Shown: in pieces, positions 1-63,461 of the stretch
How the letters are laid out: each line of letters opens with the position of its first letter
How positions within the stretch are numbered: position 1 is the first letter of the stretch
Origin: Deltaproteobacteria bacterium
GTDB taxonomy: Bacteria > Myxococcota_A > UBA9160 > SMWR01
NCBI GenBank assembly: GCA_019313245.1
Contig: JAFDBP010000056.1
Location: 1 to 63,461, forward strand
Length of the DNA: 63,461 bases
Direction: 5' to 3'
Notes under the pieces: model-generated
The model's database searches: none
Told to the model about the DNA's origin: nothing
Seen by the model: only the letters and a program-made list of their open reading frames with translations
Made by a program: the position numbers and the translations under genes

Positions 1-1
1 C

Positions 2-1897
2 ATGTCGAACTACACCCCGCTGACCCTCGCCTCTCACATGTTCGATCGAACGCTGTTTGGCGACAATGCGGGCGGATATCACTTGACGAACGCAGTGCTA
101 CACGCCCTCAATTCCGTTCTGCTGTTCTTCACGCTGCTTTCGATGACCGGCGCGCGCTGGCGCAGCGCAACCGTGGCGCTGCTGTTCGCCGTCCACCCGC
201 TGAATGTCGAATCGGTCGCCTGGATCTCCGAGCGCAAAAACGTGCTGAGTACGCTGTTCTGGATTCTCACGCTGTGGGCGTATGCGAGATACGCGAGACG
301 GCCGGGTGTGGCGCGCTACCTGGGCGTCGCGCTGCTGCTCGCATTGGGGCTCCTCGCAAAACCGATGCTCGTAACGCTCCCCCTCGCGCTGCTGCTTCTC
401 GATTACTGGCCGCTCGGTCGCGTCCGCTGGCGAGGATCGACCGCTGAGCGCCAGGCATCCCCCTTTGCAGCGCGATCGATCGGCTTCCTGATCGCCGAGA
501 AGCTGCCGCTGCTGGCGATCTCTGCGGCGGCGAGCGTCGCGACCTACCGCGCCCAGAGCCGCGGATTCGTCGCAACGGAGTCGCTCACCCTGCTCGAACG
601 CCTCGCGAACGCCGCAGTCGCCTACGCGCGCTATCTGGGCAAGCTCGTCTGGCCTTCCGATCTGGCGATGCACTACCCGCACCCCTACCTGCCCGAAATG
701 GGCGGCATTCCGCTCGAAGCCTGGCAGATCGCGGGGTCGCTGTTGCTGCTGCTCGCGTTGACGGTCGCCTCGATCGCAGCGCTGCGCCGGCGCTATCTGG
801 CGGTGGGCTGGCTGTGGTTCCTCGGAACCCTGGTGCCGACGATCGGCGTGGTGCAGGTGGGTCACCAGGCACTCGCCGACCGCTACGCCTACGTGCCCGC
901 GATCGGTCTGTTTCTGGCGCTGTCCTGGGCGGGCGCGGAGGGGATCGCGCGCTTGCGGGCCTGGCGCCCCGCATTGGCGCACTCGCTGCTGGCGGTTGCG
1001 GCTGCGGGCATCGCGGCACTCGCGCTGACTTCGTGGCATCAGGTCGGCTACTGGCGGGATTCGATTTCGCTCTTCGAACGCACCCTCGCGCTGATCCCGA
1101 AGAACCCGAAGGTCAGCTTCAACCTCGCCAACGAATACCGCGCGCGCGGCAACGTGAAAGAGGCGATCCGGCACTACCGAATCGCGCTCGAAACCGACCC
1201 CAATGCACTCCGCACGCTGGTGAATCTGGGGGGCGCGCTGAATTCTGCGGGAGAACACGACGCCGCAATCGAAACCTGCAAAGCGGTCTTGAACCTCCAC
1301 CCCCTGCACGCACACGCCTACAACAACCTCGGAGTCGCTCTGCAGATGAAAGGAGAGTCCGCCTCGGCGCTGGCCAGCTTTCGTCGCGCCATCGAGTTGG
1401 ATTCCCGGCAGGCCGACGCGCATAGCAACCTCGCCAAAGCGCTCAGCTTGCAGGGGAAGCACGAAGAGGCGATCGCGCACTATCGCGAGGCGCTCGAGAG
1501 CCCCGCGCTGGCGGATCCGGCGGGCACTTCACTCGCGCTCGGGAATGCGCTCTTCAATCTCGGCCGGATCGAGGCCGCCGAATCGGCCTACCACGACGCG
1601 ATCGAACGCGACCCCGGCAACCAGCACGCGCAGAGCAACCTCGCTGTGACGCTCGCCCAACGCGGGAAGCTCGACGAGGCGATCGCCCACTTCCGCCTGG
1701 CGATTGCGATTTCTCCAGACTTCGCGGCCGCCCACAACGGTCTTGGAGAATGCCTGCGCGCACAGGGAAAGGTCGAGGCGGCCATCGAGGCCTACGAGAA
1801 TGCGTTGCGCGCAGATCCGGACTTCGCGCCGGCGGCCAGCAATCTCGAGAAGGCGAGAAAGATGCAAAACCCGCCTGGCGCTGCGCGCTCACGCTAG
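2..1897 (+). CDS. TPR-repeat polytopic membrane protein, TMTC/DUF1736-like GT-C-fold (protein O-mannosyltransferase-like); probably 5'-truncated by the window edge
   Basis: Long ORF open from the window start. The N-terminal half is multi-pass membrane with HPLNVESVAWISERKNVLSTLFW-type block. The C-terminal half has multiple TPR units (AIRHYRIALETDPN, AYNNLGVALQMKG, AIAHFRLAIAISPDF, AIEAYENALRADPDF). Confidence 0.8.
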   Translation: MSNYTPLTLASHMFDRTLFGDNAGGYHLTNAVLHALNSVLLFFTLLSMTGARWRSATVALLFAVHPLNVESVAWISERKNVLSTLFWILTLWAYARYARRPGVARYLGVALLLALGLLAKPMLVTLPLALLLLDYWPLGRVRWRGSTAERQASPFAARSIGFLIAEKLPLLAISAAASVATYRAQSRGFVATESLTLLERLANAAVAYARYLGKLVWPSDLAMHYPHPYLPEMGGIPLEAWQIAGSLLLLLALTVASIAALRRRYLAVGWLWFLGTLVPTIGVVQVGHQALADRYAYVPAIGLFLALSWAGAEGIARLRAWRPALAHSLLAVAAAGIAALALTSWHQVGYWRDSISLFERTLALIPKNPKVSFNLANEYRARGNVKEAIRHYRIALETDPNALRTLVNLGGALNSAGEHDAAIETCKAVLNLHPLHAHAYNNLGVALQMKGESASALASFRRAIELDSRQADAHSNLAKALSLQGKHEEAIAHYREALESPALADPAGTSLALGNALFNLGRIEAAESAYHDAIERDPGNQHAQSNLAVTLAQRGKLDEAIAHFRLAIAISPDFAAAHNGLGECLRAQGKVEAAIEAYENALRADPDFAPAASNLEKARKMQNPPGAARSR

Positions 1898-1940
1898 ATC
1901 GGGATCTGACCCGAATGACCCGGCCTTGGAGGAGTCGACC

Positions 1941-2567
1941 ATGCGCGATCCAGCGCGATTCTGGAACCGAATCGCCAAGAGCTACGACAAGCAGAGCAAA
2001 AGGAAACGAGAGAACCTGCTCCGAACCATCGAGAAGATCAGGTGCCACCTCGATCCCACGGATCGTGTATTGGACTTTGCCTGTGGCACCGGCGAAAAGG
2101 CGCTCGGCGTTTCAGACTACGTACAATCCATACACGGCATCGATCTCTCGCCAAGAATGATCGAGATCGCCTCCGCAAAAGTGACGGATCGGAAGGTCGA
2201 CAACGCGCGTTTTACTCGAACGGATCTTTTCGACGCGGCGCTGGAGCCGGAATCTTACGATGCGATCATGGCTTTTTACGTCTTTCATCTTCTGGACGAC
2301 TCCGCTCGGATGTTCGAGCGAATCTGCGAACTACTCAAACCGGATGGCCGATTGATCTGCGAGACGCCGTGTCTGGGTGAGTCCGGCAGCGCGATCCGTT
2401 GGTTGATCGCCCTTGCGGGGAAAACGAGATTGTTGCCGACAGTTCGTTGCTTCGAGATCGCCGAACTCGAAGCTTCGATCACCAGCACATCGTCGCTGCG
2501 GCTGGTGGAATCGGAATCCGACGCTGAAAACCGGAACCATCTGTTCATCGTGGCAAAAAAAATCTAG
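1941..2567 (+). CDS. class I SAM-dependent methyltransferase
   Basis: ATG at 1941 preceded by GGAG. SAM motif I is VLDFACGTGE, followed by acidic-loop IHGIDLSPRMIE and LKPDGRLI. The upstream part of track ORF 1704..2567 overlaps the previous gene and looks non-coding. Confidence 0.85.
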   Translation: MRDPARFWNRIAKSYDKQSKRKRENLLRTIEKIRCHLDPTDRVLDFACGTGEKALGVSDYVQSIHGIDLSPRMIEIASAKVTDRKVDNARFTRTDLFDAALEPESYDAIMAFYVFHLLDDSARMFERICELLKPDGRLICETPCLGESGSAIRWLIALAGKTRLLPTVRCFEIAELEASITSTSSLRLVESESDAENRNHLFIVAKKI

Positions 2568-2599
2568 ATGGCCCGCGCCATTCGAGATGTCGTGGCGCA

Positions 2600-4270
2600 T
2601 CACTCCGCGTTGGATCGTCGTCTGCGTTGTGCGACATACAAGACCAACCAGAGGCTGACGCCCAGGCCGGAAAGCGCGAGCCCGATCCGGCGCGAGCGCG
2701 GCGGACGGTGAGCGAGCTCGAAGACTCCGCCGGGCGCCGGTATCCGCACGTCGATACCACCCGTGCGATTGGGTTCCAGCGGGATCGGAACTCCGTCGAG
2801 TTCGGCCTGCCAACCCGGAAAATGCCAACGCGCGAGGCGAAGCCGCGTGCCCGTCGGCGCATCGATGCGCAATGAGATTCGCGAGCCCTTTTCCACGAGC
2901 AGCTCGAACTGCGCCTCCGGCCGGGTGAGGAGCACGCTTCGCCCACCTGCGATCGCCTCCCGCCTCCAGACCGCCGGCTTTGCGCCCCGCGGCAGGTACT
3001 CGTCGAGAACACTCACGTTGAGCGCGCCCTTGCGCAGCTTGTCGGGCTGAGTCGCCTTCTCGATGGTCTTGCTGTGCAGTGCGGAAAGCGGTTCGTAGTC
3101 GGCCAGATGCGGCCAGGCGTTGGCGACGCAGAGCGCGAAGACCGCCACTTCGATGCCCGTGCGAACCCGAGGGGAATACCGCGCGAGCAGCGGAGTCGCT
3201 GCGACTCCCGCCGCGACCGCGGTGACGAGCGCGAGCGGTCCCATGAAGCGCCACGGGAACTGCATCAAGCGCAGCCAGGGCACGCTTTCCCAGATTGGCG
3301 TCGACACGCGAAATTGCAGGCCAATGAAGATCAGCGCCGCAGCCAGCAGGCCAAACAGGAATCGCCTTCCTGCAAACACCTCTCCGAAGCGCCGAACCGC
3401 CACCCACGCCGCCAGAAGGAGTGTAACGGGAGCCAACGCGCCAGAACTGAAGGCGTGCGCATAACCGAAGAACTCGCCAAAGGGCTTCCACTGGTTGTGG
3501 AAATCGAACTTTCCGAGCGTCAATTCTTCGATCCGGATCGCGTCGCGAAGCGCCAGGGCGGGCAGCCAGAAAAACGCTGCGATCAGCAGACCCAGCGCGA
3601 CGCCCGACGCCAGCGCCAGGTGGATGCGCGCGGCCCCGCGCCAACCGTAGAGCCAGAGCGCTCCACCCAATAGCAGCGCGAGGCAGGTCAGCGCGGTCAG
3701 GTTGTGACTGAGGATCGATGCCGCGAGCGCGCCCGCGACGACGAAAGCGCCCCGGTGCGGCTGGCGCCCGAGCCGCAGCAGCCCCAGCAGTGCGAACGGC
3801 AGCAGGCACAGAGCCGCGAACTCCGCGTTCGCATTGCGGATCAGTTTGTCGCCGATCAGGTACGGGTGGAGCGCAAAGACGGTCGCCGCAATGCGGCCAC
3901 CTCGTGGATCCGCGCCCGGGGTGACATCGAAGAGCCGCCGCACCGCAAAGACGCCGACGAACGAAAACAGAACGACGACCGCCGACGCACCCACCGCGGC
4001 CGAACCGAATACGTCGGTCGCCCCGCTCGCCAATGCCGCGAAGGCCGGCGCGTAGAACAGGAAGACCGGCGAGCCATATCCTCCGTAGAGGTTGGGAGCC
4101 CAGTGCGGCGGCAATTGACCTTCAGCCAGCGCGTGAGAATACTCGGCCACGCGCGCGAGTTCGAACGTCCAATCGTGCCCTTGCGGAAAGCCAGCGACGA
4201 TCAGCGGAGCGCACGAGATCAGCACCGCGAGATAGGGAATGGCCTCGAGCCAGCTGTATTTTCGCGTCAT
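2600..4270 (-). CDS. large polytopic membrane protein, GT-C-like (PTPS-related / YfhO-like putative glycosyltransferase)
   Basis: 556-aa ORF from MTRKYSWLE with more than 10 predicted TM segments. Contains the motif PPHWAPNLYGGYGSPVFLFYAP, typical of PTPS-related membrane proteins. The C-terminal region is a soluble beta-rich domain with a final TM. Alternative upstream ATG at 4342. Confidence 0.7.
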   Translation of the reverse strand: MTRKYSWLEAIPYLAVLISCAPLIVAGFPQGHDWTFELARVAEYSHALAEGQLPPHWAPNLYGGYGSPVFLFYAPAFAALASGATDVFGSAAVGASAVVVLFSFVGVFAVRRLFDVTPGADPRGGRIAATVFALHPYLIGDKLIRNANAEFAALCLLPFALLGLLRLGRQPHRGAFVVAGALAASILSHNLTALTCLALLLGGALWLYGWRGAARIHLALASGVALGLLIAAFFWLPALALRDAIRIEELTLGKFDFHNQWKPFGEFFGYAHAFSSGALAPVTLLLAAWVAVRRFGEVFAGRRFLFGLLAAALIFIGLQFRVSTPIWESVPWLRLMQFPWRFMGPLALVTAVAAGVAATPLLARYSPRVRTGIEVAVFALCVANAWPHLADYEPLSALHSKTIEKATQPDKLRKGALNVSVLDEYLPRGAKPAVWRREAIAGGRSVLLTRPEAQFELLVEKGSRISLRIDAPTGTRLRLARWHFPGWQAELDGVPIPLEPNRTGGIDVRIPAPGGVFELAHRPPRSRRIGLALSGLGVSLWLVLYVAQRRRRSNAE

Positions 4271-4463
4271 CGCCCACCCGATCCCGACAATGCTACCAGT
4301 AGCGCGACGAGCCACCACCTGGGCTCGACAGCGCAAATTCAAGCGCGGAGCCGGGATCCCCTATACACAGGAATACCTCAAGAACCATTCTCTGCGCGCC
4401 GATCAGCGCCCTGAAACTGCTGCTCCGACTCCAGTCGCGAAAGAAACATCTCAAGAGAGTGGA

Positions 4464-5204
4464 ATGGATTCCAGCGTCTACTTCTCCAGCTTGATCGCAG
4501 CCGCAGTCTATCTGGCGGTGGGCATCCGCCTGTTCACGTTGAGTCGACGCACGCAGGGGCGCCCGGAATACCTCCTCGCACTGGCCTACATCTGCACTGG
4601 CGTTTCGTATTCCCTCTACGAACTCCCCCTTCTCTTCGGAATGAACCAGAGCTGGATTCAGATCCTGCCTCGGATCGTCTACAGCATCGGGGTGATCCCG
4701 CTCCTGCTCTTTACGCGCGATGTGTTTCGTAGCGATTCTCGCTGGGCCAATGCACTCGTCTGGGCAATTGCCCTGAGCCTGTTTGCCGGCGTCTTCTTTT
4801 CGATGCTCAACGGCGACATCGAAGGACTGAGGGTCGGCAGTGTCTGGTTCTGGTGTGATTGGGTCGGCTACACGGCTCCCTACATCTGGATCACCGCAGA
4901 AGCCCTGATCGCATACCGCTCGGCGCGCAAGCGGCTGAGAATGGGTTTTTGCGAACCCGACGTGGTCAATCGGTTCATGCTCTGGGCGCTCTTCGGATTT
5001 CTCGGATCGCTCGCGAGCATTTTAATCGTTCCCCTCTATCTCGAATTTGCCGCCACACAGGTCTGGCCGAGCTGGGGCGACTACTTCGCGGGCGGGTTCG
5101 AGGCGGCGGCGACCGCCGTGCTCTGGTTCGTCTTCTTTCCGCCCGCCTTCTATCAGCGCTGGGTCAACCGCGGGGCAGCCGCTCCGGCAGATCCCGCACA
5201 CTGA
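4464..5204 (+). CDS. 7-TM membrane protein of unknown function (paralog of 29442..30200)
   Basis: ATG at 4464 (MDSSVYFSS). Seven hydrophobic segments. Shared blocks with the second copy: VFRSDSRW, FWCDWVGYTAPYIW, EPDVVNRFMLW, FFPPAFYQRWVN. Confidence 0.7.
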   Translation: MDSSVYFSSLIAAAVYLAVGIRLFTLSRRTQGRPEYLLALAYICTGVSYSLYELPLLFGMNQSWIQILPRIVYSIGVIPLLLFTRDVFRSDSRWANALVWAIALSLFAGVFFSMLNGDIEGLRVGSVWFWCDWVGYTAPYIWITAEALIAYRSARKRLRMGFCEPDVVNRFMLWALFGFLGSLASILIVPLYLEFAATQVWPSWGDYFAGGFEAAATAVLWFVFFPPAFYQRWVNRGAAAPADPAH

Positions 5205-5260
5205 CGAACTCGGAAGCCTACATCCGACCGAAGAATTGTGTTAGAAATTCGGGCATCGAG

Positions 5261-5707
5261 ATGCCGGTGCACCGCCTTCTCACACTCTGCTGCTCCGCAA
5301 TGCTCGCGGCGGCCTGTTCCGACGAGGCGCCCGGGCCCTGGAGCGTGCGGGAAATGGATGCGCTGACGGAACAATTCGCCCACATCGCCGAGGCCTACGC
5401 GGTCGTCGACGTCTGCATCCCCATGATCGAGGCGGACGTGGACGCAAAGCGGGGCGTCATCTCCAAAATCGAAGTGCGCCACTACTCGCGGCTCGCCCAG
5501 ATGGACACGGAGGCCGAACTCGCGAAATTCATCGCCCACCACAGGGAGAGCGGCGGCACCGACGAGCAGGCTGCGGCGCTCGAGCAAAGCTATCGCGAAT
5601 CCCATCGGGCGGCCGCGCAGCTGCTGACATCGATCGACAACTGCGTCGAGACCGTTACCGACTACGCGAATACGATCCTCAACACGAAGGTCTCACGCGC
5701 ACCCTGA
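5261..5707 (+). CDS. putative lipoprotein, unknown function
   Basis: ATG at 5261. Signal peptide with lipobox-like MLAAAC (MPVHRLLTLCCSAMLAAACSDE), followed by a hydrophilic helical body. Confidence 0.6.
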   Translation: MPVHRLLTLCCSAMLAAACSDEAPGPWSVREMDALTEQFAHIAEAYAVVDVCIPMIEADVDAKRGVISKIEVRHYSRLAQMDTEAELAKFIAHHRESGGTDEQAAALEQSYRESHRAAAQLLTSIDNCVETVTDYANTILNTKVSRAP

Positions 5708-5731
5708 ACGCCCACTGGGAGGCGGGTGCCG

Positions 5732-6466
5732 CTAGCGGCCGGAAGCCGCGGGCTCGTCTAGCGAGAGATCCACGACGAGACCGGAGTGATCCGAGCCCCG
5801 GATCGCGACGACCTGGAAGTCGTCGACCCGAAGACCGCTGCCGAAGCAGTGATCGATTCGGAGCAGTGGCGGCCCGTCGACCCAGCGCGCCCAGGTTCTC
5901 GCGGGCCTCGCACCGCGGCTGCGCGCATGGCTCAGTGCCAGATCCTCGAGCCGCGCCGCAACCACGCGGTAGAGGGGCCAGGAGGGTGTGGCATTGAAGT
6001 CGCCCAGCACCGCGCGAGTGCGCCCCGGCGTCGCGTCGAGGTATTCGACGAGGCCACGGCATTGTTTTCTCCGGTGACGGAACCGGGCCCACGCCTGCGC
6101 GCCGAACGCGGGCGAAGCCATGTGGACGTTGACGATCTCGAGACCGCCCGCCAGCGCCGGCCAGTGCGCGGAGTCGAGGCGCGCGATCCGCGCGTCGCGA
6201 TAGGCGAGCGGCACGCGATCGAAGTCTGCGGGATGGCGCAGTGCGATCCCCATGCCGGTGAAGTCGCGCGCGGGCTCGAAGCGCCCGTGCGGCAACACGT
6301 CGCCCAGCGCGCGGGCCTGCTCGGGCGCGAGTTCCTGCGCGACCACGACGTCGGCGCCGCTGCGCCGAACCAGATCCGCGAAAGCCGCTGGATCGGCTCG
6401 GCCATTCATCAGATTTCCCGAAAAAACGCGAAGCTGGGATCCCACCTGACCTCCAACCCGGACCAA
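5732..6466 (-). CDS. endonuclease/exonuclease/phosphatase (EEP) family protein
   Basis: 244-aa ORF with EEP-type blocks: DVVVAQEL, NVHMASP, LGDFNATPSWPLY and the terminal RIDHCF...SDHSGLVVDL. Confidence 0.8.
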   Translation of the reverse strand: MVRVGGQVGSQLRVFSGNLMNGRADPAAFADLVRRSGADVVVAQELAPEQARALGDVLPHGRFEPARDFTGMGIALRHPADFDRVPLAYRDARIARLDSAHWPALAGGLEIVNVHMASPAFGAQAWARFRHRRKQCRGLVEYLDATPGRTRAVLGDFNATPSWPLYRVVAARLEDLALSHARSRGARPARTWARWVDGPPLLRIDHCFGSGLRVDDFQVVAIRGSDHSGLVVDLSLDEPAASGR

Positions 6467-6639
6467 CGCTTCTCTCGGCCGGTTCGCAGCGGGATCTGAG
6501 CGAAAAGCGCGACGGAGTAGCTACCGCCGATCTCTAACCGCACGACGAACATCGCGTTGCCGCTCGCGGACGCAGCGGGCTCAGGCGCCGCTCGGGTCAG
6601 CGCGAGTTGCTGGATACGGAAACTTCGACCAGCGGCCGT

Positions 6640-7938
6640 CTAGACTGACCGGAAGGGATCGATCCGGGCGATGGTTTCATCGCGACCCGGCCCGACGGAG
6701 ATGATCTCGACCGGAACCCCCACGAGAGCCTCGACGCGCTCCACGTAGCTTCGCGCGGCGCTCGGGAGATCTTCGTAGCGGCGACATCCCGTGATGTCCT
6801 CGCCCCATCCGGGCAGGGTCTCGTAGACGGGCTCGGCCCGCTCCAATTCCGCGAGCGTCATCGGAAAGTCGTTCTTCAACTTGCCGTCGACGCGATACGC
6901 AGTGGCAATCCGAAGTTCACCGAGCCCGGAGAGCACGTCCAGCTTGTTCATCGCGAGCGCGGTGAGCCCATTTACCGTGGCGGACTCGCGCAACATCACG
7001 ATGTCGAGGCATCCACAGCGCCGCGGCCTGCCCGTCGTGGCTCCAAACTCCGCACCGGCCTCCCGCAGCCGGGCGCCGAAATCGCCGGTCTCCTCGGTCG
7101 GGAAGGGACCGCCGCCGACGCGCGTCGTGTACGCCTTGGTGATCCCCAGAACCCGATCGATGCGCGTCGGGCCGACACCCGCACCGGTGCAAACCGCGCC
7201 CGCGACACAATTCGACGAGGTCACGTAGGGATAGGTGCCGTGGTCGACGTCGAGGAAGGTTCCCTGCGCACCCTCGAAGAGAACGCTCTTTCCCGCGCTC
7301 AATGCCTCTTCGAGCGTGTGAACGGTGTTGTCCACGTAGGGCCCGAGTTGCCGCCCCCACTCGACTGCCTGCTCGTACAGCGCGTCGACATCGATCGGTT
7401 CCCACTTGTAGTACTCGACGAGTTCGAAGTTCTTCTGCTTCGCGATGCGCGCCAGCAGATCGCGGAGTCCCTCCGGGTCGAGAAGGTCTGCAACGCGAAT
7501 GCCGCGGCGCGTGACCTTGTCCTCATAGGCGGGACCGATCCCGCGTCCGGTCGTCCCGATCGCGAGTTCACCCGCCGCCTCTTCCCGCGCCTTGTCGAGT
7601 GTCGTGTGCCAGGGAAGGATGACGTGCGCCCGGCCCGAGAGGCGAACCCGCGACGGGTCGCGCAGCAGGCCGCGCTCCTTGAGCGCCTCCAACTCCTTCA
7701 GCAGGCCATCCGGATTGACGACCACCCCGGGGCCGATCAGGTTGACGGTCGAGGGATTGAGCACACCCGCCGGAACCACGTGGAGCACGGTCTTGACGCC
7801 GTCGACCACGAGCGTGTGTCCGGCATTGTTGCCGCCGTGATAGCGCACCACGAGCTGCGCGTGGGGAGCCAGCCAATCGACGACCTTTCCCTTGCCCTCG
7901 TCGCCCCACTGGGCGCCTACCGCGACCAGCGCCGTCAC
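6640..7938 (-). CDS. purA: adenylosuccinate synthase
   Basis: N-terminal P-loop VGAQWGDEGKGKVVD, then GHT, TTGRGIGPAYEDK and GATTGRPRRCGWLD-like (GATTGRPRRCGCLD). GTG start overlaps the serA stop (GTGA). Confidence 0.96.
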   Translation of the reverse strand: MTALVAVGAQWGDEGKGKVVDWLAPHAQLVVRYHGGNNAGHTLVVDGVKTVLHVVPAGVLNPSTVNLIGPGVVVNPDGLLKELEALKERGLLRDPSRVRLSGRAHVILPWHTTLDKAREEAAGELAIGTTGRGIGPAYEDKVTRRGIRVADLLDPEGLRDLLARIAKQKNFELVEYYKWEPIDVDALYEQAVEWGRQLGPYVDNTVHTLEEALSAGKSVLFEGAQGTFLDVDHGTYPYVTSSNCVAGAVCTGAGVGPTRIDRVLGITKAYTTRVGGGPFPTEETGDFGARLREAGAEFGATTGRPRRCGCLDIVMLRESATVNGLTALAMNKLDVLSGLGELRIATAYRVDGKLKNDFPMTLAELERAEPVYETLPGWGEDITGCRRYEDLPSAARSYVERVEALVGVPVEIISVGPGRDETIARIDPFRSV

Positions 7939-9521
7939 GACCCCAGCTCCACGAGTTGTGCGGAAATCACATGGGGCAAACTACGCAACTGTTTCATCAC
8001 TGCCTCCTCGGGCGCTCGATCGATATTGACGAGCATCGCAGCAAGGGAGCGCTCGGGTATCAGCGCCAGCTGCATGCGAGAAATGTTGATGCCGCCCTGC
8101 CCCAGCACCGTGCCGACGCTACCCACGACGCCGGGCTGGTCGTGGTTCTGGATGAGGAGTGTCGAACCCTTGGGAACCGCCTCCAACATGAAGTCGTCGA
8201 TCCGGACGATGCGCGGCTGGTTTCCGTGAAACACCGCCCCGACGATATAGCGATTCGCACAACCCACGACGCGCGTGGAAATCGCACTTGCGAAGTCGCG
8301 CGATCGGCTGACCTTCGACTCGACCACCTCAATACCGTGCTCTTTTGCGATCAGTGGAGCATTGACGAGGTTCACCTCATCCGTCACCGACTCCAGCATT
8401 CCCTTCAAGATCGACACCGTGATCGGAGCGACCTCGAGCCCCGAGGCATCGCCCGAATACTCGATCTCGACCCGATCGATCGCGCCCGGGCAGAGCTGCC
8501 CCTGAAAACGACCCAGCTTTTCGCCGAGTTCGCAATAGGGGCGAATCTGCTCGTAGAGCTCTTTCGAAATCGAAGGCACGTTGAGCGCGTTTCCGATGAC
8601 TCCGTCTACGAGGTAATCGCGGACCTGCTCGGCCACCGCGATCGCGACGTTTATCTGGGCTTGCTCCGTTGACGCGCCGAGGTGCGGCGTGCAGATGACG
8701 TGTTCGTGTTGTACCAGCGGATCGTCGGGGCTCGGCGGCTCTTTTGCAAAGACGTCCATCGCAGCTCCGCCGACTCGGCCAGATTCCAACGCGCGCAGCA
8801 GTGCGGCTTCGTCGACGATTCCACCCCGCGCCGCGTTGATGATCAGCACGCCCGGCCGCATCTTCTCGAAGGTCTCGTCGTTCAAGAGGCCGGTAGTCTC
8901 CGGAGTGCGCGGAACGTGAATCGAGATCGCATCTGCGCGCGTCAGCATTTCGTCGAACGAAACGAGTTCCACCTCCGCTCGGGCCTTTGCCGGCCCGGAC
9001 AGAAACGGGTCGTAGGCGATCACCTTCATCCCGAAGGCCTTGGCGCGTCTCGCGACGATGCGGCCGATGTTTCCGAGGCCGACGACCGCGAAGGTCCGGT
9101 TGTAGAGTTCCATCCCGGTGAAGCGCGACTTCTCCCACTTCCCGGATTTCATCGATGCGGTCGCCTGCGGAATGTGGCGTGCAAGTGAAATCAAGAGCGC
9201 AAACGCGTGCTCGGCCGTGGTGATGTTGTTACCGCTCGGCGTGTTCATCACCGCGATGCCGCGCGCAGTGGCGGCCGGCACGTCGACGTTGTCGACGCCG
9301 ATCCCCGCCCGACCGATGGCCTTGAGCTTGTCTGCGGCCGCAATGACTTCGGCGGTCACCTGCGTGCCGCTGCGAATCACGAGGCCGTCCACATCGGCCA
9401 CCGCCGCGAGAAGATCGTCGCCCTTCAGGCCCGGCTCGTAGACCACGGTGAGGCCCGGCGCCTGTTCGAGAATTTCGAGACCTTGTGGATCCAGCTTGTC
9501 GCTCACCAATACTTTTGCCAC
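7935..9521 (-). CDS. serA: D-3-phosphoglycerate dehydrogenase (long form with ACT domain)
   Basis: 528 aa starting (V)AKVLVSDKL. NAD-binding motif GLGNIGRIVARRAKAFGM, catalytic HLGASTEEAQ-like block (HLGASTEQAQ), and a C-terminal ASB/ACT region. Confidence 0.95.
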   Translation of the reverse strand: MAKVLVSDKLDPQGLEILEQAPGLTVVYEPGLKGDDLLAAVADVDGLVIRSGTQVTAEVIAAADKLKAIGRAGIGVDNVDVPAATARGIAVMNTPSGNNITTAEHAFALLISLARHIPQATASMKSGKWEKSRFTGMELYNRTFAVVGLGNIGRIVARRAKAFGMKVIAYDPFLSGPAKARAEVELVSFDEMLTRADAISIHVPRTPETTGLLNDETFEKMRPGVLIINAARGGIVDEAALLRALESGRVGGAAMDVFAKEPPSPDDPLVQHEHVICTPHLGASTEQAQINVAIAVAEQVRDYLVDGVIGNALNVPSISKELYEQIRPYCELGEKLGRFQGQLCPGAIDRVEIEYSGDASGLEVAPITVSILKGMLESVTDEVNLVNAPLIAKEHGIEVVESKVSRSRDFASAISTRVVGCANRYIVGAVFHGNQPRIVRIDDFMLEAVPKGSTLLIQNHDQPGVVGSVGTVLGQGGINISRMQLALIPERSLAAMLVNIDRAPEEAVMKQLRSLPHVISAQLVELGS

Positions 9522-9701
9522 GGCTCATCTCTCCCGGGTGCCCGGGCAAACGCGGTCCGGCACCCGCTTGGGGTTCGCTCACCAGAACTTCAGACCAACT
9601 CCCCGCGGCACCTAAGCCCGTGGTTTCATTGGGAAAAGAGGCAAGAAGCAGAATTGTGCCCAAGCCTCGGTGGGGTGTCAACGCCGGGCCGTTCCCGCGG
9701 T

Positions 9702-9950
9702 CTAAGAGGCCTCGGAAGCGCTCGAGCGCAGCTCCCTGGGCCGGCGCTTGTGGAAGAAGCGCCGGGGCCGCGCGTACAACCACGACTCGGGGACGCGGTC
9801 CGATTCCGACCGCACCCTCGCACGCCCTTCGGCACAAGCGGTGCTGCAATACCAGGCGCCATCCACCTTGATCGAAGCGAGCCCGAGGCTGTCCCGGCAG
9901 CGCGCACAAGAACCGGCCCCGCTGGCGGGGCGATGATCAACTTTGCTCAT
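9702..9950 (-). CDS. small Cys-rich protein with TRASH/YHS-like zinc-ribbon motif (hypothetical)
   Basis: 82-aa ORF with C-x2-C-x16-C-x3-C (CARC...WYCSTACAEG), resembling the TRASH metal-binding signature, plus a basic C-terminal tail. No clear SD. Competing ORFs in other frames are Arg/Pro-rich junk. Confidence 0.45.
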   Translation of the reverse strand: MSKVDHRPASGAGSCARCRDSLGLASIKVDGAWYCSTACAEGRARVRSESDRVPESWLYARPRRFFHKRRPRELRSSASEAS

Positions 9951-10086
9951 GCGCCATAGAGTAGGCGTACGCGGCGCAGTGGCAAGGAGTTGCGACGGAA
10001 ATCAATCGCCGCCCAGAGCGACGAAACACGGAGCCGCACATCGGATGCGGCAATCTGACCCACACACCGCCCTACTCAAAACAACA

Positions 10087-10292
10087 CCCCTGGGCCCCCG
10101 CCAGTGGAATGCAACGAATCCACCGTACCGGTGTGCGCGGGTGAAGCCCCTGGGCCCCCGCCGGTGGAATGCAACGAATCCACCGTTGGGGGCTGCGCGG
10201 GCAGCCGGTGGAATGCAACGAATCCACCGTTGGGGGCTGCGCGGGCAGCCGGTGGAATGCAACGAATCCACCGCCGGGGTGTGCGCGGGCAG
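10087..10292. repeat. four tandem REP-like units (60, 58, 44, 44 bp), each carrying the hairpin CGGTGGA-N10-TCCACCG
   Basis: The core cc[a/g]gtggaatgcaacgaatccaccg occurs at 10101, 10161, 10205 and 10249. Units 1-2 also repeat cccctgggcccccgcc. Units 2-4 repeat g(g)ggctgcgcgggcag / gtgtgcgcgggcag. The array ends exactly at the exbD stop codon (10293-10295). Confidence 0.9.
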
Positions 10293-10721
10293 TTAGGAGT
10301 CCTTGGGATTGGGCCTTGTCGCCAGCGCAATGCCGCGCGCGCCGGCTTGCTGGGCGACGTCGAGAATGTTGACGGCCTGGCCGAGCAGCACGGCCTTGTC
10401 GCCGCGCAAGACGACGACCTTCTCGCGGGCATCGGTCAGCGCCGCCTCGAGGACCTCGAAGAGCCGTTCCTCGGACACGACCGCATCGTTGATCATGATC
10501 TCGCCATCCGAACCCACGGATACGGTCACGCCCTGCGGCGTCTCGTCGCTGACATCCGCGCCCGGCAGATCGATGTTCTTGCCCTGGTTCTGGATCACCG
10601 ACGTCGTCACCATGAAGATGACGAGCAGCACCAGGAAGACATCCGTCAGCGGCGTGATGTTGATTTCGGCGACAATCTCACCGTCTGCACTGTCGTGTTC
10701 AGGCTGGTACGAACTCGCCAC
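10293..10721 (-). CDS. exbD: biopolymer transport protein ExbD/TolR
   Basis: 142 aa. Contains AEINITPLTDVFLVLLVIFMV (signature TM) followed by a periplasmic domain (VVLRGDKAVLLGQAVNILDVAQQAG). Confidence 0.9.
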   Translation of the reverse strand: MASSYQPEHDSADGEIVAEINITPLTDVFLVLLVIFMVTTSVIQNQGKNIDLPGADVSDETPQGVTVSVGSDGEIMINDAVVSEERLFEVLEAALTDAREKVVVLRGDKAVLLGQAVNILDVAQQAGARGIALATRPNPKDS

Positions 10722-11379
10722 CCTGCACCTCCGCTCGGTTGGATCCGCCGCTTTCCGCCGTTTCGACGAAAATCAGCGCTTGTAGAAATCGCTCGCAAGA
10801 CCGCGCGTAGGTGGTGCTCAGCGAACTCGCGCGGGTCTGGAGATAGTTGAAGAAGGTCAGCGCCACGATGGCCACGAAGAGCCCCGCGGCCGTAGCGATC
10901 AGCGCTTCCGAAATACCCGAGGCCACGACCTCGAAACCGCCGACACCCTCGACCGCCATGCTGCGAAACGCGCGGATGATTCCGATGACCGTTCCGAACA
11001 GACCCACGTAGGGAGCGAGCGAGCCGATCGTCCCGATCACCCAGAGGCCGCGCTTGAGATCCGACGCGGCCTCCTGGCGCGCGGTGGACAACACCCGATC
11101 GAGATCCTCGATCGCGATGTCCCTCCAGCGCATCGCCTCGAGGAAGATCTTCGCGACCGGCGTTTTGGACTGCTCGCAAAGCGCTCGGGCGCCCTCGACG
11201 TCTCGCCTCACGAGCGACTCGATGGTCTCGCGGGTCACCTCGCGAGTCTGGTTCTCCAGGCCCTTATAGCGCCACATGCGCTCGAACAGAATTGCGAGCG
11301 TAATCACGGAAGCGATGAACAACGGAACCACCGTCAGGCGTCCGTCGTACAACAGCTGAATCAGTTCTTGCGCATCCAT
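10699..11379 (-). CDS. exbB: MotA/TolQ/ExbB proton-channel protein
   Basis: 226 aa with three TMs. Conserved block GLWVIGTIGSLAPYVGLFGTVIGIIRAF and ISEALIATAAGLFVAIVAL. Overlaps exbD by 23 nt. Confidence 0.9.
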   Translation of the reverse strand: MDAQELIQLLYDGRLTVVPLFIASVITLAILFERMWRYKGLENQTREVTRETIESLVRRDVEGARALCEQSKTPVAKIFLEAMRWRDIAIEDLDRVLSTARQEAASDLKRGLWVIGTIGSLAPYVGLFGTVIGIIRAFRSMAVEGVGGFEVVASGISEALIATAAGLFVAIVALTFFNYLQTRASSLSTTYARSCERFLQALIFVETAESGGSNRAEVQGGEFVPA

Positions 11380-11604
11380 CAGCGCCCCTCCTCGCTTGCA
11401 TCGCCCCAGAAGCCCGGGCGAAGCATCTCGCCGGCATCCGCCTCGGCGTCATTCCCGCTTTTGATTCGGCAGGTTACCCGAACGAACGCACCCCACCAGC
11501 ACACGCCAGTCACATCGCCAACCGGGGGGAACGAGCTACACCAGCCCACTCGCGTCCGGCGCCTCGCAACCGGCCCTTCGACCCCTCATCCCCTACAACT
11601 TGAA

Positions 11605-11619
11605 CGGAAAATTTTTCCG
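11605..11619. promoter_or_regulatory. perfect 7-1-7 palindrome CGGAAAAtTTTTCCG in the exbB / tonB-like divergent intergenic region (candidate operator)
   Basis: This is the only AT-rich island in a ~490-bp GC-rich divergent spacer. It is flanked by TTGAAC (11600-11605) on the + strand. No known regulator could be assigned. Confidence 0.35.
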
Positions 11620-11868
11620 GTCCCATTTAAGCGCCGTTTGGCCGAAGAAGCCAGTAGGCGTGTGCGTCTCAGGGGCATCGCTATCATCGCAGTGGAAACC
11701 CCGGCAGTGCTTCCGGGGTCCAACCGGCTGGGGCGTATAGCTGAAAGCAGAGGCAAAAGCCGGTAACCCGTAACAGCGGATGGCAATCGGCGGTGTCGCG
11801 CGCTGGCGTGAACGAGCCGCAAGCAAACGGAAGGTTCGACCGGAAACTTCGGAGCAAGCTCGCCCACG

Positions 11869-12993
11869 ATGACACGGCACTCCATCCTTCGACCTCGCAG
11901 CGCGAGCAAGCGCACCCGGCGACGGGTGAGCGCGGCCTTCGTCCAGCCCGCCGCGGCGGGCGGGGCGCCGACCGAATTCCCGATGGAGTTCTACGAGCCC
12001 GACGAGGGCAAGAGCACGCTCGCGACGGGCAGTATCTCTGCGGCGATCCACCTCGGTGCGATCGGCCTGCTGTTTCTCCTCGCGGCCCTCAACCCCGAGG
12101 TCGTCGAGGAAATCATCCCGGTTCAGCTGCTTCGCGAAGAGATGCCCAAGGCGCCGGCACCCGCCCGTAGGGCTCTCGCGGAGCGTCGCAAGCTCGATTT
12201 CGCGCCGGCGATGCAGACCGTTCAACCGCAGATCGTCAACAAGCGCGTGATCGCCAACGCCGCGCCCGCGATCGACGCGGAAATGCTGCAGATGGATTCG
12301 CTCAACGCCGCGGCCGCGCCGACGCAGGTGAAACGCTCCGCGATCGACGTCGATCGCGTTTCGGCCATCAGCGCAGTCGGCGGCTACCAGGCCTCGAAGG
12401 TCGAAGTCAATCAGGCGGCGGGCCCCGCGGTTCGCGGTCCGATCGGAGCCGCCGCCCCAGTCGGCCCCTCCGTGGGTCCGCGCAAAGTGGCCGGCACCGA
12501 CGGGAACAGCTTCGGCACCGGCTCTCTCGCGATCAACCAGGGCTCGTCGGTCCGCGATGGCGTGCTCACCTCTCGGGATGTCGTCGGCTCTCCCACCGGC
12601 CCCGTGCTCGTCAGCGTCGACACGGCGGTCGGCGAGGGAAACCTCAGCGGTCCGGGCGGAACCGGCTCCGGCCTGCTGCCCGATGAAAGCAGCAAGGACT
12701 GCACCGAGCGGCCCGAGGTCCAGGCCTATCTCGATGTGCTCTACCAGAAGATCTACTCGCGCTGGACCCTGCCCTACGGAATCGAGAACAAACGCGTGAC
12801 CCTGCGCTTCGAGATCGACGTCGCGGGCTCCACCTCGAGCATCCAGCTCGTCAAGGGCGACAACGCCATCGGCGCGAGCGCCATCGACGCCATGCGCGCG
12901 TCCTCTCCCTTCCCTCCGATGCCCGATGGCGCGCGTTGCCTCGCCAACCGACACGTCACCGCGACCTTCTCCAGCTCGTCCATTGCAGGCTAA
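11869..12993 (+). CDS. TonB-family energy transducer-like protein (N-terminal anchor, long Pro/Ala/Gly linker, TonB_C-like domain)
   Basis: TM anchor ISAAIHLGAIGLLFLLAAL. Linker is rich in P/A/G/V. C-terminus YLDVLYQKIYSRWTLPYG...VTLRFEIDVAGSTSSIQLVKG...AIDAMRASSPFPPMP fits the TonB C-terminal pattern. Start uncertain (ATG 11869 or ATG 11983, MEFYEPDEG). Confidence 0.7.
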   Translation: MTRHSILRPRSASKRTRRRVSAAFVQPAAAGGAPTEFPMEFYEPDEGKSTLATGSISAAIHLGAIGLLFLLAALNPEVVEEIIPVQLLREEMPKAPAPARRALAERRKLDFAPAMQTVQPQIVNKRVIANAAPAIDAEMLQMDSLNAAAAPTQVKRSAIDVDRVSAISAVGGYQASKVEVNQAAGPAVRGPIGAAAPVGPSVGPRKVAGTDGNSFGTGSLAINQGSSVRDGVLTSRDVVGSPTGPVLVSVDTAVGEGNLSGPGGTGSGLLPDESSKDCTERPEVQAYLDVLYQKIYSRWTLPYGIENKRVTLRFEIDVAGSTSSIQLVKGDNAIGASAIDAMRASSPFPPMPDGARCLANRHVTATFSSSSIAG

Positions 12994-15900
12994 GCGCGTT
13001 CACTCCGACGAGATCCGCTACCGCGTGGCCGCCGCCGCACCGGCCCTCACAGCTCTCTTTGCACTGCTCGCAAGCATCGCCATGCCACTCGCGGGCGCTC
13101 GCGCGGCGTGCGCTCCGATCGAGCTCCTCTACGACGAGAACGAAAACATCCACGAGAAGCGGGTCGATCACAATAAAGACTGCACGTACGACGAAATCGT
13201 CTACTACGCGAGCGGCACCCCCGAGCGCGCCGAGAAGGACACCGACCTCAACGGCGCGTTCGACATCTGGATCTACTTCGGACGCGACGGGGAACCCAGC
13301 CGGCAGGAAGAGGACACCACCGGAGACGGCAAGGCCGACCGCTGGGTCCAGTACAAGGACGGCAAGCCGAGCACCCAGCTCGACGACAAGAATGGGGACG
13401 GCAAGGTAGACACCACGCTCAACTACAGCGGCGACCAGCCCGAGCGCCTCGAGGAAGACACCAACTTCGATGGCAAGCCAGATCGCGTCACGACCTACGA
13501 GAACGGAGTCGTCGCCGCCGTCGAAGCCGACAAGGATTACAGCGGACGGCCGGACGTCCGCGCGCGCTTCAATCCGGACGGGAGCAAGAGCGTCGAGGAG
13601 CAGGACACCAGTGGGGACGGCAAGTACGACGCGGTCATCTACTTCGAAAACGACGTCAAGGTAAAGCTCGAGGAAGACACGACCGCCGACGGCAAGAAGG
13701 ATGTCGTGACCTTCTTCGAGGCGGGAGTCATCGTCAAGAAGCAGGCCGACACCACCGGAGACGGCCACTTCGATCGCATTGCACGCTACGAAGACGGCAT
13801 CGAACGCACCCAGATCCAGGATGAAGACGCCGACGGAAGGCCGGAGCGCGTGGTCCACCTGGGCGTCGACGGCAAGATGGAGCGCGAGGAGATCGACACC
13901 ACTGCCGACGGCAAGGCCAACCTCTTCCGCTTCTACGCGAGCGGCAAGCGAGTGCGCGAAGAAGAGGATTCCAACGCAGACGGGAAAGCCGACATCATCA
14001 CCACCGTCGATGGCGATACGCCGATCCATCGAGAGGCCGACACGACCGGAGATGGCCTCAAGGATACGGTGGTCGACTTCCGCAATGGGAAGAAGACGAG
14101 GCAGTCCGAAGATCGCGACGGAGACGGTCGACCGGACGTCCGCTACGCGTTCGACGACGACGAGGCGGTCCGAACCGAAGAGTTGGACGAGGACCGCGAC
14201 GGGCACTTCGAAATTTCGATCGAATACGCAAACGGCAAGCGCGCGCGTCGGCTCATCACGCCCAAGGGCAAGCAGCAACCCGAGCGCGTCGAGTTCTACG
14301 AAAACGAGAAGCTCGCCCGCGCCGAGGTGGACGAAGACGGCGACGGCCGCCCCGACCTCTGGAACATCCACGCGCCGAGCGGCGAACTGATCCGGCAAGA
14401 GCAGGACTCGGACCACAACGGAAAGATCGACACCTGGATCGATCTCGATCCCAAGACCGGCAAAGAGCTCGCCGTACGTCGGGACAGCGATGACGACCAG
14501 AAGATCGACAGCTGGCGCAAGAACGCCCCCGACGGCTCTCCTCTCACCGTGGAAGAGGACCGCAATCGGGACGAGAAGGTCGACCGCAAGGTCTCCTTTG
14601 CGGATGGCAGACCCGCGAAGTTCGAAGAGGACACCGACTTCAACGGGAAGGTCGATTTTCGCGGCACGCTCGACACATCCGGCGCCGTCGAGCACGAGGA
14701 GCGCGACACCACGGGCGATGGTCGCTTCGACACGGCGGTCACCTACGACGGCGGGGTCAAGATCCGCGAAGAGCGGGATACCCGGGCCGATGGCCGGTTC
14801 GACGTCGTCACCCACTTCGAAAACGGCGTGCAGGTTCGGCAGGAGCAGGACACCCAGGGCGACGGCAAATTCGACTCGACGATGGTCTTCGAGGGCGGTC
14901 GCGAAAGGATCCAGACCCGCGACACCAACGACGACGGCAAGCCCGACGTCGTCGTCTACCTGGACTCGGAAAATCGACCGGAACGGGATGAAATCGACAC
15001 CAACGCCGATGGGAAGCCGGACCACAAGAATTTTTACGTAATGGGCGAGCGGGTTCGCGACGAAGTCGACCAGGATTTCGACGGTCGATTCGAAATGGTG
15101 ACGACCTACAAAGACGCCAAGCCCCACCGGACGGAAACCGACCTCGATGGCGACGGCTCCACGGACCTGATGATCGAATACGAGAACGGCTCGAAGACCG
15201 TGCAGCGCGAAGATCGAAACACCGACGGGAAATTCGACCTGATCACCTACTTCGACGCAGCTGAAAAGCCCGACCGGATCGAAGAAGACACGGACCACGA
15301 CGCGCGGTTCGAGACCGTCACCTTCTACGAGTCGGGCGCAAAGGTAAGGGCGGAAAAGGACCGCAACGGCGATCAAAAGCCCGACGTATTCATCTACTTC
15401 GAGGGTGGCCAGATTGCACGCCAGGAGGAGGACACCGACTTCGACGGCGTCATCGATCTGCGCAACCGGGTCGGCGCAAAGGGCGGGCGGATCCAGGAAG
15501 TGGACACGAACGCAGACGGTGTGATCGACACCTGGCTCACGAGCGATGCCGAGGGGAACGTCGTCAAGAAGGAAGAAGATCAGAGTGGCGACGGGAAAGC
15601 AGATCTGATCGTGTTCTTCAAGAACGGCAAGATCGAGCGCCTCGAGCAGGACACCGATGCGGGAGGCTGCATCGACCTGAAGCAGTGGTTCAATGCGGAC
15701 GAGAAGGTTCGAGCCGAATATCGGGACAGCACCGGAGATTGCAGGACCGACATCTGGAGCTACTTCGAGAACGACATCCTGGTGCGGCAGGGCCAGGACA
15801 CGCTCGGCAAGGGCTGGCCGCAGACCTTGAATCACTTCGATTCCAACGGAGTCCTGACCATCCAGGAGTCGACCGGCGAAGGGGGACGCAACCCGGAGAA

Positions 15901-16303
15901 GAAGTTGTTCCTGAACAGCGCCGGCGAAGTGACTTCTCAATGCCTACTGGATGGCGAGGGCAAGAAGCTCAGCGTGCGCGCGATCGTCGTCGGCGGCGTG
16001 GTGACGGAGGTATTGATCGACACGACGGGCAACGGCGTGGCGGATACCCGCGAGGTGTACGAAGGCGGAAAGTCCGTGAGAACGGATGTCGATACCAACG
16101 ACGATCGCAAGCCCGACGTCTCGATCTCGACCGCACCGAACGGCGCGTCGAGGCAGGACGAGGACACCGACTTCGACGGAATCGTCGATCACCGGTTCGA
16201 TGGCGATACGCCCGTCGACCTGCCCGCCGACACCAGGCTGGCCGGCGAGAAATTCGGCAAAATCGACTGCGGGAGTTTCCACCGCTTCTGGTGGAAGCGC
16301 TGA
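12926..16303 (+). CDS. secreted, highly acidic tandem-repeat protein: about 38 units of ~24 aa with a DxDxDGxxD Ca-binding-like loop
   Basis: Uninterrupted 3.4-kb ORF. Hydrophobic signal-like segment ALTALFALLASIAMPLAGARAA. Consecutive units then follow, such as DTTGDGKADRWVQYKDGKPSTQLD / DTSGDGKYDAVIYFENDVKVKLEE / DTTADGKKDVVTFFEAGVIVKKQA. Start uncertain: ATG 12926 overlaps the tonB-like gene by 68 nt, and in-frame GTG 13025 lies just before the hydrophobic segment. Confidence 0.85.
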   Translation: MARVASPTDTSPRPSPARPLQAKRVHSDEIRYRVAAAAPALTALFALLASIAMPLAGARAACAPIELLYDENENIHEKRVDHNKDCTYDEIVYYASGTPERAEKDTDLNGAFDIWIYFGRDGEPSRQEEDTTGDGKADRWVQYKDGKPSTQLDDKNGDGKVDTTLNYSGDQPERLEEDTNFDGKPDRVTTYENGVVAAVEADKDYSGRPDVRARFNPDGSKSVEEQDTSGDGKYDAVIYFENDVKVKLEEDTTADGKKDVVTFFEAGVIVKKQADTTGDGHFDRIARYEDGIERTQIQDEDADGRPERVVHLGVDGKMEREEIDTTADGKANLFRFYASGKRVREEEDSNADGKADIITTVDGDTPIHREADTTGDGLKDTVVDFRNGKKTRQSEDRDGDGRPDVRYAFDDDEAVRTEELDEDRDGHFEISIEYANGKRARRLITPKGKQQPERVEFYENEKLARAEVDEDGDGRPDLWNIHAPSGELIRQEQDSDHNGKIDTWIDLDPKTGKELAVRRDSDDDQKIDSWRKNAPDGSPLTVEEDRNRDEKVDRKVSFADGRPAKFEEDTDFNGKVDFRGTLDTSGAVEHEERDTTGDGRFDTAVTYDGGVKIREERDTRADGRFDVVTHFENGVQVRQEQDTQGDGKFDSTMVFEGGRERIQTRDTNDDGKPDVVVYLDSENRPERDEIDTNADGKPDHKNFYVMGERVRDEVDQDFDGRFEMVTTYKDAKPHRTETDLDGDGSTDLMIEYENGSKTVQREDRNTDGKFDLITYFDAAEKPDRIEEDTDHDARFETVTFYESGAKVRAEKDRNGDQKPDVFIYFEGGQIARQEEDTDFDGVIDLRNRVGAKGGRIQEVDTNADGVIDTWLTSDAEGNVVKKEEDQSGDGKADLIVFFKNGKIERLEQDTDAGGCIDLKQWFNADEKVRAEYRDSTGDCRTDIWSYFENDILVRQGQDTLGKGWPQTLNHFDSNGVLTIQESTGEGGRNPEKKLFLNSAGEVTSQCLLDGEGKKLSVRAIVVGGVVTEVLIDTTGNGVADTREVYEGGKSVRTDVDTNDDRKPDVSISTAPNGASRQDEDTDFDGIVDHRFDGDTPVDLPADTRLAGEKFGKIDCGSFHRFWWKR

Positions 16304-16334
16304 TCCGGTTGCGATCGAAAACGCGTTTCGGGTG

Positions 16335-17087
16335 TTATCCCGACTTGGCTCGTTCCGAGCAATAGAGCGCAGAGGCCGCGTGGGTCGCCAGTAGATCGAA
16401 GAGCTCGAAGTCGAGTGGCGCCAGCCGCTTCTGCTTCTGATCCAACAACCGAAACACCGCGATCGCGCCGATCAGCTTGCCGTCGAGCACCAGGGGAACA
16501 CAGGCGGTCAACCCCGAATCGGCATCGATCACTTCTCCGTCGATCGAGTTGACGACGTATCGCTGCCCCGTCCTCACGACTTCCTGGAGCGCCCCCGACG
16601 CCTCCTCGATGCGGCTTTCGTTCAGCCTGACGCGCTCGAGCTCCTCCAGGTCGATACCGAGCGAATCGACGAGGTTGAATTTGCCGGTCTCGCTGTCCAG
16701 CTCGAAGATCGCGAGCTCTTCGGAACCGATCATGTTGACGACGATCTCCTCGATCACCGCGATCACCTCGTTCCGATCGACCGTCTCGTGAAGCCGATAA
16801 CTGGCCACGTACAGGCTGGCGAGGTCGCTGTTCTGCTGTTCGATCTCCTGGTACTGATCCAGCAGGCTCTGGCTCTCGCTCTCGATCTGTTCGATCCGCT
16901 CGGCGAGCTTTTGTCGTTCCGATTCGGCGATTCCGAGCTGCTGCTCATCCTGCCGTCGCTGTTCCTCGAGATCGCTCACGAGTGAGCGCAGGCGAGCGTT
17001 CTCCTCGATCAGCTTTTCGATGTATTTGTGGGTGTTGTCACGAACCTGGAGGACGTAGTCCTCGTTTCGCCCTTCGTCATTTTTCAT
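16335..17087 (-). CDS. coiled-coil plus GAF domain protein
   Basis: ATG at 17087 (MKNDEGRNE). About 90 aa of heptad-like E/Q/L-rich sequence (LIEENARLRSLVSDLEEQRRQDEQQL...). Then a GAF-like domain (IVVNMIGSEELAIFELD...ACVPLVLDGKLIGAIAVFRLL). Confidence 0.8.
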   Translation of the reverse strand: MKNDEGRNEDYVLQVRDNTHKYIEKLIEENARLRSLVSDLEEQRRQDEQQLGIAESERQKLAERIEQIESESQSLLDQYQEIEQQNSDLASLYVASYRLHETVDRNEVIAVIEEIVVNMIGSEELAIFELDSETGKFNLVDSLGIDLEELERVRLNESRIEEASGALQEVVRTGQRYVVNSIDGEVIDADSGLTACVPLVLDGKLIGAIAVFRLLDQKQKRLAPLDFELFDLLATHAASALYCSERAKSG

Positions 17088-17147
17088 CGCGTATCCCGGT
17101 TCGAATGCTTTCGCGCCAGGACCCGCACCCAATCCCGGCGTCTCGGT

Positions 17148-17531
17148 TCATTGCTTGCGGCCGTCCGGCAGTTTGTGAATCTTCTCCAGCAATTCGACGG
17201 CGCCGATCGGCTTGAAGATGTAATCGTTGCAGCCGCTCGCGAAGCCTTCGTCGACATGCGCCGGCTCGCTACGCGTCGTCACCATGATGATCGGAATCGA
17301 CTCGGTGGCCTCGTGACCTCGGATCAGGCGGCACGCCTCGAAGCCGTTCATTCGCGGCATCACGACGTCCATCAGGATGAGGTCGGGCTGTTCGGCCACG
17401 GCCTTTTCGACACCCTTGATGCCATCCTCGGCCGTGATGACCTCGCAACCTCTCAGCGACCGCAGGATCAGCTCCTGGGTCATCGCGGCCACTTTCGAAT
17501 CGTCGACGATGAGGATCTTCTTCGGTTGCAT
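17148..17531 (-). CDS. single-domain response regulator (CheY-like receiver)
   Basis: KILIVDDS, phospho-acceptor context DLILMDVVMPRMNG, IIMVTT, and DYIFKP with the conserved Lys. Lies 60 nt upstream of the GAF gene on the same strand. Confidence 0.92.
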   Translation of the reverse strand: MQPKKILIVDDSKVAAMTQELILRSLRGCEVITAEDGIKGVEKAVAEQPDLILMDVVMPRMNGFEACRLIRGHEATESIPIIMVTTRSEPAHVDEGFASGCNDYIFKPIGAVELLEKIHKLPDGRKQ

Positions 17532-17883
17532 CTACACTCCCGCTGGAACCGTCGAACCCGGACAGCGCGTCCCTGGGAAATTCCACATCCGCTCGTTAGA
17601 GCGTATCGGCTACCCGCACACCAGCTTGACCGCAACCGGCAAGAAGCCCCGGAAGGGCCGCGGAAAGGCCCGGGATCGCTCATCCGGGCGATTCACCACG
17701 GCGCGCATTGCGGTTCGTCCACCATCGGTTCGCGTGTCGATTGGATTTTCCAGGCCAGATCGATCTTCGGGCGGCTTGGCAGAGCATCTCGCTCTATACT
17801 GAGCGCCCGAATTCGAGCGACGGACCTCGCAACTTCCGGGCGTCCCGTCGGACACCCTTTTTGCGGAACTGCGAGGGACATCC

Positions 17884-19503
17884 ATGCCTGCGAATGAATA
17901 CGATGTGATCGTAATTGGCGGCGGACACAACGGGCTCGTCTCCGGCGCCTATTTCGCCCGCGACGGCGCGCGCACGGTCGTGCTCGAATCCCGCGGCCGC
18001 GTGGGAGGCGCCGCCGATACCAGCGCGCCCTTCGCCGATCACCCGGAGATCCGGGTATCGACCTACTCGTACGTGATGGCCGTGATGCCGCCGAGCATCA
18101 TTCGCGATCTCGAGCTCGAGCGGCACGGCTATCGGATCGCGCCGGTGTGGGGTGTCACCCATCCGCTTCCCGACGGCCGCACGATCCAACTCTTCAACGA
18201 CGATCCGAAGCGCACCCACGAATCGATCGCCCAGTTTTCGAAGCGCGATGCGGAAGCCTATCCGCAGTGGGACCGCTGGATCGCTGAGGTCGCCGCGGTC
18301 GTCGGCCCCCTGCTGCTGCGGGTTCCCCCGCGCGTCGGCTCGCTCGCGTTCGGCGACCTGCTCGACCAGGCGCAAATCGCGTGGAAGTTCCGCAAACTCG
18401 GAGAGCGCGGCGTCGCGGATCTGACCCGGCTTTTCACCATGAGCGTCACGGACCTGCTCGACGAGTGGTTCGAATCCGAAGAGGTCAAGGGCACGCTCGC
18501 AGCGGGCGCCGTGATCGGGTCGTGGTCGGGGCCCGACGCACCCGGCACCGCCTACGCGCTGCTCCACCACAACATCGCAGACGTGGGTGACGGCGCGATG
18601 AATGCATGGGGTTATCCGCACGGCGGCATGGGGGCGGTATCCCAATCGATCCGGCGCTCTGCGGAGAGCGCGGGGTGCGAGGTTCGAACCGGCACGCGCG
18701 TCGCGAAGATTCTCACCGGGGGTGGGTGCGCGCGGGGCGTCGTCCTGGAGAATGGTGACGAATTGCGCGCCCCCGTCGTGGTGACGAGTCTCCATCCGAA
18801 GCTGTCATTCCTGGAGCTACTCGAGCGCAAGGAGCTTCCGGACGATTTCGCGCGCACCATCGAACACTGGAAGACGCGCTCGGGAACCGTGAAGATCAAC
18901 GTCGCGCTCTCCGAATTGCCGGACTTTCGCTTCTCTCCCGGCACGCATCTGCAAGAGCACCACACCGGCTCGCTCAACCTCAGCCCCACGCCCGCCTACC
19001 TGGAGCGCGCCTTCCAGGACGCCCACGTGGACCACAAGGGAGCCACCGCCCCGTTCGTGGAGGGCACGATTCCCACTTCGCTCGACCCCAACCTCGCGCC
19101 CGAGGGAATCCACGTCTTCTCGATGTTCACACAGTGGGTGCCCCACGAGTGGAGCCGGGCGCCGCATCGCGAGGAACTCGACGCCTATGCGGACCGCATC
19201 TTCGACATCTACGCGGAATTCGCGCCGAACTTCAAGCGCGCGGTGATCGACCGGCAGGTTCTGGGACCCTACGAGATGGAGCGGGATCTGGGCATGCTCG
19301 GAGGCAACATCTTTCACGGCGAGCTCTCACTCGACCAACTCTTTCACATGCGCCCCGCGCCCGGATACTCGGATTATCGAACGCCGATCCGTGGGCTCTA
19401 CAACGCATCGAGCGCCACGCACGCGGGCGGCGGCGTCAACGGCATTCCCGGCCTGCAGGTCTATCGACAGGCAAAACGCGACAAGGCGATCGGCAAGCGC
19501 TGA
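17884..19503 (+). CDS. phytoene desaturase (CrtI)-family NAD(P)/FAD-dependent oxidoreductase
   Basis: N-terminal dinucleotide fold YDVIVIGGGHNGLVSGAYFARDG...VLESRGRVGGA. C-terminal GLYNASSATHAGGGVNGIPG is typical of the amine-oxidase/CrtI family. SD GAGGGA precedes the ATG. Confidence 0.85.
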   Translation: MPANEYDVIVIGGGHNGLVSGAYFARDGARTVVLESRGRVGGAADTSAPFADHPEIRVSTYSYVMAVMPPSIIRDLELERHGYRIAPVWGVTHPLPDGRTIQLFNDDPKRTHESIAQFSKRDAEAYPQWDRWIAEVAAVVGPLLLRVPPRVGSLAFGDLLDQAQIAWKFRKLGERGVADLTRLFTMSVTDLLDEWFESEEVKGTLAAGAVIGSWSGPDAPGTAYALLHHNIADVGDGAMNAWGYPHGGMGAVSQSIRRSAESAGCEVRTGTRVAKILTGGGCARGVVLENGDELRAPVVVTSLHPKLSFLELLERKELPDDFARTIEHWKTRSGTVKINVALSELPDFRFSPGTHLQEHHTGSLNLSPTPAYLERAFQDAHVDHKGATAPFVEGTIPTSLDPNLAPEGIHVFSMFTQWVPHEWSRAPHREELDAYADRIFDIYAEFAPNFKRAVIDRQVLGPYEMERDLGMLGGNIFHGELSLDQLFHMRPAPGYSDYRTPIRGLYNASSATHAGGGVNGIPGLQVYRQAKRDKAIGKR

Positions 19504-19555
19504 TCTCGCGAGTCGGCCGACCTGGAGCAGCCCACTCGCGGCGTGCGGATCCGAA

Positions 19556-20338
19556 CTAGCGCCCGCGCCAGACGGGAGTTCGCTTCTCGTTGAAAGCTCT
19601 CGCCCCCTCGAGGGCGTCTTCGGATTTGAGCATCCGCGGGTAGTAGTCGAGCTTTCCGCTGCGAAGCAACTCGAAGGCCGCCTGCTCGCTCAACACCGCG
19701 GTCGAGTCGACGACCTCCTTGGTGGCCGCGACCGCGAGCGGCGCCTTGGAGGCGAGTTCGTCGGCGAGCGCATTCGCCTCGGCGAGCAGGTCGCTCTTGG
19801 CGACGACGCGATTGACGAGCCCCCAGCGATGAGCCTCAGTGGCCGGCATGCGGCGCCCGGTCAGCAGCATCTCGATCGCCACGTGATACGGGATCCTGCG
19901 CGGCAGGCGAATCGCACCGCCGGCGTCGGCCACGATCCCGATGTTGACCTCGGGCAGCAGAAACTCGGCGTGCCCCGCGGCCAACACCAGATCGCACGAC
20001 AGCGCGAGTTCGAAACCGCCGCCCGCCGCGATCCCGTTGACGGCGGCGATCACGGGTTTCCGCAGACCGAACAACTCGGTGAGCCCGGCGAAACCGCCCG
20101 GCCCATTGTCCACCTCGACGGACTCCTCCTCGGCGGTGTTCAGATCCCAGCCCGCCGAAAAGAAGCGATCGCCGGCTGCCGTCACGATCGCCGCGCGCAA
20201 TTCGGGATCGTCTCGATACGCGATGAACGCGGCCCCGAGCGCCCGACTCGTCGCACCGTCGATCGCGTTTGCCTTGGGGCGATCGATCGTGATCGTCATG
20301 ACCGCGCCTCGCCGTTCGATCTGGATTTCTTCGCTCAT
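19556..20338 (-). CDS. enoyl-CoA hydratase/isomerase (crotonase) family protein
   Basis: 260 aa. Oxyanion-hole region FFSAGWDL and AAVNGIAAGGGFELALSCDLVLA, plus the C-terminal EGARAFNEKRTPVWRGR. Confidence 0.9.
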   Translation of the reverse strand: MSEEIQIERRGAVMTITIDRPKANAIDGATSRALGAAFIAYRDDPELRAAIVTAAGDRFFSAGWDLNTAEEESVEVDNGPGGFAGLTELFGLRKPVIAAVNGIAAGGGFELALSCDLVLAAGHAEFLLPEVNIGIVADAGGAIRLPRRIPYHVAIEMLLTGRRMPATEAHRWGLVNRVVAKSDLLAEANALADELASKAPLAVAATKEVVDSTAVLSEQAAFELLRSGKLDYYPRMLKSEDALEGARAFNEKRTPVWRGR

Positions 20339-20357
20339 TGATCTGGCCTCCGTGAAC

Positions 20358-21137
20358 TCACCAGGTTCCGCCCATGTGCTCGCCCCCGTCCACGTCGAGC
20401 GTAGAACCCGTGGTGTACGCAGCTGCGGGCGAGACGAGAAAAGTCACCGCGAGTGCCATCTCTCTCGCGGTCCCCTCGCGCATGATCGGCAATTTCTCGA
20501 TCGCGGCATCCAGCGCCGCGCGGTCGTACTGCTCGAGGCCGGGCGTGTCGATCGTTCCGCCCGCAACCGTGTTGATGCGGATGCCGGCGCGCCCCCACTC
20601 GCGAGCCAGCGTCTTGGTCAGATTCATCACTCCCGCGCGGGCGGCGGCGGCATGCGCATAGCCGGGCGACCCGTTGTTCACCACGATCGCGATGTTCACG
20701 ATGTCTCCGGGTTTACCGGCCTCGAGCAGGCGGCGGCCAAACGCCGAAGTCATGTGCCAGGTGCCGTTCAGATTCAAATCCACCACCGCGCGAAAACCGT
20801 TGGCCGAAATCTCCACGGCCGGCGCTTCGAACTGACCTCCCGCGTTGTTCACGAGGATGTCGGGCAGTCCGTGTCGGTCGACGACGGCTTCAAAAAGCGC
20901 GTCCACCTCGTTTTCGTCGCGGATGTTGACGGCGTGGGCGTGGGCCTCGATGCCCTCCGCGCTCAATGCCGCGGCCGCCTTCTCGAGCCTCTCGAAATCC
21001 CGCGCCGCGATCACGATCCGGGCGCCGAGGCTGCCGAGCTCCCGGGCGGTCGCAAAACCGATTCCGGTTCCACCTCCGGTGATGAGAGCGAGCTTTCCCT
21101 GGAGGAGGTTCGGCGCAAAAACGGGCGTGTCGGTCAA
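20358..21137 (-). CDS. short-chain dehydrogenase/reductase (SDR)
   Basis: TGGGTGIG cofactor motif, NNAG, and catalytic-region YAHAAAARAG (Y-x3-A rather than the classical Y-x3-K, by my reading). No ATG near the N-terminus. TTG at 21137 preceded by GGGGG gives MTDTPVFAPNLLQGKLALITGGG. The rest of track ORF 20358..21551 looks non-coding. Confidence 0.8.
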   Translation of the reverse strand: MTDTPVFAPNLLQGKLALITGGGTGIGFATARELGSLGARIVIAARDFERLEKAAAALSAEGIEAHAHAVNIRDENEVDALFEAVVDRHGLPDILVNNAGGQFEAPAVEISANGFRAVVDLNLNGTWHMTSAFGRRLLEAGKPGDIVNIAIVVNNGSPGYAHAAAARAGVMNLTKTLAREWGRAGIRINTVAGGTIDTPGLEQYDRAALDAAIEKLPIMREGTAREMALAVTFLVSPAAAYTTGSTLDVDGGEHMGGTW

Positions 21138-21218
21138 GGATTGGCCCCCAATCAGAAGGTGAAGATGGCCGCCTACTGTATCATCGCCCGCCGCTTTTGA
21201 AAGGGAGAGAAGGCACGC

Positions 21219-22640
21219 ATGGGAACTCGCGCGAACATCGAACGCCTGCTGAAACCGCAGAAGATCGTCTTCATCGGCGGTCGCGATCTCGCGATCCCGA
21301 TCAAAGCCTCCCGCACGATCGGTTACGACGGTGAGATCTGGGTCGTCAACCCCAAGTATCCCGAGATCGGAGGCGTTCCCACGGTCGCTTCGATCGCGGA
21401 TCTGCCATCGATCCCGGACGCCGCATATCTGGCGGTCCGCGCGGAGTTGACCGTCGAACTGATCGCAGAGCTTCGAGCGTCGGGTTGCGCGGGCGCGGTC
21501 TGCTTTGCAGCGGGCTTCGCGGAGTCGGGCCGGACTGACCTTCAGGACCAATTACGCGAGGCCGCGGGCGAGATGGCCGTCGTCGGCCCCAATTGTTACG
21601 GCGTGCTCAACTACCTCGACCGCAGCGCGCTCTGGGCCGACTTCCACGGCGGCAGACCCGTCGACCGGGGCGCGGCGATCATCAGCCAGAGCGGAAACCT
21701 GAGCTTGATCCTCACCATGGCCGATCGCGCGCTGCCGCTCTCGCACCTGATCGCCAACGGCAACCAGGCGGTGCTCGAGGCGAGCGACTTCATCGACGTG
21801 TTGGTCGACGATCCGCGCGTGTCCGCCATCGGACTCTACATCGAAGGGCTGCGCGACGTCCCGAAGTTCTGGCACGCCGCGGTGCGAGCGCTGCGGGTCG
21901 GCAAACCGATCATCGCCCTCAAGAGCGGCTCTTCCGAGATCGGCAGCCAGATGACGTTGCACCACACGGGCTCGGTCGCGGGCGTCGACTCTTTCTACCA
22001 GGCGATGTTCGATCGCCTGGGTGTCGTGCGCGTTCGCTCCATCCCCGAAATGCTCGAGAGTCTGAAGATGTTCTGCACTTCGGGACCATTGCCCGGCAAT
22101 CGACTCGGCGTGTTGACGTGCTCGGGCGCAGATTCCGCGATGGCTGCGGATTGCGCGTCGGAACTCGGCTTCGAACTTCCGCCGCTCTCTTCGGTCCAGC
22201 AGGCGAATTTCCAGCAATACATCGCGGACTTCGTCAACCTCACGAACCCGTTCGACTTCAACACCCAGATCTGGGGAAAGCCCGAACTCGAGGTTCGCTG
22301 TTTCGAAGACATGTTGCGCGACGAGCAGTACGACGCGGTCGCACTGATTCACGACTTTCCAGCGCCCCAGTACAGCGACCTCTCCGGCTGGGAGAGCATC
22401 GCCAATTCGTTCGTCGCGGCCCGCAGTGAGATCGGCAAGCCCTGCGTCATGATCAGCAACTTCGGCAAGTCGGTTCCCGAGAAGATGGCCGAGCGGCTGG
22501 TCGAAAACGGCGTCACGCCCCTCGGAAGCATTCGGGACGGATTGGCCGCAGTGCGGCATGCGGCGCAGTACGGAATGCAGCGGGATCGGCTCCTCGCAGC
22601 GGACGATCTGGAGGAACCGATGGAGACGGGCGCAAACTGA
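21219..22640 (+). CDS. ADP-forming acyl-CoA synthetase family, alpha-type subunit (CoA-binding plus succinyl-CoA-ligase-like flavodoxin domains)
   Basis: KIVFIGG...VNPKYPEIGGVP...AVCFAAGFAE...VVGPNCYGVLN...IISQSGN, plus a phosphohistidine-loop-like LHHTGSVAG. No ATP-grasp part is present in this ORF or next to it. Confidence 0.8.
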   Translation: MGTRANIERLLKPQKIVFIGGRDLAIPIKASRTIGYDGEIWVVNPKYPEIGGVPTVASIADLPSIPDAAYLAVRAELTVELIAELRASGCAGAVCFAAGFAESGRTDLQDQLREAAGEMAVVGPNCYGVLNYLDRSALWADFHGGRPVDRGAAIISQSGNLSLILTMADRALPLSHLIANGNQAVLEASDFIDVLVDDPRVSAIGLYIEGLRDVPKFWHAAVRALRVGKPIIALKSGSSEIGSQMTLHHTGSVAGVDSFYQAMFDRLGVVRVRSIPEMLESLKMFCTSGPLPGNRLGVLTCSGADSAMAADCASELGFELPPLSSVQQANFQQYIADFVNLTNPFDFNTQIWGKPELEVRCFEDMLRDEQYDAVALIHDFPAPQYSDLSGWESIANSFVAARSEIGKPCVMISNFGKSVPEKMAERLVENGVTPLGSIRDGLAAVRHAAQYGMQRDRLLAADDLEEPMETGAN

Positions 22641-22726
22641 ATTGGAGACGCCGCGAGGGGCGAGCAGCGTGGCGAACCGCCCTTCCCCGCTAGCTGGAGA
22701 AGTCTTCGACGTCTCTTTGCGTCGTC

Positions 22727-22747
22727 GCCAGACCCTTTGGGTCTGGC
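22727..22747. terminator. GC-rich hairpin GCCAGACCC-TTT-GGGTCTGGC between convergent genes
   Basis: Perfect 9-bp stem with a 3-nt loop, 3 nt after the minus-strand CoA-transferase stop and 87 nt after the plus-strand gene. No U-tract on either side, so intrinsic-terminator function is uncertain. Confidence 0.45.
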
Positions 22748-22749
22748 TC

Positions 22750-24057
22750 CTAGGCGTTGATCCGCGCCCACGCCTCCCGAAGCTCGTCGCGAAACTCGGG
22801 GTGCGCGATCGCGATCAGCGCCTCCGCTCGCTCCTCCTCGCTTCGCTGGGCGAGTTCGGCAGCCCCGAACTCCGTGACCACGACATCGACCTCGTGCCGC
22901 GGCGTCGTAATACACGCGCCGGGTTCGAGCTGCGCCGAGATCCGCGAGCGCCGCCTGCCATCGATTTCAACCGTCGAGGGCAGGCAAATCAGCGAGTGAC
23001 CAGCGGCCGAGAACGCGGCCCCCGATACGAAGTCCAGATGCCCACCGATGCCGGAATACTGGTGGGCGCCGATGCGATCCGCCGCGATCTGACCGAAGAG
23101 ATCCAGAGCCAACGCGCCGTTGATCGAAACGAACTGCCGATTCTGCGCGATGATCGCGGGGGCATTCACGCGATCGACGGGAAGGAAGCGCACCTCCTCT
23201 CGGCCATCGAGCCAATCGTAGAGTTCCCGCGTGCCGGCTGCGAACGTCGCGATCGAGTAACCGTCGTAGATCCCCTTGTGGTTCGTGACCTTCCCCGCCT
23301 GGTGCAGGCGCATGAGCCCCGTCGTGAACATTTCCGTGTGGATGCCGTAGTCGGAGCCGGAGCGTTCGACCAGGAGGTCGGCGAGTTCGCCGGGCACGCC
23401 GCCGATACCGACCTGGATCGTCGAGCCGCTCGCGATATAGGGCAGCGCGTACCCGGCGATCTTGCGATCGATCGGGGTGCTCGGCGGGTCGGGCAGAACG
23501 AGCGGGGCGCGATCGCTCTCGACGATGACGTCCGCCTCTTCGACAGAGATGGCGTGCGGAAATTCGGGCGGGATGCCGAAGGTTCGCGGCAGCGCCGGAT
23601 TCACTTCGACGACGAGCAGCCGCTCGGGATCGCGGCCCGCGCGATGCAATTCGTCCACCGAGGCTCCCGCGTGAAGCGACAGGCTCATCTGCCCCGCGGC
23701 ATCCGGCGGCGCCGCGGCGGTCGCCACGATCCGGGGGCTCAGCGAAGCCGCGACTGCGCTGAATCGGCGAAAATCGGCGGGCACGAATCGCACGTCGTGA
23801 CCCGCCGCGCGGAGCCCGCGCTCCACGGGCCCGAAGAATCCGCTGCGCAGCTGAACACCGCTCCGGGTAAAGAGGCGAAAGAGATCGCTCAGGAGCGCGC
23901 TGAATACGACCAGCTCTTCGAAGTCTTCCCGCTCACCGAGCGCGTGGAGCAGGGCCGTCGGCTGCCCCGTGGCCAACGGCAGACCCAGCGTGTCCCGCGC
24001 CTCGACGAGGGCGGCCGCGTCGGCCAGCGAACGCAATTTTGTCTTCCAGCTCTTCAT
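22750..24057 (-). CDS. acetyl-CoA hydrolase/transferase family protein (4-hydroxybutyrate CoA-transferase-like)
   Basis: 435 aa. N-terminal LPLATGQPTALLHAL, central EVNPALPRTFG, and C-terminal SGIGGHLDFVSGA...VVTEFGAAEL, typical of the family. Confidence 0.88.
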   Translation of the reverse strand: MKSWKTKLRSLADAAALVEARDTLGLPLATGQPTALLHALGEREDFEELVVFSALLSDLFRLFTRSGVQLRSGFFGPVERGLRAAGHDVRFVPADFRRFSAVAASLSPRIVATAAAPPDAAGQMSLSLHAGASVDELHRAGRDPERLLVVEVNPALPRTFGIPPEFPHAISVEEADVIVESDRAPLVLPDPPSTPIDRKIAGYALPYIASGSTIQVGIGGVPGELADLLVERSGSDYGIHTEMFTTGLMRLHQAGKVTNHKGIYDGYSIATFAAGTRELYDWLDGREEVRFLPVDRVNAPAIIAQNRQFVSINGALALDLFGQIAADRIGAHQYSGIGGHLDFVSGAAFSAAGHSLICLPSTVEIDGRRRSRISAQLEPGACITTPRHEVDVVVTEFGAAELAQRSEEERAEALIAIAHPEFRDELREAWARINA

Positions 24058-24303
24058 CTCGAAATCGCCGCTCTCTCAGCGTCCCCTGGCGACGCTAGAA
24101 CGAAATGCCCGGCCGATTCAAGAGCGCAGCTTGGGCACCCATTCGCGACAGGCGGCGGGAATTTGCGATCATGTCGGTTCTGGTGCGTCCAGAGGGCGCG
24201 AAATCGGTATTTTTTGCGGCCTCGGCCGAAAGAATCGAGATCGGCACTTGAACGAATCGCCGAGGCGTGGTGGGATAACAGCCCAAACCAGAGGAGTCCG
24301 AAC

Positions 24304-24702
24304 ATGCACGGTTGCAGGCCGGGTCAGACCTCGCGGCAGCAGAATCTTCGTCGCATCGCGACTTGTACGGCGCTGGTTGCAGCCCTTTTGGCACCATCCC
24401 TGAGTCAGGCGGTCGAGTACACGGCAGCTCGAAAAGCCGGGCGCGGACTGGCGGGGATGACGACCTGCTTCCTGGAGATTCCCGGCAACATGGTCGAACA
24501 GAGCCGGGAGCACGGCGCGGGTGCGGGCATACCGCTCGGCTTCGTTTTCGGGCTCGGAAAGATCGTCGTTCGGGCGCTCGTGGGCACCTACGAATTCGTC
24601 TCGTCGCCGTTCGAAGCGCCCGCCGGTTTCGTGCCGATCATCGAACCCGAATTTCCCTGGTCCTACTTCGATGAGGAGCCCGCGTCCTCGCGCGGCAAAT
24701 GA
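24304..24702 (+). CDS. exosortase system-associated small secreted protein (TIGR04073-like)
   Basis: ATG at 24304 with GGAG 7 nt upstream. Signal peptide CTALVAALLAPSLSQA. Family-type pattern RGLAGMTTCFLEIPGNMVEQ...GLGKIVVRALVGTYEFVSSPFEAP. Only the last 132 codons of track ORF 22558..24702 are used. Confidence 0.7.
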   Translation: MHGCRPGQTSRQQNLRRIATCTALVAALLAPSLSQAVEYTAARKAGRGLAGMTTCFLEIPGNMVEQSREHGAGAGIPLGFVFGLGKIVVRALVGTYEFVSSPFEAPAGFVPIIEPEFPWSYFDEEPASSRGK

Positions 24703-24794
24703 CCCCAATTGGATCGACGAATTTCCCGTGAATCGATCGAAGTCGCGGCAGCGATCGGCAACCCCCTGCACTTTTCGGGCCCGGAGGCATCCGC

Positions 24795-25649
24795 GTGACT
24801 TCGAGTAATCAAATCGCCATTCCGATCAATTCGATCTTCCACCCGACCGATTTGTCAGAGGCCAGCTTCGTCGCCTTCGCGCACGCGCTCAAGATCGCCC
24901 TGCTCGCCCAGTCGGAGCTGACCATCCTCCACGCCGCCAACAGCGGCGGCGACAAGGTCAGCTGGAAGGACTTCCCGGGCGTTCGGCAAACCCTCGAACG
25001 CTGGGGCGAATTGCCCGAGGGTAGCTCGGCGCGCGCGATCTCGAAACTCGGCATGACGGTGGAGAAGATCGCGGGCCACGGACCGAATCCGATCAAGACG
25101 GTCACCAGCTATCTGCAAGAGAACCCGGCGCAGCTCGTGGTGCTCTCGAGCGAGGGGCGCGAGGGGCTCCCGCGCTTTCTGAAGCCGTCTTTCGCGGAAC
25201 CGGTCGCGCGCAAGACGCGCGCCATGACGCTCTTCGTGCCGAGCCACAGCAGCGGGTTCGTCGATGGGGATACGGGCCGCGTCACGCTGGATCGGATCCT
25301 GATTCCGTTCAACCACAAGCCCCGCGTCCGGCCCGCGATCGACTTCGCGAGGGCACTTGTAGGCGCGCTGGACGACGATGGAGGCGTATTCGACCTGCTC
25401 CACGTCGGCGAGCGGGCCAAGGCGCCCGCAGTCGACATTCCGGACGAGGCGGGTTGGACGAGCGAGAAGCACTACGAGAGCGGCGATGTCGTCGACGCGA
25501 TCCTGCGCGTCGCCGAACAGAAAGGCGCCGAACTGATCGTCATGACCACCACCGGGCGCGACGGATTCATCGACCGGTTGCGGGGAACCATGACCGAGCA
25601 GGTCGTGCGCGCCGCGAACTGCCCGGTGCTCGCAATCCCGGAGGGATGA
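24795..25649 (+). CDS. universal stress protein family (tandem USP domains)
   Basis: GTG start with GGAGG 7 nt upstream. SIFHPTDLSEAS...LTILHA in domain 1. C-terminal GAELIVMTTTGRDGFIDRLRGTMTEQVVRAANCPVLAIP is the USP ATP-binding-type terminus. Confidence 0.85.
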   Translation: MTSSNQIAIPINSIFHPTDLSEASFVAFAHALKIALLAQSELTILHAANSGGDKVSWKDFPGVRQTLERWGELPEGSSARAISKLGMTVEKIAGHGPNPIKTVTSYLQENPAQLVVLSSEGREGLPRFLKPSFAEPVARKTRAMTLFVPSHSSGFVDGDTGRVTLDRILIPFNHKPRVRPAIDFARALVGALDDDGGVFDLLHVGERAKAPAVDIPDEAGWTSEKHYESGDVVDAILRVAEQKGAELIVMTTTGRDGFIDRLRGTMTEQVVRAANCPVLAIPEG

Positions 25650-25668
25650 GCAACCGGGCGAGGCGGCG

Positions 25669-26322
25669 TCAATCCGATGGCTGACCGTCGGAGCCCTCGC
25701 TAGCCGTGTCGATCTTCGGCAGGCTTTCGATTCGCGCTGCGATCGCATCGGCGAGCAGATCCAGGGCCTCGTTGTGGGCCGCGACGAGCGCATCCGGCCC
25801 ACCCCCAGCGATCGACCTGCGCATCGTGGATTGGCCGCTCCACGGTCCGCCCTCGCCGCTACCTGCGCGAATTACCCAGTTCGCGCGCAGCTCCAACGCT
25901 TCTCCGCCAATCCCCTCGAACGCGTGGAAATCCACGGCGATCCGATAGTCGAGCGGGAACGGGGCCTGCACGGGGTAGACGACCACGCGCTGTGTACCCA
26001 GCTTGGCGCCGAGATTCTCACCGAGAACGCTCAAGACATTGGACGAGAACCCTCCCGCCCAGCGACGGAAGTCGTTGACTTCGAGCCTCGAAGTCGATCC
26101 CGCCGACCGCGTCACCCACTGGGGCCGATCGAGGTAGCGCGGAACGCGGATCGGCCCCACGCCGATCGCGACGCCATCGGGGTCGCCTGCGATCGGAGAA
26201 TCGGTAACCGCGTTCATCGTGTAGAGGCTCACGTTCGGGCTGCTACCCAAACAGCTCAGCGCGAGGCTCGCGGCGGCGATCGCCGCCATCCTGCTGCTCG
26301 CCGCACGTCGGAGCAGTGTCAT
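25669..26322 (-). CDS. pqiC: PqiC/YmbA-like ABC-transport-auxiliary lipoprotein (DUF330)
   Basis: Lipobox LALSC. Blocks PRYLDRPQWVTR and RRWAGGFSSNVLSVLGENL. Stop-start overlap with pqiB (26319-26322). Confidence 0.8.
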   Translation of the reverse strand: MTLLRRAASSRMAAIAAASLALSCLGSSPNVSLYTMNAVTDSPIAGDPDGVAIGVGPIRVPRYLDRPQWVTRSAGSTSRLEVNDFRRWAGGFSSNVLSVLGENLGAKLGTQRVVVYPVQAPFPLDYRIAVDFHAFEGIGGEALELRANWVIRAGSGEGGPWSGQSTMRRSIAGGGPDALVAAHNEALDLLADAIAARIESLPKIDTASEGSDGQPSD

Positions 26323-27929
26323 TGTTCGGCCCCCTTCTTACCCCGAATGAGCGACTCGGGATGCTCCTCGAGTTGCACTGCGAGCCGCCGGATGGCCTGG
26401 GCGGCCTCCGCCAGCTCGAACAACAACCGCTTGAGTTCGACGCTCGCATCTGAATCTGGCGCAATCAGCGAATCTGCCGACGCGAGCGTGCGCTGGGCTT
26501 CGTCGAGCGTGGCGATGAGCGAAGGCATCATCTCCTCGTTCAATGACCCACTCAACGCCCTCAGCTCCCTCAGCGTCTGATTCAGATTCGCACCGATCTG
26601 CTCCAGCGGCATGCTCGACAGGCGCTTCACGAACTGCGTCAGTCCCGCCTTGAGTTCTTCGATCGGGCTCGGGATCGTCGGGAGCTGGGGCACCGGGCCA
26701 CTCCAATCGATCGCCGCGGGCGGAGCATCGGGGAAGAAGTCGAGACTGACGAGCAGCTGACCCGTGATCAGATTTCCAGTCTGGAGTTGTGCGCGCATTC
26801 CGCGCTCTACCATCTTCTGCCAGCGCTCGATCGGCGTGCCCACTTCCCTCCCCGTGACCTGGATCAACTCGGGGTGGGTTTCGATCAACACGGGAACGCG
26901 CGGAGTTGCCGACTCCAGGTCGAAGACGAGCTTGACGTCGAGCACCTGGCCGATCTTGATCCCCCGAAACTGGACCGGCGCCCCCTTCGAGAGGCCGGCC
27001 ACCGACTGCTCGAATTCCAGCAGAAACCGATTGCCCTGGCCCAGAACCGGTTCTGTGGTGGCGCGCCGATTCTTGTAGAGGTTGAAGACCGTCCCCTCTG
27101 CGACAGGCCCATCCGTTTCGAGGTGGCTCGGCGTGTCGAACGCGATACCACCGATCAGAAGTGACGTGAGCGATACCGTGTCGACCTCGACACCTTCCGC
27201 ACTCAGAGATACGTCGATCCCACTCACGTTCCAGAATTGGGTATTGGGTCCGACGCGCTTGTCATTAGGCGCTTGGATGAAGACCGTCACGGTGACGAAC
27301 TTACCGCTCTCATCCAATTCGTAATTCGCCACCTGCCCGACCTTGATCGTGTGGAAATACACGGGCGCGCCGACCTCGATCGAGATGATGTCGGTCGAGC
27401 GCAGCGTAAACAGGGTCCCGGCCTCGTCGGAGGTAACCACGGGCGGAGCGTTCAGACCTTCGAAGGCCCGCCGGCTTTCACCGTCGAAGGCTGGGTCGAT
27501 TCCGATGTAGGCGCCCGAAAAGAGCGTACTGAGCCCGGACACGCGCCCCGCACTCACCTGGGCGCGCACCACCCAGAAGCGGGTGCTCTCGCGGAGGTAA
27601 CGTCTGGCCGGCTTCACCAACCGCGCAGTGACGATGACGTGGGACAGATCCTCCGAGAGTTCGATCGACTCGACGGCACCGACCTCCACGTCCTTGTATT
27701 TCACCTTGGTCTTGCCGGCTTCGAGCCCCTCGGCGCTCTCGAAGCTGATCGTCACCGCGGGGCCGCGCTGAGAAAACGTGTGGTAGGTCAGCCAGGCGCC
27801 GACCAGCGCCGCGACGATCGGGATGACCCAGACCAGCGAGATCCGGCTGCGCTGCTCGACAACGGCGTCGCGGACGCCGCCAGACGAAGCCGCGTTCGCG
27901 CCGTCCGAGTCTTCTTTACCTTCAGCCAT
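26319..27929 (-). CDS. pqiB: PqiB-like multi-MCE (MlaD) domain protein
   Basis: 536 aa. N-terminal TM (SLVWVIPIVAALVGAWL), repeated MCE-type segments (GLEAGKTKVKYKDVEVGAVESIEL; GAPVYFHTIKVGQVANYEL; GAPVQFRGIKIGQVLDVKL) and a C-terminal helical region. Confidence 0.9.
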   Translation of the reverse strand: MAEGKEDSDGANAASSGGVRDAVVEQRSRISLVWVIPIVAALVGAWLTYHTFSQRGPAVTISFESAEGLEAGKTKVKYKDVEVGAVESIELSEDLSHVIVTARLVKPARRYLRESTRFWVVRAQVSAGRVSGLSTLFSGAYIGIDPAFDGESRRAFEGLNAPPVVTSDEAGTLFTLRSTDIISIEVGAPVYFHTIKVGQVANYELDESGKFVTVTVFIQAPNDKRVGPNTQFWNVSGIDVSLSAEGVEVDTVSLTSLLIGGIAFDTPSHLETDGPVAEGTVFNLYKNRRATTEPVLGQGNRFLLEFEQSVAGLSKGAPVQFRGIKIGQVLDVKLVFDLESATPRVPVLIETHPELIQVTGREVGTPIERWQKMVERGMRAQLQTGNLITGQLLVSLDFFPDAPPAAIDWSGPVPQLPTIPSPIEELKAGLTQFVKRLSSMPLEQIGANLNQTLRELRALSGSLNEEMMPSLIATLDEAQRTLASADSLIAPDSDASVELKRLLFELAEAAQAIRRLAVQLEEHPESLIRGKKGAEQ

Positions 27930-28590
27930 TGGACTCCCTCACGCGATCCCAGATCAATCTCGGATCGAAACTCTCCGCCGCGAGCATCGTCACGACGACC
28001 ACGCCCGCGAAGTATACGGCACCGATGCCGGCTTCGATCGTGGCTAGATTTCCGAGGCTGACCAGAGCCACCAGGATCGTGACTACGTAGATATCGGTCA
28101 TCGACCAGCGCCCCACGGCCTCGACGACGTGATAGAGCTTGGTCCGCTCCACGGGCCGCCAATTCGATCCTCTTTGAACGGAAATCAGCAGAAAACTCAA
28201 CGCGATCAGCTTCAGCAGCGGAACCACGACGCTCGCGAAAAACACGATCAATGCGAGCGGCCACATCCCGTGAACGAGCAGGTAGACGGCGCCGCTGATG
28301 ATCGTGTCTTCCTGCGCCTTGCCCATCGAGATCACCCGCATCACCGGAAAGATGTTGGCCGGCACGTAGAGCATCGCCGCCGTGATCACGAGCGCCCAGG
28401 TTCGGTTGATGCTGTCGGGTTTGCGCTGGTGAACGGCAGCTCGGCAGCGCGGGCAGAGCGCCTGCGCGTGATGTCCAGCGCCTTCGAGCGCAACGACGAA
28501 GCCGCAGTCGTGACAACTCGCTAGATTTTCAACTCCAGAGTGCGCGGAAATCGGAATCATCGGGCGAGTCCCACCCGGCGCCAGACCCAC
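27922..28590 (-). CDS. pqiA: PqiA-family membrane protein (second half-size gene)
   Basis: Zn-ribbon-like CHDCGF...CPRCRAAV followed by TM segments and GRWSMTDIYVVTILVALV (PqiA signature). Confidence 0.85.
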   Translation of the reverse strand: MGLAPGGTRPMIPISAHSGVENLASCHDCGFVVALEGAGHHAQALCPRCRAAVHQRKPDSINRTWALVITAAMLYVPANIFPVMRVISMGKAQEDTIISGAVYLLVHGMWPLALIVFFASVVVPLLKLIALSFLLISVQRGSNWRPVERTKLYHVVEAVGRWSMTDIYVVTILVALVSLGNLATIEAGIGAVYFAGVVVVTMLAAESFDPRLIWDRVRESNG

Positions 28591-29210
28591 TCGGCGTCGA
28601 GCGATGATGTCGCAAACGCGAGCACGGGGATCAGCAGCGCGAAGGACCAGAGCGCAATCCCGGGCACGATCTGCGCCATGCCCACCAGCTTCACCAGCGA
28701 AACCAGGATCCCGATGATGAAGACCTCCATCATGCTCCAGGGCTGCACCGCACGCAGCAGCCGAAACACGCGCGTCTGCCCGGGTACCCGGATCCCCGCA
28801 CGCAGAGGTGCCAGCACGTAGATCAGCGAACAGATCTGCAACAGCGGCGCGACGATCGTCGTCAGCAGGACCAACGATGCCACGATCGGCGTACCCTGCT
28901 CGAAGAGAGCGCGCACGCCCGTCGAGAGCGTGGTGTGGGTGACGTTCCCCTGCATCTTGAAGGCGAGAAATGGAAACACGTTGGCCGCGATGAACAAGAA
29001 CATGCCCGCCACGGCGAGCGCGAGCGTTCGATCGAGGCTGTCCCGAATTCTGCGATAGAGCACGGTTCCACAGCGCGGACAGCGAGCGCTACCGCCCTCG
29101 GGCACATCTCCGACCCGACTCGGGAGATCACACGCGTGGCAGAGGGTGAGCCAGCCGGCCGGAATCGGCTGATCCACGCCGCTCACGGCCCTGAAATCGA
29201 GATCGGGCAT
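28557..29210 (-). CDS. pqiA: PqiA-family membrane protein (first half-size gene)
   Basis: ATG at 29210 (MPDLDFRAV). CHACDL...CPRCGTVL followed by TM segments and VQPWSMMEVFIIGILVSLVKL. Overlaps the next pqiA gene by 34 nt in another frame. Confidence 0.85.
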   Translation of the reverse strand: MPDLDFRAVSGVDQPIPAGWLTLCHACDLPSRVGDVPEGGSARCPRCGTVLYRRIRDSLDRTLALAVAGMFLFIAANVFPFLAFKMQGNVTHTTLSTGVRALFEQGTPIVASLVLLTTIVAPLLQICSLIYVLAPLRAGIRVPGQTRVFRLLRAVQPWSMMEVFIIGILVSLVKLVGMAQIVPGIALWSFALLIPVLAFATSSLDAEWVWRRVGLAR

Positions 29211-29441
29211 GCGTGCCTCTCGTCGCTGCACGGCGGCGGGCGGCTTCGCGCGCCCGCTTCGGAGTCGCCGCATCCAGCCGAAGCGTAGCTTTCGAACGCG
29301 ACTTCGTCCGGCGCACCCCCGACTGTCGCGCGGAGCCTGAGCGATGAAACAGGATAGCCACCAGTCGGGATTTCGGGCCTGCGAAGCTGAGAACGCGTAT
29401 CCCGCCCGCGCGCTTGGACCCCGCATCGGCGAGTTCGGCTG

Positions 29442-30200
29442 CTAGCGGTTCGCCGATTCGGACCCTGAAGCGTTGAGCCACTTCCGGTAGAAGCGCGGCG
29501 TGGAAAATGCGAGCGCCAGCGCCATCACCGAGACGACTTCGACCACACCGAGTGAGAGATCGAGCCAGCCCGACCACACACCGTGGAGTTCGTAGACGAT
29601 GTACATCGGGATGTAGATGACGTAGGTAAGCGAAGCGAGGCTCGCGTAGAAGCCGATCAGGAAATACCGATTGCAGATGACCGGGTCGATCAAACCGAGC
29701 GGAATCCGACGTCGAGAAATCAAATACTCCCGGATGGACTCGGACGCCAACCACAGGAACGGCGCCGTGCTGCCCACCCACTCGAACCAGAAGCCCCTGG
29801 AAGACAACGGCGAGTAGCCCTCCCAGTCACCCTCCAGCGCTGAAATCGTTAGCCCGCTCGCGATCAGTCCGAAAATGAGCCCTACCGCGGCGCCGCCCCA
29901 ACGCGACTGGCGGCGAAAGACCCTCCACGCAAACAGCGCGATCGAAACGGAGCAGGCCGCCGAGCAGACCCGCGAAGCGAAGGTGAGCGGCTCGATCAGC
30001 TGCTCGGTATCCGCGACGAAACCAATTTCGGACAGCCCGAAGGAGATTCCGTTACAGAGCAGCGCCCAGCCGAGAAAGAAGCTCGGACCGCCATTTTCGC
30101 GCGCTGCGGTCTGAAGTAGGTAGATTCCTACAGCGACATAGGAAATCCCGGCCAGGAATACGATCAGCGCACCCGCTTCCTGTACCAGTTCTTCGATCAT
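29442..30200 (-). CDS. 7-TM membrane protein of unknown function (paralog of 4464..5204)
   Basis: ATG at 30200 (MIEELVQEAG). Seven hydrophobic segments. Shared blocks VFRRQSRW, FWFEWVGSTAPFLW, DPVICNRYFLI and FSTPRFYRKWLN align with the other copy. Confidence 0.7.
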   Translation of the reverse strand: MIEELVQEAGALIVFLAGISYVAVGIYLLQTAARENGGPSFFLGWALLCNGISFGLSEIGFVADTEQLIEPLTFASRVCSAACSVSIALFAWRVFRRQSRWGGAAVGLIFGLIASGLTISALEGDWEGYSPLSSRGFWFEWVGSTAPFLWLASESIREYLISRRRIPLGLIDPVICNRYFLIGFYASLASLTYVIYIPMYIVYELHGVWSGWLDLSLGVVEVVSVMALALAFSTPRFYRKWLNASGSESANR

Positions 30201-30357
30201 CGAAATGCCCCTGGTACCCGACTCCCCGCGCGGAAAACCGGTGTTCCGCCAATACACATCGTCTGCTCGAATCGCGGACTTGACCCCGTGAGTAATCGCT
30301 ATGCGGCTGACGAGAGCGGCGAACTCGGGGTTCTCGGGCGCTCTCGGAGCCGCGGTG

Positions 30358-31233
30358 TCAGTTTCGCTCGAACACTTCGGTCGCGGGAGCCAGCCGCTCG
30401 ACGAGTCGGTCTCCCGCCGATTGCAGCAGCCGAAAACAGTGGTGCAGTGCGATCCCGGCGGCCGTCGCGACGTTGAGGGAATCCACGCCGTGCGCCATCG
30501 GGATCTTCAGCCGCCAATCGACGGCCGCGAGGGTCGCCTCGTCGAGACCCTCGGATTCCGCACCGAGGACGAGGGCGATCCGCCGCTCGACCGCGGCCTG
30601 CCCTCCGAAGGCGGCGAGATCGATTGCGCCGGCCCCAGTCGACAGCGCCGCGGTCGCGAAGCCCGCTGCCCGAAGCCGATCGATCGCAGCGGGCCAGCCG
30701 TTGAGCCGGGCAAACGGCGTCAGCAGCGTCCCCCCCATCGAAACGCGCACGGCCTTTCGATAGAGGGGGTCCGCGCAGCCCCGCGAGAGCAAGACGGCGT
30801 CGGCGCCAAATCCCATCGCGTTGCGAAACACGTTGCCGACATTTTCGGGATTCGCGACCTGTTCCAACCCGACCAACAAACGGGGTTGCGACTCCAGAAT
30901 CTCCTCCAATGAACGCTCGGCGCCGCGCCGCGCGAGCGCGATACAACCGCGGTGGAGGTTGTATCCGACCAGTTTTTCGAGCAGAGCTGAACTTGCAACG
31001 TAGATTGGTGTCGTTTCTCCGAGCTGTTGAAATACATCTCGGAGCGCCCCGAGCGCCGTCTCGGTCACCAGAACGGAGCAGACCGGATATTCCGAAGCCG
31101 AGATCAGACGCTGCACGCAGAGGCGGCTCTCGACCACGAACAGACCGCGGGCGTCGCGCAGCGCCGAGTCCTTGACGTTGCGATAGATCGAAATCCGCGG
31201 ATCGTCGAGTTGCTCGATCAGTTCCAGTCGCAT
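30358..31233 (-). CDS. TrmH/SpoU-family RNA 2'-O-methyltransferase
   Basis: SpoU motifs NPENVGNVFRNAMGFGADAV, IALVLGAESEGL and IPMAHGVDSLNVATAAGIALH. Confidence 0.9.
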   Translation of the reverse strand: MRLELIEQLDDPRISIYRNVKDSALRDARGLFVVESRLCVQRLISASEYPVCSVLVTETALGALRDVFQQLGETTPIYVASSALLEKLVGYNLHRGCIALARRGAERSLEEILESQPRLLVGLEQVANPENVGNVFRNAMGFGADAVLLSRGCADPLYRKAVRVSMGGTLLTPFARLNGWPAAIDRLRAAGFATAALSTGAGAIDLAAFGGQAAVERRIALVLGAESEGLDEATLAAVDWRLKIPMAHGVDSLNVATAAGIALHHCFRLLQSAGDRLVERLAPATEVFERN

Positions 31234-31242
31234 CGTCGACCC

Positions 31243-32295
31243 CTACGCGAAGCGGTCGGCGAGGGCCCGATGGTCGGCGTAGGGAGGCTCGAGCGCCCCC
31301 CCGTCGGAGTTCTCGAGCGGTGCGCACGGGCCCGCGAAGCCGCGCTTGAGTTCGATCATGCGCCGCAGCGGGTGCTCGAGCCTCGCATCGGGCGCGCGCT
31401 CCAGCCCGCGAAGCACCTCTTCGCGGAGCGCGGGGTCCCGGCAGACCAGCAGCGAATCCACCCCGGCCTCCAGACAACCGGCGACCAGCGCTTTCGGGCC
31501 GTGGTGATCGGCGACCGCCTTCATTTCGAGATCGTCTGAAAAGACCACGCCGTCGTAGGCGAGCTCTTCCCGCAGGATCGCCATCACGTCGGGCGACAGG
31601 GTGGCGGGACGCTTCGCGTCGAGGCTCGGGAACAGCACGTGGGCCGTCATGATGCTCGCGACGCCGGCCTCGATCGCAGAGCAGAACGGCGGCAGCTCCA
31701 CCGCGTGCAGGCGCGCGAGGTCGTGCTCGAGGCGCGGCAACTCGAGGTGGCTGTCGCAGGCGGTATCGCCGTGGCCCGGGAAGTGCTTCGCGCAAGCGGC
31801 GACGCCGGCGCCCTGCATGGCGCGAATGAATGCGGCCGCGTGGGCGGCCACGCGCGCGGGCTCGCGGCCGAAGCTGCGGTCCCCGATGATCGGATTCGCG
31901 GGGTTGGTGTCGACGTCGACGCACGGAGCAAAATCGAGGCCAATCCCGAGGTGCGACAACTCGACCGCGAGCGCTCGCGCGACCGCCGCCGTCATTTCAA
32001 GATCGTTGGCCTCACCCAGCCTTTGCATCGGCGGCCACTGCGTCCACGGGCCTCTCAGTCGCTGAATCCGCCCGCCCTCTTGATCGATCGCGATCAGCAG
32101 CGGCGCAGCCGCGGGCGCGCAGGCGTGAAGTGCCGCGTTCAGGCTTTTGAGCTGGTCGGGATCGCCGACATTGCGCGCGAACAGAACCACCCCGCCGACG
32201 CGCCCCGCGGCGATCAGGCGCGCGAGGTCGTCGGGCAGCTCGAGCCCCTCGAAACCCGCGAACAGCAGTTGTCCGGGTTGCCACTCAAACGACAT
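31243..32295 (-). CDS. nagZ: beta-N-acetylhexosaminidase (GH3, NagZ)
   Basis: GGVVLFARN, IDQEGGRIQRL, KHFPGHGDT and GVVFSDDLEM are classical NagZ blocks. Confidence 0.92.
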   Translation of the reverse strand: MSFEWQPGQLLFAGFEGLELPDDLARLIAAGRVGGVVLFARNVGDPDQLKSLNAALHACAPAAAPLLIAIDQEGGRIQRLRGPWTQWPPMQRLGEANDLEMTAAVARALAVELSHLGIGLDFAPCVDVDTNPANPIIGDRSFGREPARVAAHAAAFIRAMQGAGVAACAKHFPGHGDTACDSHLELPRLEHDLARLHAVELPPFCSAIEAGVASIMTAHVLFPSLDAKRPATLSPDVMAILREELAYDGVVFSDDLEMKAVADHHGPKALVAGCLEAGVDSLLVCRDPALREEVLRGLERAPDARLEHPLRRMIELKRGFAGPCAPLENSDGGALEPPYADHRALADRFA

Positions 32296-32343
32296 GTCGC
32301 CCCAATTTGCGATGCCCGCGCCCGCTCACGAACCGACGCGCAC

Positions 32344-33657
32344 CTACTCGGCCACGACCATTCCGAGCCGCTCGAGTTCCGCGAAATAATCCGGAAAGGT
32401 CTTCGCCACGCAGCCCGGATTTCGAATGGCGACATCGCCCACCGTCGCAAAGGCCATCGCCATGCGGTGATCGTCATAGGTGTCGATCGAAACGCCGGTT
32501 TTCAACCCCCCGCGCGGCGGATCGATCAGCAACCCGTCGGCGCGCTCTTCGACCGTCGCGCCGAGCTTGCGAAGTTCGCAGGTCGCCGCCGCGAGCCGGT
32601 CGGTTTCGTGGTGCCTCAACACCTCGACACCGCTGATCGACGTACTTCCCTCGGCGAAGAGCGCCGCCACGGCCAGCGTGAGCGTCATGTCCGGCATCTC
32701 TCCCATGTCGATCTCCACCCCGCGCAGCCGGCCGCGGCTGCGAACCCGCGTGGTCGTCTCGGTCTGCTCGACATCCGCGCCCATCTTTGCGAGTACGCGG
32801 TAGAAACCGGCATCCCCCTGGAGGCTATGGGATCCGAGGTCTCGGATCGTCACCTCTCCGCCGTGAATCGCGGCCAGCGCGAGGAAGTAGCTCGCCGACG
32901 AGGCGTCCGGCTCGACCACATAGTCCCGCGCCACCAGCGCGCGCGGCTCGACGGAGATCACTTCGCCGCACTCCCAGCCCACGCGACCGCCAAAGTGCTC
33001 CAGCACGCGAATCGTCATGTCCACATAGGGCTGTGCGGGAGTGCCCTCGCGAAGGACCACGCGCGTCGGCTTTTCGGAAAGGCTCGCGGCCAGCAGCATC
33101 GCGGAGACGATCTGTGAAGAAGCGGGGCGCGAAAATGCCAAGTCGCCACCGCGAAGCGACGAGTGCGGGCCGATCGCGATGGGCAGATACCCCTCCTCGC
33201 CGAGACAGCGGATGTCCGCACCCTGCTCGCGCAGTGCATCGAGCAGTTGTCCCATCGGGCGCGCCCGCATCTGAGGGGAAGCGTCGAGTTCGACCGCAGC
33301 CGTCGCCCGGCCCGGCTTCGCGGCGAGCACCGCGGTGAGAAAGCGCGCGACCGTTCCGGCGGACCCCGCGAACAGCGGCCCGTCGCCGCTCGGTGGCGCA
33401 AACGCCCCCCCGCAGCCGTCGACGTCGAGTGTCGTCGGATCCGCCTCTCGAATCGAGACTCCGAGGCGCTCCATGCACGTGCGCATGCGCCGCGTGTCGT
33501 CGGCGATCAGCAGGCCGGAAAGCTGCGTGCGGCCCCGCGCGAGCGCGGCGAGCAGCAGGGCTCGATTCGTGAGACTCTTGGAGCCGGGAGGCCGCACCAC
33601 CGCATCGAGCGCGGGGGGCGCCTTCAACTGCACCGACGGGGCGTCGCTCTCAGTCAT
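32344..33657 (-). CDS. aroA: 3-phosphoshikimate 1-carboxyvinyltransferase (EPSP synthase)
   Basis: PPGSKSLTNRALLLAALA, LFAGSAGTVARFL, and C-terminal TYDDHRMAMAFA...CVAKTFPDYF. Confidence 0.95.
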   Translation of the reverse strand: MTESDAPSVQLKAPPALDAVVRPPGSKSLTNRALLLAALARGRTQLSGLLIADDTRRMRTCMERLGVSIREADPTTLDVDGCGGAFAPPSGDGPLFAGSAGTVARFLTAVLAAKPGRATAAVELDASPQMRARPMGQLLDALREQGADIRCLGEEGYLPIAIGPHSSLRGGDLAFSRPASSQIVSAMLLAASLSEKPTRVVLREGTPAQPYVDMTIRVLEHFGGRVGWECGEVISVEPRALVARDYVVEPDASSASYFLALAAIHGGEVTIRDLGSHSLQGDAGFYRVLAKMGADVEQTETTTRVRSRGRLRGVEIDMGEMPDMTLTLAVAALFAEGSTSISGVEVLRHHETDRLAAATCELRKLGATVEERADGLLIDPPRGGLKTGVSIDTYDDHRMAMAFATVGDVAIRNPGCVAKTFPDYFAELERLGMVVAE

Positions 33658-33678
33658 GCCAACGACCTCTGCGTGCCG

Positions 33679-34227
33679 CTAGGCGGCTGCGGGCCGATAG
33701 CGCAGCAGCACGCGGCTTCCATCTGCGAGGCCCTCTTTGAACAGCGGACCATAGGTGCTCCAGCCCTCGTCGGCGTATTTGACCGCCATCGCCTTCAATG
33801 TGCGCGCCACCGCGTCGGCGTCGGTCGAGATGTGCGCGACCTGGGCGAGAAAGGTGGGCCCCTCGCGGAACGCGCCCTTCGAGCGCTTCCAGACGCCGAA
33901 ATCACCCACCCAGATTCGCGCGCGATCGAGCCCCCGCTTCACCGCCTGCGAGCGCCAGAGTTCCCGCTTGGTCACGACCAGCAGGTCCTCGCCGTCCGCG
34001 TAGAACCAGACCTCCCCGTGGCAGGCGCTCTCGCCGCCGTCGCTCTTGATCGGCGTGATGTAGATCAGTTGGCTCTTGGCGATTGCCGCCTGCGCGTCAT
34101 TCGAGAGCTGAAACTTCGCGTCACTCGGCCACGCGACGCTCGCGGGCAGCAGGGCCACACCCGATAGCGCTGCGGCGCCGCACAGGAACTCTCGGCGCGA
34201 AATTGCTGATTGGTTGAACTCGACCAC
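33679..34227 (-). CDS. Tat-signal exported protein of unknown function
   Basis: Twin-arginine motif SRREFL followed by a hydrophobic region and ASVAWP. The mature part has no motif I recognise. Confidence 0.6.
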   Translation of the reverse strand: MVEFNQSAISRREFLCGAAALSGVALLPASVAWPSDAKFQLSNDAQAAIAKSQLIYITPIKSDGGESACHGEVWFYADGEDLLVVTKRELWRSQAVKRGLDRARIWVGDFGVWKRSKGAFREGPTFLAQVAHISTDADAVARTLKAMAVKYADEGWSTYGPLFKEGLADGSRVLLRYRPAAA

Positions 34228-34334
34228 CGCGCGCCCTCCGAAAAATCGACTGGACGCGAGTCTAGCCGGATTCGGCGATCTTCCGAAATCCGATCAGGGG
34301 CGGCCGAGGCCGCGCGTCGACCGGAGCAGGGGGC

Positions 34335-35378
34335 TCAGGAAGAGCCGGGTGAGCAGGTGCGGTTGCGGCCCAGGGACTTGGCGCGATAGAGCTCCGCGTC
34401 TGCGGCGTCCACCAGCTGGCTGGTCGCGCTGATGTTCATCCCGAATGCAGCCACCCCGACACTGACGGTGAGGGGGTCCTCACCGTCAAGCGAAACCCCC
34501 TCGACGGCGGTCCGCAATTTGTCGCCGAAGGCGTGCGCGCCCTCGATTTCGGTCTCCGGCAGGATGATCGCGAACTCCTCGCCCCCATAGCGCGCCACGA
34601 CGTCGTGGGTGCGCGAACGGTCGCCGATGATCCTCGCCACCGCGACCAGGGCCTGATCGCCCGCGCGGTGACCGTTGCGATCGTTGTACTGCTTGAAGTG
34701 ATCGATGTCGATCATCGCGAGCGCAAGACCGCGCTCGTAGCGCCTGGCGCGCTCGATCTCGCGCTCGAGCGTCTTGTAGAAGTGGCCGTGATTGGCGAGC
34801 CCGGTGAGCCCGTCGATCTGCGACAGGCGCAACGTATCTTCGTATTTTCGGGCATTCCCGAGCGCCACCGAAGCGTGCGCGGCGATCGCTTCGAGCAGGC
34901 GGAGGTCGTGCGGTTGGAAGGGCTCCCGGTTGCTCTTGTTGTTGATGTTGATCACGCCGAGCAGCACGCCGTTGCGAACCAGCGGAGCTGAAATCAGCGT
35001 CGCCGTGTAGTAGCGCTCGCGATTGCGGCGGCGAAACGTGGGGTGCGCCTCGACATCTTCGACGATCAGCGGCTGCCCGTGCAGCGCAACGTGACCCGAA
35101 ATGCCCTCGCCGATCTTCATCTCCGTGCGCTCGACGACGTCGGGAGGAAGCCCCTGGGACACCATCACGCGCAGCTGATCGTCGTCGCCGAGCAGCAGGA
35201 TCGATCCGATCTCGGCCTCGAGATGCTGAAGGGTGCGATCGAGAAGGCGCTGCAAAACGCGCTCGACAGAGAGCGTGGAGCTGAGGTCCCTGACGGTCTC
35301 GTACAGCACCTCGAGATCCGCGTTGCGCCGCTTCAGTTCTTCGATGGGGTTTTCGCTCGCTTCCGACCGCTTGCTCAT
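34335..35378 (-). CDS. GAF-GGDEF diguanylate cyclase
   Basis: ATG 35378 with GGGAG 8 nt upstream. GAF region (EIGSILLLGDDDQLRV...LISAPLVRNGVLLGVININN). GGDEF domain with DGLTGLANHGHF, an RxxD I-site (RTHD) five residues before the active-site GGEEF. Confidence 0.9.
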   Translation of the reverse strand: MSKRSEASENPIEELKRRNADLEVLYETVRDLSSTLSVERVLQRLLDRTLQHLEAEIGSILLLGDDDQLRVMVSQGLPPDVVERTEMKIGEGISGHVALHGQPLIVEDVEAHPTFRRRNRERYYTATLISAPLVRNGVLLGVININNKSNREPFQPHDLRLLEAIAAHASVALGNARKYEDTLRLSQIDGLTGLANHGHFYKTLEREIERARRYERGLALAMIDIDHFKQYNDRNGHRAGDQALVAVARIIGDRSRTHDVVARYGGEEFAIILPETEIEGAHAFGDKLRTAVEGVSLDGEDPLTVSVGVAAFGMNISATSQLVDAADAELYRAKSLGRNRTCSPGSS

Positions 35379-35761
35379 TCGAAAAACTCCCTCTGCCACG
35401 CCACTTGCCTATGGTTCTGCCTCCGAATCCATCGTCTCTACGGGGCCAAATGTTGAGATTTCCTGCCGGTGCATCGAGCGCGGCGTGGGAGCTGGCAGCA
35501 ATCGCGCACCCGTAGAGAATTCGGATCGGACTGGAACCGAAAATTCCGGCGAATCCAGACCTCGCGTGGGAGGCTCGATCCCGCCCGCCCGATTGCGGCC
35601 GCCGGCCGGACCCGGGATCGCATCCCTTCGCGCTTGACGACCGGAAACCAGCGCGATTCAATCTCAGGCCCGATCGTCCATACCGGCTGGAAACCGACTC
35701 CGGCCCAAACGCGCGACCATCAAGGCCGGCGACGAGCCCCGGCCGACACGGAGCAGCCATC

Positions 35762-37048
35762 ATGTCGAGCAACTCGGAACTGTTGAAGCGCCGCCAGGCC
35801 GCCATCCCCGCAGGCCTCGGAACCATGCATTCGGTCTTCTGCGAGCGCGCAGCGAACGCGGAACTCTGGGATGTGGAGGGCAAGCGATACATCGATTTCG
35901 CGGCCGGCATCGCGGTCCTGAATACAGGTCACCTGCACCCGAAGGTGAAGGCGGCCGTTACCGCCGAGCTCGAGAATATGAGCCACGTGTGTTTCCAGGT
36001 GACGCCCTACGAGCGCTACGTCCAGGTCGCCGAGCGGCTGAACGCGCTCGTCCCCGGCGATACGCCCAAGAAGACGCTGCTGCTCTCGTCGGGCGCCGAG
36101 GCGGTCGAGAATGCGGTCAAGATCGCCCGCGCCCACACCGGGCGCTCCGGAGTGATCGCATTCAGTGGCGGTTTCCACGGGCGCACGCTCTTCGCGCTCG
36201 CCCTCACCGGCAAGGTCTTCCCCTACAAGGCGGGCTTCGGCCCCCTCTCCCCGGAGGTCTTCCACGCCCCCTACCCGATCGAGTACCTCGGGATCAGCGT
36301 CGACGCCGCACTCGCGGCGCTCGACCGCCTGTTTGCGAGCGATATCGATCCCGCGCGCGTGGCCGCGATCATCATCGAGCCCGTGCTGGGCGAAGGCGGC
36401 TTCTACCCGGCCCCGCCCGAGTTCCTGCAAGCGCTCCGACGCGTCTGTGACCAGCACGGCATCGTCATGATCATCGACGAAATCCAGACGGGCTTCGGGC
36501 GCACGGGACGCATGTTCGCGTCCGAGTACGCGGACGTCGAAGCCGACCTGATGACGACGGCCAAGAGCCTCGCGGGCGGCTTCCCGCTCTCGGCGGTCAC
36601 CGGCAAAGCCCAAATCATGGACGGACCGCCCCCGGGCGGCCTCGGCGGTACCTATGCGGGTTCGCCGCTTTCGTGCGCGGCCGCACTCGCCGCGATCGGC
36701 GTGGTCGAAGAGGAGAAGCTCGCCGAGCGCGCATTGCGAATCGGCGACCTGATCTCCAAGCGGGCCAAGTCGCTGTCCGAAGAACCCGCCGGGGCGTGCA
36801 TCGGCGACATCCGCCACCTGGGTGCGATGGCCGCGATCGAACTCGTGACCGACCGCAAGACGCGCGCGCCCGACGCCGAGCTCACCAAGGCCCTCGTGCA
36901 GAAGGCCGCCACCAACGGGCTGATCCTGCTCTCGTGCGGGATCCGCGGCAACGTGGTGCGCTTCCTGCCGCCGCTCACGTCGAGCGACGAACTCGTCAAC
37001 GAGGCGCTCGACATCGTGCGGGAGTCGCTGCTGGAGCTGCGCGGCTAG
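35762..37048 (+). CDS. gabT: 4-aminobutyrate--2-oxoglutarate aminotransferase
   Basis: Near-colinear with the E. coli GabT as I recall it. Blocks: DFAAGIAVLNTGHLHPKV, TLLLSSGAEAVENAVKIAR, IAFSGGFHGRT, IIDEIQTGFGRTG and TTAKSLAGG (PLP lysine). Confidence 0.9.
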   Translation: MSSNSELLKRRQAAIPAGLGTMHSVFCERAANAELWDVEGKRYIDFAAGIAVLNTGHLHPKVKAAVTAELENMSHVCFQVTPYERYVQVAERLNALVPGDTPKKTLLLSSGAEAVENAVKIARAHTGRSGVIAFSGGFHGRTLFALALTGKVFPYKAGFGPLSPEVFHAPYPIEYLGISVDAALAALDRLFASDIDPARVAAIIIEPVLGEGGFYPAPPEFLQALRRVCDQHGIVMIIDEIQTGFGRTGRMFASEYADVEADLMTTAKSLAGGFPLSAVTGKAQIMDGPPPGGLGGTYAGSPLSCAAALAAIGVVEEEKLAERALRIGDLISKRAKSLSEEPAGACIGDIRHLGAMAAIELVTDRKTRAPDAELTKALVQKAATNGLILLSCGIRGNVVRFLPPLTSSDELVNEALDIVRESLLELRG

Positions 37049-37100
37049 GTTCGCTCGACTCGCGATCGCTGCGTGCCAGAGATTTGAGTGACGCCTTGCT

Positions 37101-37170
37101 CGGGGGCCGGGACGGGAGAGCTACTCGCTCCAACCCCATGTCGCTCGCAGCTCTCCCGTCCCGGCCCCCG
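37101..37170. repeat. hairpin element A: 20+2-bp perfect GC-rich stem around a conserved 28-nt core
   Basis: Arms cgggggccgggacgggagag (37101-37120) and ctctcccgtcccggcccccg (37151-37170) are exact reverse complements. The loop is ctACTCGCTCCAACCCCATGTCGCTCGCAG. Located 53 nt after the gabT stop. Confidence 0.9.
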
Positions 37171-37238
37171 GCGTAGCCACTTGCCGGCGCGTGAAAGAAA
37201 ACCACCGCGCCGAAGGCCCTCTTCCGCCACGAGCGTCA

Positions 37239-37311
37239 CTGGGGAGCGGTAGCGAGAGGCCTGCGAGCGACATGGGGTTGGAGCGAGTGGGCCTCTCGCT
37301 ACCGCTCCCAG
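37239..37311. repeat. hairpin element B: unrelated 19-bp (+bulge+2) stem around the reverse complement of the element-A core
   Basis: Arms ggggagcggtagcgagaggc (37241-37260) and gcctctcgctaccgctccc (37291-37309). The loop ctgcgagcgacatggggttggagcgagtgg is the reverse complement of the element-A loop (28/28 core identity). Located 131 nt after the minus-strand hydrolase stop. Confidence 0.9.
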
Positions 37312-37441
37312 GCAACCGACCCTCGCAAACCGGGGTTGCCGTGCAGCGGACGCATCCCCGTCGACCGCGTAACTCTCGATGACGACGGATCAACAAGCGG
37401 AATGACTGCCTGTCGCGAAATCCGCAGCGCGTACCGGATGC

Positions 37442-39520
37442 TCACTGGAAGTCTCGGGGAATGGTCTCCTTCCAGGTCTTCTCCCGAATCTTCCGATCTT
37501 CCTCGAACAGGCGTCTCGTGTAGGTGTAGTAGAAATTCTCACGGTCGCTTCGGAAGTCGAGGACGCCCTGCCAGACCAGGTTCCGGCCACCGACCTGCAC
37601 GGCCCGCTTCATCTCGCTCGTAACCGACGCGGCTTCGGGGTGCGCGTCCTGCGCCTCGTAGACGATCTCGTCGTCCTGGCTGATCGATCCCCAGGGAAAT
37701 TCGTTCCTGCCCGCGTTCCTTGCCACCACCTTCGTCGCCGCGCGCGGCACGTCCCGTTCGATCGTCGTGACTTCGCTGTATCCCGAAGCCGTGACATCGA
37801 TGACGCTGCGATGGCCGGCCAGCTTCGGGTCTTCCGCAGGCGGCAGGAAGTTCGGCGCGGGGCGATCTTCGTAGGGCACGACCGGGAGCTCGACGCGCGT
37901 GGGATTGTTTCCGCCGAGCTTCAGGTGCGTCGTCATCGGATCGGGGCTCGGCCAGATCATCGGCCACTGGGCGTTGTTGATCGAGAGCCGGATGCGATGC
38001 CCCTTCGGAAAGATCCAGGAGGTGAAGCGCAACTCGATCTCCATCGGGTAGATCCGACCCGGTTCCATCGGTTCCGGATTCTCGGCCGAATTGCGCTGCG
38101 CCCCGTTGAAGCCCGCCCACGAGGTCTGGGTCACCGTGCCGTCGGGCGCGACATCCGAGAGGCGCACGAACCAGCGCGCCATCGGGGCGTCGGCAGATGC
38201 GTTGAGCGTCACCCGAGGCATGCCCAGGATTTCGAGATCCTCCTCGAGCGGGTCCGTGTCGTAGACGAGGCTGTAGCTGTCGATCGGTCTCTGGTCCAGC
38301 ACGATCTCCCCGGACCAGAGGCCATTTTCGACGCCGACGGTCGGGACGTATTTCAGTTCGTGGGTGCCGCTCTCGGAAGCCGCGTCGCCGAGAGAGCGGT
38401 CCGGTTGCGGGTACAGCTTCCGCGTGCGCGCGCGAGCGAGCGGCCAGCCCTCTTCGAAGCGCCACTGTCCGGGCACTTCCTCCAACCCGGGATCCGGCGG
38501 GTGCCAATCGCGGACGAAGACCGCGAAGCTCGGCTCGTCCACGATCCCCGTGTCGCGACCCTTGAGCCAGTGATCGAACCAGCGAACCGCCTCGTTGCGC
38601 CACTCGATGTGCGGCTTCGGGTAACCGTTGTGGGGCAGCGCGTGCGCCCAGGGTCCGATGATCGCCTTCTTCGGCACCTTCAGGTGCTCGATCATGCGCA
38701 GCAGACTGTCGGGATATTGGTCATACCAACCGCTGATGACGAAGGTCGGGATCTCGATCGCGTCGTAGCGCTCGTTGAGCGAAGATCGGTTCCAGAACGG
38801 CCCGTCGCGCTGCTGCCGCTTGAAGTTCAGCAGCCAGGGTGTCGTCTCGAAACGCTCCACGAAGTAGGCCTCGTCGATGATGAAATCCGGCGCAGCGGGC
38901 AGCGAGTTCTCGAGGTCCTGGGCGATCTCGTAGGTGTCGATGCAGAGTTGGCCGTCGATGTAGTGGACGTCGTCCTGGAATAGATCGTCCGTGGCCATGA
39001 TCGCGACGATGGCCTTGAGGGCGGGCGGCCGCCGCATCGCGAGGTGGATGGAGTTGAAGCCACCCCAGGAGATGCCGAACATCCCGACGTCACCCGTCGA
39101 AAAGGGCTGCTTCGAGAGCCAGTCGATTGCGCTTTCGGCGTCGCGCTGCTCCTGCTCGGAGTACTCGTACTCGACGAGCGTTCCCTCGCTGCTGCCGGTT
39201 CCGCGGATGTCGACGCGCGCGACCGCGTAGCCGCGGCGAACGAAGTACGAATAGAGCGCGTGATTTCGGCCGCGGTCTTCGACCTTGCGGTACGGGAGAT
39301 ATTCCAGCAGCACCGGGAATCGCTGCCCGGCCTTGCCGCCCTGCGGCAGGAAGAGGTCCGCCGACAGCCGCACGCCGTCCGGCATCGGGATCCACGCCTC
39401 CCGCCGCGTCATCTCGTATTCTGGCGGAGAGGGTTCGGCGGCCGCTGCAACGCCTCCCCAGGCCCCCACCGGGATCGATAGGATCAGAACCGCAACGAAA
39501 TTCTCGAGAGCGCAGCGCAT
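37442..39520 (-). CDS. CocE/NonD-family hydrolase (X-Pro dipeptidyl-peptidase S15 family), secreted
   Basis: Signal peptide, then PVLLEYLPYRK, RVDIRGTGSSEG and nucleophile context GMFGISWGGFNS. Long C-terminal beta-sandwich region. Confidence 0.88.
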   Translation of the reverse strand: MRCALENFVAVLILSIPVGAWGGVAAAAEPSPPEYEMTRREAWIPMPDGVRLSADLFLPQGGKAGQRFPVLLEYLPYRKVEDRGRNHALYSYFVRRGYAVARVDIRGTGSSEGTLVEYEYSEQEQRDAESAIDWLSKQPFSTGDVGMFGISWGGFNSIHLAMRRPPALKAIVAIMATDDLFQDDVHYIDGQLCIDTYEIAQDLENSLPAAPDFIIDEAYFVERFETTPWLLNFKRQQRDGPFWNRSSLNERYDAIEIPTFVISGWYDQYPDSLLRMIEHLKVPKKAIIGPWAHALPHNGYPKPHIEWRNEAVRWFDHWLKGRDTGIVDEPSFAVFVRDWHPPDPGLEEVPGQWRFEEGWPLARARTRKLYPQPDRSLGDAASESGTHELKYVPTVGVENGLWSGEIVLDQRPIDSYSLVYDTDPLEEDLEILGMPRVTLNASADAPMARWFVRLSDVAPDGTVTQTSWAGFNGAQRNSAENPEPMEPGRIYPMEIELRFTSWIFPKGHRIRLSINNAQWPMIWPSPDPMTTHLKLGGNNPTRVELPVVPYEDRPAPNFLPPAEDPKLAGHRSVIDVTASGYSEVTTIERDVPRAATKVVARNAGRNEFPWGSISQDDEIVYEAQDAHPEAASVTSEMKRAVQVGGRNLVWQGVLDFRSDRENFYYTYTRRLFEEDRKIREKTWKETIPRDFQ

Positions 39521-39592
39521 CGCATCCTCCGATTGCCGGTCGCCATCGCGCGACCGGCCTTCGCATCGCGCCGGTGGCTTGCCGAGTAGCCG

Positions 39593-40786
39593 CTAGCGGA
39601 GCAGATGCTCCTCGAACGGATAGGTGGACAGGCGCTCGACACCGTTTTCTGTAATCAGGATCATCTCTTCCAGCTTCACGCCTTCTTTGCCGTTCTCGCT
39701 TCCGATGTAGGATTCGACGCTGAGAATCATGTTGGGCTCGATCACCCCGTCGTATCCGTAGCCATCCCAGTCCTGCGGATAGACGATGCTGGGCCACTCG
39801 TCGGCCAGCCCGACGCCGTGCACCATGCAGCCGTAGCGGTTGGCGTTGAACTCCGCGGGAATCGGCCACGAGGCGTCCGACACCTCCTTGAAGGTCATCC
39901 CCGGCTTCAACAGATCGATGTCGTGTTGGACCTGCTCGTAGGCGTGGGTGTAGAGCCGCTTCTGCTCGTCGGTGGGCTTGTCGCCGCAGACCCAGGCCCG
40001 CGAAATGTCGGCACAATAGCCGTAGGGCCCGATCAGGTCCGTGTCGAAACAGACCATGTCCCCCTCTTCGATTGCGCGCATCGAACACTCGTGAAACCAG
40101 GGGTTGGTCCGATGGCCGGATGTCAGCAAGCGGGTTTCGATCCATTCGCCACCGCGGGCGATGTTGACCTGTTGCAGCAGAGACCAGAGTTCGTTTTCGG
40201 TAATCCCCGGCCGCAACGCGTTCTGCATTGCCGCCATGCCCTCCTGGCAGGCGTCGATCGCCGCCTTCATCAGAATCACTTCACCAGCCGATTTGATCGA
40301 ACGGGCGATCTCCGTCACCTCCTGCCCGTCGAAGATCTCGAGGCCGTGCGAGCGGAGCGCATCGACCCCCAGATGGGACAATCGATCCACGGCGAGGCGG
40401 CGGTTGCTGCCACCGTGCCGACTGACGACCTCGTCAATCTGTTCGCCGAATCGGGTCGCCCACTGTTCGGATTTCGGTCCCGCCGCAAAATAGTAGAAGA
40501 CGTCCATCACCCGATACTCGTCGATCGTGGGCAGGCCCTCGGCCAGAAACGGGTGTTTGGCGTAGTCGAACAGAACCACCGGACCATCCGTCATCACCAA
40601 TACACAGCGGGTCTCGTAGTGGGTGCACCAGACCTGCATGTTGGTGCTGTCCGTGGCGTAACGCGTGGCAATCGGATCGAACAGCAGGATGCCGACGTAG
40701 TCGCGCCGCTTCAGCTGCTCTCGAATCCGACCCAGGCGATACAGCCGCACTGCGTCGAGATCGGTGGGCGGAGTCGTGTACTCCAT
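39593..40786 (-). CDS. M24-fold (creatinase/prolidase-type) hydrolase; candidates are Xaa-Pro peptidase-like, ectoine-hydrolase-like or DddP-type DMSP lyase
   Basis: Creatinase-like N-domain (YVGILLFDPIATRYATDSTNMQ). Pita-bread domain with metal-ligand contexts FDTDLIGPYGYCADISR, GCMVHGVGL, SVESYIG and KLEEMILITENG. Start ATG 40786 (MEYTTPP) or ATG 40846. The remainder of track ORF 39593..41290 looks non-coding. Confidence 0.8.
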   Translation of the reverse strand: MEYTTPPTDLDAVRLYRLGRIREQLKRRDYVGILLFDPIATRYATDSTNMQVWCTHYETRCVLVMTDGPVVLFDYAKHPFLAEGLPTIDEYRVMDVFYYFAAGPKSEQWATRFGEQIDEVVSRHGGSNRRLAVDRLSHLGVDALRSHGLEIFDGQEVTEIARSIKSAGEVILMKAAIDACQEGMAAMQNALRPGITENELWSLLQQVNIARGGEWIETRLLTSGHRTNPWFHECSMRAIEEGDMVCFDTDLIGPYGYCADISRAWVCGDKPTDEQKRLYTHAYEQVQHDIDLLKPGMTFKEVSDASWPIPAEFNANRYGCMVHGVGLADEWPSIVYPQDWDGYGYDGVIEPNMILSVESYIGSENGKEGVKLEEMILITENGVERLSTYPFEEHLLR

Positions 40787-41240
40787 CGCGCCGTGCTGAA
40801 CGTTCGCGCGCGGACGCCGATCTCGCCTCGAATCATCGGTATGCATGTCGCTTCTAATCCATTGCGCCGCGGTAACGAAGTTCTCCCGGTTGGCGAGTAA
40901 AATGACGACCGGCTGAAAATACCAGGATTTCGCGCCCGCGCTCCTCGAACCATCCCGCTCGCGGGACAGCGCGGCCATCGTCGTCCCCAGTGTCGACCCA
41001 TAGCGAGCACTTCCCGAGCGGATGCCGAGCTCGAACCCCCGATCGGCAATGGGCGGGATCGCCCGCAGCACTGCGCAGGGCACCGCACCCCACCCGATCG
41101 CGATCCGAGTGGCGGCTCGGATCGGACGCGGCGCGGGCATCCCTTGCACGGCAAGCTGAGATTGGCACACTGCCCCTCTCCAAATGACGGATGGGTCAGC
41201 GATGCCCCACCGGATCGTGGGGATCAAGGGGAGCTCGACG

Positions 41241-41714
41241 ATGACCGCCACGGCACGCGATGTGATGCAAACCGAAGTACTCGCACTCAACGAAAGCGAC
41301 AGCCTTCTCGAAGCGCATCAGTTCTTCGTGCGCCACGACATCACCGGCGCACCGGTCGTCAACGAAGACGGGCGGCTCGTCGGTGTCGTGAGCATTCGCG
41401 ATCTCATTCGGGCCGAGGACGAAGACCACGACGTGAGCCGCACCGTCGCGGACTACTTCTGCGAGTCCGCGGGCTACGCGAGCCTCAGCATCGATCTGGA
41501 CCATTTGAGAGAAGGGCTGTCGGAAATCCCCGTCAGCGAAGTGATGACGCGGGATCCGATCTGCGTCGCGCCAGACAGCCCGATCAATGAGGTCGCGGCG
41601 CTGATCCGCAAGCATCGAATCCACCGCGTTCTGGTCGCGTCTCCCGGCAGCGAGGATCGGCTGGAAATTGCGGGAATCATTTCGCTGTTCGATCTGGTTT
41701 CGCTGCTGGAGTAG
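41241..41714 (+). CDS. CBS-domain pair protein
   Basis: ATG 41241 with GGGGAG upstream. Two CBS units: ARDVMQTEVLAL...GAPVVNEDGRLVGVVSIRDL and VSEVMTRDPICV...HRVLV...IAGIISLFDLV. Confidence 0.85.
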   Translation: MTATARDVMQTEVLALNESDSLLEAHQFFVRHDITGAPVVNEDGRLVGVVSIRDLIRAEDEDHDVSRTVADYFCESAGYASLSIDLDHLREGLSEIPVSEVMTRDPICVAPDSPINEVAALIRKHRIHRVLVASPGSEDRLEIAGIISLFDLVSLLE

Positions 41715-41820
41715 CCGCAAACCGCACGGCAGCCCCCGCTCGTGCGGTCTCGATCGCGCGATGGGCGGCGGCGCGTTGCCGCCGCCCATCCTGCCTTCGC
41801 CTTTGGCGACGAATTCCCGG

Positions 41821-43365
41821 CTACTTGTCGTCGCTGGGCATGGAACTCATCGTTCCATCCCAGGTATCGACTCCCGCAGCAGATTTGTCGCCCGTCTCAT
41901 CGAACCAGGTAGCGGTGACGTTCTTCTGCTCGGTGAAGAACCGAATGCCATCCCTTCCCATCGTGTGCAAATCGCCGAAGAACGAATCCTTGTGCCCCGT
42001 GAATCCGAAGATTCCAATCGGCACGGGAATGCCCACGTTGATCCCGACCATGCCGGCATGGGTGCGATACGAGAATTCTCTCGCATAGTGACCGTTTTGC
42101 GTGTATATCGCAGACCCGTTCGCAAACCGGCTGTTGTTCATGATGGTGATGCCCTCTTCGAAGCCCTTCACCCGCTTCACGCAGAGCACCGGACCAAAGA
42201 CTTCGTCGCGGCCGATGCTCATGTCTTCCGTGACATGGTCGAAGATCGTCGGGCCGACGAAGAAACCATTTTCACATCCGGAAGGAACCTTGGGCTCGCG
42301 ACCGTCGAGAACGAGCTTGGCGCCTTCCCTGACGCCCGTCTCGATCCAGCCGGTGATGAAGTCGCGATGGCCGGCGTTGACGATCGGCCCCATACCGGTC
42401 GACTTGTCGTATGCCGGACCCAGGTTGATCCCTTTCGAAATCTTGATCAACTCGGCAACCAGCTTGTCCGCAATGCTCTCTTCCACGGCAATTGCGGGCA
42501 ACGCCATGCAGCGCGCCCCCGCGCAGCCCAGATACGCGTTCACGATCCCCATGGCCGTTCGCTCGAGCTTGCAGTCGCTGAGCACCAGAGCGTGGTTCTT
42601 GGCTTCGGTAAGAGCCTGAACGCGCTTGCCGTTTGCGGCGGCAGTCGCATAGATGTGACGTCCGATCTTCGTGGATCCGACAAAGCTGACTCCCACGACG
42701 TCCGGATGCTCGAGCAGGATTTCGGCCTCATTCCTGCCCGCAGTAACGATGTTCAGAACTCCGGGCGGAAGCCCGGCCTCGACCCACAGCTCCGCGATGC
42801 GCATGGCAGCCTGGGGAACGAAGCTCGCGGCTTTCAGCACGAACGTATTTCCAGTTGCGATGCACAGGGGCGCCATCCAGCCCATCGGGATCATGGAAGG
42901 GAAATTCCAGGGCGCGATTCCGCCGAAAACACCCAGCGGGTGGTTGTACAGGACCGTGTCATAACCGCGCGAAATATTCATGATCGAATCGCCCTTCATG
43001 AGGTGGGGGATCGCGCATGCATATTCGACGACTTCAGTGACCTTGAGCACGTCACCCATGGCCTCTTCCCATTTCTTCCCCTCGGAAGAAGCCACGATGT
43101 GGGTCAGCTCATCGAGATGCTTGTCGAGCAACATCTTCAGCTTGAATAGAACCTGGATTCTCTGGTTGGGCGGTGTATCGGCCCATGCGGGAAACGCCGC
43201 TTTTGCCGCTTCGATCGCCGATTCCACCTCTCTCTGGGTGCACTGGGGTGCCAGGTGGGTCACCTCGCCGGTCGAGGGGTCGAAGCATTCCATGTAGCTC
43301 TTGGTTTCTGATTCGCGAAACTCATTGTTCACGAAATATTTCATTCGAATCGGTTCTTTTGCCAT
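41821..43365 (-). CDS. mmsA: CoA-acylating methylmalonate/malonate-semialdehyde dehydrogenase
   Basis: ALDH fold (GGIAPWNFP, GNTFVLKAAS, catalytic Cys region). AKNH replaces the usual general-base ELGGK block, which is the hallmark of the MSDH subgroup. ATG 43365 has AGGAGA 9 nt upstream (track start 43371 is GTG). Confidence 0.78.
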   Translation of the reverse strand: MAKEPIRMKYFVNNEFRESETKSYMECFDPSTGEVTHLAPQCTQREVESAIEAAKAAFPAWADTPPNQRIQVLFKLKMLLDKHLDELTHIVASSEGKKWEEAMGDVLKVTEVVEYACAIPHLMKGDSIMNISRGYDTVLYNHPLGVFGGIAPWNFPSMIPMGWMAPLCIATGNTFVLKAASFVPQAAMRIAELWVEAGLPPGVLNIVTAGRNEAEILLEHPDVVGVSFVGSTKIGRHIYATAAANGKRVQALTEAKNHALVLSDCKLERTAMGIVNAYLGCAGARCMALPAIAVEESIADKLVAELIKISKGINLGPAYDKSTGMGPIVNAGHRDFITGWIETGVREGAKLVLDGREPKVPSGCENGFFVGPTIFDHVTEDMSIGRDEVFGPVLCVKRVKGFEEGITIMNNSRFANGSAIYTQNGHYAREFSYRTHAGMVGINVGIPVPIGIFGFTGHKDSFFGDLHTMGRDGIRFFTEQKNVTATWFDETGDKSAAGVDTWDGTMSSMPSDDK

Positions 43366-43693
43366 TTCCACTGCTCTCCTGGGCGTTGGTGCCCTAAAGC
43401 GACCGTTGAGAATATAACAGCGCGATTCATCGCGTCATGCCTGTTAAGTCGTTAACCCCGTCCAATTTCTCGCGGGGCGCGTCGACGCCGGCCCAACATG
43501 TCGGTGTGGAGAACCAGCACCCCGTCCCACAGCACCGTCGCGAAGCGCAGAGGACGCGAGATCGACGCACACTCCGGCCCTTTCACTCACGGTTCAGGTT
43601 TCGAGAGCGCCTCTCGCCGCCGGTGGAATCCGCCGTTTTCGACCGGTAAAGCCGCTCTCGCGACACCAGGCGAACGCCCGCGCCCCCGATTGC

Positions 43694-43709
43694 TGGCACG
43701 CGAATTGCT
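43694..43709 (+). promoter_or_regulatory. sigma-54 (RpoN) -24/-12 promoter TGGCAC-N5-TTGCT
   Basis: tgcTGGCACgcgaaTTGCTc is an exact match to the TGGCAC-N5-TTGCW consensus. It is intergenic, on the + strand, 33 nt upstream of the GTG (43742) of the sigma-54 activator gene, which has its own GGAGG SD at 43731-43735. Confidence 0.65.
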
Positions 43710-43741
43710 CATACGGCGCGCCGAGGGAGACGGAGGCTGCG

Positions 43742-45103
43742 GTGGATTCGATTCGATCGATTGTCTGGATTGGTGACGAGCGGCTGGCTGTCGCGTTGGC
43801 GGCCGACTGCCCGACGCTCGAAATCGCCTGGGAACGCGACGTCGCGGGGGCACGCGCGCTTCCGCTCGGGGATTTCGATGCGTTGCTGCTCGCCTGCGAG
43901 AATTCGAAACAAGCGCTCGAGGCATTGGAGGCTCTCTCCGATCGGCGCCCTCTCCCACCGGTCTTCCTGCAACTCGAATCCGCAGGAGACCTCCCGCTGC
44001 AAGAGTTTCGCGAGCGCGGCGCAGCCGACGTCTTTTGCCTCGGCGCGGATCCGACCGTCCAGAAGCTGAAGCGGGCCCTATTTCGGGGCATGGCGAGGAT
44101 CGATCGATCCGGCAAGCCGTCCGCGGCGGCAGGAGTCGAGCGCTCGGATCGACGGGCCAGCGCGAAGATCGTCGGCGACAGCCCGCAGATCGCGGAGGTG
44201 CTCGCCCTGATCGAGCACGCCAGCAAGTCGCGCGTAACCGTCCTCATCACGGGCGAAACTGGGACCGGAAAGGAATTGCTCGCGCGCGAGATCCACGAGA
44301 AGAGCTCGCTGCGGAACTCGCCCTTCGTCGCCGTCAACTGCGCGGCGTTTCCCGAAGCGCTGCTCGAGAGCGAATTGTTCGGCCACCGCAGAGGCGCGTT
44401 CACGGGAGCCGATCGCGACAAGTCGGGCCTGTTCGAAGCGGCCGATGGCGGGACCCTCTTCCTCGACGAAATCGGCGAGACCACCCGCCCCTTTCAGGCG
44501 AAGCTGCTGCGCGTATTACAGGAGAGAGAGGTGCGCCCGATCGGCAGCTCCCGAACGCGCCGTGTCGACGTCCGCGTCATCGCTGCGACGAACCGCAATC
44601 TGCGCCGCGAGGCGAGTGACGCGCGATTCAGGCCCGACCTCTACTACAGGCTCGCCGTCTTTCCGATCCACGTGCCGCCACTACGGGAACGATCCGCCGA
44701 CATTCTGCCTCTCGCCAACCATTTTCTCGCGCACTACGCGAAACTCGACGGGCGGCCCGAAGCACCCCTGTCCAGCGACTCTCGCCGCCTGCTACAGAGT
44801 TACGGCTGGCCGGGAAACGTGCGTGAACTCGAAAACGAAATCCAGCGCGCCCTCACCATTTCGGACGCCGGTGAGGATCTCACCCCCTCGCACTTCTCCC
44901 CGCGACTGTACGAGGTGCTCCAACCCGTACAAGCCGTCGTACAGCCCGGCGATTCCCTGCGCGAGACGCTCGCGCGGGTAGAGGCCTGGCTGATTCGGCA
45001 CGCACTCGAAGCCAACGGCGGTCGCCGCGCGACGACGGCACGCCTGCTCGGGATCACGCGAGAGGGCCTCTACAAGAAGATGAAACGCTACGGCATCACT
45101 TGA
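43742..45103 (+). CDS. sigma-54-dependent transcriptional activator (bEBP) with degenerate receiver domain
   Basis: AAA+ core with Walker A GETGTGKE, the GAFTGA loop, DEIG (Walker B), [10 protein letters not shown] and a C-terminal Fis-type HTH ([22 protein letters not shown]). The N-terminal ~115 aa are receiver-like, but the acceptor Asp position reads Ala. Confidence 0.92.
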
Positions 45104-45151
45104 GGAATGCCCGACGCGAGAGGTCGCCACCACTGGTGTTGGTCGAATTGC

Positions 45152-47917
45152 TCAATCGCTGGCGTTTACGTCGCGGAGCCACTTGGCGATGGGCCCACCC
45201 TGCTCGAACGAGTCGGCGCTCAACGGCCGGCAGAAGAAGTAACCTTGAGCGAAACCACAGCCGAGCTCGCTCAACATCTCCTTCTGCTCCCGGGTCTCTA
45301 CGCCCTCCGCGACGACTTCCAGGTGCAGGCTTTCGGCCATCGAATTGATCGCGCGCAGCAGCGAGATGCCGTCCTCGTGCCCGACCGCTCCGTGAACGAA
45401 TGCGCGATCGATCTTGAGCACGTCGAAGGGGAAGCTCTGCAGATAGCTCAGGGACGAATAACCGGTGCCAAAATCGTCGATGCAGAGCCGAACGCCGAAC
45501 TCCTTGATCGTGTTGAAGATCGCCGTCACCCGCTCGACATCGTCGAGCAGCACTCGCTCGGTTACTTCGATCTCCAGATACTCGGCGCGCAATCCCGATT
45601 GCGACAGTGCATTTCGGATCGACTCCACCGCATCGCCGCGATCCACTTCGCGCGGCGAAAGATTCACCGCGAGCCGCAGCGTTGTCCAACCGGCGTCGTG
45701 CCACGCCTTGACCTGGCGGCAAGCGGTTTCGAGCACCCATGACCCGATCACCACGATCAACCCACTTCGCTCTGCAATTGGCACGAATTCGGCTGGCGAA
45801 ACCATACCCAGCACGGGATTTTCCCAGCGAAGCAGCGCTTCCACGCCGACCATCCTGCCTTCTGGAAGCGCGACGATCGGCTGGTAGTAGACTTCGAATT
45901 CGTTCAGCTCAAGCGCCTTCCAGAGTTGCGTCTCCACCTGGAATCTGCGATTCGCGCTTTCGTTCATCTCTTCCGTGAAGAAATTCACTGTGTTACCGCC
46001 GCCCTGCTTGCTGCGATACATCGCGGCATCCGCATTCCGAAGCAGATCTTCGTCGTTGTCGGAGTCATTGGGGTAGATCGCGGCACCAATACTCGCAGTC
46101 ATGACGATGTCCTGTTTGTTCAACTCCAATGGCGCCGAGACCTGTTCGAGAATGCGCTTCGCGATGGCATCGACATCGGCAGCCGATTCGATTTCGAGCA
46201 GAATCACGGCGAATTCGTCGCCACCCAGCCTCGCGGCGGTATCCGCATCTCGGAGTCCCTGATTGATGCGCGCGGCTACGTGGCGAAGCGCTTCGTCGCC
46301 AGCGGCGTGACCGAGTGTGTCATTGATCTTCTTGAACTGGTCGAGATCGATAAACAACAAGCCAACGGACGTGTGCTCGCGCTCGGCCCGGACCAGTGCG
46401 CGGCGAAATCGATCTCTCAACAAATATCGATTCGGCAGCTTCGTGAGCATGTCGTAATTGGCCTGGTGCGCGATCACCGCTTCGGATTTCTTGCGCTCCG
46501 TCATATCGTTGAAGACCACGACGACGCGCTCTATTTCCGAATGGTCGTCGAGCGCACAGCCAACCGAAACCCAGGCGGGGATCGACCTCCCCGCGCTGCA
46601 TCGAATCCAGATCTCGCCTTCCCACTTTCCGGCCTGGGCCACCTGCGAAATGACCGAACCGAAGAAACCCTTCGCGTGCCGGTTTGTAGCCAGGATATCC
46701 GCACTCCTACCCAACACATCGACGCGACTCAAGCCCGTTGCCTCGGTGAATGCGGAATTGACATCCAGGATGATTCCAGCGGAATTCGCGATCACGATCG
46801 ATTCCGTAGCAATATTGAAAACTGCAGCAGCGCGGCGAAGACCCTCCTCACTCTTGCGGCGCTCCATCACCTCATTTTCGAGCTGCTTCAGCATGTTGCC
46901 AAATTCTCGGCGCAGTTCGCCGATCTCACCACCGACATCCGAATCCAATTCGACGTCGAGTTCGCTCGTCTTTCGGAAAGTTCGCAGTTGACACGACAGC
47001 GCACCCAGTGGCGCAATGATCGCTCGGTTGAGTGGAACCAAGATGATGAATACGAGAATTCCGCCCTGGAAAACGACCCAGAGTGCGCAGAGTTGGGCAA
47101 TGAAATTCGCAGATTTCGTCAACTCACGAGGCAGCGTCACACCCACGATGATCGAGGGATTCCCATCCAAATCTTCGAGTATCTGGTAGGCGTCGATTTC
47201 ATCTGCCTCGGTATCGACAATCGTTACCACAGAGCCCGGTTCGCCTCTCTCTATCGAGATGAGCGCCCCTTCCGGAATCTCGGGATCCCCGGCGAGCCAG
47301 ATGTGGAACTCGGATTCGACTTGTTTTCCCACTCGTTGAATCAAATCCGCGTCGAGTGCCCGGCCCATGATGACGTGACCGCGCGAGGGGCCCTCGTCTG
47401 TACTCGTGAGAATATGGCGCGATGCGACGATCACCGGCCCGGTCTGGGTCAGCATGATTCCGCTGGTCGAATCAGTCAGTTCCCCCTCTGCGAGAAGTGG
47501 ATGCGAGAGGTCCCAGTGGCCCTGCGGAATCTCGGCAAGCGAAACCAACTCACCGGTCATGACGTCGTAGATCGGGCCGGAAACCACTTCGCCCGAGTTG
47601 TCGACGATGATCAGCCAGTTGATGCCCGAGGTATGAAGTACATCGATGGTCAGGTTGTCTTCGAAGAACGCTCGACTCCGGGTTACCACGAAATCGCAGG
47701 TTGCATCCCATGAAGAATACTCATACACCAGACTCTCGAGGTGGTTGATTTCGCGCTCGACTGCCTGAGCAATCTGAGTCAGATTTCTTTGAATCGATTT
47801 CTGTTCGAAGCTTTCGAAGGAGGGATCGATCCAATTGTGCTTGATCGCATAGCCAAAGCCGATGTTGGCAAGCGTGAAGGCCGCGACGATCAGGGCCGCC
47901 TTGTTGATCAGGGTCAC
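45152..47917 (-). CDS. CHASE4-HAMP-PAS-GGDEF-EAL membrane sensor (c-di-GMP cyclase/phosphodiesterase)
   Basis: N-terminal TM, periplasmic CHASE4-type block YEYSSWDATCDFV, second TM plus HAMP, one PAS, GGDEF with RDAD I-site, and EAL domain (EALLRW, DDFGTGYSSLSYL, KIDRAF, EGVET). Confidence 0.92.
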   Translation of the reverse strand: MTLINKAALIVAAFTLANIGFGYAIKHNWIDPSFESFEQKSIQRNLTQIAQAVEREINHLESLVYEYSSWDATCDFVVTRSRAFFEDNLTIDVLHTSGINWLIIVDNSGEVVSGPIYDVMTGELVSLAEIPQGHWDLSHPLLAEGELTDSTSGIMLTQTGPVIVASRHILTSTDEGPSRGHVIMGRALDADLIQRVGKQVESEFHIWLAGDPEIPEGALISIERGEPGSVVTIVDTEADEIDAYQILEDLDGNPSIIVGVTLPRELTKSANFIAQLCALWVVFQGGILVFIILVPLNRAIIAPLGALSCQLRTFRKTSELDVELDSDVGGEIGELRREFGNMLKQLENEVMERRKSEEGLRRAAAVFNIATESIVIANSAGIILDVNSAFTEATGLSRVDVLGRSADILATNRHAKGFFGSVISQVAQAGKWEGEIWIRCSAGRSIPAWVSVGCALDDHSEIERVVVVFNDMTERKKSEAVIAHQANYDMLTKLPNRYLLRDRFRRALVRAEREHTSVGLLFIDLDQFKKINDTLGHAAGDEALRHVAARINQGLRDADTAARLGGDEFAVILLEIESAADVDAIAKRILEQVSAPLELNKQDIVMTASIGAAIYPNDSDNDEDLLRNADAAMYRSKQGGGNTVNFFTEEMNESANRRFQVETQLWKALELNEFEVYYQPIVALPEGRMVGVEALLRWENPVLGMVSPAEFVPIAERSGLIVVIGSWVLETACRQVKAWHDAGWTTLRLAVNLSPREVDRGDAVESIRNALSQSGLRAEYLEIEVTERVLLDDVERVTAIFNTIKEFGVRLCIDDFGTGYSSLSYLQSFPFDVLKIDRAFVHGAVGHEDGISLLRAINSMAESLHLEVVAEGVETREQKEMLSELGCGFAQGYFFCRPLSADSFEQGGPIAKWLRDVNASD

Positions 47918-47957
47918 GGCCTCGCCTCTCCCCGGGGTTGTCGACGGCTGCTCGAGT

Positions 47958-47982
47958 CGCTTTCGACGAATACTCGAAAGCG
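47958..47982 (-). terminator. intercistronic hairpin CGCTTTCGA-N7-TCGAAAGCG between the two tandem sensor genes
   Basis: Perfect 9-bp stem, 5 nt after the upstream gene stop (47987-47989) and 41 nt before the downstream start (47917). No U-tract, so its role as terminator, attenuator or processing site is unresolved. Confidence 0.4.
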
Positions 47983-47986
47983 CGGA

Positions 47987-50900
47987 TCAGTCATCGCGAA
48001 CCTTCAGCGCGCGAAGCCAGCCCTGTTGCCCTTCTCCAACCGTCGATGCCTCGGCATCCAGATCGACGATCGGACCTCCGATTCCGATTCGCGCGGCGCT
48101 CAGCGGAGCACAGAAGTAGTAACCCTGCGCAAATCCGCACCCCAGCTCACACAACAAGTCGAATTGCTCGACGGTTTCCACCCCCTCCGCGATGACCTGA
48201 AGATCGAGACTCTCGGCCATCGAAATGATCGCCCGAAGCAGCGAAACACCGTTGGCGTGGCGAGACGCATCGCAAACGAACGCGCGATCGATCTTGAGCA
48301 CGTCGAATGGGTAATTGCGCAGATAGCTCAACGACGAGTAGCCCGTTCCGAAGTCATCGACGCAGAGCCGAACTCCGAGATCCTTGATTGCGCGAAATGC
48401 GGAGCCCGCAGTCTCGACATCATCCAGCAGAACGCGCTCCGTGACTTCGACTTCCAGAAACTGCGGCGCCAACCCACTCTTGGCGAGTGCGTTGGAGATC
48501 GAATCGATCGCGTCGCCGCGATCGACCTCACGCGGTGAAAGATTCACCGCGACCCGAAGATCGGACCATCCCGCTTCCTGCCATTCCTTGACCTGGCGAC
48601 AAGCCGTTTCCAGTACCCAAGCACCAATCGAAACGATGATGCCAGTGCTCTCCGCAACCGGAATGAACTCACCCGGATCGACCAAACCCAATTCCGAGTT
48701 GTGCCAGCGCAGCAGAACCTCCACTCCAACCATTCGGCCATCCGGGAGCGAGACGATGGGCTGGTAGTGGAGTTCGAACTCCTCGACCTCGATCGCGCGC
48801 TGCAACTGCAACTCGACCTGCATTCGGCGCATCGCGCGCTCGTTCATTTCGGCAGTAAAGAATTCGATCGAGTTTCCACCGCTGTTCTTGCTGCGATACA
48901 TCGCGATATCGGCATCGCGCAGGAGCCCCGTTTCGTCTTCGGAATCCGAGGGAAATATCGAAATGCCAATGCTCGCGGTTATCAGCATGTCCTGTCCCTG
49001 GACACTCATCGGAATTGCCATTTCCGCGAGGACCCGCTTCGCAACCTGCTCCGCGTCTACGGGGTCGCGAAGCTTTGGAACGATCACGGCAAATTCGTCG
49101 CCCCCAACGCGCGCAGCGGTGTCCACATCGCGAATACTCTGCTTGATCCGCTGCGCGGTCAGTCGCAATACATCGTCACCCGCCGAGTGGCCGAGCGTAT
49201 CATTGACTTTCTTGAAACCGTCCAGGTCGATGAATATCAGCGCGACGCCCTGCCCGCTCCGCCCGGCGCGCAGCGTCTCCTGGGCGAGTCGATCGATGAA
49301 CAACGCGCGATTTGGAATTCCAGTCAGCAAATCATAGGTGGCTTGCCGTGCGATGACCTCCTCGGCATTCTTCCGTTCCGTCATATCGTTGAAGACCGCA
49401 ACGATCTGCTCGGTGGACGACTCTCGGCCGAGCGTTCGCCCAATCGAAGCCCACGTTGGAATGGTCATTCCGTCTTTGTGGCGGATCCAGATTTCGCCTT
49501 CCCACTTTCCAGACTGCTCGACCTCTGCGGCGATGCCTTGATAAAAATTGAAATCGTGAAGTCCCGAATTCAAGATTTCTGCCTTTTCTCCAATCACCTC
49601 ATCTTGCTGGTGTCCGGTGATGGTGGAAAACGCGGAGTTGACGTCCACGATGTTTCCAAAGGGATCGGCGATTACGATCGCTTCGTTGGCGGTTTCGAAA
49701 ACCGCGGCGGCGCGACGCATAGCCTCTTCGGACCGATAACGCTCAGTGACATCGCTAACCGTTCCATATACGCGAAGGGGTCGACCCTCAGCGTCTCTCT
49801 CGACGTTCCAGAGGATGTGGTGGTGCTGCACGTCGCCGGTCTCGACCACCACGCGCGCTTCGGCGCCCTTCGATTCCGAGCTGCCTTCGATCAATGCGCG
49901 CAGGGCTCCCTCCACGCGATCCTTGTCATCTCGGTGAATGCTCGATCGAATCTGCTCGCTGGTCGGTGGCCCCGCATCGATCTGCCTGCCGTAGATTCGG
50001 TAGAGTTCATCAGACCACCACCAGACTCCACTCGCCAGGTCGATTTCCCAGCTTCCGACCTGCGCGACCTGCTGGGCTTCCTGCAGGCGCTCTTCACTGT
50101 GGCGCAGCGCATCTTCGCTCTTGCGGCGATCGTCGATATGCCGACCCAGCTGCTTGAGCATGCTGCCGAATTCGCGACTGAGCTCGCCGATTTCGTCGTT
50201 TCGCGCCATCGATACCTGGACCGAAAGGTCGTTGGTGCGGCGGATCGACCGCAATTGTTCGGTCAAGACACCGAGAGGAGCGATGATCGCTTTGTGCAGT
50301 GGCGCCATGATCAGGAATGCGAGAACGGCTCCCTGGATGAGATACCAGAGAAGACTCAGGCGGTTGACGTCAGCGGCTCGCTGGGTGATTTCCCGGGGAA
50401 GGCTCACGCGAAGAACGAAGGACGGAACACCCGCAATGTCCTTCAACAGCGTATAGACATAGAGGTGATCGTCATCGTCGCTCGGCGTCTCGTGGTACGG
50501 AGTAGTCTCATATCCGATCAGCGCTTCCCGCATGGATTGCGATATTGCAGCGTCCGAAAGCAACAGAACTTCGAGATTGATGCTGGCGCGTTTGGCGAGG
50601 CCCGCGATGAAATTCGCGTCGAACCGCCTCCCCATGATGACCCGGCCGCGTGACGGCCCTTCGTCAATACTGGTGAGAATATCGCGAGCAGCAACCAGCA
50701 TCGGGCCTTCACTCGTCGCCATCAAACCAACGATCGGCTCCACCTGTGTTTCACCGAGCAGAAGTGGATGCGATTCGCTCCATTTCTCATGAGGGATCTC
50801 TGGAATCCCCAGCGGCTCCCCAGTCTGAATGTCCAACACCGGTTCCGAGAGCACCTTTCCGCTCGAGTCAACGACGATCGCCCAGTCGAGTACGGTAGTT

Positions 50901-51211
50901 TTCAGTGCACCCGGGCTGAGATTCATCGCATAGAAATCCGGATCGCGGGATTCTACAAAATCATAAGTCGCGTCCCAGCTCGCGGTATCCTGAGCGAGTA
51001 CGTCCAGCACAAATCCTTCACGCTTTATCGCCAACAGGGCGCGCTTCAGGTTCTTCTCGACCTCTTGCTTCTCGAGGTCGGCGAATTCCGGAGCCACCAC
51101 GTTGCGATGGATCGAATACGCAATCCCAACGTTCGCAATCGCGAAGAGGGAGACGATCAAGGCTGTCTTCTGCGCGAGCGTCAAGTGCGCAACTCCCAAC
51201 GGGCAGACCAC
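47987..51211 (-). CDS. CHASE4-HAMP-PAS-PAS-GGDEF-EAL membrane sensor (paralog of 45152..47917)
   Basis: Same architecture with one extra PAS module. CHASE4 block DTASWDATYDFV, GGDEF with RDVD I-site, and an EAL domain reading EVLLRW. The C-terminal catalytic half is colinear with the downstream paralog at protein and DNA level. Confidence 0.92.
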   Translation of the reverse strand: MVCPLGVAHLTLAQKTALIVSLFAIANVGIAYSIHRNVVAPEFADLEKQEVEKNLKRALLAIKREGFVLDVLAQDTASWDATYDFVESRDPDFYAMNLSPGALKTTVLDWAIVVDSSGKVLSEPVLDIQTGEPLGIPEIPHEKWSESHPLLLGETQVEPIVGLMATSEGPMLVAARDILTSIDEGPSRGRVIMGRRFDANFIAGLAKRASINLEVLLLSDAAISQSMREALIGYETTPYHETPSDDDDHLYVYTLLKDIAGVPSFVLRVSLPREITQRAADVNRLSLLWYLIQGAVLAFLIMAPLHKAIIAPLGVLTEQLRSIRRTNDLSVQVSMARNDEIGELSREFGSMLKQLGRHIDDRRKSEDALRHSEERLQEAQQVAQVGSWEIDLASGVWWWSDELYRIYGRQIDAGPPTSEQIRSSIHRDDKDRVEGALRALIEGSSESKGAEARVVVETGDVQHHHILWNVERDAEGRPLRVYGTVSDVTERYRSEEAMRRAAAVFETANEAIVIADPFGNIVDVNSAFSTITGHQQDEVIGEKAEILNSGLHDFNFYQGIAAEVEQSGKWEGEIWIRHKDGMTIPTWASIGRTLGRESSTEQIVAVFNDMTERKNAEEVIARQATYDLLTGIPNRALFIDRLAQETLRAGRSGQGVALIFIDLDGFKKVNDTLGHSAGDDVLRLTAQRIKQSIRDVDTAARVGGDEFAVIVPKLRDPVDAEQVAKRVLAEMAIPMSVQGQDMLITASIGISIFPSDSEDETGLLRDADIAMYRSKNSGGNSIEFFTAEMNERAMRRMQVELQLQRAIEVEEFELHYQPIVSLPDGRMVGVEVLLRWHNSELGLVDPGEFIPVAESTGIIVSIGAWVLETACRQVKEWQEAGWSDLRVAVNLSPREVDRGDAIDSISNALAKSGLAPQFLEVEVTERVLLDDVETAGSAFRAIKDLGVRLCVDDFGTGYSSLSYLRNYPFDVLKIDRAFVCDASRHANGVSLLRAIISMAESLDLQVIAEGVETVEQFDLLCELGCGFAQGYYFCAPLSAARIGIGGPIVDLDAEASTVGEGQQGWLRALKVRDD

Positions 51212-51444
51212 GACACAGTGGACCGAATTCGAGCTGAGCCCATCGCAACGATTGATCGGCCGATTCGAAGCCCGACTTGCGCACGAGCCGCTCGCTAGCG
51301 CGTTTTACAGCAGGATATCTGCCGGGTAGTTGCACATGAATTATGTGCCCAGTCAGATCGCGCGACAGTTGCACTCGAGTTGCGCGTGCGAGGGGCTTTG
51401 CTGGAGGGCTCGCCGTGCGAAGTCGGCGCTCCGCCGAGATGCGA

Positions 51445-52152
51445 TCAGCTGAGTTCCGACCGGAAGAAGGCGAGCAGTGCGTCCCAGGAGTCGGCAGCGG
51501 CAGCCGCGTCGTGCACGTCGAGGCGAGCGTCGTTCATGTAACCGCTGCGAATCCCTGCACGGACCTCGACACGCGCGCTCACACCCGCGCGCTCGAGACC
51601 GGACGTCAAACGGGAGACAGCCGACTCGGCACCCGACTCATCCGCGCCTGCCAGCACGGCCAGCACGGGCGCTGCGACGCGCTCGATTTCGTCGACGAGC
51701 TCGAGGCGCGTTCCATACAGATCGACGACCGCCCCCACTCGACGGTGGCGGCTGGACAGAAAGAGCGCGAGCGAACCGCCCAGCCCAAAACCCAGTGCGC
51801 CGACTTTCGATCCCGCCGTCGCGTCTTGGTTGTAGAGTTCCGCAACGGCCGATTCGAGGTCGGCATCGGCTCCATCGAGTTCGAATTCCTTCGAGAGCTG
51901 CTCGGCGGAAGTCGAATCCTCTGCGGTGCGGCCGCCAAACAGATCCGGCGCCAGGGCCACGAAACCCGCCCGGGCCAAGCGATCGCAGACATCGCGAATG
52001 AACTCGGTCAACCCCCACTCGTCGTGAATGACGACGATTCCAGCACCGACACCCGACGCGGGCTTGGCGAGGTAACCCGACGCGACACCTCCGTCTCCGC
52101 CGGAGGCGATCCCCTCGTACTCGATGTCGACGCCCTCTCGCCCGATCGTCAT
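51445..52152 (-). CDS. dienelactone hydrolase family protein
   Basis: ATG 52152 with GGAGGAG upstream. IVVIHDEWGL, nucleophile-elbow-like GALGFGLGGSLAL, and C-terminal YMNDARLDVHDAAAAADSW. The upstream part of track ORF 51445..52497 is rejected. Confidence 0.8.
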   Translation of the reverse strand: MTIGREGVDIEYEGIASGGDGGVASGYLAKPASGVGAGIVVIHDEWGLTEFIRDVCDRLARAGFVALAPDLFGGRTAEDSTSAEQLSKEFELDGADADLESAVAELYNQDATAGSKVGALGFGLGGSLALFLSSRHRRVGAVVDLYGTRLELVDEIERVAAPVLAVLAGADESGAESAVSRLTSGLERAGVSARVEVRAGIRSGYMNDARLDVHDAAAAADSWDALLAFFRSELS

Positions 52153-52229
52153 CCCCGCTCTCCTCCTCGTGGGGCCGTGAGGATAGCTCAGCGGCACCCG
52201 AACTCCCGCTGGCCGGTTACAATCCGAGG

Positions 52230-53420
52230 ATGAGCGAGTTCTCTGTGCCGAGCGCCGTCGCGCAGATCGGCCAGAAGCTGGTCGCAGCGGGACACGCGTC
52301 TTTCCTGGTGGGTCCGGGATTGCGCGACCTGCTTTGCGGAATTGCGCCGTCACACTTGGAATTGTCGACGGATGCACCGCTCCGCGCGATCTTGGATCGA
52401 TTTTCGAGCGGGGTCTTGATCGAAAATCGAAGCCATGCCGTAATGGTCCCGAGTCCGGCGGGCCCGGTAGAAGTGAGTCCGTTCCGCGCAGGTGCACAGG
52501 TCGAGGACGACCTCGCCCACCGCGACTTCACAGTCAACGCCATCGCCTTCGACATCGCCAGCCGGAAATGGCTCGACCCACACGGCGGTCGAGCGGATCT
52601 GGGAAGCGGTCTGATCCGCGCGGTGCGAAGCGCAAGAGATTGCGTCGACGAGGATCCGATCCGCGCGCTACGGGGGGTTCGACTCGCCGCAACGCGGGGC
52701 TGGGAGATAGATAGCGATTTCGAGAGCGCGCTCTCTCGCGCCCGGACGGCACTCGCCGAGATCCCGCGCGAACCCGTTCGCCGCGAGCTGGTGGCGATTT
52801 TGCTCTCGAGGGGCGCTGCCCGAGGCCTGGAGCAGCTCGAGCGAAGCGGCATCGCCTCGACACTCGCGCCGGGCACGACGGCGGACTCGAGCGCTCTGGT
52901 GGATCGATTGGATTGCGACCTCGAGTTGAGACTGGCCGGTTGGCTCCGCGGCACCCGCATCAGAACGGTGTTGCAGCGTCTGCGGTTCTCGCGCCCTACG
53001 ATCGACCGCGTCGACCTCTTGCTGCGATTCCACTACAGCGACCGCGAGATCAACGCGATGACTCCGGCCGCCATCGCGCGATTCGCGCGCCGAGTCGGCA
53101 CCCGCAACCTGGCGGCACTGATTGCGCTGCGCGAAGCCGAGGCCAAAACGACCGGCGATGAACCCGAGGCGGCTCGAAGCGCACTGCATCGGCTGCAAGG
53201 ATCGCTGACATCACTGCGCGAATCCGAACGAACCGCGAGCGCGCGCAGCCAGTTGCGTTTCTCGGGTGACGACGTGATCGCGTACCTCGGCTGCGAACCC
53301 GGGCCCCGCGTGGGGCGCGCGATCGCCTACCTCAGCGAGTGCATCCGCCGGAACCCGGACCTCAACTCGCCCGATGCGCTGCGGGAATTGCTGCGCGATT
53401 GGGCCGACGAAACCGCCTGA
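52230..53420 (+). CDS. CCA-adding enzyme / poly(A) polymerase family nucleotidyltransferase with variant catalytic motif
   Basis: Head-domain blocks VGPGLRDLLCG (for GGxVRDxLLG) and HRDFTVNAIAF (RRDFTINA). The DxD position aligns to H-L-E (SHLELST). The neck/body region DPIRALRGVRLAA is conserved. Confidence 0.8.
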   Translation: MSEFSVPSAVAQIGQKLVAAGHASFLVGPGLRDLLCGIAPSHLELSTDAPLRAILDRFSSGVLIENRSHAVMVPSPAGPVEVSPFRAGAQVEDDLAHRDFTVNAIAFDIASRKWLDPHGGRADLGSGLIRAVRSARDCVDEDPIRALRGVRLAATRGWEIDSDFESALSRARTALAEIPREPVRRELVAILLSRGAARGLEQLERSGIASTLAPGTTADSSALVDRLDCDLELRLAGWLRGTRIRTVLQRLRFSRPTIDRVDLLLRFHYSDREINAMTPAAIARFARRVGTRNLAALIALREAEAKTTGDEPEAARSALHRLQGSLTSLRESERTASARSQLRFSGDDVIAYLGCEPGPRVGRAIAYLSECIRRNPDLNSPDALRELLRDWADETA

Positions 53421-53468
53421 CCCGCGAAGCGGGGAAACTCGGACCGCGCGCGGAGCCGCCAGCTCCGC

Positions 53469-53693
53469 TCAGAGATCCCGGAGCTTCGAGAGGATCTCGT
53501 CCGGCTCGGGGAAGCGATCCACCTCGTGCTTGGAGAAGATCATGTCGCCGTCGACGACGACGTCGAATATCCCCCCACCGCCGCTGACCAACTCGGGCTC
53601 GACGCCGGTTTCATCCTTGATGGTGGCTGCCAAACTGGCAGCCTGGGGCAGGTAATTTCACTGTGCGCAATAGGTGATCGAAATCTTCATCAT
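53469..53693 (-). CDS. selW: SelW/Rdx-family selenoprotein (CxxU), in-frame TGA read as selenocysteine
   Basis: Not in the ORF track. ATGATG at 53693 with GGAGG 6 nt upstream. Translation: MMKISITYCAQ-TGA(53660..53658)-NYLPQAASLAATIKDETGVEPELVSGGGGIFDVVVDGDMIFSKHEVDRFPEPDEILSKLRDL-stop(53471..53469). The CxxU redox motif and the G-G-x-F-x-V...SK...RFP pattern are those of the Rdx/SelW fold. Confidence 0.8.
53625..53643 (-). promoter_or_regulatory. SECIS-like stem-loop GGCUGCC-AGUUU-GGCAGCC downstream of the in-frame UGA
   Basis: The hairpin begins 14 nt 3' of the UGA on the coding (minus) strand. It has a 7-8-bp GC-rich stem and a small apical loop containing GU, matching the position and form of bacterial SECIS elements. 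Confidence 0.6.
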
Positions 53694-53729
53694 CAGGTCC
53701 TCCCGTGGCAATCCGGATTGACGCAGCTC

Positions 53730-54479
53730 CTAGTCGCGGCTGGACATGAACAGCCGCAGCACGTACCAGAACATCAGTGCCACCGACGCGAAGAGCTGCA
53801 ACGCCGCGCCGACGTATCGGTCTTCCGGGAAGTGGTGCAACACATTGGAGGTGTCGTAGAGGATCGCAGCGCCCGCGAATCCGATCATCGCGACCGAGAA
53901 CCAGGTGCCGAGTTCGAAACCGAAGAGGATGCCGCCGACGATCGCGAGCAGCGCCACGACTCCGCCCCACATCAGCATCCCGCGCAGAAACGAGAAATCC
54001 TTCCGGGTTACGAAAGCCACCGCGGTCAGTCCCGCAAAACCGACCAGCGTCACGATGGCAGCGCTCTGGATCGCGCCGGGAGCGTACATCTCGGCCAACC
54101 AGAGCATGGGAACGAAAATGATCGACTCCGCGACCACGAAGCCGCCTAGCGCCGCGTATTGAGCCCCCTTGGATTCCGAAGTGAGCGAGATCCGGGACGC
54201 GAACCAGCTGACCAGCATGAAGGCGCCGAGAACGAGCAGCCACGAGCCACTGAGGAGCACCCGCGCGATCGACTCCGCGTAACCGGACTGGAACAGGGCC
54301 ACCTCGATCAGGGTAAACAGCACGATCGCACCCATCAGGTGGTTGTAGGTGCGGTTGATGAAGGTGGCGCGCTCGTTGACGCCGATGGCGGCAACGGGTT
54401 GGTACCCCTGGGAAATCTGAAAATCAGTGCTCAAAGATGCTTCCTCCAATTGGAATTGCCCTTTGCGCGAGTTAGACAC
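53730..54479 (-). CDS. Bax inhibitor-1/YccA family membrane protein
   Basis: Seven TM segments. N-terminal FINRTYNHLMGAIVLF and C-terminal ILYDTSNVL...ALQLFASVALMFWYVLRLF blocks are typical of BI-1/UPF0005. GTG start. Lies immediately upstream of the selW-like gene on the same strand. Confidence 0.88.
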   Translation of the reverse strand: MSNSRKGQFQLEEASLSTDFQISQGYQPVAAIGVNERATFINRTYNHLMGAIVLFTLIEVALFQSGYAESIARVLLSGSWLLVLGAFMLVSWFASRISLTSESKGAQYAALGGFVVAESIIFVPMLWLAEMYAPGAIQSAAIVTLVGFAGLTAVAFVTRKDFSFLRGMLMWGGVVALLAIVGGILFGFELGTWFSVAMIGFAGAAILYDTSNVLHHFPEDRYVGAALQLFASVALMFWYVLRLFMSSRD

Positions 54480-54702
54480 GCGCGGGTTCCCTTCGGTTCA
54501 TCGACACTGGGAGTAAATCAGGATAGTCCGACCGATTCAATCGCGCTCCCCGCGGGCCTTCCGCCACGGGCGACGCCAATCGCGGATCACTTTTGCGTGG
54601 CGATCTGGCGGCCCGGATTGCCGGCTCCCCGAACGGCGAAGTTGGTTAAGCTCTTCGCCCGACCGCCGCTCCTTTCGAACCCGGAAAGGCGCGGTATGCC
54701 GA

Positions 54703-56178
54703 TTGCCGCTCACCGGCCCCACCGAGGAGGTTCGAGTCTTGGCGTTTCGAGAATACGCGGACTTCGACGCTCTGGGACTGGCCGAGCTGGTCGCCAGAGG
54801 CGAGGTCAGCGCGGCGGAACTGGTCGACGAAGCCATCGACCGCGCGGAGCGGCACAACCCGAAGCTCAACGCGCTGGTCTTCGCGATGTACGACTCGGCG
54901 CGGGACGCCGCGCGCAAAGCCGACGCGGAACGAGACCCGGCGCCATTTCGCGGCGTCCCGTTCCTGCTGAAGGATCTGCTCGGCAACTACGCGGGCGTGC
55001 CGACGACCTGCGCGAGCCGCTTCCTGGCCGGCGTGCCCGCGAATCACGACAGCGAACTCGTACTGCGCTTCCGGCGGGCCGGTCTGATCCCGATCGGAAA
55101 GACCAATTGCTCCGAATTCGGACTGCTTCCCACGACGGAGCCCCAGCTGCACGGGACCTGCCGAAATCCCTGGAACACCGACCGCTCCTCGGGGGGTTCG
55201 AGCGGCGGCTCGGCCGCCGCGGTAGCCGCCGGAATCGTGCCGGTGGCCCACGCGAGTGACGGAGGCGGTTCGATCCGGATCCCGGCGTCCTGCTGCGGCC
55301 TCGTCGGAATGAAGCCGACCCGCGCGCGCAACACGCTCGCCCCGCTGATCGGAGACATCATGAGCGGCCTGGTCGTCGAGCACGCGGTGTCGCGCAGCGT
55401 GCGCGATAGCGCGGCGATCCTCGACTGCACGGCCGGACCGGGCATCGGCGATCCCTACACCGCGCCTCCCCCCGAGCGGCCCTACCTCGAAGAGGTTTCC
55501 CGCGACCCGGGCCGGCTGCGCCTGGCGACCTGGTCGCAGAACATCCGCGGCGGGGCGATCGACTCCGAGTGCCGAGAGGCCGTCGAGAAAACCGCTGCGC
55601 TACTCGTCGACCTCGGGCATGACGTCGAGCAAGCCGCCCCGCCGATCGACGCCGACATGATCGCCGACGCCTTTTTCACCATCTGGACCGCCGGCGCCAC
55701 CGCGACGATCGACCTGATGCAGCTGAGCGCCGGCCGCGTCGCGACGCCCGAATTCTTCGAGCCGCTGACCTGGGCGCTCTACGAACGCGGCCGGGAAATC
55801 AGCGCTTCCGACTACCAACGCGCGGTCGCCCTCAGCCAGCTCGCGTCGCGGCAGATCGCCGCGTTCTTCGAGACCTACGACGCCTGGTTTACACCCACGC
55901 TCGAAAAGCCCCCGCTGCCGCTCGGCCAGCTCGATGGCCGCGAAACCGACATCGAAAAGGCCTTCGCGCCGATCTTCGAGTACGCGACCTACACACCGAT
56001 CTTCAACTCGACCGGCCAGCCGGCGATCTCCCTGCCACTTCACTGGACGGCTGACGGCTTGCCGGTCGGGGTGCAGCTCGCGGGGCGTTTTGGCGACGAG
56101 GGCCTGCTCTTCCGACTGGCCGCGCAGCTGGAAACAGCGCGGCCCTGGATCGAACGCAAGCCGCCAATCTGGGACTAG
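54703..56178 (+). CDS. amidase (amidase-signature family)
   Basis: AS signature GGSSGGSAAAVAAGIVPVAHASDGGGSIRIPASCCGLVGMKPT with the Ser-cisSer-Lys triad context. Start uncertain: TTG 54703, or TTG 54739 which has GAGGAGG 9 nt upstream. Confidence 0.9.
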   Translation: MPLTGPTEEVRVLAFREYADFDALGLAELVARGEVSAAELVDEAIDRAERHNPKLNALVFAMYDSARDAARKADAERDPAPFRGVPFLLKDLLGNYAGVPTTCASRFLAGVPANHDSELVLRFRRAGLIPIGKTNCSEFGLLPTTEPQLHGTCRNPWNTDRSSGGSSGGSAAAVAAGIVPVAHASDGGGSIRIPASCCGLVGMKPTRARNTLAPLIGDIMSGLVVEHAVSRSVRDSAAILDCTAGPGIGDPYTAPPPERPYLEEVSRDPGRLRLATWSQNIRGGAIDSECREAVEKTAALLVDLGHDVEQAAPPIDADMIADAFFTIWTAGATATIDLMQLSAGRVATPEFFEPLTWALYERGREISASDYQRAVALSQLASRQIAAFFETYDAWFTPTLEKPPLPLGQLDGRETDIEKAFAPIFEYATYTPIFNSTGQPAISLPLHWTADGLPVGVQLAGRFGDEGLLFRLAAQLETARPWIERKPPIWD

Positions 56179-56217
56179 CTGGATCGCTTCAAAGGGGTGT
56201 TCCGCTGACCGATCGCG

Positions 56218-56913
56218 TCAGTCGCCCAGTCCCGCCAGAAATTTCAACAGCGCGTCGTGAAACATGTCCGGCTGATCGAGGTAGGCGGGGTGCTTGGCCT
56301 TGGGCAGGATCACGACTTCGGCCTTCTCAAAACTCGCAGCCAGCGTCTTCGCCATCGCGGGCTTGAACAGCTGGTCCGATTCCCCCCAGACGATCAGCGC
56401 CGGCACGGGGCTCTGCTTCAATTTGGGCGCGTATTCCTGGACGCCGACCGGAGCGATCGGAACCCAGCCCGACACCTTCTCGGGTTGCTCGAGGATCAGC
56501 GGAAAGCTCACGTTTCCGCTGCGAGACGGAGAAATCAGAACCGGTGGATCGATCTCGAGCGCGCCGATCAGCCCTCCGAGAAAGATCTCCTTGTCGAGCT
56601 GCCACGGCCGCGATTGACCCGAACCCGGCAGATCGAGCGCGAGCGCGCGATAGCCGGCTTCGGCGAGAACATCCAAGGTCCCGAGTTTCTGCCACGTACT
56701 CGCCTTGAACTTTCCGCCGTGAAGCAGCAAGACGGGGCGCCCCTCCTTGGGCCCCGCGACGAGCAGGTGCATCTTGTTGCCCTGGAGTTCGACCCAGGCA
56801 TCCGAGACCTCTGCCGCAGCCGTGGGGACGCCCGGCGAGAAGAAGAACGAAACCGTCAGCAATAGAGCGGCGAACGGCACCATCGAGAATTGGATCCAGC
56901 GGGAGATTTTCAT
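56218..56913 (-). CDS. secreted alpha/beta hydrolase
   Basis: ATG 56913 (MKISRWIQF) with a signal peptide. HGGKFKASTW, nucleophile-region ISPSRSGN, and C-terminal KHPAYLDQPDMFHDALLKFL. Confidence 0.8.
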   Translation of the reverse strand: MKISRWIQFSMVPFAALLLTVSFFFSPGVPTAAAEVSDAWVELQGNKMHLLVAGPKEGRPVLLLHGGKFKASTWQKLGTLDVLAEAGYRALALDLPGSGQSRPWQLDKEIFLGGLIGALEIDPPVLISPSRSGNVSFPLILEQPEKVSGWVPIAPVGVQEYAPKLKQSPVPALIVWGESDQLFKPAMAKTLAASFEKAEVVILPKAKHPAYLDQPDMFHDALLKFLAGLGD

Positions 56914-57008
56914 GCGGCCGAGTTTCCCGATTCTCGGGTCTCCGCGCAATCCCGACCGACTTCAGAGCGATGGCGCGCGCAGCCGGCACCAAGCATCGAG
57001 CGGCGGCT

Positions 57009-58163
57009 TCAACAGCAGCCCGATCCCCCGGGCTTTCGCGTCGCGCGATATCCCGCACCCTTCGTCTCGCGCGGGCCTCGCGGCCCGACGCCCTGAAAGC
57101 GGGGTTGCTCGGCTTCGGGCACGGAATCGCGCGGGCGAATCGGCACGAAGTCATCCGCGTACGGAGTACCGCTGAGGCTGCGGAAGAATTCCGCGCTCAC
57201 CGCCGTGCGCTCGCCGCGCACGAACCGATTCCCATCCTCGTCTTCGACCGCTTTCCAGGGTCCGCGGTAGATCAAAGCCTGGTTGCCGTCGCGGCTCGGC
57301 CCGGCGTCCGCCTTGTTGGCCGTGATGGTCACTGAGCGAAACTCGATCCCCTCGACCACCGCGAAGGGCTCGGCTTCCCACTTGTCGATCGCAATGCCGC
57401 GAAAGCCCGCCTCTTCGAAAGCCCGCAGCAACTCCGCTTCCTGAAAAGCGCCCGACACGCAACCGCTCCAGAGTTCGGCGTTCGCCTTGAGCTTCTCGGG
57501 CACCGCTTCGTCGCTCACGATGTCCGAGATCGCGATGCGCCCCCCGACCTTGACCACTCGGAAGATCTCCTCCACGAGCTGGTGTCGATCCGACTCTTGT
57601 ACGAGGTTGAGGACACAGTTCGAAACGACCAGGTCCACCGATGCGTCCGCGACGAGCGCAGACGTGCGCCTGAGCCGTTCACTCGCCTCTTCGAAAGCTG
57701 CGAGGTCTGCCCCTCCACGCACGGGGTGCTCGGCCAGCCATTCGTCGAGCGCATCCAGATCCAACGCGAGATCCTGGATTCGGGCGCGCCGAAACTCGAC
57801 GTTCGCGTACCCGAGTGCCTCGGCGACCGCAGGTGCGGAGGCGCGAGCGAGACGCAGCATGTCTTCGTTCAGGTCGACACCGATCACCGCCCCCTTCGGC
57901 CCGGCGATCTGGGCCGCGATGAAACAGATCTTGCCCGCTCCGCTGCCGAGATCGAGAACCACATCTCCCTCGCGGACGTAGCGAGAGGGATCCCCACAGC
58001 CGTAGTCGCGATCGAGCACCTCCTGCGGAATCACAGCGAGGTATTGCGGGTCGTAATCGACCGGGCAACAGAGCGTCGCTTCTCTCTCGCGCGCCGCGGC
58101 ACTGTAACGCTCGCGAACGGCGCGCTCGGTGTCGCGTTCGGGATTGCGGCGATCGGATGTCAT
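57009..58163 (-). CDS. ArsM-like SAM-dependent methyltransferase with extended C-terminal domain
   Basis: CCPVDYD near the N-terminus, SAM motif I VLDLGSGAGKICF, VSNCVLNL, and WSGCVSGA (Cys context as in arsenite methyltransferases). Then a ~110-aa extension ending in GSGCC. Confidence 0.75.
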   Translation of the reverse strand: MTSDRRNPERDTERAVRERYSAAAREREATLCCPVDYDPQYLAVIPQEVLDRDYGCGDPSRYVREGDVVLDLGSGAGKICFIAAQIAGPKGAVIGVDLNEDMLRLARASAPAVAEALGYANVEFRRARIQDLALDLDALDEWLAEHPVRGGADLAAFEEASERLRRTSALVADASVDLVVSNCVLNLVQESDRHQLVEEIFRVVKVGGRIAISDIVSDEAVPEKLKANAELWSGCVSGAFQEAELLRAFEEAGFRGIAIDKWEAEPFAVVEGIEFRSVTITANKADAGPSRDGNQALIYRGPWKAVEDEDGNRFVRGERTAVSAEFFRSLSGTPYADDFVPIRPRDSVPEAEQPRFQGVGPRGPRETKGAGYRATRKPGGSGCC

Positions 58164-58362
58164 GGATCGAACTCCCTGGTCGAAACCGCTGGCGTCGTCA
58201 TCGACGGCACCACAACGGCGTTTTCCGTCATGTCCGCAGCTCGATGCGGACGCGAATCGCTGCCGGCACTGCCGAATACGAGGTGCGGTCCGCGGCGGTT
58301 ACCGATCCGCCCAGAAGGCTCCAGGCGCCCCTCGAGCCACCCCGCCGGCCCCGTGCGGGGCG

Positions 58363-59964
58363 CTAGGCGACCTCCAGTTCGAAGGCTGCGCGCATCAGCC
58401 GCCGCGTGTAGTCCTGCTGCGGGTCGTGGAAGATCTCATCGGAGGCGCCCTGCTCCACCACGCACCCATCGCGCATCACGACCACGTAATGGGAAAGCGC
58501 CCGCACCACGCGCAAATCGTGACTGATGAAGAGATAACTCAGACCGTAGCGCTGCTGGAGATCTCGCAGCAGGTCGACGATCTGGGCCTGTACGGAGCGG
58601 TCCAGCGCCGAAGTCGGCTCGTCGAGAATCACGAGTCGCGGCTGCAGCACGATGGCGCGCGCGATGGCGACCCGCTGTCGCTGGCCTCCCGAAAACTCGT
58701 GCGGGTAGCGGTGGCGACTGTCCGGGTCGAGCCCAACCTCTTCGAGCACGCGAATCACCTGGCGCTCTCGCTCCGCGGCGTCGCCGAGCGCGTGAATCCT
58801 GAGACCCTCTTCGACGATGCTACCCACCGACATCCGCGGACTCAGGCTGCTGAAGGGGTCTTGAAATACCATCTGCATCTCTCGGCGCAGCGGGCGGGTC
58901 TCCTTCCAGCGAAGCGACTGGATCTCTCGGCCCTGGAATTCGATGCTCCCGCTGCTGCTCTGTAAGCGCAACAGCGCGAGCCCCAGAGTCGTCTTGCCGC
59001 TTCCGCTCTCCCCCACGACACCCAGTGTCTCGCCCTCGCGCACCGAGAGCGACACGCCCTCGACGGCTTTCAGGTGCGCGACCGTGCGCCGAACGATGCC
59101 CCGCTTGATCGGGAACCACACCCGCACATCGCGACACTGCATGACTTCCCGCGCCTCGGCGCGCGGCGTCGGCGGTTCGCCCTTCGGCTCCGCGCCGAGC
59201 AAATGTTGGGTGTAGGGGTGGGCCGGCGACTCGAAGAGCCTGTCGACCGTACCGGCCTCGACGATCTTTCCGTTCGTCATCACGCAAACCCGATCGGAGA
59301 GCTTCCGAACGATGCCGAGATCGTGCGTGATCAGCAGGATCGCCATCCCGAACTCGGTCTGGAGTTCCTCGAGCAGCGCGAGGATCTGGGCCTGGATCGT
59401 GACGTCGAGCGCCGTCGTCGGCTCATCGGCGATCAGCAGATCGGGATCGTTCGCGAGTGCCATCGCAATCATGACCCGCTGACGCTGGCCGCCCGACAGC
59501 TCGTGGGGATAGCTGTTCAAGCGACTCTCCGGGTCTGCAATGCCGACGCGATCGAGCAGCTCTAGCGCGCGCGCCCGCGCGGTGGCTGCGGTCGCGCCCC
59601 GGTGGAGCATCAAGGTCTCGGCGATCTGTTTTTCGACCCGGTGCAGCGGGTTGAGCGAGGTCATCGGCTCCTGAAAGATCATCGCGATGCGATCTCCGCG
59701 AATTTCCTGCAACTCGCCCGCGGGCGCGCCCATCAATTCGCGCTGCTCGAAACGGATGCTCCCCGAGGGATGCGACGCACCGGGATACGGCAGAAGTTGC
59801 AACACCGACAGCGCGGTGACGGACTTGCCGGATCCGCTCTCGCCGACGAGCGCAACCGTCTCACCGCGATTCACATCGAACGACAAGCCCCGGACGGCCT
59901 CGAGTGGACCGCTCGGAGTCGCGAAGTTCACCCGCAGATCCGATACCGAAAGCAGCGGGCTCAT
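58363..59964 (-). CDS. yejF: ABC transporter ATP-binding protein with two ATPase domains (YejF-like)
   Basis: ATG 59964 overlaps the upstream stop (ATGA). Two Walker A motifs ([18 protein letters not shown]), two LSGGQRQR signatures and two Walker B motifs ([16 protein letters not shown]). Confidence 0.9.
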
Positions 59965-61037
59965 GAAGCCACCCTCGCTTCGTAGCCGGTCTGCTCGGGC
60001 GGTGGCGCATCCGCGAGAAAGCTCTTGCGCGGATCGAACGCGTCGCGCACCGCTTCGCCGATGAAGATCAACAGGCTCAACATCAACGCGATCACGAAGA
60101 AACCCGACAGTCCAAGCCACGGGGCGCTCAGATTGTTCTTGCCCTGATTGAGCAACTCTCCGAGCGAGGCGCTGCCGGGCGGCAATCCAAAGCCCAGGAA
60201 GTCCAGGGCGGTCAACGACGTAATCGCGCCGCTCAGGATGAACGGGAGGAACGTCAGCGTCGCCACCATCGCGTTGGGCAGGATGTGGTTGAACATGATC
60301 GAGAGATCACCCGCGCCGAGCGCGCGCGCGGCGCGCACGTAATCGAAATTGCGGGTGCGGAGAAACTCGGCGCGCACCACCCGAACCAACTCCGTCCAGC
60401 TGAACAGGAGCAGCAGCCCGAGCAGCCACCAGAAGTTGGGCTGCACGACGCTCGCGAGGATGATCAGCAGATAGAGCGTCGGCAGGCTCGACCAGATCTC
60501 GATGAAGCGTTGGAAATACAGATCGACGCGCCCGCCGAAGTAGCCCTGGACCGCGCCCGCTGCGATTCCGATCGCGGAACTGATCAGGGTCAGCGCGAGG
60601 CCAAACAGCACCGAAATCCGAAAACCGTAGATCAAGCGCGCAACCACATCGCGCGCCTGGTCGTCCGTGCCCAGCCAGTTGTTCACAGTCGGCGCAGACG
60701 GCGCCGGCGTGGGCAGGTCGTAGCAGATCGTGTCGTAGCTGAACGGAATCAGCGGCCACAGGATCCAGCCCCTGGCTTCGATGAGTTCCTGGACTTCCGG
60801 ATCCGCATAATCCGCTTCGGTTTCGAGAAACCCGCCGAAGACCGTCTCGGGATAAGCCGTAAGCAGCGGAAAATAGAACGCGCCGTCGTAGCGCAACAGC
60901 AGCGGCTTGTCGTTGGCGATGACATCCGCGAACAGCGTCACCAGAAAGAGCGCGGAGAAGATCCAGAGCGACCAGTAGCCGCGGCGGTTGGCCTTGAAGG
61001 TGCGGATCCTGCGCTGTCCGATCTCTCCGATCGCCAC
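59961..61037 (-). CDS. yejE: ABC peptide-type transporter permease (YejE-like)
   Basis: Six TMs. Contains an N-terminal extended periplasmic loop and a BPD-transporter EAA-like region (YVRAARALGAGDLSIMFNHILPN). Confidence 0.88.
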   Translation of the reverse strand: MAIGEIGQRRIRTFKANRRGYWSLWIFSALFLVTLFADVIANDKPLLLRYDGAFYFPLLTAYPETVFGGFLETEADYADPEVQELIEARGWILWPLIPFSYDTICYDLPTPAPSAPTVNNWLGTDDQARDVVARLIYGFRISVLFGLALTLISSAIGIAAGAVQGYFGGRVDLYFQRFIEIWSSLPTLYLLIILASVVQPNFWWLLGLLLLFSWTELVRVVRAEFLRTRNFDYVRAARALGAGDLSIMFNHILPNAMVATLTFLPFILSGAITSLTALDFLGFGLPPGSASLGELLNQGKNNLSAPWLGLSGFFVIALMLSLLIFIGEAVRDAFDPRKSFLADAPPPEQTGYEARVAS

Positions 61038-61039
61038 GC

Positions 61040-62137
61040 TCAGGTTTCCCGCGCCTCGAAATCGATCCGCGGATCGACGAACGCGTAGGTGAGATCCGTG
61101 ATCAGCCCCATCAACAAGCCGAGCAGCGTGAAGAAATACAGCGTGGCGAACATGACCGGATAATCCCGGTTGATGGCCGCCTCGAAGCCGAGCAACCCCA
61201 GGCCATCCAGCGAGAAGATCACCTCGATCAGCAGCGCGCCGGTGAACAGGATGCGGATGAACGCCGACGGGAATCCGGCGATCACGATCAGCATCGCGTT
61301 GCGAAAGACATGGCCGTATAGCACGCGGTCTTCAGCGAGGCCCTTGGCGCGAGCCGTCACCACGTACTGCTTTCCGATCTCGTCGAGAAATGAATTCTTG
61401 GTGAGAATCGTGAGCGAGGCAAAGCCGCCGATCACGAGCGCGAAGACGGGGAGCGTGATGTGCCAGAAGTAATCCCTCACCTGATCGAACCAACCGAGCT
61501 CCTTCCAGCCCTCGGAGTGCAGGCCGCGCAGCGGAAACCAATCCAGGTATTGGCCGCCCGCAAATACCACGATCAACAGGATCGCGAACAAGAAGGATGG
61601 CACTGCATTGCCGATCACGACGACCGTGCTCGTCGCGATGTCGAAGCGGGAGCCGTCGCGAACGGCCTTGGCGATCCCGAGCGGGATCGAGATCAGGTAG
61701 ACGAACAGCGTCGTCCAGAGTCCGAGCGAGATCGAGACCGGCATCTTGTCGACGACGAGCTGGGCGACACTGCGATCGCGGTAGTAGCTCTTGCCGAAAT
61801 CGAAGACTGCAAAATCGCGCATCATCGAGAGGAAGCGCTCGTGCAGCGGCTTGTCGAAACCGAATTGACGCTCGAGCTGCGCGATGTATTCCGGCGGCAA
61901 CCCCTGCGCGCCCCGATACGTCTGGGTCGTGCCGGCACTCGACGCCGAGGCCCCCGCGAATTCCCCGCCCCCACCCGAGATTCGCTCGGTCGCGGATACG
62001 GCCGTGTGATCGAGTTGCGCGAGGATCCGCTCGATCGGCCCGCCCGGCACGGCCTGGACGATCGCGAAGTTCAACAGCATGATCGCGAACAGCGTCGGCA
62101 CGATCAGCAGCAGTCGTCGGATGATGTACGCGGCCAC
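61040..62137 (-). CDS. yejB: ABC peptide-type transporter permease (YejB-like)
   Basis: [24 protein letters not shown] (DppB/OppB-type N-terminus) and the EAA-like region [24 protein letters not shown]. Confidence 0.88.
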
Positions 62138-62176
62138 GCTAGCGCCCGTCGCCGCAGCCGTGCCGAAGCGGAGCGA

Positions 62177-63461
62177 TCAACCGCCGCCTCCGCGAGCGGC
62201 CTCGAGCCGCGCCGCCTTCGCCTCATCGTACCACCAGGTGTCGATCGCGAGACCCTCGCTGGGCACGATTTCGGGCCGGCCGAAGCGATCCCAGTAGAGC
62301 AGCCGGTCGGCGGAGATGTAGAAGTGGGGGATCATGTAGAAGCCCCAGAGCAACACGCGATCCAACGCGCGCACGCGGTTGATCAGTTCCTCGCGGTTCT
62401 TTGCCGCGATCACGAGTTCGATGAGTTCGTCGATTGCGGGGTCCGCGATCCCCATCGCGTTGCGGCTCCCCTCGCGCTTTGCCGCTGCGCTCGACCAGAA
62501 TTCGCGCTGTTCGTTGCCGGGGGAGTTCGTCTGCCCGATTCGCACCGTCGTCACGTCGAAGTCGTAGGTGTCCATGCGCTGCCGATACTGCGCGGTATCG
62601 ACCGTTCGCACCGAGGCTTCGATGCCGAGCCGCTCCAGGTTCTTCTTGAACGGAAGCGCAATCCGCTCCATGCTCGGAGACGCCAACAGGATCTCGAAGG
62701 CCATCGGCTCGCCGGTCTCGACATGCGTGAGGCGTCCGTCGACGATCTTCCAACCCGCCTCCGTGAGCAATTCCATCGCGCGACGCAGATTGCCGCGAAT
62801 CTTGCCGGAGCCGTCCGTCTGCGGCGGCTGATACCCGCTGGTGAAGACTTCGTCGGGAATCCGCCCCCTGAACGGCTCGAGAATTTCGAGTTCGGCCGGG
62901 CTCGGCAGGCCGCGCGCGGCGAGTTCGGAGTTCTCGAAGTAGCTGCGAACGCGCTCGTACTGGCCGAACGAGAGATTCTGGTTCATCCACTCGAAATCGA
63001 ACGCGTAACCCAGCGCCTCGCGAACGCGCCGATCTCGAAACAGCGGGCGCCGCAGATTGAACCCGTAGCCCTGCATGCCCTGGCTCCGCTGGTGGGGGAT
63101 CAGCTCCTTGCGCAGGCGGCCGTCGCGGACCTCGGGGATGTCGTACGCGGTGGCCCACTTCGACGCGCTGTTTTCGAGGCGGATGTCGTAGGCGTCGGCC
63201 TTGAGCCCCTCGATGGCGACGCTCATGTCGCGGTAGTACTCCCAGCGAAACGAATCGAAGTTGTTGCGCCCGCGGTTGACGGGAAGATCCGCGCCCCAGT
63301 AGTCGGCCCTGCGCCGGTAACTCACGTGGCGACCCGGCTCGAATTCCGCGATCTCGTAGGGACCGCTTCCCAGCGGCGGCTCGAGCGTCGTTTCCTCGAA
63401 GCTTCGATTCTCCCAGTAGTGTTTTGGGAGTATCATGAGTTCGCTGAGGATCAACGGAAGC
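62177..63461 (-). CDS. yejA: extracellular solute-binding protein family 5 (YejA-like), 5'-truncated by the window edge
   Basis: The frame stays open to the window end. Blocks PPLGSGPYEIAEFEPG, ADYWGADLPVNRGRNNFD and KWATAYD match the peptide/microcin-type SBP. The N-terminal ~150-200 aa lie outside the window. Confidence 0.85.
   Translation of the reverse strand, partial: LPLILSELMILPKHYWENRSFEETTLEPPLGSGPYEIAEFEPGRHVSYRRRADYWGADLPVNRGRNNFDSFRWEYYRDMSVAIEGLKADAYDIRLENSASKWATAYDIPEVRDGRLRKELIPHQRSQGMQGYGFNLRRPLFRDRRVREALGYAFDFEWMNQNLSFGQYERVRSYFENSELAARGLPSPAELEILEPFRGRIPDEVFTSGYQPPQTDGSGKIRGNLRRAMELLTEAGWKIVDGRLTHVETGEPMAFEILLASPSMERIALPFKKNLERLGIEASVRTVDTAQYRQRMDTYDFDVTTVRIGQTNSPGNEQREFWSSAAAKREGSRNAMGIADPAIDELIELVIAAKNREELINRVRALDRVLLWGFYMIPHFYISADRLLYWDRFGRPEIVPSEGLAIDTWWYDEAKAARLEAARGGGG

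What the first reader, a model, noticed from the sequence alone, without database searches (positions are those of the whole stretch)
37101..37311. Two hairpins between convergent genes share an identical 28-nt loop in opposite orientation but have unrelated, individually perfect stems
Element A (37101-37170) has 20/20 complementary arms cgggggccgggacgggagag / ctctcccgtcccggcccccg around the loop ctACTCGCTCCAACCCCATGTCGCTCGCAG. Element B (37239-37311) has arms ggggagcggtagcgagaggc / gcctctcgctaccgctccc. These are unrelated in sequence to the arms of A and form 19 bp plus a bulge plus 2 bp. The loop of B is the exact reverse complement of the 28-nt core of A. Pairing is therefore kept while stem sequence is free, and the unpaired core is kept. 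That is the opposite of MITE/REP elements (conserved arms) and of attC sites (conserved ends, variable centre). The flanking genes converge: gabT ends at 37048 and the CocE/NonD hydrolase ends at 37442. Each transcript would therefore first meet a hairpin presenting the same RNA loop, ACUCGCUCCAACCCCAUGUCGCUCGCAG. A third hairpin (cggcgcg / cgcgccg, 37185-37212, A-rich 14-nt loop) lies between them. This could be a protein- or RNA-recognised 3'-end element, or a novel dispersed repeat family.
Basis: seen in the sequence. Interest (0 to 1): 0.7.

Follow-up and report, generated by a model that had tools for sequence, protein, structure and literature searches.

The report
Double-hairpin intergenic repeat of Myxococcota
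The two hairpins are the two halves of one copy of a previously undescribed repeat that sits behind genes in uncultured myxobacteria; its stems change freely but stay perfectly paired while its loop stays constant, which points to a protein that reads the loop.

Summary
Hairpin A has 22/22 bp arms and hairpin B has 20/20 bp arms. They share an identical 28-mer in opposite orientation, and it occurs nowhere else in the window.

It is not a local curiosity. The two hairpins form one ~260-bp composite element (about 37078-37335) of a dispersed family. I found about 125 hairpin units in about 80 loci from Myxococcota MAGs and estuary/sediment metagenomes.

Each unit has a 20-27-bp stem and a C-rich loop with the core CTCNAACCCCATGTCGC. 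Two units face each other tail-to-tail, 130-135 bp apart loop to loop, across a conserved linker.

Stem covariation is overwhelming and almost purely Watson-Crick: 20 of 21 pairs show compensated changes and G:U pairs are rare.

Copies lie only in 3' intergenic regions: 18 convergent sites, 9 tandem, 0 divergent. Close relatives have an empty site, with 4 nt between the same two genes. Orthologous copies keep the loop (90-94%) while flanks drift (~68%).

The closest known kinds are REPIN/BIME elements. However, the GTAG tag is absent, the conserved part is the loop, and no transposase was found.

Best reading: a new REPIN/BIME-like variant whose loop is read by an unknown protein. Whether that happens on DNA or RNA is unresolved. 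Interest 0.55.

The parts
35762..37048 (+). Upstream flanking gene, a 4-aminobutyrate aminotransferase-like protein (gabT). Its stop codon lies 52 nt before hairpin A.
   Evidence: ORF list; Pfam Aminotran_3 on the identical protein in L118; homologues named 4-aminobutyrate aminotransferase.
37078..37100 (+). Outer flank of unit A (GATTTGAGTGACGCCTTGCTC). It is the weakly conserved left end of the composite element (family consensus GATTCA..GCGTGGG..GGTGCTCGTT). The boundary is approximate.
   Evidence: Composite alignments; the CM hit for unit A spans 37088-37184 at 95.2 bits; sequence left of about 37078 has no family similarity.
37101..37122 (+). Unit A, 5' arm of the stem (CGGGGGCCGGGACGGGAGAGCT).
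   Evidence: 22/22 complementary to 37149-37170; the columns covary across the family.
37123..37148 (+). Unit A loop, carrying the invariant family core CTCCAACCCCATGTCGC.
   Evidence: consensus cGCTCcAACCCCATGTCGCtC; composition C 48%, G 18%.
37149..37170 (+). Unit A, 3' arm of the stem.
37171..37241 (+). Linker between the two units. It ends in GCGTCACTGGGG, the inner flank of unit B.
   Evidence: The motif is conserved in composites from many loci. RNAalifold predicts no consensus helix here.
37242..37261 (-). Unit B (read on the minus strand), 3' arm of the stem.
   Evidence: 20/20 complementary to 37290-37309; the CM hit for unit B spans 37227-37323 (-) at 93.5 bits.
37262..37289 (-). Unit B loop. 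On the minus strand it holds the same 28-mer as A (37261-37288). This is an A-type loop inside a unit with B-type flanks, probably a loop-to-loop conversion.
   Evidence: In 24 other loci the partner unit has the loop GGGCTCNAACCCCATGTCGCCC, while the flanks of the window's unit B match the B consensus.
37290..37309 (-). Unit B, 5' arm of the stem.
37310..37335 (-). Outer flank of unit B (the plus strand reads AGGCAACCGACCCTCGCAAACCGG; family consensus CCCGAGCAACCAACCCCCGCAAA). It is the right end of the composite. The boundary is approximate.
   Evidence: Sequence from 37336 to 37441 is unique to this lineage.
37442..39520 (-). Downstream flanking gene, convergent: an S15-family (CocE/NonD, X-Pro dipeptidyl-peptidase-like) hydrolase.
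   Evidence: Pfam Peptidase_S15 and PepX_C.

Best explanation
Positions about 37078-37335 are one copy of a composite, two-fold symmetric, non-coding repeat element. It belongs to a dispersed family found in uncultured Myxococcota.

Anatomy. Each half (a 'unit' of about 97 nt) has four parts: a weakly conserved outer flank, a 20-27-bp stem, a 25-28-nt C-rich loop with the invariant core CTCNAACCCCATGTCGC, and an inner flank. Two units stand tail-to-tail, 130-135 bp apart loop to loop, joined by a conserved linker.

How it most likely works (inferred). It behaves like a REPIN/BIME-type non-autonomous element. The stems fold as hairpins when the DNA is single-stranded, and also in RNA read from either direction. 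The helix serves only as a rigid scaffold, so its sequence may drift as long as both strands stay Watson-Crick paired. The loop, displayed single-stranded, is the sequence-specific handle for a trans-acting protein. That protein is most plausibly a structure-specific ssDNA transposase or recombinase that copies, homogenises and occasionally rearranges the elements.

Because the element is symmetric, either convergent transcript acquires the same very stable hairpin at its 3' end. That probably explains why copies are tolerated, or even kept, only behind genes.

Shown: family membership, architecture, covariation, location, the empty site, and in-situ conservation of the loop. Inferred: hairpin formation in vivo, the existence and nature of a loop-binding factor, and the mode of spread.
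For: Dispersed family. The 20-mer core hits 13 true loci in 4 Myxococcota/'Deltaproteobacteria' MAGs, 9 of them in one MAG and many at contig ends. The 18-mer hits about 65 true metagenome loci. A covariance model finds about 125 units.

Composite architecture. A(+) followed by B(-) with loop-to-loop spacing of 130-135 nt occurs in 23 of 25 inverted pairs, and arrays alternate in orientation. The linker and flanks are conserved.

Structure. In a gapless 32-unit alignment the helix is 93.1% paired. Twenty of 21 pairs have double-sided changes. There are 196 compensated cells against 52±6 in shuffles, and slid controls are only 41-56% paired. RNAalifold on 18 composites gives 29 compensated pairs.

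Watson-Crick only. About 10 G:U pairs occur in 670 cells. In a census of 71 copies there are 19 G:T and 37 A:C mismatches against 61 other mismatches, so wobble pairs are not favoured. This fits DNA hairpins or a constraint on both strands.

Location. All copies are intergenic. After collapsing orthologues to 53 site groups, those with both neighbours known are convergent 18, tandem 9 and divergent 0.

Insertion/deletion dynamics. Relatives with 89%-identical gabT and the same synteny have only 4 nt between the two stop codons (L119, L120, L125). Others have 84-157 nt of unrelated sequence, and a 92% relative has the element. Truncated or rearranged copies break in or next to the loop (L122, L055, L066, L004/L014).

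Persistence and constraint. Orthologous sites in genomes with 4-fold-site identity of about 0.69 keep the loop at 0.90 (B units, not fully free of ascertainment: detection required the 13-mer core within 3 mismatches) to 0.94, the arms at 0.81-0.85, and the flanks at 0.67-0.73. The same site can carry quite different, fully compensated stems (L019/L055/L009, L083/L085/L059).

Analogy from the literature. REPINs are inverted doublets of an invariant 16-mer at fixed spacing with compensatory changes (PMC3116915). BIMEs are regularly spaced REPs in alternating orientation (PMC2817692). ssDNA transposases and TnpA_REP read loops and irregularities of folded hairpins (PMC8266576).
Against: - No transposase or other recurrent gene lies next to the elements among 329 neighbouring proteins.
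- The GTAG tag that defines RAYT-mobilised REPs is absent (2/107), and there is no CGTC tag.
- No target-site duplication could be defined. The filled site in the window also carries about 135 nt of unique extra sequence.
- Conservation of the loop at orthologous sites over long divergence is more than a purely selfish, decaying element would show. It argues for a host-level function or continual conversion.
- Hairpin-containing contigs occur in metatranscriptomes, so an RNA role is possible.
- Ascertainment: loci were found through an exact loop core, so conservation of the A-type loop is partly built in.
- Metagenome assemblies can be chimeric at repeats (for example L095), and the gene calls used for context come from my own GC3-based caller.
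Confidence: 0.55

Rival explanations
1. Host RNA element. The composite is a bidirectional 3'-end module for mRNAs. Each transcript, from either side, first forms a long perfect hairpin whose C-rich loop (CUCNAACCCCAUGUCGC) is bound by an RNA-binding factor, for example Rho through its YC-rich single strand or a dedicated 3'-end protein. The result would be termination or protection against 3' exonucleases. The requirement to fold in both transcripts would explain the Watson-Crick-only stems.
For: - Exclusive location behind genes, with 18 of 27 resolved sites convergent and none divergent.
- Two-fold symmetry, so both directions see the same loop first.
- Loop and stems conserved in situ above the level of neutral flanks.
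- Loop composition of C 48% and G 18%, which is rut-like.
- Hairpin plus linker sequences from several copies are present in metatranscriptome assemblies.
- REPs are reported to aid Rho-dependent termination (cited in PMC2817692).
Against: - No U-tract follows either hairpin, and no terminator-like site is scored.
- G:U pairs are as rare as other mismatches, which is unusual for RNA-selected helices.
- Close relatives do without the element at the same gene pair, with a 4-nt spacer.
- Multi-copy spread, truncated copies and subfamilies sharing stems look like mobile DNA.
- The RNA evidence is from contigs only, without strand information, and DNA carry-over is possible.
Confidence: 0.27
2. Classical MITE. 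The element is a deletion derivative of a DDE-type insertion sequence. The two inverted units would be its terminal inverted repeats, and a full-length IS elsewhere in the genome would mobilise it by cut-and-paste.
For: - The two ends are inverted copies of one another.
- Size is about 260 bp.
- The element is multi-copy and intergenic.
- Presence/absence polymorphism occurs.
Against: - No target-site duplication is recognisable.
- The ends are fuzzy, whereas the most conserved parts are internal loops.
- Each 'TIR' is itself a long perfect hairpin with covarying arms, which DDE transposases do not require.
- No related transposase gene lies between widely spaced units.
- Copies persist at orthologous sites over large divergence.
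Confidence: 0.07
3. Independent small RNA gene or genes. The spacer would encode a stand-alone structured non-coding RNA of about 250 nt with two hairpins, expressed from its own promoter.
For: - Strong structure (z-score -7.3 on the plus strand and -6.5 on the minus strand).
- Covariation.
- Presence in metatranscriptome contigs.
Against: - No promoter-like site.
- No Rfam family at the gathering threshold, and only generic hairpin (miRNA-precursor) noise below it.
- No orientation preference relative to neighbouring genes beyond what the symmetry gives.
- Dozens of copies per lineage with different stems.
- Dispensable at the same locus in relatives.
Confidence: 0.05
4. A one-off local inverted duplication or a chance palindrome with no wider meaning.
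For: Within the 63-kb window the 28-mer occurs only in these two places.
Against: More than 100 related units occur elsewhere with the same architecture. Independent contigs confirm the sequence.
Confidence: 0.01

Closest known systems
[quoted passage not shown]
   Same: Both are inverted doublets of an invariant short motif (a 16-mer there, a 17-mer here) at fixed spacing (71 bp there, 130-135 bp here). Both are extragenic and multi-copy, show compensatory changes that keep hairpins, persist at orthologous sites and are inherited vertically. Both also show occasional absence at a site in relatives.
   Different: Here the invariant motif sits in a 25-28-nt loop of a local 20-27-bp hairpin, not in the paired part. 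The stems are the variable part. There is no GTAG tag (2/107), no bulge and no RAYT gene seen. Units are about 97 nt rather than 20-40 nt.
BIMEs (bacterial interspersed mosaic elements) of Enterobacteria, Pseudomonas and Stenotrophomonas (PMC2817692, PMC3333891)
   Same: Both have regularly spaced palindromic units in alternating orientation with specific linker motifs. Heterodimers of two unit types occur (Y/Z there, A/B here), as do larger alternating arrays (L083, L015). Both lie at 3' ends of genes.
   Different: The units here are much longer, with large conserved loops. Binding of IHF, gyrase or Pol I is unknown. The family occurs in a different phylum, and no sequence similarity is expected or seen.
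GTAG-/CGTC-tagged REP superfamilies (PMC3733652)
   Same: Both are small palindromic extragenic repeats that often form head-to-head or tail-to-tail dimers. CGTC REPs, like this family, have no identified dedicated transposase.
   Different: Tagged REPs have 4-5-nt loops and an unpaired tag at one end. This family has neither tag and has 25-28-nt loops.
Hairpin origins and nick sites of HUH enzymes (rolling-circle replication origins, IS200/IS605 ends). This comparison rests on my own knowledge and on the discussion in PMC8266576.
   Same: In both, a conserved single-stranded loop or irregularity is presented on a stem whose sequence is free but paired, and recognition happens on folded ssDNA. 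Here, breakpoints of rearranged copies fall in or beside the loop.
   Different: No Rep or TnpA gene is adjacent. The element is chromosomal and dispersed, and no cleavage has been shown.
Integron attC sites
   Same: Both are structure-specific, sequence-variable palindromes located behind genes and read as folded single strands.
   Different: attC sites have conserved ends (R''/R') and a variable centre, and they lie in one-directional cassette arrays next to intI. Here the centre is conserved, the R boxes are absent, and the genes are mostly convergent.

Membership tests
REP / REPIN (RAYT-associated) | Short palindromic repeat, extragenic, in many copies per genome | tested here: met
   All true copies are intergenic. 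At least 9 exact-core copies occur in one MAG, many at contig ends, and about 125 units were found in the loci held. The true copy number per genome was not measured.
REP / REPIN (RAYT-associated) | Conserved unpaired GTAG (or CGTC) tetranucleotide at one end of the palindrome | tested here: not met
   GTAG occurs within 18 nt of the stem in 2/107 units (5' side) and 1/107 (3' side). GACG/CGTC is not consistently present.
REP / REPIN (RAYT-associated) | Inverted doublet of the conserved motif at fixed spacing, able to fold | tested here: met
   23 of 25 inverted pairs have 130-135 nt loop-to-loop spacing. The window's 74-nt regions are 74% complementary.
REP / REPIN (RAYT-associated) | The conserved sequence is the palindrome (stem) itself, with a short loop of 3-5 nt | tested here: not met
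   The stems vary at 20 of 21 pairs, while the 25-28-nt loop is the conserved part.
REP / REPIN (RAYT-associated) | A single-copy RAYT (Y1 HUH) gene flanked by the repeats in the same genome | not testable with these tools
   Only windows of about 8 kb or less around hits are held. None of 329 neighbouring proteins forms a recurrent non-orthologous family, and the genes between spaced units are a membrane protein and a methyltransferase-like protein.
BIME | Regularly spaced units in alternating orientation with defined linker motifs | tested here: met
   Arrays occur in L083 (+ - +) and L046.
BIME | Binding of IHF, DNA gyrase or Pol I | not testable with these tools
   This needs biochemistry. 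I saw no clear IHF consensus in the linker by eye.
MITE | Terminal inverted repeats plus target-site duplication | tested here: inconclusive
   The inverted halves are present. No duplication is visible when the filled site (window) is compared with the empty sites (L119, L125), and the ends are fuzzy.
MITE | A related autonomous IS with the same ends | not tested
   No whole genome of a carrier was available. None was seen in the loci held.
Integron attC | R''(RYYYAAC)/R'(GTTRRRY) core sites at the base, a variable centre, and one-directional cassette arrays | tested here: not met
   The flank consensus (GGTTGCTCGGG / CCCAGCGAA) does not fit the core sites. The centre is conserved, and the genes are mostly convergent.
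Intrinsic (Rho-independent) terminator | GC-rich hairpin with a short loop, followed by a U-tract | tested here: not met
   The scan of 36800-37700 found 0 sites. The loops are 26-28 nt and no T-run follows either stem on either strand.
Any Rfam 15 RNA family | Score at or above the family's gathering threshold | tested here: not met
   No hit in the window. Only sub-threshold miRNA-precursor models match the bare hairpins.

The most novel reading that the evidence does not exclude
The element is not merely selfish DNA. It would be a host-maintained, two-fold symmetric module whose C-rich loop is the docking site for a dedicated, still unknown protein. That protein could be a new kind of ssDNA transposase or recombinase that reads a long loop instead of the stem or tag, and that also keeps the arms perfectly complementary through intra-hairpin conversion. 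Alternatively it could belong to a new bidirectional 3'-end or termination system of high-GC Myxococcota.
Probability: 0.2. Interest if true: 0.75.

Novelty: new variant of a known kind. Interest (0 to 1): 0.55.

Why it matters
Dispersed palindromic repeats (REP, BIME, REPIN) are known mainly from Gamma- and Alphaproteobacteria. There the paired sequence and a GTAG or CGTC tag are what is conserved.

This family extends the class to uncultured Myxococcota and reverses the usual pattern. The helix is only a scaffold, Watson-Crick on both strands and evolving about as fast as silent sites. A long loop and the distance between two loops are what is kept, even at orthologous sites in genomes whose silent sites are close to saturation.

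That makes it a clean natural case for two questions. What reads a displayed single-stranded loop in bacterial chromosomes? And how are perfect palindromes maintained: by selection on both transcripts, or by arm-to-arm conversion?

Practically, the repeat breaks metagenome assemblies of these organisms. The covariance model built here can flag it.

Tried and rejected
- Rfam, at the gathering threshold and in E-value mode, gave nothing but generic hairpin noise.
- Viral contigs: 18 core matches, all chance hits inside coding sequence, and no element by the covariance model.
- RNA evidence for the window locus: only metagenomic DNA runs and one weak metatranscriptome contig in gabT, and contigs break at the spacer. 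For another copy (L010), metatranscriptome contigs do hold the hairpin and linker, but without strand or end information.
- Strand test by wobble pairs: 19 G:T against 37 A:C, too weak and not independent.
- Orientation test relative to genes: uninformative, because the element is symmetric.
- Search for a transposase between widely spaced units or among neighbours: none found.
- The third hairpin as a conserved structure: not supported by RNAalifold.
- Short ORFs starting at the loop ATG: the frame and stop are not conserved between copies (inspection).
- tRNA-like T-arm in the B-type loop, sigma-54 or sigma-70 promoter, IHF site, CsrA GGA motif and G-quadruplex: each was considered by eye and dropped, because the required positions are not conserved across subfamilies.
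- The CM hit at 41738-41813 is an ordinary GC-rich hairpin, not a family member.
- Target-site duplication: none found.
- Literature: no paper holds the core sequence, and none describes such a repeat in myxobacteria.
Full report
**1. The observation**

Reading 36900-37560 and the repeat finder confirm two perfect hairpins in the 393-nt spacer between two convergent genes.
- Hairpin A has arms 37101-37122 and 37149-37170, 22/22 complementary, with a 26-nt loop.
- Hairpin B has arms 37242-37261 and 37290-37309, 20/20 complementary, with a 28-nt loop.
- The flanking genes are a gabT-like aminotransferase (35762-37048, +) and an S15/CocE-NonD-type hydrolase (37442-39520, -).

The 28-mer ACTCGCTCCAACCCCATGTCGCTCGCAG occurs once on each strand, in the two loops. 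It occurs nowhere else in the window even with 3 mismatches, and 0 matches were expected. These are the only perfect inverted repeats of at least 20 nt with a short spacer in the 63 kb.

The spacer folds far better than shuffles, with z = -7.3 on the plus strand and -6.5 on the minus strand. A second contig from another sample has the same spacer with two SNPs outside the hairpins.

**2. It is a family, not a local oddity**

- An exact 20-mer from the loop hit 14 loci in the species-representative genome set. Thirteen are true copies in four MAGs labelled Myxococcota or 'Deltaproteobacteria'. Nine are in one MAG, and many sit at contig ends, as expected for a repeat that breaks assemblies.
- An 18-mer hit 85 metagenome stretches. 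About 65 carry the same anatomy and about 18 are chance hits without stems.
- A covariance model built from 32 units finds about 125 units in the loci held, and only the two known ones in the window.
- The closest gabT homologue with a taxonomic name (79% identical) is labelled Myxococcales.
- The runs that hold the window sequence are estuary and sediment metagenomes.

**3. Anatomy**

Every unit has a G-rich 5' arm, a loop of the form ..TCG-CTCCAACCCCATGTCGC-TCRCA.., and a complementary 3' arm. The arm sequences differ widely, for example:
- ggggagtcggggggaaggggc
- ggggaccgggacgggagagct
- gggagccacgccgcgagcgcg
- gcgcaagctgctggaaaggatcggcctg

.

Looking downstream showed that units come in pairs. 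An 'A' unit is followed by a second, inverted 'B' unit with the related loop GGGCTCNAACCCCATGTCGCCC. The loop-to-loop distance is 130-135 nt in 23 of the 25 inverted pairs, including the window's; the other two are 125 and 146 nt. Larger arrays alternate in orientation (L083, L046).

The linker (TTGCC.GCGCGTGAAAGAGAACCACCGCAT...GGCGGCCCGATC...GCGTCACTTGGG) and the outer flanks (GATTCA..GCGTGGG..GGTGCTCGTT, and CCCGAGCAACCAACCCCCGCAAA) are conserved in sequence.

The window's copy spans about 37078-37335. The 29 nt to its left and the 106 nt to its right are unique to this lineage.

The window's second unit has B-type flanks but an A-type loop that is identical over 28 nt to its partner's loop. 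I read this as a conversion between the two inverted loops.

However, RNAalifold does not support a consensus helix there.

**4. Structure is selected, and it is Watson-Crick only**

On the gapless MAFFT alignment of 32 units, which was not fitted to any structure, the 21-bp helix behaves as follows:
- 93.1% of cells are paired.
- 20 of 21 pairs show changes on both sides.
- 196 cells are compensated, against 52±6 in shuffles.
- Sliding the partner by 1-3 columns drops pairing to 41-56%.

RNAalifold on 18 whole composites predicts just the two hairpins, with 29 compensated pairs and almost no one-sided changes.

G:U pairs are rare, about 10 of 670 cells. In a census of 71 copies, G:T (19) and A:C (37) mismatches together are fewer than other mismatches (61). 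Helices selected in one RNA strand normally tolerate G:U. Their absence points to DNA hairpins, or to a need to fold on both strands.

**5. Where copies sit**

I used a simple GC3-based gene caller. No true copy lies securely inside a gene; five 'inside a gene' calls look like gene-caller artefacts. After collapsing orthologous loci to 53 site groups, the 27 with both neighbours known are 18 convergent, 9 tandem (6 and 3 in the two orientations) and 0 divergent.

The first hairpin usually starts 15-130 nt after a stop codon. Because the composite is symmetric, its orientation in tandem contexts carries little information.

No U-tract follows the hairpins, and no promoter-like or terminator-like site is scored.

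**6. Gain, loss and persistence**

The gabT/hydrolase pair gives a direct test.

| Relative (gabT identity) | Loci | Spacer between gabT and the next gene |
|---|---|---|
| window population (100%) | window, L118 | 393 nt with the element |
| 92% | L121 | Element present; one loop change at the variable N position and one A:C mismatch in the stem |
| 89%, same synteny | L119, L120, L125 | 4 nt between the two stop codons |
| 87-88% | L126, L127, L129 | 84-157 nt of unrelated sequence, no unit |
| 85% | L122 | Half an A unit that stops at AACCCC, then a yqeY gene, then a B unit |

Other damaged copies also break in or beside the loop (L055, L066). A subfamily carries a 55-nt insert with two mini-hairpins in the loop (L004, L014).

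Many loci, however, are orthologous sites in diverged genomes, with 4-fold-site identity of 0.58-0.85. At such sites:
- flanks are about as diverged as silent sites (0.67-0.73, against a mean of 0.69);
- arms are more conserved (0.81-0.85);
- loops are most conserved (0.90 for B units, detected by proximity but still required to match the 13-mer core within 3 mismatches, and 0.94 for A units).

The same site can carry clearly different stems, each fully compensated (L019/L055/L009; L046/L053; L035/L042; L083/L085/L059). So the elements come and go, but they also persist, and the loop is kept in place.

**7. What it is most likely to be**

These features match the REPIN/BIME kind of element: inverted doublets of an invariant short motif at fixed spacing, compensatory changes, extragenic location behind genes, alternating arrays, heterodimers of two unit types, and long vertical persistence (PMC3116915, PMC2817692, PMC3733652).

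I therefore commit to a non-autonomous, REPIN/BIME-like element. Its hairpins form in single-stranded nucleic acid, and its loop is the recognition handle of a trans-acting protein, most plausibly a structure-specific ssDNA transposase or recombinase. TnpA_REP and IS200/IS605 transposases are known to read loops and irregularities of folded hairpins (PMC8266576).

A secondary consequence is that either convergent transcript ends in the same stable hairpin.

Confidence in this mechanism is 0.55. Confidence that this is a dispersed composite palindromic repeat family is above 0.9.

**8. Why it is not simply a REP**

- The GTAG tag is absent (2/107), and there is no CGTC tag.
- The conserved part is a 25-28-nt loop rather than the stem.
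- Units are about 97 nt.
- No RAYT or any other recurrent gene lies nearby among 329 neighbouring proteins.

Membership in the RAYT-REP family is therefore not claimed. The resemblance is in how it is built and how it behaves.

It is also none of the following:
- an attC site (wrong conserved parts, convergent genes);
- an intrinsic terminator (no U-tract);
- a clear MITE (no target-site duplication, no parent IS);
- an Rfam family.

**9. The main rival (0.27)**

The main rival is a host RNA module for bidirectional 3'-end formation or protection. The C-rich loop (C 48%, G 18%) would be bound by Rho or by a dedicated protein.

In its favour:
- the location of the copies;
- the symmetry of the element;
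- the in-situ conservation of loop and stems;
- the Watson-Crick-only stems, which follow if both transcripts must fold;
- the presence of hairpin-plus-linker sequences from several copies in metatranscriptome assemblies.

Against it:
- the empty site in close relatives;
- the mobile-DNA-like population structure;
- the weakness of the RNA data, which are contigs without strand information and may include DNA carry-over.

The two readings are not exclusive.

**10. Caveats**

- Loci were found through exact matches to the loop, so conservation of the A-type loop is partly built in.
- B-type units were still required to match a 13-mer within 3 mismatches.
- Many loci are orthologous and therefore not independent.
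- Metagenome contigs can be chimeric at repeats. L095 has mismatched arms that look like such a join.
- Gene context rests on my own caller.

**11. Novelty and score**

I found no paper that holds the core sequence or describes such a repeat in myxobacteria.

I rate it a new variant of a known kind. It is REPIN/BIME-like in form and behaviour, but with the conserved and variable parts exchanged and without the defining tag or transposase.

Interest is 0.55. This is a solid, well-supported new repeat family with an unusual conservation pattern. It poses a testable question about a loop-reading factor, but its function is not yet shown.

Noticed in passing
window 10087-10292: An intergenic tandem array with periods of 44 and 60 nt. 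It holds four copies of a small hairpin, GGTGGAATGCAACGAATCCACC, each followed by a G-rich tail (..GGGGGCTGCGCGGGCA). This is a second, unrelated repeat type in the window.
   Followed up: partly
window 46001-50000: GC content drops to 0.57-0.585 against about 0.65 elsewhere. This could be a foreign or otherwise atypical segment.
   Followed up: no
window 41751-41799: A GC-rich hairpin (GATGGGCGGCGGC / GCCGCCGCCCATC, 5-nt loop) just after a stop codon at 41714. The model scored it weakly (16 bits). It is an ordinary terminator-like hairpin, not a family member.
   Followed up: yes
L004 120-180 (-) and L014 about 330-400: Two copies from the same MAG carry the same ~55-nt insert with two mini-hairpins (gaatcc..ggattc and gacgggcc..ggcccgtc) inside the loop, just 5' of the core motif. 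The loop therefore tolerates large additions on that side.
   Followed up: partly
L122 4290-5020: Downstream of an 85%-identical gabT, half an A unit ends at AACCCC. A complete yqeY gene follows, and then an inverted B unit. It looks as if a gene sits inside a split composite element.
   Followed up: partly
L074 vs L075 (element at L074 140-380): The flanking genes are identical at all 935 four-fold sites compared. Yet the ~260-bp element differs by three transitions, two of which create G:T mismatches in stems. This could be locally raised mutation or assembly noise in a repeat.
   Followed up: no
L045 (1484-nt contig), units at 121-216 and 1388-1482: Two identical direct copies of an A unit lie 1267 nt apart. 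They bracket a lower-GC gene for a 253-aa methyltransferase-like protein. This may be a circular-assembly artefact or a gene bracketed by elements.
   Followed up: partly
L095 971-1069: This unit's 5' arm matches one subfamily and its 3' arm matches another, leaving many mismatches. It is probably an assembly join made at the shared loop, and a warning about chimeras in these contigs.
   Followed up: no
window 35400-35761 compared with L119 1109-3000 and L126 645-2500: Relatives carry an aldehyde dehydrogenase gene between the GGDEF gene and gabT. It is missing in the window's lineage, so this neighbourhood is rearranged in several ways among close relatives.
   Followed up: no
L039 2222-2492: The A-to-B distance is 270 nt instead of about 133, and the linker motif is present twice. 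The linker has been duplicated.
   Followed up: no

Follow-up and report, generated by a model that had tools for sequence, protein, structure and literature searches.

Does the TGA codon that comes early in a small reading frame on the minus strand of this contig end translation, or is it read as selenocysteine (Sec)? The window, which is the whole stretch of DNA that we analyzed (63,461 bp, the entire contig), had been proposed to hide a SelW/Rdx-like selenoprotein gene at this locus. A profile match that runs across the TGA, the presence of TGA at the aligned codon of all related loci, and covariation in the hairpin that follows it support this proposal. Our preferred reading, to which we assign a probability of about 0.9, is a gene for an Rdx-family thioredoxin-fold oxidoreductase whose UGA is decoded as Sec. 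The features on which the analysis is based are collected in Table 1.

Table 1. Features of the SelW-like/Rdx locus and its neighbors (positions in the window)
Feature	Position	Strand	Remarks
SelW-like/Rdx selenoprotein coding sequence (predicted), complete	53469..53693	minus	74 codons from the first ATG
Tandem ATGATG	53693..53688	minus	Direct reading of the sequence
Shine-Dalgarno-like GGAGG	53699..53703	minus	Spacing of 5 nt to the first ATG and 8 nt to the second
TGC, Cys of the CxxU redox motif	53667..53669	minus	Invariant Cys in 72/72 distinct relatives
In-frame TGA, predicted Sec codon	53658..53660	minus	Aligned codon is TGA in 82/82 related loci
SECIS-like hairpin	53625..53643	minus	7-bp stem GGCUGCC/GGCAGCC, loop AGUUU (53636..53632)
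54-aa C-terminal ORF	53469..53633	minus	Present in the mechanical ORF list
True stop TGA	53469..53471	minus	Ends the Rdx gene
BI-1/YccA-type membrane protein gene	53730..54479	minus	Pfam Bax1-I, E=8.9e-28; upstream of Rdx
CCA-adding enzyme/poly(A) polymerase family gene	52230..53420	plus	Pfam PolyA_pol, PolyA_pol_RNAbd; downstream, convergent

Reading frame and start codon

The basic elements of the original prediction can all be read in the sequence: the tandem ATG behind a GGAGG opens a frame that meets the TGA, stays open for 62 further codons, and closes at a second TGA, and the read-through translation is identical to the one proposed. The first ATG (53693), which had been taken as the start, does exist, but the second one (53690) is the likelier start codon, because the conserved start of 72 of 72 distinct relatives aligns with it. 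Counted from this position, the product is probably a protein of 73 amino acids with Sec at residue 11, and its read-through translation is MKISITYCAQ-U-NYLPQAASLAATIKDETGVEPELVSGGGGIFDVVVDGDMIFSKHEVDRFPEPDEILSKLRDL. The C-A-Q-U motif (53669..53658) comes directly after the first beta-strand.

Membership in the Rdx family

Profile searches were run on the read-through protein with U written as C. The Pfam profile of the Rdx family (PF10262) matches it across the TGA with an E value of 1.3e-17 and a score of 64.2 bits (cutoff, 22.6), spanning residues 3 to 73 and profile positions 1 to 74 of 74. This end-to-end match bears out the earlier assignment of the CxxU motif to the SelW/SelT/Rdx family. 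The curated cutoffs were passed for two NCBIfam profiles as well, namely, TIGR02174 (CXXU_selWTH; 53.1 bits versus 34.2) and NF041051 ("SelT/SelW/SelH family (seleno)protein"), the latter with a margin of 0.1 bit (88.1 versus 88).

Seven solved chains of Rdx-family proteins in the PDB align over residues 3 to 74, with their CxxC placed on the CxxU, so that Cys stands at the TGA-aligned position. The best match is 2fa8 (Atu0228; E=6.4e-10), whose CTQC aligns with CAQU and puts its second Cys on the TGA. Homology to these seven chains indirectly suggests a thioredoxin-like fold for the product. This is a real gene for a small redox protein of the Rdx (SelW/SelT/SelH) family.

Conservation of the TGA codon and of both flanking frames

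DNA was read at 82 related loci, drawn from metagenome contigs in addition to 80 loci of genomes chosen one per species, and labelled as Myxococcota, Planctomycetota, Acidobacteriota (Vicinamibacterales), Verrucomicrobiota, Nitrospinota, Spirochaetes, and Proteobacteria, i.e., at least seven phyla. The closest genome is a metagenome-assembled genome (MAG) named "Deltaproteobacteria bacterium" (locus L010), and the remaining close genomes carry the labels Myxococcota or Myxococcales. Whether orthologs would keep the frame, and whether they would carry TGA or a Cys codon, had been among the checks proposed. The aligned codon is TGA in 82 of 82 loci, and TGC, TGT, TAA, and TAG occur in none of them.

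The frame is maintained on both sides of this codon. Upstream, the ten codons before the TGA are open and begin with a start codon in all 72 distinct sequences; among them, Ile, Tyr, and Cys never change, while third positions are more variable, and we conclude from this pattern that the segment is translated and under protein-level selection. Downstream, the 62 codons after the TGA are conserved in the related loci too.

Two relatives lack the Sec codon because of in-frame deletions. One is a locus in JGI metagenome 3300033147 (L007:298-510, protein P0001) with an in-frame deletion; its product equals that of L010 minus exactly 9 nt (ACAATGAAA), by which Gln-Sec-Asn is lost and YCGYLP results. 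The other, protein P0068, lacks a segment of about 20 codons in which the TGA and the hairpin lie. Both deletions could be real Sec-loss alleles or assembly artifacts.

The SECIS-like hairpin

A GC-rich hairpin had been placed 14 nt after the UGA, where we also found it, and it turned out to be conserved with covariation. It lies within the coding sequence, where it codes for (Q)AASLAA, and the G-U of its loop (53635..53634) occupies positions 26 and 27 when the U of the UGA is taken as position 1. The 51-nt stretch that starts at the UGA has a folding energy of -17.2 kcal/mol (z = -2.5), and only 1 of 200 dinucleotide shuffles was as stable.

Conservation of the structure was analyzed in a gap-free alignment of the UGA region of 80 sequences (A2). 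Of the cells of the 7-bp stem, 85.9% are paired, compared with 79.3% in shuffles and no more than 52.5% after sliding of the partner column. For covariation, the score is 0.182 versus 0.062 in shuffles, a value as high being found in 0 of 500 (n = 80, without correction for phylogeny), and RNAalifold independently recovers the upper stem. The clearest position is the pair formed by columns 27 and 39 (53640 and 53628 in the window), the third positions of two Ala codons and hence synonymous sites, which is paired in 80 of 80 sequences by six types of pair (C-G, 58; G-C, 9; U-A, 6; G-U, 4; A-U, 2; U-G, 1). If both columns were independent, the expected pairing would be 0.638 per sequence, and none of 100,000 permutations reached 80 of 80 (again uncorrected for phylogeny). 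The rarer pair types are spread over several unrelated lineages. The codons of the loop are fixed as well, with AGU for every Ser (66/66), GGU for the alternative Gly (13/13), and YUG for Leu (79/80). The hairpin is thus a conserved RNA element under RNA-level selection.

Columns 28 and 38 (53639 and 53629 in the window) show a U-C or A-C mismatch in 52 of the 80 sequences, because the codon there is Ser or Thr and not Ala; in the window they form a G-C pair. G-C is also the usual pair at these columns where the bottom pairs are lost to an Asp or Glu in place of the last Ala, and in one locus (L037) a U-A pair is restored via an Ala-to-Glu change.

Like the SECIS of Escherichia coli fdhF, which serves as the reference for Sec insertion elements of bacteria, the hairpin is part of the coding sequence, follows closely on the UGA, and carries its apical G-U within GUYUG. 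The loops differ slightly, being A-GGUC-U in fdhF, A-GUU-U in the window, and A-GUC-U in the family consensus, so that the loop of the window is one base shorter than that of fdhF. Its G-U is also 3 nt, or one codon, further from the UGA (+26/27 versus +23/24, the fdhF position having been read from the E. coli genome). The stem of the window is perfect, without bulge or mismatch, whereas 52 of 80 family members have an unpaired base in the 5' strand below the top three or four pairs. By its position only, we take this base to recall the bulged U17 of fdhF.

Rfam gave nothing at gathering score over the window and nothing at an E value of ≤10 in 53560..53700. This null result reflects that Rfam holds no model for such a short in-frame bacterial element and is no argument against a SECIS.

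Genetic code and Sec machinery

TGA is the stop codon of 18 of the 34 long high-GC3 ORFs in the window (64% GC) and therefore its commonest ordinary stop, from which it follows that the standard code is used and that TGA has not been reassigned. The absence of selA, selB, selD, and tRNA-Sec from the window, noted in the original prediction, holds: tblastn with the E. coli SelA, SelB, and SelD proteins found none of these genes in the 63,461 bp, and ARAGORN detected no tRNA of any kind there.

The same tblastn search covered about 1.2 Mb of flanking sequence of the related loci, in which a single physical link to the Sec machinery appeared. In a Desulforhabdus MAG (L086), a selD gene (151-1062, minus strand) stands divergent to the Rdx ortholog (1336-1548) at a distance of about 270 nt, and this selD is a selenoprotein gene in its turn, with an in-frame TGA where the E. 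coli protein has Cys17 (…LARTCG-U-AAKIGP). A "SelB" match in L058 was rejected, as it is LepA/EF4. No tRNA-Sec was found by ARAGORN in 60 related loci, whose only tRNA was a tRNA-Ser(GGA) in L031 and L032.

We also scanned the window for other ORFs with an in-frame TGA and obtained 20 candidates, none convincing. The two long ones are explained by ordinary adjacent genes in the same frame: the candidate at 62179 (minus strand) consists of a peptide-binding protein gene and then a permease gene, and that at 17150 (minus strand) runs from the end of a response regulator into the gene that comes next.

Truncated gene calls

The gene had been described as missed by the ORF track. The full-length gene is indeed absent from the mechanical ORF list, but its 54-aa C-terminal piece is listed, so the Rdx gene is truncated by ORF lists and gene callers rather than wholly missed. 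The TTG "start" of this piece (53633) is a Leu codon within the hairpin loop and has no ribosome-binding site of its own, and the fragment does not include the redox motif.

The same happens in the databases. A protein search returned 97 homologs, most of them 54-aa calls of the same C-terminal fragment, the nearest being 83 to 91% identical. JGI lists several of these as "selenoprotein W-related" or "selT/selW/selH-like putative selenoprotein". Two ENA calls from low-GC relatives (P0064 and P0044; L008:526-768 and L009:285-566) print W where the DNA has TGA, and the call in L008 reads through another TGA, near its end, as well. The W presumably comes from an alternative genetic code used by the caller, giving proteins that are "full-length" but wrong. 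This cutting short of the Rdx gene by gene callers is the only surprise of the locus, and it opens no new biological question.

Alternative readings of the UGA codon

Among the alternatives, the one that survives best is an intact gene in an organism that has recently lost its Sec machinery, in which the UGA would terminate translation and the gene would be a fresh relic. The window has no Sec machinery, the deletions in close metagenomic relatives (L007/P0001 and P0068) remove the Sec codon and may point to a relaxed need for Sec in this lineage, and loss of SelW-like genes in sister organisms has been documented (PMC1794560). Nevertheless, the TGA, its CxxU context, the perfect 7-bp stem, and the loop are all intact, and the four sel genes are not to be expected in 63 kb taken from a genome of several Mb in any case, so we regard a recent loss as very improbable.

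Even less probable is that the UGA is read as another amino acid, either Cys (by a SelB-dependent Cys-tRNA or by near-cognate decoding) or Trp or Gly (by reassignment). The window is silent on which tRNA reads the codon, and the ENA calls with W could be cited in favor of Trp, but these W residues sit on TGA and an alternative translation table is presumed. The use of TGA as the stop of more than half of the long ORFs in the window speaks against reassignment, a conserved hairpin of the SECIS type is a requirement of SelB-dependent decoding, and the ortholog in L086 has a Sec-containing selD at its side. To the same very low degree we would consider an organism without canonical selA, selB, selC, and selD that decodes the UGA and its hairpin otherwise, for instance, by SelB-like delivery of Cys by an unusual tRNA. 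A related possibility is that the sequences from which the Sec codon has been excised (L007 and P0068) are functional Sec-free variants.

Least credible of all is that the TGA is a true stop, with the locus being a pseudogene or making only the 54-aa ORF, the form in which gene callers report it in the window and for most homologs in databases, since in all 82 loci this TGA is never exchanged for another stop or a sense codon, the ten codons before it keep their frame and do not vary in the start, Ile, Tyr, or Cys, the Rdx profile covers both of its sides, and the 54-aa call begins at a loop Leu codon without a ribosome-binding site and lacks the redox motif.

Proposed decoding and function

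If the UGA is decoded as Sec, as we favor, translation would start at 53690 (or 53693) behind the GGAGG, and the ribosome would reach the UGA after 10 codons. The hairpin inside the coding sequence, 14 nt downstream, would then offer an apical G-U. If E. coli fdhF is taken as the model, the loop would be bound by SelB-GTP-Sec-tRNA(Sec), with Sec being inserted instead of termination, and translation would go on to 53469. In the product, Cys-x-x-Sec would be expected, as in other members of the family, to cycle between a selenenylsulfide and the reduced selenol/thiol, reducing a thiol-based substrate.

Gene neighborhood

As had been reported, the Rdx gene sits directly downstream of a BI-1/YccA gene on the same strand. 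The gap between the end of BI-1 and the start of Rdx is 36 nt and contains no terminator-like site, which makes cotranscription of both genes plausible. This adjacency was seen only in the closest relatives (L010, where BI-1 is 93% identical, L014, and L007) and is therefore no evidence of a functional link. On the other side, six loci keep the convergent CCA-enzyme gene at no more than 250 nt from Rdx.

A GC-rich hairpin immediately after the stop codon (53450-53468, minus strand; GCGGAGC-UGGCG-GCUCCGC), located between the convergent genes, was considered as a terminator and not called; it lacks a U-run, and its stability does not exceed that of shuffled sequence (z = +0.27).

Two neighborhoods deserve mention on their own. 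In a Myxococcales MAG (L001:9231-9713), whose gene order is otherwise like that of the window, and also in L002 and L004 to L006, a divergent AhpC-TSA/Redoxin gene takes the place of BI-1; a thiol peroxidase as the neighbor would fit a redox role. In L014 (CAZBSV010000124.1, labelled "uncultured Spirochaetales"), the order BI-1, Rdx, CCA enzyme, DLH, and GGDEF-EAL is shared with the window, and the proteins are 60 to 87% identical to those of the window, like those of Myxococcota MAGs. The label or the bin of L014 may be wrong.

Comparison with known Rdx proteins

Full-length homology and a thioredoxin-like Rdx domain connect the predicted product to the Cys-containing Rdx proteins of known structure (2fa8 [Atu0228], 3dex [SAV_2001], 2oka, 2obk, 2ojl, and 2p0g). 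These differ in being longer (about 100 to 108 aa, with extra termini), in having Cys instead of Sec, and in lacking a SECIS. Mammalian selenoprotein W and MIEN1/C17orf37 (2ljk) are also Rdx proteins with CxxU or CxxC, with low sequence identity to the product described here. The eukaryotic SECIS is an element of the 3' untranslated region and of a different kind. To our knowledge, functional partners (glutathione and 14-3-3) are known for animal Rdx proteins only.

The closest resemblance is to the bacterial SelW-like proteins, which share a length of about 70 aa, an N-terminal beta-strand followed by CxxU, and a short hairpin after the UGA with a G in its apical loop. There is no essential difference from them apart from a new sequence in an uncultured Myxococcota-like lineage. 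In marine metagenomes, SelW-like proteins with CxxU outnumber every other prokaryotic selenoprotein family, and their Cys forms are few (PMC1088965, PMC2398784): 48 Sec versus 7 Cys forms were counted in the Sargasso Sea (PMC1088965) and 427 versus 56 in the GOS data (PMC2398784). They have also been described in Geobacter, Desulfotalea, Symbiobacterium, and others (PMC1088965, PMC2398784, PMC1794560). Sec is probably the original form of this family (PMC1794560), and the exclusive use of TGA in our 82 loci agrees with that view.

The gene is thus one more member of the commonest bacterial selenoprotein family, known since 2005, and is real but ordinary. For annotation, it should be recorded as a selenoprotein of 73 to 74 aa and not as a 54-aa fragment. 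The 80-locus set provides a clean case of a bacterial SECIS upheld by synonymous codon choice within AASLAA, and the alignment could seed a search model for the abundant and routinely truncated SelW-like family. As to the organism from which the contig derives, the presence of an Rdx selenoprotein gene marks it as a likely user of Sec.
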